Part shown: in pieces, positions 1-7,056 of the stretch
Numbering within the stretch: position 1 is the stretch's first letter
How the letters are laid out: each line of letters opens with the position of its first letter
Virus record (IMG/VR): IMGVR_UViG_2706794681_000016
DNA length: 7,056 nt
Direction: 5' to 3' (one strand)
Source of the DNA: a virus
Lineage: Duplodnaviria > Heunggongvirae > Uroviricota > Caudoviricetes
Made by a program: the position numbers and the translations under genes
The notes under the pieces: generated by a model
The model's input: the letters and a program-made list of their open reading frames with translations, nothing else
Database searches by the model: none
What the model was told of the DNA's origin: nothing

Positions 1-75
1 GAACAGGAGGGACAGCTGATAGAAACAGAAGCCACTGGAGCACCTCAAAAACACCATCATACACTAAATCAGTAA

Positions 76-588
76 GTTGGCAGCATCACCGGGGGCGCAG
101 ACCCTGATTATGTTATCTGGGCGAAAGAAGTTCAGGGTATTAACCGTGCATGGACTTTCAGACACTGGAAAGGCACTGGAACGGTTGGCGTGATGGTGGC
201 GACAAACGATCCGGAACGCCCGGCCCCGGATGAAAGCGTGATTAACGCAGTCAGGGACCACATCCTTCCTCTGGCACCTGTTGCCGGAAGCGGATTGTAT
301 GTATTCGGTGCCACAGAAAAAGTCATCCCGATGACGATTGCATTATCGAAAGACACACCGCAGATCAGGACTGCAATAAAAGCAGAGCTGAATGCACTGA
401 TGTTACGGGATGGTGTGCCAGAGGGGCGTATGTATCTGTCCAGAATCAGTGAGGCCATCAGTTTGTCTGCTGGTGAAGTGGCCCACCGGTTAATCGTCCC
501 TTCATCGGATATTGACCTGGGGGAGACCGAGCTTCCGGTGCTCGGCGAGATCACCTGGCAGGCTTATGACCCGGCAAGGAGTAAATAA
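76..588 (+). pseudogene. baseplate J-like protein, C-terminal fragment (5'-truncated)
   Basis: Frame 1 is open from 76 to TAA 586-588 and reads ...GGADPDYVIWAKEVQGINRAWTF..., which I recognise as the conserved C-terminal region of P2 gpJ / Mu gp47 baseplate proteins. There is an in-frame TAA at 73-75 and no ATG/GTG/TTG before GTG 190, so at most ~170 codons of a normally ~300-370 aa protein are present. Family call is from memory. Confidence 0.5.
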
Positions 589-1178
589 TGGATTCGTTAC
601 AGGATGATTATACAAAGCTGCTGTACGGACTGATGCCGCCGGGGCCTGCATGGTCAGATACCGACGGTGTACTTGACGGTCTGGCACCATCGCTTGTGCG
701 TGTTCACCAGCGGGCTGATGAACTGGTGATTGAAATCGATCCCGGTCAGTCCACAGAGCTGATTGAACGTTATGAAGAATTGTATGGTTTACCTGATTCC
801 TGTTCCCCTGTCGGAACCCAGACATTACGCCAGCGTCAGCAACGTCTTGAAGCAAAAGCCAATGTGGCTGGTGGCATAAATGAGCAGTTCTTCCTGGATC
901 AGCTTGAGGCGCTGGGATATACCGGCGTAACGATCGAACAGTTCCAGCACTTGGATGCAAGCCCCGATCCGGAATGGGGAGATCGCTGGCGTTATTTCTG
1001 GCGTGTGACGTTGCCGATGGATGCCGGTGCTCAGTGGCAGACATGCACGGACGCCTGCAACACACCGATCCGGACGTGGGGGGATACGGTTGCGGAGTGC
1101 GTGATTAATAAATTATGTCCGTCACACACCGTCGTTTTATTTTCCTATCCAGATGAGGATGAAGATGCACAGGATTGA
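588..1178 (+). CDS. phage tail protein, Mu gp48 / DUF2313 (YmfQ-like)
   Basis: 196-aa ORF; ATG 588 overlaps the upstream stop (TAATG) with AAGGA 9 nt upstream. The product (MDSLQDDYTKLLYGLMPPGPAW...YEELYGLP...) resembles the DUF2313 tail proteins that precede the fibre gene in Mu and e14-type tail modules. Position between baseplate J and the tail fibre fits. Confidence 0.7.
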   Translation: MDSLQDDYTKLLYGLMPPGPAWSDTDGVLDGLAPSLVRVHQRADELVIEIDPGQSTELIERYEELYGLPDSCSPVGTQTLRQRQQRLEAKANVAGGINEQFFLDQLEALGYTGVTIEQFQHLDASPDPEWGDRWRYFWRVTLPMDAGAQWQTCTDACNTPIRTWGDTVAECVINKLCPSHTVVLFSYPDEDEDAQD

Positions 1179-2205
1179 TACGCTGACTGCGGTAAAAGAT
1201 AAGTTTGGTCCGGGTAAGAACGGATTTACTGACGGAAATCTTCGCACAGGACGTCTTGCTACCTGGCTGAACAGTGCCATGTGGAATGCCATTCAGGAGG
1301 AAATCTGTGGTGTCATTGAGAAGGCCGGGATAGAACTGAATAAAGAAGAACACGACCAGCTATATAAGGCTATATTATTGCTGGTGGGCGGTGCAATTAA
1401 CGAAGAGGCATTGCTGATAAAAAATAACCTTTCGGATGTGGAAGACAGGGATGAGGCTGTTGAAAACCTCGGATTAAAACCCACGGTGGATAAGGCAAAA
1501 AATGCCGTTCAGCGTGATGGCGACACCATGACCGGAGAGCTGAAAATCCGTGGTGTTAATGCGCTGAGGATTTTCAACGAAGCTTTTGGCCTGATTTTTC
1601 GTCGTTCGGAAGAGTGCCTGCACCTTATTCCCACCAGTGAAGGTCAGGGGGAAAATGGCGATATTGGTCCCCTGCGCCCGTTCACCATTAATCTGCGGAC
1701 GGGTGAAATATCCATGTCGCATAAAGTGTCTGTTGGCGGTGGTTCGCAGGTCAATGGTGCGCTGGGTATCGGCGTTCAGAACGCCCTGGGGGGGAATTCA
1801 ATTGTTCTTGGTGATAATGACACCGGATTCAAACAGAATGGTGATGGCCTGCTGGATGTTTATGCCAATAGCGTGCATGTGTTGCGTTTTCAGAGTGGCA
1901 GTATCCAGAGTAATAAAGCTGTAAACGTTACAGGACGGGTAACACCGTCAGACTACGGAAACTTTGATGCCCGTTACCAGCAGCGAAATGGTGGCGTGCA
2001 GGATGTGCGGTATGGTTATGAAATGTATTACCCCCCCGGCAGTAACACCGTTTCGTGGACATTTCGCTCACCTTCGGGACACGGGCTGTCAGGGATATCG
2101 ATATCGGATACCGGCCGTAACTCAGCGGATAACGTCAACGGCGTGTATTACCGACCGCTGCAAAAACTGATTAATGGCACCTGGTATAACGTAGCGAGTA
2201 TTTAA
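1165..2205 (+). CDS. tail fibre protein (P2 gpH / Mu S-like C-terminal receptor-binding region)
   Basis: ORF open from 1153; ATG 1165 is preferred because GAGGA lies 5 nt upstream (1153 and 1159 are alternatives). The C-terminal segment ...ALGGNSIVLGDNDTGFKQNGDGLLDVYANS...INGTWYNVASI matches the conserved distal motif of P2 gpH-type fibres as I recall it; the N-terminal ~60 aa resemble a fibre attachment domain. Confidence 0.8.
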   Translation: MHRIDTLTAVKDKFGPGKNGFTDGNLRTGRLATWLNSAMWNAIQEEICGVIEKAGIELNKEEHDQLYKAILLLVGGAINEEALLIKNNLSDVEDRDEAVENLGLKPTVDKAKNAVQRDGDTMTGELKIRGVNALRIFNEAFGLIFRRSEECLHLIPTSEGQGENGDIGPLRPFTINLRTGEISMSHKVSVGGGSQVNGALGIGVQNALGGNSIVLGDNDTGFKQNGDGLLDVYANSVHVLRFQSGSIQSNKAVNVTGRVTPSDYGNFDARYQQRNGGVQDVRYGYEMYYPPGSNTVSWTFRSPSGHGLSGISISDTGRNSADNVNGVYYRPLQKLINGTWYNVASI

Positions 2206-2207
2206 CA

Positions 2208-2753
2208 ATGTTGCATTTAAAAAATATTACGGCAGGTAATCCGAAAACCGCGGAATAATATCAGCTGACAAAACAGTATGATGTCACCTGGCTTTTTTCG
2301 GAAGACGGCAAAAACTGGTATGAAGAACAGAAGAACTTTGCCAGTGACACCATAAAAATGGTTTACACCGGAGACGGGCGCGTGGTGTGGGTCGGTAAGG
2401 ATGTGACAGGCATTGAACCCCGTAACGCCAGTGTTATTGAAGTTCCTGATATTACCGCCAACCGCCGCATTACCGCGCCGGGTTACTGGTTTTACCGCAA
2501 TGATGAATTTGTCTTTGACTACAGACTCAAAGCGGAAGATGAGCGTGATGCCCTTCTGGCTCAGGTCAGTGCCCGGACAGGGGAATGGGAAGAAGACCTG
2601 CTGCTGGGGCTAATCAGCGACGAAGACCGGGAAAAACTGAAAGCGTACCGTATTTACGCGAAATCGCTGCAGGCGATGGATTTCAGCACCATCACTGATA
2701 AATCCTCATATAACGCCATTGAATGGTCCGTCTCTCCGGAAGGTTCTTCCTGA
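2208..2753 (+). pseudogene. tail fibre assembly chaperone (Tfa family) with in-frame TAA at codon 17
   Basis: ATG 2208 lies 2 nt after the fibre stop and reads MLHLKNITAGNPKTAE, then TAA at 2256-2258, then continues in the same frame as YQLTKQYDVTWLFSEDGKNWYEEQKNF... to 2753. Both the N-terminus and the C-terminal ...IEWSVSPE match the TfaQ/TfaR/lambda-Tfa family from memory. The largest uninterrupted ORF is 2358..2753 (131 aa) with no obvious RBS. Confidence 0.6.
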
Positions 2754-2776
2754 TTTAATTTATCGCGAGAAAAACT

Positions 2777-4045
2777 ATGTCTGTAGTGATATCAGGTGCG
2801 CTGACTGATGGCGCAGGCATCCCCATGTCCGGATGCCAGATTATTCTGAAATCCCGTGTAAACACCTCAGAAGTGGTGATGCGTACCAGGGCTGATGTAG
2901 TGACCGGAAATAACGGTGAATATTCGTTTGAGGCACAGGTCGGAAAATATTGCGTGTATCTGAAACGGGACTGGCGCGACGAGTACTGTGTTGGCGACAT
3001 TGCTGTATACGACGACTCAAAGCCCGGCACGCTGAATGACTTTCTGATTGCTCCTGATGAGGGCGACCTGAAACCGGATGTCGTCAAACGCTTTGAGGAA
3101 ATGGTGGCGCAGGCGCAGCAGAGCGCCGGGGCCGCAGCCGGAAACGCACAGCAGACGGCGCAGGATGTGGCGGCAGCCGCAGGTTATGCCCGCGCAGCAG
3201 AGCAGGCCAAAAATGACATTGATGCTGCGCTGACCGGCACTCTGAAAACGGCTAACCATCTGTCTGAAATCGCAGCAGCAGGCGAAAAGGCACAACAGAA
3301 GTCCCGGGATAATCTGGGGCTGAAAAGTGCGGCCACGATGGAAGCACAGAGCGACATTTACGACCGGACAAAAGGCCGTCTGGCGATACCCGGCGCATTC
3401 GGCTTTGGGTGTGCTTTTCTGCCTGAAGATGTTATCCGTTTTGACACTAAGAGTGATTTCCTGGCCTGGGTAAGGAATGCGCTGCCAGGTGAATATTCCG
3501 TTGCTGGCCCCTACGACATCATCATACCCGACACACGGTTTGAAGGGGTGCTCAGCATCCGGTGGACTGATGCACGCCCTGAGACAACAGAACCGAGGTA
3601 CAGAGCCAAATCCCTTACTTTTTACGGCATTAACGGCCCCATTTATCACACCCGCTACTGCTACTGGCCCATATCCAGACTGACTGGCTGGGTGAAAATA
3701 AATATAACCACAGAAGATATTATTTACAGAATCGTGGCGAGCTCTGTCTGCAACAGATGGGGAGACCCTGACATTGGCGGGCTGATTATTGCTGCGTACC
3801 AGGGAGAAGCTGACGGTGATAAAGTCATCAGACTTGTCAGGGGGCAGTCATACAGAGGCTCACGACTGGGACCGGTGGGGATTTCAGTGCCCAGTACTCC
3901 CACCGGAACGTATATAGCATCCCCACAATTTTTCATTACGGGATGTTCAGAGCATTCATTACCGGGGTCATATAGCGCCCTGTCCGGGGTGCCGGATGCT
4001 CATGTCTCTGGCGCAATGCCCGGGCTTTTTATTCGCACATCGTGA
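2777..4045 (+). CDS. side tail fibre protein, lambda Stf-like N-terminal domain, Ala-rich shaft, unassigned C-terminal domain
   Basis: 422-aa ORF. The N-terminus MSVVISGALTDGAGIPMSGCQIILKSRVNTSEVV...VYDDSKPGTLNDFL parallels lambda Stf (MAVKISGVLKDGTGKPVQNCTIQLKARRN...YEDSQPGTLNDFL) as I recall it. An Ala/Gln-rich low-complexity linker follows (~3100..3300); the C-terminal ~230 aa have no motif I recognise. Confidence 0.8.
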   Translation: MSVVISGALTDGAGIPMSGCQIILKSRVNTSEVVMRTRADVVTGNNGEYSFEAQVGKYCVYLKRDWRDEYCVGDIAVYDDSKPGTLNDFLIAPDEGDLKPDVVKRFEEMVAQAQQSAGAAAGNAQQTAQDVAAAAGYARAAEQAKNDIDAALTGTLKTANHLSEIAAAGEKAQQKSRDNLGLKSAATMEAQSDIYDRTKGRLAIPGAFGFGCAFLPEDVIRFDTKSDFLAWVRNALPGEYSVAGPYDIIIPDTRFEGVLSIRWTDARPETTEPRYRAKSLTFYGINGPIYHTRYCYWPISRLTGWVKINITTEDIIYRIVASSVCNRWGDPDIGGLIIAAYQGEADGDKVIRLVRGQSYRGSRLGPVGISVPSTPTGTYIASPQFFITGCSEHSLPGSYSALSGVPDAHVSGAMPGLFIRTS

Positions 4046-4055
4046 GGAATGCACC

Positions 4056-4785
4056 GTGGAAATTAAAAAAATCATTAATCCCCGTTATACCGAAAGTGGC
4101 GCAGTAGACTGTGACGTTTTTTTTGACGACAGGGACCAGGCAGTCCCCTACACAGCCACCGCTGATGATGTCGCACCGACGGGTCAGCGAATCTGGCAGG
4201 AACTGCAAAGTGGCAAATGGGGTGAGATAGCCCCATTCACTGTGACACCAGAAATGCTGGAAGCGGCCAGAGAGGCCAGACGTCAGGAAATTGAAGCATG
4301 GCGCACAGAACAGGAGGCGAAGCCGTTCACGTTTGAATGGAACGGTCGTATCTGGAATGCTGGCCCCAACTCACTGGGCCGCCTGTCCCCGGTAGTCATG
4401 CTGGCAAAATCTGTCACAGCACAAACNNNNNNNNNNNNNNNNNNNNNNNNNNNNNNNNNNNNNNNNNNNNNNNNNNNNNNNNNNNNNNNNNNNNNNNNNN
4501 NNNNNNNNNNNNNNNNNNNNNNNNNNNNNNNNNNACTCACTGGGCCGCCTGTCCCCGGTAGTCATGCTGGCAAAATCTGTCACAGCACAAACGCATATGG
4601 CGTGGGGTGATGCCGATAATCAGCAGGTGAAACTGTCGATGCCGGAACTGGAAGAACTGGCGGCAGCAATGGTGCAGGCGCAGGTCGATCGCAACGATGA
4701 GATTTATCGCCGTCAGCGTGAAATGAAAGAGGAGCTGAGTGGTCTGGAGGATTTGGGAACAATTAGAGCGTTTGATGTTACGTAA
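4056..4785 (+). CDS. putative tail fibre assembly chaperone (interrupted by assembly gap)
   Basis: GTG 4056 lies 6 nt after GAGGAA (4044-4049). The ORF runs into the N gap in frame 0 and resumes in frame 1 to TAA 4783-4785. Removing the 166-nt offset between the duplicated gap flanks gives one continuous ~187-aa ORF. Function is inferred mainly from its position immediately downstream of a fibre gene; family is uncertain. Confidence 0.5.
4369..4426. repeat. 58-bp direct repeat, copy 1 (left flank of assembly gap)
   Basis: actcactgggccgcctgtccccggtagtcatgctggcaaaatctgtcacagcacaaac is identical to 4535..4592. Confidence 0.9.
4427..4534. other. assembly gap (108 N)
   Basis: Uninterrupted run of N seen directly in the sequence. 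Confidence 0.97.
4535..4592. repeat. 58-bp direct repeat, copy 2 (right flank of assembly gap)
   Basis: Identical to 4369..4426; looks like an unmerged contig overlap. Confidence 0.9.
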
Positions 4786-4831
4786 TTGGTAAGCTGCATC
4801 GTGTTAAATTGTTACCCTTATTTACAACTAG

Positions 4832-4865
4832 AAAAGCCTCTGACTTCATAATCAGAGGCTTTTTT
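4832..4865 (+). terminator. rho-independent terminator (partly bidirectional)
   Basis: Perfect 12-bp stem aaaagcctctga (4832-4843) / tcagaggctttt (4852-4863) with an 8-nt loop, followed by a T6 run on the + strand. On the minus strand the hairpin is followed by TTTTC, so it may also act on transcripts reading through from ssrA. Confidence 0.65.
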
Positions 4866-4866
4866 G

Positions 4867-4882
4867 AAATGCACGTGCATTT
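4867..4882. repeat. perfect 16-bp palindrome AAATGCACGTGCATTT
   Basis: Seen directly in the sequence; lies between the terminator and the ssrA 3' end. Function unknown. Confidence 0.9.
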
Positions 4883-4983
4883 TGCGTGTATATTTTTGTC
4901 TTTTTCTGGTCCGCTTACTGTCTGGTCAGTGTCCGTAAGTGACTGTTTTTATAGTCTCTGTCCGGTTGCAGTCCTGTCAAAAG

Positions 4984-5346
4984 TGGTGGAGCTGGCGGGA
5001 GTTGAACCCGCGTCCGAAATTCCTACATCCTCGGTACTACATGCTTAGTCAGTCTTTACATTCGCTTGCCAGCTGCGGACGGACACGCCACTAACAAACT
5101 AGCCTGATTAAGTTTTAACGCTTCAACCCCAGGCAGGGCTTCCACGCGATCTCTTTTGGGTTTGACCTCTCTTGATCCCCGTCCTAAGAGCGGAGGCTAG
5201 GGAGAGAGGGCTCTAAGCAGGTTATTAAGCTGCTAAAGCGTAGTTTTCGTCGTTTGCGACTATTTTTTGCGGCTTTTTACGAGGCCAACCGCCCCTCGGC
5301 ATGCACCTTGGGTTTCGCAAATCCCGTCGAATCCAGAATCAGCCCC
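4984..5346 (-). ncRNA. ssrA: tmRNA (transfer-messenger RNA)
   Basis: 363-nt minus-strand match to the E. coli tmRNA as I recall it: 5' GGGGCTGATTCTGGATTCGACGGG... to 3' ...GGGTTCAACTCCCGCCAGCTCCACCA. The tag reading frame on the minus strand (plus coordinates 5257..5225) encodes ANDENYALAA followed by a stop. Confidence 0.95.
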
Positions 5347-5392
5347 AATGTGTAAAGGTAAGTATACCAGATTTATGAGCGCCATGACCAGC
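5347..5392 (-). promoter_or_regulatory. candidate ssrA promoter
   Basis: Minus-strand TATACT (plus 5361-5366) lies 14 nt upstream of the mature 5' end, consistent with a short processed leader. A weak -35-like TGGTCA (plus 5385-5390) sits at 18-bp spacing. Hexamer match only. Confidence 0.35.
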
Positions 5393-5560
5393 CTCAATGG
5401 CGTTATCGTTAAAGATTTAGCACCCATGTAGCCTGATTTTTATTCGATTAAGCAATGGGATGGCAACATTTGTGTCGGATGTGATAGCCAATAAGATGTT
5501 CATTCGCGCCGCCGGAGAGGGAGGCGCGGTGAGGAACTGGTCAATAATTGGAGTGCAGGT

Positions 5561-6043
5561 TTAACGGTGGGCGTTTTTCATGATACGTGCTTTATCCACC
5601 TGCCATTCGCGTTCTTTGATATCTGAACGTTTATCGTGCTGTTTTTTACCTTTGGCGACGCCGATTTTCACTTTGCACCAGGCATTTTTCCAGTACAGGG
5701 AGAGCGCCACTACGGTATAGCCTTCTCGATTGACGCGACCGTACAATGAGTCCAGTTCGCGCTGGTTGAGAAGTAACTTGCGGGTACGGGTAGGATCGCA
5801 CACCACATGCGTGGAGGCCACGGCCATTGGCGTGATGTTAGCGCCAAACAGAAATGCCTCTCCGTCACGCAGAAGGACGTAGCTGTCGCTGATATTGGCT
5901 TTTCCTGCGCGCAGGGATTTAACTTCCCAGCCTTGCAGGGCAAGTCCCGCTTCGAACTCTTCTTCGATAAAGTATTCGTGACGGGCGCGCTTGTTAAGCG
6001 CGATGGTCGCTGAACCAGGTTTATGTGCTTTTTTCTTCGTCAT
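5561..6043 (-). CDS. smpB: SsrA-binding protein SmpB
   Basis: 160-aa ORF ([25 protein letters not shown]...IMKNAHR) matching E. coli SmpB from memory; ATG at 6041-6043 (minus) and TAA at 5561-5563; located directly upstream of ssrA on the same strand. Confidence 0.95.
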
Positions 6044-6174
6044 AAGCGTCGTGAATCATCGGTAATCTGAAATCGAAAACACCCCATATCAATCCTGCGG
6101 GGGACAAGGCTCTATCTTAGCATGAACCCGATGTTACCCAGCGCCGGGATAGCGTTTTTTTTACAGCAGGATAA

Positions 6175-6651
6175 ATGATATTATTTGTTGGATTTTTGTT
6201 GATGGAAATAGTTATGCCTCAGATTAGCCGGACCGCACTGGTACCCTACAGCGCGGAGCAAATGTATCAGTTAGTGAATGACGTTCAGTCTTATCCTCAG
6301 TTTTTGCCGGGTTGTACCGGAAGTCGGATTCTGGAGTCCACTCCTGGGCAGATGACTGCGGCGGTAGATGTCTCTAAGGCTGGGATCAGCAAAACGTTTA
6401 CTACCCGCAACCAGTTGACCAGTAACCAAAGTATTCTTATGAATCTGGTGGATGGGCCGTTCAAGAAATTGATTGGTGGATGGAAGTTTACGCCGCTGAG
6501 CCAGGAGGCGTGTCGTATCGAGTTTCATCTCGACTTTGAGTTTACCAATAAGTTGATTGAACTCGCCTTTGGTCGCGTGTTTAAAGAGCTGGCGTCTAAT
6601 ATGGTCCAGGCTTTTACGGTTCGTGCGAAAGAGGTTTACAGTGCTAGGTAA
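6175..6651 (+). CDS. ratA: RatA/PasT (SRPBCC, Coq10-like protein)
   Basis: 158-aa ORF ([43 protein letters not shown]...) matching E. coli RatA/YfjG as I recall it; AGGA 5 nt upstream of ATG 6175; divergent from smpB as in E. coli. An internal ATG at 6214 is an alternative start. Confidence 0.9.
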
Positions 6652-6931
6652 AATTGCCGTTGAGGTGGCTTATGCGCTACCTGAGAAGCAGTACCTGCAG
6701 CGCGTGACGCTGCAGGAGGGCGCGACGGTTGAAGAAGCTATTCGCGCCAGTGGCTTGCTGGAATTGCGTACCGATATCGATTTAACTAAAAACAAAGTCG
6801 GCATTTACAGCCGTCCGGCAAAACTAAGCGATAGTGTGCATGATGGCGATCGGGTGGAGATTTATCGCCCTCTCATTGCCGATCCGAAAGAGCTTCGCAG
6901 GCAACGAGCAGAAAAATCAGCGAATAAATAA
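6641..6931 (+). CDS. ratB: RatB (UPF0125 / RnfH-like protein)
   Basis: GTG 6641 gives a 96-aa product ([28 protein letters not shown]...AEKSANK) matching the E. coli YfjF/RatB length and sequence as I recall them. It overlaps the last 11 nt of ratA. The longer ORF from ATG 6557 (124 aa) would overlap ratA by 95 nt and is less likely. Confidence 0.85.
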
Positions 6932-7008
6932 CAGACAGAAAAAAGGTGCTCATTGAGCTAATGCCGATCAGTTAAGGATCAGTTGACCGATCCAGTGGCT
7001 GTGTAAGA

Positions 7009-7042
7009 ATCCGGAAACGCTCACTTGTTTCCGGATTTTTTT
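7009..7042 (+). terminator. rho-independent terminator downstream of ratB
   Basis: 10-bp stem atccggaaac (7009-7018) / gtttccggat (7027-7036), 8-nt loop, then a T7 run (7036-7042). Confidence 0.7.
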
Positions 7043-7056
7043 ATGCACATTGGACA

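Follow-up and report, generated by a model that had tools for sequence, protein, structure and literature searches.

The stretch of DNA analysed here (the window, 7,056 nucleotides) was 99.9 to 100% identical to complete Shigella sonnei genomes, including CP022457.1 and HE616528.1, which published papers assign to S. sonnei 2015C-3566 and S. sonnei 53G, respectively. The scaffold starts inside an IS1 element and ends inside an IS4 element, and it carries the following features.

1 to 90, minus strand: last 90 bp of IS1, covering the left inverted repeat and the first part of insA, 100% identical to IS1 ends
91 to 99: 9-bp IS1 target-site duplication, GGGGGCGCA, right-hand copy, with its twin directly left of IS1 in a complete S. 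sonnei genome locus (L009)
91 to 588, plus strand: 3' part of the baseplate J (gp47) gene, codons 196 to 360, cut from its 5' part by IS1 (Pfam Baseplate_J)
588 to 1178, plus strand: intact Mu gp48/YmfQ-family baseplate protein, 196 aa (Pfam PF10076, E value 2.3e-25)
1165 to 2205, plus strand: tail fibre protein, 346 aa from the publicly annotated start, in an open reading frame from 1153 (C311 similarity, gene calls)
2208 to 2753, plus strand: tail fibre assembly gene tfa (Caudo_TAP), a pseudogene (tblastn; Pfam PF02413 on the downstream part)
2777 to 4045, plus strand: second fibre with a prophage tail fibre N-terminal domain, 422 aa, intact (Pfam PF08400, E value 2.4e-63)
3996 to 4785, plus strand: DUF4376 gene, putative fibre chaperone (Pfam PF14301)
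4427 to 4534: 108 consecutive N between the two copies of an exact 58-bp duplicate (4369 to 4426 and 4535 to 4592; repeat search)
4829 to 4866: phage-borne hairpin with U-runs on both strands (folding)
4984 to 5008: 25-bp att core at the ssrA 3' end, TGGTGGAGCTGGCGGGAGTTGAACC, identical to phiNP attP/attB
4984 to 5346, minus strand: complete ssrA (tmRNA) (ARAGORN; Rfam RF00023, 295.8 bits, model positions 1 to 374)
5561 to 6043, minus strand: smpB (Pfam SmpB)
ending at 6651, plus strand: ratA (Pfam Polyketide_cyc)
6641 to 6931, plus strand: yfjF/rnfH (Pfam Ub-RnfH)
6948 to 7056, plus strand: IS4 target duplication, GCTCATTGAGC (6948 to 6958), and the first 98 bp of IS4 (6959 to 7056; sequence comparison)

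Tail module and the run of N

The tail module reads, on the plus strand, J', gp48, fibre, tfa, second fibre, and DUF4376, with Pfam matches to Baseplate_J (C-terminal part only), Phage_Mu_Gp48, Caudo_TAP, phage_tail_N, and DUF4376; all the proteins could be matched clearly to a family. The order J (gp47), gp48, fibre, and Tfa, together with similarity to phage phiP27, identifies it as a phiP27-like, Mu-type tail module. The gp48 protein is equal in length to that of Escherichia coli C311, and the first tail fibre shares 89.9% amino-acid identity over 346 aa with a "phage tail protein" of that strain. The exact sequence of the 422-aa fibre is named as a Shigella sonnei protein and occurs on 674 contigs. 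In tblastn, the 181-aa Tfa of C311 and FDAARGOS_944 aligned to positions 2208 to 2750, across an in-frame TAA at 2256 to 2258 (codon 17); the frame reads TAE-stop-YQL, and the C311 protein has TAEQYQM at the same place.

Positions 1 to 4426 of the window correspond to 7225 to 11650 of L009 and positions 4535 to 7056 to 11593 to 14114, with an overlap of 58 bp. Judged by this comparison, the run of N is evidently two overlapping contig ends joined by the scaffolder and not a biological feature. The true DUF4376 gene encodes 207 aa and is uninterrupted at L009 11220 to 11843; its break in the window is evidently due solely to the scaffold artefact. The run of N, the tfa nonsense codon, and the IS4 end at 6959 to 7056 were features that the earlier note on this DNA had missed.

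IS1 in the baseplate J gene and the sequence beyond the window

All statements on sequence beyond positions 1 to 7056 come from near-identical complete S. sonnei genomes. Positions 1 to 90 are 100% identical to the IS1 left end in at least 5,000 plasmid records annotated as IS1 family. The full element, 768 bp at L009 6547 to 7314, is known only from the complete genomes, the window holding its last 90 bp and one copy of the duplication. The J fragment in the window matches Baseplate_J profile positions 132 to 255 of 255, and the first 594 nt of J are found immediately past the IS1. When the two flanks were joined and one copy of the duplication was dropped, an open frame of 1,083 nt resulted; its 360-aa product is 96.7% identical to the uninterrupted J of C311. 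The element bears the marks of simple transposition, being 768 bp long, with terminal repeats, a 9-bp direct duplication, and a target restored on removal. Since removal of IS1 restores the 360-aa J, it is apparent that nothing was deleted there and that the gene is split by a simple insertion, not truncated. The earlier note had held that J had lost its 5' half, with a possible deletion junction near position ~75; the missing half lies just across the duplicated target, and the true junction, 90/91, is the end of the IS1 insertion.

Upstream of the window, the order is clpB-yfiH-rluD-bamD-IS4-protease'-IS600-sheath-tube-TAC-TMP-IS1-DNA circularisation-gpP-gp45-gp46-J::IS1, giving ~10 kb more tail genes beyond the IS1 in J, back to the sheath gene. 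A second IS1 after the tape-measure gene (TMP) splits the next open reading frame, and an IS600 joins codon 119 of the prohead protease gene to the start of the sheath gene, in place of the capsid-to-tail-terminator genes. A look upstream for tail or host genes, as the earlier note proposed, finds both, tail genes to the sheath and host bamD, with IS600, the protease fragment, and IS4 between them. Of the two things that would have told against the same note, an intact J gene and a complete prophage with integrase contiguous to the window, the J frame is recovered on removal of IS1, and the contiguous prophage is absent from the complete genomes sampled.

The other half of the prophage reads ypjA'-IS3 family-dnaB-rusA-Q-lysis-HNH-TerS-TerL-portal-IS4, followed by bamE or raiA, and ends at the IS3-family/ypjA junction without an att core or integrase. 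Both halves are present in opposite orientation in record CBDDMI010000001.1, at 883167 to 904900 and, reversed, at 918145 to 938540. Three IS4 target duplications were found (GCTCATTGAGC, CAGCCCTTGAGCTG, and GTCCCGGTGGTG), with their halves swapped between IS4 copies, which is exactly what two IS4-by-IS4 inversions predict. Rejoining IS4 site C restores the portal reading frame, and a 12-bp duplication is present at the portal IS4 site; together these rule out a loss of ~370 bp at the portal/protease IS4 site. The duplication at IS4 site B reads 14 bp, its exact length being uncertain within a palindromic hairpin; the usual IS4 duplication is shorter. No integrase of the element was found in either S. 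sonnei half or in the window, and a contiguous unit from int to tail was absent from the ~20 complete S. sonnei genomes sampled. Protein homology searches with ssrA-type integrases (from C311 and from the tandem S. sonnei prophage described below) showed the family to be widespread in Enterobacterales; they returned 90%-cluster representatives, none of them an exact S. sonnei sequence.

The ssrA attachment site and related elements

Over 363 nt, the ssrA gene does not differ from E. coli copies, and the host genes from 5561 to 6931 are 99% identical to those of E. coli. DUF4376, the last phage gene, ends at 4785, leaving 198 bp to the ssrA 3' end, and the window's list of open reading frames contains no integrase. 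In line with this, three observations of the earlier note are borne out: that ssrA is complete (by ARAGORN and Rfam RF00023), that the fibre/chaperone end lies ~200 bp from the tmRNA 3' end, and that the window lacks an integrase. The 25-bp attP/attB of Citrobacter phage phiNP, established experimentally, is identical to the att core of the window (PMC6456863). A further copy of this core lies in the C311 prophage, at the end that carries int, and phage-type sequence common to the C311 attR arm runs from 4983 downward. Phage DNA directly following a complete ssrA that ends in a known att core is the mark of an ssrA prophage. A duplicate ssrA 3' segment (attL), which the earlier note suggested seeking, was found neither in the window, which has one copy, nor in the S. 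sonnei other-half loci (L193 to L201), because of the deletion junction at IS3-family/ypjA.

Between DUF4376 and ssrA, folding revealed the hairpin at 4829 to 4866 (plus strand: -20.6 kcal/mol, z -7.05; minus strand: -20.3 kcal/mol, z -5.98), which a consensus terminator scan did not list. The hairpin is terminator-like and may serve both the late operon and read-through from ssrA. Certain S. sonnei strains carry a further prophage, which encodes an integrase of its own, between the fibre end and ssrA, leaving a ~38-bp partial ssrA copy; the ssrA integration site is therefore still usable.

The original layout is seen in an intact relative, the prophage of E. coli C311 (NZ_CP062204.1, ~1220772 to 1264423), which occupies the same ssrA site with the same module order, its fibre end adjoining a complete ssrA and its tail genes 91 to 97% identical. 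The C311 prophage, 43.6 kb long and bounded by a 32-bp exact repeat, has its fibre genes by ssrA and int and xis at the opposite end; it runs attL, int, phage through tail fibres, and attR inside ssrA; its distal integrase has Arm-DNA-binding and Phage_integrase domains. The fibre end facing ssrA, which the earlier note implied to be odd, is thus normal for this phage group, int lying at the far end by the 32-bp ssrA repeat. C311 differs in keeping int, xis, the immunity region, capsid genes, and attL, and its second fibre has 759 aa versus 422 aa in the window. Many other E. coli genomes carry fibre, DUF4376, ssrA, and smpB under a single match, and the arrangement is ordinary, already known, and present in many public genomes.

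Phage phiP27 (an Stx2e phage, AJ298298/NC_003356) shares the right-end order J, gp48, fibre, tfa, fibre, and chaperone, with 91% nucleotide identity over 61% of window positions 91 to 4800 (phiP27 37562 to 42214). The other half likewise resembles P27-like prophages in its P27-family small terminase, HK97-type head module, and Mu-type tail. phiP27 differs in integrating elsewhere (yecE); the S. sonnei copy has become defective, with several IS elements in it, and the second fibre gene and DUF4376 of the window are mosaic variants. CP4-57, a cryptic prophage of E. coli K-12, also sits at the ssrA 3' end, and intA directly follows ssrA there; this integrase-next-to-ssrA layout was also seen in E. 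coli RMDEC465 and USMARC-49610. In the window, DUF4376 and the fibre gene, on the opposite strand, come first after ssrA instead of an integrase; the integrase end is deleted, and the gene content is unrelated to that of CP4-57. The two elements are alike in that element-supplied 3' sequence matters for tmRNA, as excision of CP4-57 inactivates it (PMC10107115). The temperate myovirus phiNP of Citrobacter rodentium, which shares the 25-bp ssrA 3' core, likewise rebuilds an intact ssrA on integration (PMC6456863); it differs in being a live, spontaneously released phage, and in the phage collection searched it had no detectable nucleotide similarity to the tail module of the window.

Proposed history and competing explanations

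Taken together, these findings make it very likely that the window is the attR end of a defective phiP27-like myovirus prophage of S. sonnei, with a Mu-type baseplate and tail, immobilised and eroded by IS elements. Of the two possibilities raised by the earlier note, a remnant or the integrase-distal end of a larger prophage, both then hold: the window is the attR end, and the prophage in S. sonnei is a remnant from which int, the immunity region, attL, and head genes are gone. Intact relatives suggest that the phage integrated through a tyrosine integrase (Arm-DNA-binding and Phage_integrase) into the last 25 to 32 bp of ssrA, that the attP copy of this segment rebuilt ssrA at the tail-fibre end, and that the displaced host copy (attL) and the integrase came to lie ~43 kb off at the other end. 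As the complete S. sonnei genomes show, IS1 has since entered baseplate J with a 9-bp duplication and no sequence loss, a nonsense codon has arisen in tfa, and a second IS1 has inserted downstream of the tape-measure gene. The IS600 junction, from protease codon 119 to the sheath start, marks the loss of the capsid-to-tail-terminator genes. An IS4 entered the 3'-terminal part of the portal gene and probably recombined with IS4 copies at raiA|bamD and yfjF|bamE, and the two resulting nested inversions would have put the dnaB-to-portal half across the bamE-raiA host segment in reversed orientation. An IS3-family element joins this half to what remains of ypjA, with loss of int, xis, the immunity region, and attL; ssrA keeps its phage-supplied 3' end and the downstream hairpin. 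We infer the order of these rearrangements and their mechanism, homologous recombination between IS4 copies, from the swapped duplications. Given the IS erosion and the losses of int, attL, and head genes, the remnant would in all likelihood be unable to excise or make particles. With attL and the integrase gone and excision thus precluded, the phage-derived ssrA 3' end would be fixed in the lineage; CP4-57 of K-12 differs in this respect.

Within the window, the J frame halts abruptly at the IS1 end with nothing visible upstream, as would be seen had an IS1-mediated adjacent deletion taken the J 5' half and everything upstream, leaving a ~4.9-kb fibre cassette by ssrA. This is very improbable, however, with the 9-bp duplication on both sides of the 768-bp IS1 in complete genomes, the 5' 594 nt of J just beyond it rejoining to a 360-aa frame, and ~10 kb of further tail genes upstream; for the sequenced S. 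sonnei genomes, the duplication and the J 5' half refute it. It is likewise very improbable that the window is the integrase-distal end of an intact, inducible prophage with its integrase upstream. E. coli relatives such as C311 have exactly that layout, and a paper on S. sonnei 75/02 describes a 57-kb phiP27-like region, called "intact" by PHAST, which may lie at another locus. In S. sonnei, however, IS600, the protease fragment, IS4, and host bamD lie upstream, capsid genes are missing, the other half ends at IS3-family/ypjA without an att core or integrase, and J, tfa, and the portal gene are disrupted.

Selection might also have kept a domesticated tailocin or a fibre/adhesin cassette after loss of head and integration genes: the genes left together in one block, sheath through fibres, are all tail genes, the head genes being deleted, and many S. 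sonnei genomes share unbroken, unvarying frames for the 422-aa fibre, gp48, and DUF4376. Such uniformity would arise in any case in a young clonal species, however, and the locus lacks what a tailocin would have, namely a full and unbroken array of tail and baseplate genes that comes with dedicated lysis and regulatory genes but without head genes. IS1 divides J, tfa carries a nonsense codon, an IS1 splits the frame after the tape-measure gene, and the lysis cassette has moved off with the other half by inversion, making this reading extremely improbable. There is a slim chance that the block of gp48, fibre, 422-aa fibre, and DUF4376 is kept, with the hairpin, for a host function. The hairpin might then provide terminator or processing context for tmRNA, the block might be a reservoir of receptor-binding modules for phages integrating in tandem there, and the remnant would be more than debris.

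For the defective prophage that we favour, the case is of little importance beyond annotation hygiene: where a draft scaffold breaks off within IS copies, a gene can seem truncated and a prophage severed. The locus also offers a clean worked example of IS1, IS4, IS600, and IS3-family elements disabling and scattering an S. sonnei prophage, with swapped duplications recording two inversions. The IMG/VR matches included provirus fragments that ended near the same IS boundaries and added no further context, as well as a related S. flexneri remnant (L101).

Window content and the IS1 insertion in baseplate J

The earlier note had described a prophage tail module abutting ssrA, and this observation is largely right; all of the parts belong to well-known categories, namely a P27-like prophage, ssrA integration and IS-driven decay in Shigella. 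The fibre/chaperone end faces ssrA, which was complete by ARAGORN and Rfam, with the last phage stop codon 198 bp from the 3' end of mature ssrA (about 200 bp in the note). ORF calls confirmed that the window contains no integrase. The gp48 gene, both fibre genes and the DUF4376 gene are intact.

Features of the window (protein-coding genes from ORF calls and Pfam)
1-90: IS1 left end (100% identity)
91-588, + strand: baseplate J/gp47 gene, 3' part
588-1178, + strand: Mu gp48/YmfQ gene
1165-2205, + strand: fibre gene
2208-2753, + strand: Caudo_TAP assembly gene (tfa)
2777-4045, + strand: second fibre gene, with prophage-tail-fibre N-terminal domain
stop at 4785, + strand: DUF4376 gene
4984-5346, - strand: tmRNA gene ssrA, complete (ARAGORN and Rfam)
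5561-6043, - strand: smpB
right of smpB: ratA and yfjF/rnfH
6948-6958: IS4 target sequence GCTCATTGAGC, directly before the IS4 end
6959-7056: IS4 end

Complete chromosomes with the exact 422-aa fibre protein matched window positions 1-4426 at 99.7-99.96% and 4535-7056 at 99.9-100%. Two of the matching records are named Shigella sonnei in papers (CP022457.1, strain 2015C-3566; HE616528.1, strain 53G), and the fibre, tube, terminase and protease-fragment proteins carry S. sonnei names in source databases. In the best complete E. coli genomes, identity to the phage part is only 94-98%. A run of 108 N at 4427-4534 lies between two exact copies of a 58-bp sequence (repeat search, window 4369-4592). 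These 58 bp are precisely where the two sides overlap in complete genomes, and there DUF4376 is an unbroken 207-aa ORF; because these genomes carry a single copy without the gap, the N-run and the apparent DUF4376 break are a scaffolding artefact.

Since 1-90 is an IS1 end and 6959-7056 an IS4 end, both window termini fall within IS copies, in which draft scaffolds commonly terminate. The truncation of J was previously ascribed to loss of its 5' half, with a possible deletion junction near position ~75. Both proposals proved wrong: the J 5' part lies beyond a full-length 768-bp IS1 that has both terminal repeats and GGGGGCGCA on either flank in complete genomes, and what appeared to be a deletion is the IS1/J junction at 90/91, viewed from a draft-scaffold end. 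When the J flanks were joined and one duplication copy was removed, a 1083-nt open frame of 360 aa was restored; its product shares 96.7% identity with the intact J of E. coli C311 from end to end. IS1 entered J by simple transposition, duplicating 9 bp of target, and no sequence was deleted. The IS1-generated J fragment was found in 1137 index blocks of an assembly collection, so the insertion is widespread in S. sonnei.

Upstream of the window, complete genomes contain the remaining tail genes back to the sheath and then host genes. Leftward from IS1 these are the J 5' part, gp46, gp45, a gpP-like baseplate protein and a DNA-circularisation protein. Beyond them, a second IS1 with the 9-bp duplication CGTTAAAAC interrupts a 160-aa ORF, and after this ORF come the tape-measure gene, tail chaperone, tube and sheath.

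Original layout and the ssrA junction

The C311 prophage, an intact relative 43.6 kb long, has the same place and orientation as the window element. From the integrase end it encodes an integrase (Arm-DNA-binding plus Phage_integrase), excisionase, LexA-type repressor, replication genes, antiterminator Q, lysis genes, HNH, P27-family TerS, TerL, portal, protease and capsid, and then a Mu-type tail, J, gp48, fibres and DUF4376 up to ssrA. The 25-bp sequence TGGTGGAGCTGGCGGGAGTTGAACC at the C311 ssrA 3' end recurs just beyond the integrase end. An identical 25-bp core has been shown experimentally to serve as attP/attB of Citrobacter phage phiNP, which restores ssrA when it integrates (PMC6456863). 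The second ssrA 3' segment that the earlier note proposed to search for was present in C311, as a 32-bp exact repeat; the window holds a single copy of the core, and none was found in the S. sonnei loci holding the missing half of the prophage.

In CP4-57-type elements, as in E. coli RMDEC465 and USMARC-49610, the integrase follows ssrA, whereas here the fibre end does. This layout, with the integrase ~40 kb off, is normal for this phage group, because it is shared by C311, because a single match covers fibre, DUF4376, ssrA and smpB in many other E. coli genomes, and because the window tail module has 91% identity to phiP27 at the far right end of the phage genome. Just outside attL, C311 has another integrase-domain gene (14378-15607 of its retrieved locus) followed by further island genes, which indicates a putative tandem array of elements at ssrA.

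Over 363 nt, the window ssrA does not differ from E. coli copies that have unrelated neighbours. A hairpin at 4829-4866, with a 15-bp stem and U-runs on both strands (plus strand, -20.6 kcal/mol, z -7.05; minus strand, -20.3, z -5.98), probably terminates both the late operon and ssrA read-through. In S. sonnei CP032523.1, CP044191.1 and CP044151.1, a second prophage sits in tandem between the hairpin region and ssrA (loci L006, L010 and L019; L006 12042-21269). It carries a 391-aa integrase 69% identical to that of C311, an S24 repressor, Ash and other genes, and a partial ssrA copy of ~38 bp, containing one mismatch, lies beside the fibre end. The ssrA site is therefore still in use. Just upstream of ssrA, at 5361-5390 (-), is a sigma-70-like match (TGGTCA, 18-nt spacer, TATACT, upstream TG); such matches in that region are no more numerous than expected by chance.

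A prophage apparently split by IS elements

Taken as a whole, the element is rightly read as a prophage remnant. Leftward from the sheath lie IS600, a 120-aa call matching residues 1-119 of the 216-aa prohead protease, IS4 and the host genes bamD-rluD-yfiH-clpB. Between sheath and bamD, S. sonnei genomes lack the genes for capsid, connector, head closure, tail terminator and DUF2635 (~3.2 kb in C311). The missing half, located via the S. sonnei terminase, starts with truncated ypjA (N-terminal 459 aa), an IS3-family element and the last ~100 nt of a dnaC-like gene, and continues with dnaB, rusA, Q, ORF6N, holin, lysozyme, Rz, HNH, TerS, TerL and portal; IS4 follows, then either bamE-recN-nadK or raiA-pheA-tyrA-aroF. 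Since ypjA in E. coli sits on the far side of ssrA-attached islands and is here joined via the IS3-family element, this junction accounts for the loss of attL, int, xis, immunity region and replication-initiator genes. In several genomes the IS4 copy beside portal (L194 13068-15829; also L200, Ss046) is itself broken at ~1123 by an IS3-family element. All 181 tfa codons can be aligned with the C311 and FDAARGOS_944 proteins, but codon 17, glutamine in C311, is an in-frame TAA (2256-2258); in public annotations the tfa start is placed at 2265 or further downstream.

Comparison of IS4 copies in four genome loci (L184 5346-6771; L009 14017-15442; L194 13068-15829; L196 13068-14493) revealed flanks from three original insertion sites: A (GCTCATTGAGC, an 11-bp duplication in the yfjF/bamE interval), still intact in strain 53G and E. 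coli RMDEC465; B (CAGCCCTTGAGCTG, raiA/bamD interval); and C (GTCCCGGTGGTG, 3' end of the portal gene). The combinations observed were bamD-B-IS4-C-protease; yfjF-A-IS4-A-bamE or yfjF-A-IS4-B-raiA; and portal-C-IS4-B-raiA or portal-C-IS4-A-bamE. Rejoining the two C flanks restored the portal reading frame. The swapped duplications suggest that the prophage was split, and the bamE-raiA host segment flipped, by two nested inversions. A first recombination between inverted IS4 copies would have inverted the stretch from the protease gene to raiA, and a second would have re-inverted bamE...raiA in part of the species; the predicted products match the observed flank combinations. Both inversion states occur among S. 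sonnei genomes, and in CBDDMI010000001.1 the halves lie in opposite orientations at 883-905 kb and 918-939 kb (the latter locus reversed).

Public annotation and a related tail module

Hundreds of public genomes already contain the element in annotated form. For S. sonnei 75/02, phiP27-like prophage regions, which may or may not include this locus, are listed in a published PHAST survey.

E. coli RMDEC465, which shares site A (L003), carries ipaH. A closely related tail module, whose tube protein is identical, adjoins an ipaH (LRR plus NEL) effector gene near zinT in L182 and L187 (4.4-4.7 Mb chromosomes) and in a further RMDEC465 locus, L004. It seems to represent another family of P27-like remnants in Shigella and EIEC, and is likewise cut by IS1, IS66 and IS3-family elements.

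Follow-up and report, generated by a model that had tools for sequence, protein, structure and literature searches.

Tandem tail-fibre cassettes, probably a portable dual receptor-binding module, at the right end of a decaying phiP27-like prophage adjoining ssrA

Introduction

Invertible tail-fibre segments are known from phage Mu (the G segment, S/U versus S'/U', switched by Gin), from e14 (the P segment, Pin) and from P1 (the C segment, Cin). The arrangement that we describe here, two fibre cassettes in tandem, is ordinary, already known, conserved and already sequenced, and the same layout has been deposited with the Stx2e phage phiP27. There, the same families (a Mu S-type fibre, Tfa, a PF08400 fibre and a DUF4376 protein) follow in the same order at the right end of the prophage, downstream of Mu gp47/gp48-type baseplate genes and with no invertase.

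Precedents have also been described for the individual parts. The N-domain of Ur-lambda Stf forms a collar on the tail, a 12-mer carrying four trimeric fibres (PDB 9e7m; PMC12617516). In the Vibrio myophage XM1, gp40 combines a homologous Ig-like N-domain with a trimeric coiled coil, and six trimers are found at the neck (PDB 7kjk; PMC10457771). The fibres of Alteromonas phage V22 (PMC7289586) and the Campylobacter CJIE1 H-fibre (PMC7882524) depend on DUF4376 proteins for their function; in both V22 gp26/gp27 and the CJIE1 pair, co-expression with the DUF4376 protein was required for receptor binding (PMC7289586, PMC7882524, PMC10579305). The Tfa protein of Mu is stated to remain bound to the fibre tip (PMC7289586).

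The prophage locus

We analysed a window of 7,056 nucleotides, by which we mean the whole stretch of DNA. It covers the right end of a phiP27-like prophage that is riddled with IS1 and adjoins the tmRNA gene, and the host of this prophage copy is probably Shigella sonnei. The features surrounding the fibre cassettes are as follows.

1-90, minus strand: terminal part of an IS1 copy lying in the baseplate J/gp47 gene, which it truncates; phiP27-like prophage homology begins at base 91
91-588, plus strand: 3' fragment of the baseplate J / Mu gp47 gene (PF04865 Baseplate_J, E 3e-08, C-terminal part of the profile)
588-1178, plus strand: intact Mu gp48 / YmfQ baseplate wedge gene (PF10076, E 2.3e-25; phrog_203, E 4.8e-73)
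4786-5019, unstranded: phage right arm and attR (93% identity to the right end of the C311 prophage)
4984-5346, minus strand: ssrA (tmRNA), the integration target (ARAGORN; tag peptide ANDENYALAA)

Bases 1-90 explain matches in 9416 E. coli records. In the complete-chromosome version of the locus, an IS1 transposase CDS abuts the same point (L005, 6551-7248), a second IS1 lies upstream of the one in the J gene, and the prophage extends further upstream through genes for gp46, gp45, gpP, DNA circularisation and the tape measure. Relatives carry the J gene under the annotation "baseplate J/gp47 family protein", and the gp48 protein is 98% identical to phiP27 L53. At the DNA level, phiP27 is 91.6% identical to window positions 91-4426 over the aligned 61%, with the alignment ending at base 3144. 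The Mu-type baseplate genes and the fibre module are thus syntenic with and close to those of phiP27, which places this prophage among the phiP27-like myoviruses. The att core and the 3' end of ssrA overlap at about 4979-5019, as placed by homology with C311, in which a 41-nt repeat of the ssrA 3' end marks the opposite prophage boundary; the host DNA on the right side of the window consists of ssrA and smpB. In contrast, the phiP27 record gives an 11-bp att that is not at ssrA, and phiP27 is an intact isolated phage whereas in this copy J is interrupted by IS1 and tfa by a nonsense codon.

Because one IS1 lies in the baseplate J gene and, in complete chromosomes, a second lies upstream, we regard the prophage as defective as a whole. 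The original prediction that only cassette 2 may be functional is not supported: neither cassette is likely to serve a virion from this element.

Two co-directional fibre cassettes

The four open reading frames of the two cassettes, with the structures that belong to them, are listed below. All four had been predicted at or near these positions on the plus strand, and strong homology was found for each.

1165-2205, plus strand: fibre 1, an intact Mu S-type tail fibre (N-anchor and P2 H/Mu S-type tip; phrog_6859, E 5.7e-209)
2208-2753, plus strand: chaperone 1, a pseudogene of the Tfa / Mu gpU-type assembly gene (PF02413, E 7.4e-25)
2777-4045, plus strand: fibre 2, an intact fibre with a Stf-type "collar" N-domain (PF08400, E 2.4e-63, residues 1-131)
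4056-4785, plus strand: chaperone 2, DUF4376 protein gene, 187 aa after artefact removal (PF14301, E 1.7e-16)
4427-4592, unstranded: scaffold-gap artefact in the chaperone 2 gene (108 N at 4427-4534, then an exact 58-bp repeat of 4369-4426)
4829-4866, plus strand: strong intrinsic terminator at the end of the four-gene unit (stem of 15 bp and U6 tail, -20.6 kcal/mol, z -6.55)

The assignment of fibre 1 as P2 gpH/Mu S-like is borne out by the match to phrog_6859 and by that to Mu tail fibre S (5yvq_A, E 4.6e-25), which covers both the N-anchor and the tip; residues 34-101 align to Mu S 34-97 and residues 126-349 to S 268-503. The conserved distal tip of Mu S and P2 H is present, with the motif ...INGTWYNVAS at the C-terminus. 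Translation could alternatively start at the upstream ATG 1153, and the phrog_6859 match begins at residue 5 of the frame read from there. Chaperone 1 is of the Tfa type, as had been proposed, and matches Mu gpU (5yvq_B, E 5.7e-30). Its inactivation is also confirmed: the homologous gene does lie directly 3' of fibre 1, but codon 17 is an in-frame TAA at 2256-2258 (Q17*, CAA>TAA). This codon is CAA in three relatives (FDAARGOS_944, C311 and phiP27), and the identical TAA occurs in two complete chromosomes (L005 and L006).

Fibre 2 was expected to combine a lambda Stf-like N-terminus with a different tip, and it is indeed a fibre of this composition (phrog_2636, E 7.8e-205), with the collar N-domain at residues 1-131, a predicted helical stalk and a distinct C-terminal tip at about residues 214-422. 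The N-domain matches lambda StfN (9e7m_Ta, E 4.6e-17, 46% identity), and its AF2 model superposes on 9e7m with a Foldseek TM of 0.85; fibre 2 also matches the XM1 collar spike (7kjk_A3, E 1.1e-06). The AF2 monomer model predicted long helices for residues 100-117 and 136-179, but at pLDDT values under 50. Among the BFVD matches named, most were tail fibres or other tail proteins, and the exact fibre 2 protein occurs in hundreds of public assemblies.

A second putative chaperone had been predicted, as was found, but its gene contains an assembly artefact. The N-run and the 58-bp repeat are not biology, and collapsing them restores an intact gene whose product matches PF14301 over residues 70-174 and phrog_1141 (E 1.6e-87) and is 70-97% identical to its counterparts in phiP27, C311, Rac-SA53 and FDAARGOS_944. 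The start is most likely GTG 4056, 10 nt past the fibre 2 stop, a codon that aligns with the Met starts of the homologues. By analogy with V22 and CJIE1, where the chaperone role has been shown, the product is a putative tail-fibre chaperone. As in those pairs, a DUF4376 protein (about 190-240 aa) is encoded directly 3' of a fibre gene, although the fibres there are baseplate fibres and the pair found here makes up a second, additional fibre. The N-terminal half of chaperone 2 is 95-99% identical where fibre tips are 94-97% identical and still about 70% identical where tips share about 30%, and so co-varies only weakly with the cognate fibre tip.

No pairwise similarity was detectable between fibre 1 and fibre 2 or between chaperone 1 and chaperone 2. 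The two chaperones had been called unrelated, which agrees with the pairwise result but is qualified by a single PHROG family, phrog_11571, that matches the N-terminal part of Tfa and the C-terminal part of the DUF4376 protein; natural hybrids of the two probably exist.

No terminator-like fold was found at the two inter-cassette junctions (z 0.26 and 0.47) and no promoter-like site between the cassettes, in contrast to SfV, in which a terminator directly follows tfa. Across family members, all four genes had dN/dS values of 0.06-0.46, indicating purifying selection. Of the two readings offered by the original prediction, two fibres expressed together is the one best supported by conservation, purifying selection and the placement of the terminator. 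The other, a recombination mosaic, is supported as well, in the sense of module exchange between unrelated tails.

Distribution of the module

The four-gene layout is present in phage phiP27 (L54-L57, NC_003356), where it adjoins attR, in phage Rac-SA53 (tail1-4), in the complete 43-kb ssrA prophage of E. coli C311 and in FDAARGOS_944. Fibre tips differ between copies, with phiP27 showing about 32% (fibre 2) and 71% (fibre 1) identity to this one. The junction from tfa to fibre 2 was found in at least 105 of 5426 complete E. coli genomes, and the module also occurs in a Mu-like prophage (L015) and on a P2-like tail (L016). The N-anchor of fibre 1 differs with each tail type; the distal part of fibre 1, Tfa, fibre 2 and the DUF4376 protein are shared. 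The module is a functional, conserved mosaic exchanged between unrelated tails and not an accident of this locus. Cassette 2 itself is dispensable, since it is missing from the relatives ST64B and SfV and deletion remnants of it exist.

Relatives of the Rac-SA53 type have tail genes with DUF3383 and DUF2612. DUF2612 is also found as a baseplate protein of Alteromonas myophage V22, the baseplate wedge protein of which is XM1-like.

A probable dual receptor-binding module

We consider it likely that the window holds the distal end of the late tail operon of a decaying, ssrA-integrated, phiP27-like temperate myovirus, and that this operon closes with a portable dual receptor-binding module. The phage would have had an HK97-type head, a Mu-type contractile tail and lambdoid regulation. 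Cassette 1 would supply a Mu S-type fibre, with an N-terminus fitting the Mu gp47/gp48-type baseplate, and its Mu U/Tfa chaperone, which would place fibre 1 on the baseplate. Cassette 2 would supply a second trimeric fibre with an Ig-like collar N-domain, together with a DUF4376 chaperone. In intact relatives the cassettes are probably co-transcribed, and we infer that both fibres are carried on one virion at different sites, so that two receptor specificities would be displayed simultaneously, in place of the either/or choice of Gin/Pin inversion.

The attachment site of fibre 2 can be suggested from its homologues. Its N-domain is homologous to that of Ur-lambda StfN, but in lambda a gp37/Mu S-type tip and Tfa belong to Stf, whereas here such a tip and Tfa belong to fibre 1, and fibre 2 ends in another kind of tip and is paired with a DUF4376 protein. 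As the tail here is contractile, the lambda docking site at the junction of tube and tip would lie under the sheath. XM1 gp40 offers a homologous Ig-like N-domain in a contractile-tailed phage, although it has a tailspike-like C-terminus, lacks a DUF4376 partner and is only about 25% identical to fibre 2. Docking of fibre 2 through the collar domain, possibly at the neck, is proposed by analogy with XM1. The neck proteins of phiP27 had no sequence match to the XM1 neck proteins in the PDB.

Alternative explanations

Like Mu G, e14 P and P1 C, this locus carries two fibre specificities at one genomic position, with fibre 1 homologous to Mu S and Tfa to Mu U. Cassette 1 and the Mu gp47/gp48 (YmfQ)-type baseplate genes are homologous to those of Mu and e14, both of which use Gin/Pin inversion, and a pin/gin-like remnant is kept 3' of the single cassette of ST64B. 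It could accordingly be argued that the cassettes are alternatives picked by a switch outside the window, either an invertible segment or another on/off device. We regard this as very improbable, and it is already largely refuted. Unlike the arms of those segments, cassette 2 is co-directional with cassette 1 and of other families, and its fibre gene is complete, having a start codon and an N-terminal anchor domain of its own. As had been predicted, the window contained no invertase gene and no inverted repeats flanking either cassette, the longest inverted repeats anywhere in it being 14-27 nt at 73-89% complementarity; the gix-like core AAACCNNGGTTT, allowing up to 2 mismatches, gave 5 matches in the window against 3.5 expected, none of them paired. 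For the flanking genome, the complete C311 prophage and phiP27 served as references and neither has an annotated invertase, and the window's right side is already host DNA. In the Mu-like prophage, cassette 2 sits in place of S'U' and gin, both absent, with com and mom directly after the DUF4376 gene and no space for gin. A Din-invertase (Gin/Cin/Pin) segment was rejected, given the lack of an invertase, of crossover sites and of an oppositely oriented alternative sharing a constant N-terminus.

A different objection is that cassette 2 is passenger DNA from lambdoid siphoviruses that entered a variable slot by att and, whether expressed or not, is not assembled onto the contractile-tailed virion, its conservation reflecting frequent re-acquisition and not function in these phages. 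Relatives carry moron or variable DNA in the slot that follows cassette 1: ST64B has an effector and a pin remnant, SfV has gtr, and FDAARGOS_944 has ipaH behind the module. Cassette 2 can be lost, and PF08400 matches among phages are mostly to lambda-like phages. The same N-domain is moreover carried with unrelated tails: no neck, sheath or baseplate protein was detectably shared between phiP27 and Rac-SA53, which have only distal fibre 1, Tfa, fibre 2 and DUF4376 in common, and despite this their fibre 2 N-domains are about 89-98% identical, which is awkward for a specific docking site. However, myovirus-borne N-domains form a close group of their own (82-99% identity), far from lambda Stf (46%); in the myovirus set the N-domain has dN/dS values of 0.12-0.46 and DUF4376 a value of about 0.2; cassette 2 lies within the late operon, 5' of the terminator; and XM1 gp40 is a myovirus precedent for this domain as a virion component (PMC10457771). 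We therefore think the passenger explanation unlikely. The restricted sharing between phiP27 and Rac-SA53 would also fit a fibre 2 that has no tail site of its own and attaches to another product of the module, for instance the shaft or tip of fibre 1 or its bound Tfa; the result would be a branched or serial fibre comparable with branched tailspikes or the T5-like LtfA/LtfB system. The module is transferred en bloc, and its breakpoints fall within fibre 1; the C-terminal 50 residues of Tfa keep 80-96% conservation even in a protein whose remaining sequence is 44% identical; and Mu Tfa stays on the fibre tip (PMC7289586). Against this, the homologous N-domain binds six-fold tube or neck rings in both solved cases (PMC12617516, PMC10457771), and in the Mu-like prophage the N-domain is divergent (36% identity) alongside distal fibre 1 at 97% and Tfa at 94%, which argues that it tracks the tail and not the module. 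Such a branched fibre seems to us rather improbable.

Conclusions

This locus in itself, the end of a decaying prophage, is of little significance. What the comparison yields in passing has moderate interest for the biology and engineering of phage host range: a collar-anchored fibre with a DUF4376 chaperone accompanies the primary fibre cassette across several contractile-tail lineages, standing in for inversion switches. We tentatively suggest, as a possibility short of an even chance, that the pair of Stf-collar fibre and DUF4376 protein serves as a second, plug-in unit for receptor binding on no fewer than three or four otherwise unrelated contractile tails, docking via a generic ring-binding collar, probably at the neck. 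These tails may include the phiP27 type, the XM1/V22-like Rac-SA53 type, the P2 type and a Mu type with a divergent collar domain. If true, the module would represent a "both at once" evolutionary alternative to the "either/or" switch of Gin/Pin, and would offer myoviruses and tailocins a natural adaptor, independent of the chassis, through which a host range could be added.

Layout of the prophage end

The window covers the right end of a defective prophage of the phiP27 type, riddled with IS1 copies and most likely from Shigella sonnei. Everything to the left of the host DNA is phage-derived and lies on the plus strand, with the four fibre and chaperone genes following gp48:

1-90: end of an IS1 copy, which cuts the baseplate J/gp47 gene
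directly after the IS1 end, plus strand: 3' part of the baseplate J/gp47 gene (PF04865)
588-1178, plus strand: Mu gp48/YmfQ gene, intact (PF10076, E 2.3e-25)
1165-2205, plus strand: fibre 1
2208-2753, plus strand: chaperone 1 (Tfa)
2777-4045, plus strand: fibre 2
4056-4785, plus strand: chaperone 2 (DUF4376 protein)
4984-5346, minus strand: ssrA (tmRNA), host DNA in the right third of the window
5561-6043, minus strand: smpB, host DNA in the right third of the window
right third of the window: ratA and yfjF open reading frames, host DNA, named after the annotation of C311, an E. coli with a complete ssrA prophage

Similarity to related prophages begins at base 91, and it is because of the IS1 bases 1-90 that 9416 E. 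coli records match the query. In complete chromosomes of 4.8-5.0 Mb the order at the locus is tape measure, IS1, DNA circularisation, gpP, gp45, gp46, J', IS1, 'J, gp48, fibre 1, truncated tfa, fibre 2, DUF4376 and ssrA/smpB. Where the locus is identical, an IS1 transposase gene adjoins the base-90 point, and in such loci (L005-L010) the tape-measure and DNA-circularisation genes are separated by a second IS1. An exact search for the IS1/J junction among the GTDB species representatives gave no match. By an exact-protein look-up, the window's fibre 2 occurs in 723 indexed blocks of public assemblies; close homologues are overwhelmingly from Shigella.

Two of these loci (L006 and L010, 11900-21269) carry a second prophage directly 3' of the DUF4376 gene, at the position held by ssrA/smpB in the window. 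Among its phage genes are those for an S24 repressor and for an integrase that has an Arm-binding domain. This points to two prophages in tandem at the ssrA site; the ssrA gene is beyond the locus looked at.

Two fibre and chaperone cassettes

We found two tandem fibre and chaperone cassettes on the same strand, as the original prediction had described, and PHROG, Pfam and PDB matches for the genes confirm it; NCBIfam gave no match for any of the five proteins. Fibre 1 matches PHROG 6859 ('tail fiber protein') from end to end (E 5.7e-209). It also matches the solved Mu tail fibre S (5yvq_A, E 4.6e-25) in both its N-terminal part and its tip (34-101 to S 34-97; 126-349 to S 268-503), in agreement with the earlier description of the tip as P2 gpH/Mu S-like. 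Chaperone 1 is a Tfa protein (PF02413, E 7.4e-25; Mu gpU, 5yvq_B, E 5.7e-30), and it is indeed inactivated as proposed, since codon 17 is TAA where three relatives have CAA. The same TAA is present in two independent complete chromosomes, and thus the tfa mutation is real and fixed in that lineage. With its IS1 insertions and this nonsense codon the element in the window cannot make phage, so the suggestion that only cassette 2 may be functional is moot.

The open reading frame at 2777-4045 is a fibre, as had been supposed. Its N-terminal domain belongs to PF08400 ('prophage tail fibre N-terminal', E 2.4e-63), and PHROG 2636 matches the remainder of the protein. Solved homologues of the N-terminal domain are that of lambda Stf (9e7m_Ta, E 4.6e-17) and gp40, the 'collar spike' of the Vibrio myophage XM1 (7kjk_A3, E 1.1e-06). 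An AlphaFold2 model (mean pLDDT 63, about 75-90 in the C-terminal domain) superposed on 9e7m with a TM of 0.85 and on 7kjk with a TM of 0.61. The C-terminal domain (about 214-422) had no convincing solved homologue, the best being phage K gp144 (E 0.05); it resembles predicted tail fibres of many phages, as well as the fibre tips of Av-05-like phages.

A run of 108 N (4427-4534) interrupts the gene for chaperone 2, and after it the 58 bp of 4369-4426 are repeated exactly (gap region 4427-4592). This is a scaffold gap joining two overlapping contig ends, and the gene merely looks broken. With the repeat collapsed, it encodes an intact protein of 187 aa from a GTG at 4056, with a full DUF4376 domain (PF14301, E 1.7e-16) and an alignment that begins at the Met starts of its homologues; a PDB sequence search with this protein returned nothing meaningful. 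DUF4376 proteins are experimentally established fibre chaperones: gp26 of Alteromonas phage V22 binds cells only if gp27 is co-expressed (PMC7289586; the DUF4376 assignment is also in PMC10579305), and the H-fibre of Campylobacter CJIE1 depends on its downstream DUF4376 gene (PMC7882524). The DUF4376 partner is 95-99% identical where the fibre tips are the same and still about 70% identical where the tips share only about 30%, so co-variation between the two is weak.

Direct BLASTP detected no similarity between fibre 1 and fibre 2 or between the two chaperones. To that extent the second chaperone is unrelated to the first, as originally stated, but PHROG 11571 matches parts of both, namely the N-terminal part of Tfa (residues 10-96) and the C-terminal part of the DUF4376 protein (residues 52-186). 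This double match suggests that there are natural Tfa-N/DUF4376-C hybrid proteins.

Absence of an inversion system

The two cassettes are co-directional. A gix-like core occurs five times in the window against 3.5 expected, with no excess over chance, and the inverted repeats in the window are short and imperfect, none of them flanking a cassette. C311 carries a complete 43-kb prophage that occupies this ssrA site and is bounded by att repeats of 41 nt. It encodes an integrase and an excisionase, has lambdoid regulation and combines an HK97-type head with a contractile tail of Mu type, after which come the four fibre and chaperone genes. Neither this prophage nor phage phiP27 has an annotated invertase. 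We therefore rejected the reading of the region as an invertible segment, in line with the earlier remark that neither invertase nor crossover repeats are visible, and a hidden switch acting here is extremely improbable.

In phage ST64B (L011, 6335-7776), cassette 1 stands alone, and after it come a gene for a type III effector and sb27, a remnant of 73 aa resembling pin/gin. The remnant suggests that the slot in the ST64B lineage once held an invertible segment.

The tandem module in different contractile tails

The tandem arrangement is conserved and already on record. In phiP27, which is 91.6% identical to the window in DNA over an aligned stretch reaching base 3144, the genes are L54 (fibre), L55 (Tfa), L56 (PF08400 fibre) and L57 (DUF4376), at the right end beside attR; in Rac-SA53 the same four are named tail1-4. 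Of the 5426 complete E. coli genomes searched, at least 105 have the tfa-to-fibre-2 junction at a coverage of 80% or higher.

We identified the arrangement with no fewer than four kinds of contractile tail, namely phiP27-type, Rac-SA53-type, Mu-like (L015) and P2-like (L016), the last two being among the kinds proposed earlier for comparison. The Rac-SA53-type tail genes include DUF3383 and DUF2612; in V22, DUF2612 is also a baseplate protein and the wedge protein is XM1-like. L015 (CP032523.1, 2526472-2543875; genes 5778-10937) is a true Mu-like prophage with com and mom directly 3' of the DUF4376 gene. Unlike Mu, it has no inverted S'U' and no gin, nor room for them, and a co-directional cassette of Stf-N fibre and DUF4376 gene stands in their place. 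SfMu, which has a normal G segment, is a different prophage.

The N-terminal anchor of fibre 1 differs by background, that of the P2-like tail being the P2 H N-domain PF12571, whereas all backgrounds share distal fibre 1, Tfa, fibre 2 and the DUF4376 protein. Beyond these four, phiP27 and Rac-SA53 shared nothing else by tblastn. The fibre-2 N-domain is 82-99% identical among the phiP27-type, Rac-SA53-type and P2-like backgrounds. In L015 it is only 36% identical to that of the window while the tip is 97% identical, and thus anchor and tip of fibre 2 can be swapped independently.

ST64B and SfV have cassette 1 only, followed by morons. In E. coli E200086 (L018, 4708-5427) cassette 2 has been deleted: after tfa there remain just the opening bases of fibre 2 and 120 nt from the 3' end of the DUF4376 gene, and host ydfJ comes next. 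Cassette 2 is therefore an optional add-on in a variable slot beside att. In FDAARGOS_944 (L001), whose prophage is not at ssrA, the module is 98% identical, and 3' of it (24874-27825) come an ipaH effector gene with a frameshift, a gene for a SAM methyltransferase and part of another tail-fibre assembly gene.

Transcription signals, selection and a proposed model for two fibres

Comparison of the copies in the window, C311, phiP27 and Rac-SA53 gave the following dN/dS values: gp48, 0.06-0.08; fibre 1, about 0.2-0.3; tfa, 0.2; fibre-2 N-domain, 0.12-0.46; DUF4376 gene, 0.16-0.21. The four genes are spaced by 2, 23 and 10 nt. Between the cassettes we found no promoter-like site, and the inter-cassette junctions (z 0.26 and 0.47) do not exceed shuffled sequence in folding. 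A terminator at 4829-4866 lies about 45 nt past the DUF4376 stop (15-bp stem and U6, -20.6 kcal/mol, z -6.55), and in SfV, with cassette 1 only, the annotated terminator is directly 3' of tfa. Taken together, the dN/dS values, the spacing, the lack of an intervening promoter-like site and the terminator position argue that both cassettes are probably working parts in intact relatives. The same evidence bears on the alternative that cassette 2 is passenger DNA and is not assembled, which, optional though the cassette is, we consider unlikely. Just 3' of the main terminator (phage right arm), at 4869-4891, there is another palindrome, ATGCACGTGCAT..., with a T-rich run after it, and it is conserved in C311.

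On the most likely reading, the late operon of intact relatives would make both fibres. Fibre 1, folded with Tfa, would mount on the Mu-type baseplate through its tail-specific N-terminus, and fibre 2, folded with the DUF4376 protein, would mount at a second site through its collar domain. Ur-lambda has a collar of twelve StfN domains round the gpV/gpM junction, bearing four side fibres (PMC12617516), and in XM1 the neck proteins gp4 and gp5 are bound by six collar-spike trimers (PMC10457771). By analogy with XM1, we infer that fibre 2 may dock at the neck, since on a tail covered by a sheath no other six-fold ring is as accessible. Neck docking would fit uneasily with the occurrence of the same N-domain on tails whose neck proteins are unrelated in sequence, and a comparison of two phiP27 neck proteins with PDB sequences gave nothing meaningful. 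Fibre 2 might instead attach to fibre 1 or Tfa to give a branched fibre; with its N-domain homologous to those of collar-borne fibres, we regard this as quite unlikely. Literature on PF08400 and on dual fibres in Mu-like phages yielded nothing addressing this arrangement.

In conclusion, the two cassettes are real but unremarkable: their arrangement is a known one, and the decayed prophage that carries them has been sequenced repeatedly. With both fibres mounted, intact relatives would display two specificities simultaneously, in contrast to Gin/Pin inversion. The modestly interesting lead is not a property of the window but concerns the place of an Stf-type collar fibre on a contractile-tailed virion, and the independence of the module from tail type.

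Follow-up and report, generated by a model that had tools for sequence, protein, structure and literature searches.

The nearest characterised relatives of the gene described here are the tail fibre assembly (Tfa) proteins gpU and gpU′ of phage Mu and the Tfa of the Stx2e phage phiP27 (NC_003356). In Mu, the chaperone gene belongs to the baseplate module (Mu type, gp44 to gp48) and comes directly 3′ of the fibre gene. The summary of the Mu structure paper given in PMC9608196, from which we take the domain roles, describes an N-terminal domain of Tfa that binds the fibre at its C-terminal part and a C-terminal helical domain that drives assembly. The same gene arrangement is found in the DNA analysed here, a stretch of 7,056 nucleotides from the viral record IMGVR_UViG_2706794681_000016 (the window), where the ATG of tfa (2208–2753, plus strand) lies directly 3′ of the end of a tail fibre gene at 2205. 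With its codon 17 restored to glutamine, the window Tfa can be aligned from residue 1 to about residue 160 with Mu gpU (structure 5YVQ, chain B; E 8e-39), and glutamine 17 is common to both. Identity is 50% to the Mu U′ gene by tblastn and about 50% to the U/U′ proteins of Mu, D108, SfMu and P1/P7 as a group, rising to 75.8% over all 181 residues for the phiP27 Tfa. The window differs from Mu gpU in the C-terminal 20 residues and in having a nonsense codon at position 17, and from the Mu locus in that tfa is not followed by an invertible G segment or a Gin/Pin recombinase; in their place come, on the same strand, a second fibre gene and then one with DUF4376. The phiP27 gene, for its part, is intact and resides in a phage; its counterpart in the window is a pseudogene and part of a remnant ridden with IS elements. 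Among bacterial copies, a public 181-residue allele (P0001, MULTISPECIES Enterobacteriaceae, from E. coli/Shigella prophages) has the same 180 other residues with CAA at codon 17; its carriers include the related remnants in CP119446.1 and CP026846.1, which lie at ssrA/smpB like that of the window but have CAA and different IS insertions. The top phage homologue came from an unexpected host, being the full-length, 86.7% identical protein in a record that bears the name Actinobacillus phage vB_Apl-pPE4 (PP818812.1).

The window opens in IS1 terminal sequence (1–90, no strand assigned), as judged by the match to the ends of other IS1 copies and by homology to E. coli prophages that begins only at base 91. 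What IS1 has left of baseplate J, a Mu gp47-like gene, follows on the plus strand as a 3′ fragment (91–588), which matches positions 171–255 only of the Pfam Baseplate_J profile. Directly upstream, the S. sonnei chromosomes have a transposase gene of IS1, baseplate J is split into pieces of 224 and about 131 residues, and a second IS1 is present after the tape-measure gene. The module also exists in intact form, in a locus (L016) that is 98.8% identical and has a 360-residue baseplate J and a 181-residue Tfa. Next in the window, again on the plus strand, are a Mu gp48-like baseplate gene of the YmfQ family (588–1178; PF10076) and the tail fibre gene that is the presumed client of the chaperone (1165–2205; 346 residues, matching phrog_6859 over its full length and called at 346 residues in relatives). 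Downstream of tfa are the second tail fibre gene (2777–4045, plus strand; 422 residues, with the prophage tail fibre N-terminal domain PF08400 and an exact protein match named for S. sonnei) and the DUF4376 gene (3996–4785, plus strand). The prophage remnant abuts the 3′ end of ssrA, the tmRNA gene (4984–5346, minus strand), which was located with ARAGORN and by comparison with collinear chromosomes.

The DUF4376 gene is interrupted by a gap in this record only. The window has a run of 108 N at 4427–4534 between the two copies of an exact 58-bp duplication (4369–4426 and 4535–4592), and because the S. sonnei chromosomes are continuous at this point with one copy of the 58-bp flank, we regard the N run as a scaffolding artefact; by the collinear chromosomes the gene reconstructs to 207 residues. 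Contigs from SRA runs diverge at the same site, with some proceeding toward an ipaH-type NEL gene, and this branching marks the site as a repeat boundary.

That tfa belongs by descent to the Caudo_TAP, or Mu gpU-type, family, as a pseudogene, is clear from its profile matches. The Gln-restored product matched Pfam Caudo_TAP (PF02413) with E 9.4e-25 and 87.7 bits against a cut-off of 22.1, and phrog_136, "tail fiber assembly protein," with E 1.7e-59 over residues 1–178; separate PHROG profiles matched residues 1–93 and 107–178. The first-pass annotation of this DNA, made from the sequence by a model, had named a Tfa-type chaperone gene with a premature TAA at codon 17 in an otherwise continuous frame, and both the family and the frame hold. 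The frame comprises 181 codons and a terminal stop, running from ATG at 2208–2210 to TGA at 2751–2753, and translates as MLHLKNITAGNPKTAE, then the stop, then YQLTKQYDV and onward. Its sole internal in-frame stop is the TAA at 2256–2258 (codon 17, plus strand), so that a full-length Tfa-coding frame is absent. At this base composition, about 9.6 stops would be expected per 181 random codons and one internal stop was found, so that tfa is a real gene with one lesion. Restoring glutamine at codon 17 yields exactly the public 181-residue protein, the remaining 180 sense codons being identical. We also modelled Tfa with AlphaFold2, for which the alignment was shallow (17 sequences at ≥85% identity); helices 105–155 were predicted with confidence (pLDDT 88–95) and residues 1–46 had pLDDT below 50. 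Since only the C-terminal helices were modelled confidently, what the truncation removes could not be mapped on the model, and it was set aside for that purpose.

The ancestral state of codon 17 was read from DNA and protein alignments alike. Codon 17 is CAA in VL40 and FDAARGOS_944, which of the complete E. coli genomes are closest to the window, and FDAARGOS_944 differs from the window at a single position in 141 aligned bases, namely C for T at 2256. The change was therefore C to T at position 2256, in agreement with the earlier suggestion that one CAA to TAA substitution would suffice. We collected 134 family members, 11 of which do not reach column 17 (a 131-residue remnant, entries marked as partial at source, and several 162-residue entries). 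Glutamine occupied the column in all 123 homologues that cover it, none of which has a stop there, and it is invariant in the alignment that includes Mu gpU. The statement in the first-pass annotation that homologues have glutamine at this position was thus accurate; one refinement, where it had named TfaQ, TfaR and TfaE, is that among the proteins compared here the nearest characterised relatives are Mu gpU/U′ and phiP27 Tfa. Of the 134 homologues, 118 start at residue 1, and the first 50 residues are the best conserved part of the protein, with about 74% identity to Mu gpU by our own count vs. 44% overall. It had been foreseen that homologues might naturally start at the downstream methionine, and we looked for such proteins: none of the 134 begins naturally downstream of the stop, the shorter ones being contig-end fragments, start choices or products of other lesions.

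The 162-residue Tfa entries of other Shigella were considered as natural short forms and rejected. For those of S. flexneri 2457T and S. boydii the DNA upstream is an open frame, and for those of three S. flexneri chromosomes there is a separate −1 frameshift in an A6 run at codons 5–6; these database homologues are accordingly start-choice artefacts or the result of another lesion. The frameshift was seen in the S. flexneri tfa paralogues of loci L024, L025 and L028, about 45 bases upstream of position 8001, while the two copies of 2457T (L026 and L027) keep A6 and an open frame. It may be an independent lesion or a homopolymer error.

The TAA allele was found repeatedly. All 10 Logan contigs recovered through the 131-residue ORF downstream of the stop, each assembled from a different SRA sequencing run, have TAA at codon 17 and are 99.9–100% identical to the window. 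The same is true of codon 17 in all 19 distinct NCBI assemblies (18 of them chromosome-scale) that were collected by means of the neighbouring 422-residue protein and the annotated 162-residue remnant. Ten of the 19 were aligned lengthwise and are collinear with the window from 1 to 4426 and from 4535 onward, eight of them matching through ssrA, smpB, ratA and an RnfH-family gene to 7056 and the other two ending at 5021. Carriers are named Shigella sonnei, as is evident from AAZ89357.1 of strain Ss046, the UniRef entry Q3YYQ5_SHISS and the 162- and 422-residue proteins, and every S. sonnei assembly that we sampled has the TAA. When 5,426 complete genomes of E. coli were searched with a 63-mer carrying the TAA, there was no exact match, the best hits being off by one base. 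An exact TAA-bearing 36-mer was without a match among species-representative contigs, a result that is uninformative because S. sonnei is probably not a separate species representative.

Comparison of assemblies also suggests the order in which the lesions accumulated. Two draft contigs (L021, which carries an N at an internal junction, and L023) have the exact IS1 junction of the window and yet CAA at codon 17, together with A at position 2032. Among the 23 TAA assemblies that reach position 2032, 16 have A and seven have C, as does the window. The A2032C change replaces threonine with proline at codon 290 of the 346-residue fibre frame and creates a run of seven C. As C occurs in a subset only of the TAA-bearing S. 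sonnei assemblies, A2032C postdates the stop and sets a sub-lineage apart, unless the site is homopolymer-prone. Given that contigs with the IS1 junction and CAA exist, and that C2032 is confined to part of the TAA group, we infer from these nested sequence states that IS1 insertion would have come first, followed by Q17* and then by the Thr-to-Pro missense change. The three nested states (IS1 junction, TAA, A2032C) could serve as minor lineage markers.

Two shorter reading frames remain downstream of the stop. One (2265–2753, plus strand) has 162 codons from CTG at codon 20 and is annotated by NCBI as "tail fiber assembly protein" (the gene call at 9489–9977 in L034, and its equivalents). The other (2358–2753, plus strand) has 131 codons from Met51 and is annotated in S. 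sonnei Ss046 (AAZ89357.1, Q3YYQ5_SHISS). The CTG lies 7 nt past the stop and is preceded by poor Shine-Dalgarno pairing (−3.5 kcal/mol); Met51 is the first ATG, GTG or TTG past the stop and has no Shine-Dalgarno pairing upstream (−0.2 kcal/mol). The exact 162-residue product (P0135) is named for Shigella sonnei and occurs on at least 1,000 contigs, NCBI pipelines calling it as an intact protein without a pseudogene flag. Comparison with the full-length allele shows no decay of the window tfa beyond the stop, and the mutation is therefore recent, or else the truncated product is possibly still tolerated.

Taking these results together, we conclude with a probability of roughly 0.93 that the TAA is a genuine C-to-T nonsense mutation (Q17*) in the tfa of a defective prophage remnant with a Mu-like tail at the 3′ end of ssrA in S. 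sonnei, and that it represents neutral decay. The native ATG is coupled translationally to the fibre gene, whose stop lies 2 nt upstream, and translation from it now ends after 16 residues. Any product restarted at the CTG of codon 20 or the ATG of codon 51 would be without the conserved start of the N-terminal domain, the region that in Mu gpU is the fibre-binding part, and loss of chaperone function is likely. The tail module as a whole is unable to build a baseplate, IS1 having split baseplate J. Because baseplate J had already been split, Q17* should have no phenotype, and the mutation most likely reflects neutral decay under relaxed selection. IS expansion and gene decay are well known in the genus Shigella. 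The first-pass annotation had offered pseudogenisation of a decaying prophage as one of two explanations, and this is the correct one, baseplate J having been split by IS1 in the same module.

Its other explanation, that an error of sequencing or assembly produced the TAA in a draft scaffolded record, has some initial appeal as the record does contain the 108-N gap with its duplicated 58-bp flank. However, the identical TAA recurs in 29 other assemblies (10 from SRA runs and 19 from NCBI), the finished Ss046 genome already annotates the 131-residue product, and position 2256 is outside any homopolymer; the recurrence excludes a draft error, and we give this explanation practically no credence. 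A real stop might also be one that is read through or recoded, by programmed readthrough or an ochre suppressor, such that full-length Tfa is made. This is a general possibility for which we found no supporting evidence, and several observations argue against it: programmed sites are conserved, yet stops at codon 17 are absent from the homologues; ARAGORN found the tmRNA and no suppressor tRNA in the window; and the TAA-bearing 63-mer is absent from the complete E. coli genomes. For E. coli, the context TAA followed by T, as here, is reported to terminate translation most efficiently. Readthrough is, accordingly, an exceedingly improbable account of the allele.

More can be said for the proposal that the gene is not broken at all, and that a shorter Tfa from CTG codon 20 (162 residues) or Met51 (131 residues) is natural or functional. 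The 162-residue product is called by NCBI in S. sonnei chromosomes and is widespread on contigs, the remnant has no additional lesions, and the C-terminal helical domain, as predicted by AlphaFold2, would be retained. Against this, all 118 full-length homologues begin at residue 1 and the segment that would be lost is the one most similar to Mu gpU; the short S. flexneri and S. boydii entries owe their length to start choice in a frame that is open upstream, or to a separate frameshift; neither start has a Shine-Dalgarno sequence before it, and CTG initiates poorly; in Mu, according to the summary in PMC9608196, it is the N-terminal domain that binds the fibre; and the tail module had already been disabled by IS1. 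We therefore consider a natural or functional short form improbable, with a few chances in a hundred at best. Slightly less probable again is that restart at the CTG or Met51 still yields a truncated chaperone, kept for a host-beneficial role of the cassette, or that the allele is a clean marker separating S. sonnei from its CAA-bearing relatives. A final alternative accepts the inactivation and attributes it to positive selection in S. sonnei, for example against a costly or immunogenic fibre complex. The presence of TAA in all sampled S. sonnei assemblies and the independent −1 frameshift at codons 5–6 in some S. flexneri paralogues are what such selection might produce. However, the module was probably dead through IS1 before the stop arose, drift is expected to fix alleles in a recently emerged clonal pathogen, and the S. 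flexneri frameshift, lying in an A6 run, is possibly a homopolymer error or itself neutral decay. Positive selection consequently has very little to recommend it next to the neutral loss of tfa by Q17*.

The tfa stop is an ordinary, lineage-fixed pseudogene mutation with nothing new in kind. Its sequence occurs in well over a thousand public assemblies, and the remnant is already annotated in two ways: the 131-residue Ss046 protein AAZ89357.1 and the 162-residue S. sonnei protein derive from the same DNA as the window and are shown as normal proteins. These S. sonnei entries are pseudogene remnants and not natural short isoforms. The biological weight of the finding is very small, as it adds another case to the well-documented decay of prophages and genes in Shigella, and where it is of practical use is in annotation: the stop is genuine, the short entries are derived from a pseudogene, and the N run in the window record is artefactual. 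Since the stop is real, assemblies should not be "corrected" at position 2256. Our literature search found no account of the prophage at ssrA in S. sonnei.

Several minor features of the locus and its relatives were observed in addition. Positions 4829–4867, in the interval from the DUF4376 stop to ssrA, read as a GC-rich hairpin with a T run behind it (gaaaagcctctgacttcataatcagaggcttttttg) and resemble an intrinsic terminator. In the S. sonnei chromosomes CP032523.1 (L035) and CP044191.1 (L039), the match to the window ends at about 5021, in the 3′ part of ssrA, and from about 12080 there is a further prophage with an integrase, a repressor and other genes; we therefore read these two chromosomes as having tandem prophage insertions at ssrA. 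At the far end of the window, E. coli homology stops at 6958, leaving 6959–7056 outside it, and in S. sonnei chromosomes a gene for an IS4-family transposase begins at the equivalent of position 7025. Beyond that gene, some S. sonnei chromosomes have raiA/pheA and not bamE/recN, which suggests an IS-mediated rearrangement. The cassette formed by the fibre gene, tfa, the second fibre gene and the DUF4376 gene was also seen at other loci (L001, L002, L004 and L026), where it directly adjoins ipaH effector genes, encoding leucine-rich repeats and an NEL E3 ligase. The hosts of these copies are EIEC-like E. coli and S. flexneri, with one copy on an SRA-run contig (L004); in the window, the cassette has ssrA beside it instead.

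Follow-up and report, generated by a model that had tools for sequence, protein, structure and literature searches.

The mosaic prophage side fibre with its cognate chaperone is a kind of system that is already well known. In phage lambda, a siphovirus, the gene for the side tail fibre Stf is followed by that for Tfa, a PF02413 chaperone, and the Stx2e-converting phage phiP27, which has a Mu-type tail, encodes the pair L56 and L57, of which L56 (490 aa) is itself uncharacterised. Chaperones of a different type, containing DUF4376 (PF14301), have been studied with fibres in which a stem and neck lead to one or more knobs and a distal head, namely gp26 of Alteromonas phage V22 and gp8 of A5, whose chaperone genes (gp27 and gp9) lie directly downstream (PMC10579305). 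In V22, gp27 is required for an active fibre (PMC7289586), and the A5 and V22 chaperones have been modelled as trimeric caps, similar to intramolecular chaperones (IMCs), of knob-head fibres (PMC10579305). The H-fibre of the Campylobacter prophage CJIE1, which has a P2 gpH/DUF3751 anchor, shows receptor-binding activity only when co-expressed with its downstream DUF4376 neighbour, and knob-head fibres with DUF4376 chaperones are able to retarget pyocins (PMC7882524). In Av-05, a lytic 121-kb myovirus of the Vequintavirinae, a likewise uncharacterised 416-aa fibre, gp0076, is directly followed by gp0077, a DUF4376 protein of 189 aa.

The locus described here lies in a 7,056-nt stretch of phage DNA, referred to throughout as the window, and the gene of interest, fibre 2, is the second of its two tail fibre genes (Table 1). 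The best explanation of the whole, to which we would assign a probability of about 0.8, is that fibre 2 is an accessory (side) tail fibre of a temperate myovirus that resembles phiP27 and has a baseplate of the Mu type. It corresponds to phiP27 L56 in slot and gene order, with an anchor that is 90% identical at the amino acid level, a stem that is 77% identical and a chaperone that is 69-77% identical, but the tip, whilst of the same family, is only 37-41% identical and the protein has 422 aa rather than 490. With lambda it has in common a homologous PF08400 anchor and the same logic of a fibre gene and then a chaperone gene; however, the chaperone is of the DUF4376 rather than the PF02413 type and the phage is a Mu-type myovirus. 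The architecture fits that of the DUF4376-serviced knob-head fibres of the V22 type, but without the lectin-like feature of the head, which was not found, and the number of knobs varies by duplication among the relatives of fibre 2, as it does in A5. The CJIE1 H-fibre differs in its anchor, and its likeness to fibre 2 is not based on homology of the tip, whereas Av-05 gp0076 has a tip of the same family (34% identity over 169-420) on an anchor unlike that of fibre 2.

Table 1. Coordinates of the features in the window
Feature	Position	Strand	Match or basis
IS1 end, 100% identity	1-90		
Fibre 1, Mu S/gp37-like tip	1153..2205	+	PHROG 6859
Fibre 1 Caudo_TAP chaperone gene (tfa1)	2208..2753	+	PF02413; ATG at 2208
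Fibre 2 (second/side tail-fibre gene), 422 aa, intact	2777..4045	+	ORF list, PHROG 2636
Fibre 2 anchor domain, lambda Stf type, residues 1-131	2777..3169	+	PF08400, PDB 9e7m, 7kjk
Fibre 2 Ala/Gln-rich stem and conserved neck/junction, residues 132-204	3170..3388	+	motif conservation
Fibre 2 sub-domain A, alpha+beta knob-like shaft module, residues ~205-322	3389..3742	+	
Fibre 2 sub-domain B, all-beta distal head, putative receptor-binding tip, residues 323-422	3743..4042	+	
DUF4376 tail-fibre chaperone gene, 187 aa once joined	4056..4785	+	PF14301, PHROG 1141
Hairpin terminator closing the fibre operon	4829..4865	+	15-bp stem then T-run, dG -20.6 kcal/mol, z -6.85
ssrA (tmRNA)	4984-5346	-	3' end ~120 bp past terminator
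smpB	5561-6043	-	
Two further ORFs	6175..6651, 6557..6931	+	

The fibre 2 gene is real and intact, the ORF list and translation giving 422 codons from an ATG start at exactly these coordinates. Look-up of the exact protein sequence identified it as a Shigella sonnei protein present on 674 contigs in NCBI, where it is labelled "prophage tail fiber N-terminal domain-containing protein", and ten complete E. coli genomes contain the gene at 95-98% nucleotide identity. The profile of PHROG 2636 'tail fiber protein' matches the protein over its whole length with an E value of 7.8e-205, and the tip alone (residues 192-422) at 9e-97; NCBIfam has no family for either fibre 2 or the DUF4376 chaperone. 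An earlier note on this DNA had raised the possibility that the C-terminus is a frameshift artefact, and this was rejected: fibre 2 in the window retains the frame and length of its family, homologues align through to the final residues (...GLFIRTS against a consensus of GLFxRxA), and the loop containing YCYWPIS is equal in length to that of relatives (RYWTTGNGYLTGW). Nor is there strong full-length identity to a well-characterised fibre, none being closer than ~40%. The strings quoted in the same note are all present (AQAQQSAGAAAGNAQQTAQDVAAAAGYARAAEQAKN at residues 111-146, YCYWPIS at 294-300 and SSVCNRWGDPDIGG at 322-335), and it was correct in stating that fibre 2 lacks the motif of the first fibre, as GDNDTGFKQNGDG occurs in fibre 1 only.

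On its left side the phage DNA adjoins IS1, which truncates a baseplate J gene (PF04865) to its last ~166 codons (91-588). From position 91 the window is collinear with the tail end of phiP27, the alignable parts being 91% identical in nucleotides, and also with a prophage in E. coli FDAARGOS_944 (97.6-98.4%). The gene order is baseplate J remnant, Mu gp48-like (PF10076), fibre 1, Caudo_TAP, fibre 2 and DUF4376; the same order is found in phiP27 L52-L57, and that of fibre 1, Tfa, fibre 2 and DUF4376 is also found in relatives. The terminator of the fibre operon, which was missed by a pattern scan but confirmed by folding, ends close to the 3' end of ssrA, and thus the element is a phiP27-like prophage integrated at ssrA. 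Fibre 1 is also mosaic, in that similarity to phiP27 (93%) ends at position 2009 and similarity to the FDAARGOS_944 relative (L001) is broken at 1898-1918, so that the distal tip of fibre 1 differs among relatives.

Further copies of the fibre and DUF4376 genes occur as paralogues in S. flexneri SFBU1023 and 'E. coli' ECMA0423 (L007-L015), with four to five copies in each, most of them frameshifted inside the knob. Most of these copies have an ipaH effector gene ~180 bp downstream on the opposite strand, and in E. coli FDAARGOS_944 ipaHe is likewise downstream (L001 8020-9661); the copy at ssrA in the window is without ipaH. Actinobacillus phage vB_Apl-pPE4 (PP818812.1, 42568-45936), recorded from Actinobacillus pleuropneumoniae, has 86% nucleotide identity, in pieces, to positions 1945-4755 of the window, an unexpectedly close match for a phage of the Pasteurellaceae.

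An important consideration is whether fibre 2 still forms part of a virion. The prophage in the window is defective, because IS1 has removed the DNA upstream of the baseplate J remnant and tfa1 has a nonsense codon, an in-frame TAA at 2256-2258 (codon 17), so that the ORF listed at 2358..2753 represents the remaining 131 aa of a ~181-aa protein. Since the prophage is defective, the fibre 2 gene most likely survives as a relic, still intact but no longer contributing to a virion. In its fullest form this reading holds that fibre 2 is without present function, a remnant of a dead prophage that is intact by chance and has been preserved by the clonal youth of S. sonnei, and we consider the odds to be somewhat in favour of it. 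In addition to the truncated baseplate module and the interrupted chaperone gene of fibre 1, it accords with the frameshifts within the tip of most of the SFBU1023 and ECMA0423 paralogues and with the presence of one or two synonymous against four or five non-synonymous differences between copies in codons 132-422, which are too few to show purifying selection and make dN/dS in the tip uninformative. Set against this is the identity of the 422-aa sequence on all 674 contigs, though clonality may explain it, and other phiP27-like prophages in the genome may provide complementation in trans. The question concerns current function, and loss of function now is compatible with an ancestral role as a fibre.

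The N-terminal anchor of fibre 2 is of the lambda Stf type. Residues 1-131 match PF08400 (Prophage tail fibre N-terminal) with an E value of 2.4e-63, scoring 212.6 bits where the cut-off is 26.6; residues 1-92 match the lambda Stf chain of PDB 9e7m ('Tail fiber protein') at 4.6e-17, and there is more distant homology to the collar spike of phage Milano (PDB 7kjk, E 1.1e-6). The earlier note had this region tracking lambda Stf closely, and the homology holds but the closeness does not, identity to lambda-type Stf being only ~46% over residues 1-110. Lambda-type phages align to these residues only, and a lambda-like shaft and tip were not found.

The view that fibre 2 is a chimera, with an Stf-type anchor joined to an unrelated tip, is borne out by five lines of evidence. 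A copy from S. flexneri that is itself intact (L008) differs from the gene at 46 nucleotides, 40 of them in codons 1-131 (dS 0.21), and codons 132-422 are ~99% identical. Other Shigella copies have a different anchor allele joined at about nucleotide 400 to a tip that is 98.4% identical, and 114 E. coli records share nucleotides 1-378 of the gene only, at 80-90% identity. On an anchor of the PF12571 (P2 gpH) type, a tip of 45% identity occupies the same gene slot, both where the baseplate context is phiP27-like and where it is different. As judged from these alignments a recombination breakpoint lies near codon 131, where the anchor domain ends, and a further exchange junction is likely at the conserved neck. 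The stem and neck contain the motif LSEIAA...SRDNLGLKSAATM..QSDIYDRT.GRLAIPGAFGFG, and the neck motif is kept in all carriers of the tip irrespective of the type of anchor. The neck (window 3314-3408) is also the sole stretch of similarity at the DNA level to the stf gene of SerU-LTIIb, which is to be expected of a recombination linker. The tip had been taken to start at about nucleotide 3400, but homology indicates that the exchangeable module begins earlier, at about residues 132-189. The stem may be helical or coiled-coil; the shaft has no PF03406 (Phage_fiber_2) repeats in Pfam, such repeats being present in some longer relatives (P0067, P0075).

The tip comprises ~220 aa, modelled as two small domains of ~100 residues each. 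When residues 189-422 were modelled as a monomer with AlphaFold2, sub-domain A had a pLDDT of 80-92, and sub-domain B modelled alone was all-beta with a pLDDT of 82 and a pTM of 0.71; these models are of single chains, whereas the fibre is probably an intertwined trimer, and derive from shallow alignments of 12-16 sequences. The two sub-domains are not an internal duplication, an origin rejected on an hhalign probability of 0.8% for A against B. Searches for remote homology, as had been proposed, agreed that the tip is assignable to no Pfam domain or solved structure. In sequence, the C-terminal part matches nothing in Pfam, NCBIfam or PDB, a profile of 24 diverse tips gave no matches among all PDB sequences even at E <= 10, and no PDB entry was matched at E <= 1e-3 in a Foldseek search with the two-domain model. 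The structural neighbours of the tip include R-type pyocin fibres, but kinship to the knobs of the R2 pyocin fibre is weak, and the distal head matches no solved fold. It is plausible that the C-terminal part is the receptor-binding end. No functional study of the tip was found in the literature on PF08400, Avunavirus receptors and phiP27 fibres.

Within the family the head has the conserved motifs GDPDxGGLxLAAYxG, GSRL, LPGxYxALSG and GLFxR, and the most variable stretches of the tip are residues 259-278, 289-328 (including YCYWPIS) and 369-395. Earlier attention had been drawn to four cysteines and to YCYWPIS as marks of the tip. The cysteines are indeed present (212, 295, 325 and 390), but none is conserved in the family, and YCYWPIS is not a family feature; a disulfide or special motif was rejected, as the positions are unconserved and the loop is in the most variable stretch.

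The suggestion that the tip may be an undescribed module did not survive, since it is already contained in PHROG 2636, in the 674 NCBI contigs and in a wider family. When 1.84 billion representative proteins were scanned exhaustively with HMMER, it was found in 94 clusters at 50% identity, and in full-length matches it is always at the extreme C-terminus, in proteins of ~200-1300 aa with PF08400 or PF12571 anchors. Whether it occurs on other phages had been asked, and it does: phiP27 L56, Av-05 gp0076 and SerU-LTIIb stf are members. It is found in only 13 of 50,697 phage records, all at <= 35% identity, and a search for related loci with an alignment as query gave only 11, in Escherichia/Shigella, Salmonella and Yersinia. 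The family is small and already recognised, and there is no Pfam model, solved structure or known receptor for any member. Sub-domain A also occurs alone, in two to three tandem copies in longer PF08400 fibres (P0067, P0068 and P0070), internally in PF12571 fibres with Peptidase_S74 or a gp34-trimer domain at the C-terminus (P0124, P0132), and in the jumbo phage Goslar (MK327938.1 101899-102294), again in a fibre; to judge from these sequences it behaves like a mobile shaft module.

The DUF4376 gene downstream appears split in the window, but falsely so. Positions 4427-4534 consist of 108 N, on either side of which lie the same 58 bp in exact duplication (4369-4426 = 4535-4592), and because of this duplication the run is to be read as a scaffold-join artefact; with the gap and one copy of the flank removed, the joined ORF encodes 187 aa and matches PF14301 (E 1.7e-16) as well as PHROG 1141. 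The gene starts 10 nt downstream of the fibre 2 stop codon, which is overlapped by the ribosome-binding site GAGGAA. RefSeq places the start in the E. coli relative at an upstream ATG (window 3996-4055), giving a 50-nt overlap with the fibre gene and 207 aa; with the GTG at 4056 and its GAGGAA the product has 187 aa, in agreement with the 189-190 aa of phiP27 L57, Av-05 gp0077 and a P2-like neighbour.

A DUF4376 gene follows the tip in all eight of the independent loci checked and, more widely, wherever its context was examined: in phiP27 (L57), Av-05 (gp0077), SerU-LTIIb ('stf2') and P2-like E. coli prophages, in Salmonella and Yersinia loci and in the Shigella copies. Across loci the chaperone is far better conserved (63-77% at the amino acid level) than the knob and head (31-52%), which suggests that the chaperone recognises the conserved core motifs; specificity would then lie in the variable loops. 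Co-variation between the N-terminus of the chaperone and the tip was looked for and none was seen, the chaperone being uniformly better conserved.

The presence of this separate gene bears on the idea that residues 323-422 are themselves an intramolecular chaperone, removed after folding to leave the knob as the true distal end. Some distant carriers of sub-domain A do end in Peptidase_S74 (P0124), so A can precede such a domain, but fibre 2 itself has no match to S74 (PF13884) or any other chaperone domain, the head is predicted to be all-beta whereas the IMC fold is helical (PMC10579305), and a DUF4376 chaperone is already provided; we regard this reading as very improbable. An enzymatic role for the C-terminal region, as a tailspike or depolymerase domain and not a passive binding tip, is extremely improbable: Pfam, NCBIfam and PHROGs gave no match to a beta-helix, hydrolase or lyase family, the matches that exist span only 71-107 residues, as is typical of adaptor or knob modules, and the tip amounts to only ~220 aa, divided between two small domains. 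That the cluster encodes the fibre of a tailocin, a headless killing particle, can be given almost no credence, for although the window has tail genes only, pyocin fibres are among the structural neighbours of the tip and DUF4376-served knob-head fibres can retarget pyocins (PMC7882524), phiP27, which is the closest full relative, is a complete phage and converts to Stx2e production, the head genes are absent here because IS1 has cut the element, and the E. coli relative (L001) retains Mu-type DNA-circularisation and baseplate genes.

The preferred reading, that of an accessory side fibre of a phiP27-like myovirus, can be cast as a mechanism, in which much is drawn by analogy with better studied fibres. 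Fibre 2 would work as a homotrimer, docked on the tail by the beta-sandwich anchor of PF08400, from which the Ala/Gln-rich segment would extend as a helical stem to the conserved neck and then the knob-like shaft domain. The small all-beta distal head would putatively bind a surface receptor of the Enterobacteriaceae, for which a surface carbohydrate is a guess by analogy only. The translationally coupled DUF4376 protein would be the cognate intermolecular chaperone, trimerising or capping the head during folding. The gene itself would have been assembled by exchange of modules, with junctions at the end of the anchor and probably at the neck.

As regards annotation, the locus is to be seen as a decaying phiP27-like prophage at ssrA and not as a new system, the tip being its uncharacterised part. 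It is possible, though on balance doubtful, that the head (residues 323-422) represents a new receptor-binding fold and that, together with the repeatable knob and the DUF4376 protein, it constitutes a mobile, transplantable specificity cassette. If so, the cassette would be common to prophages of the phiP27-like and P2-like kinds in Escherichia, Shigella, Salmonella and Yersinia, would occur also in a few lytic phages (the Av-05 group and, in part, Goslar), and could be transferred onto the anchors of lambda Stf, P2 gpH or pyocins. Fibre tips determine the host range of phages and are swapped to retarget phages, tailocins and delivery particles, and in the present family the tip is accompanied by a compact, well-conserved chaperone and has clear natural junctions, one near residue 131 and the other at the SRDNLGLKSAATM neck. 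With its structure and receptor assigned, the tip would enlarge the set of usable specificity cassettes for Shigella, EIEC and E. coli by one.
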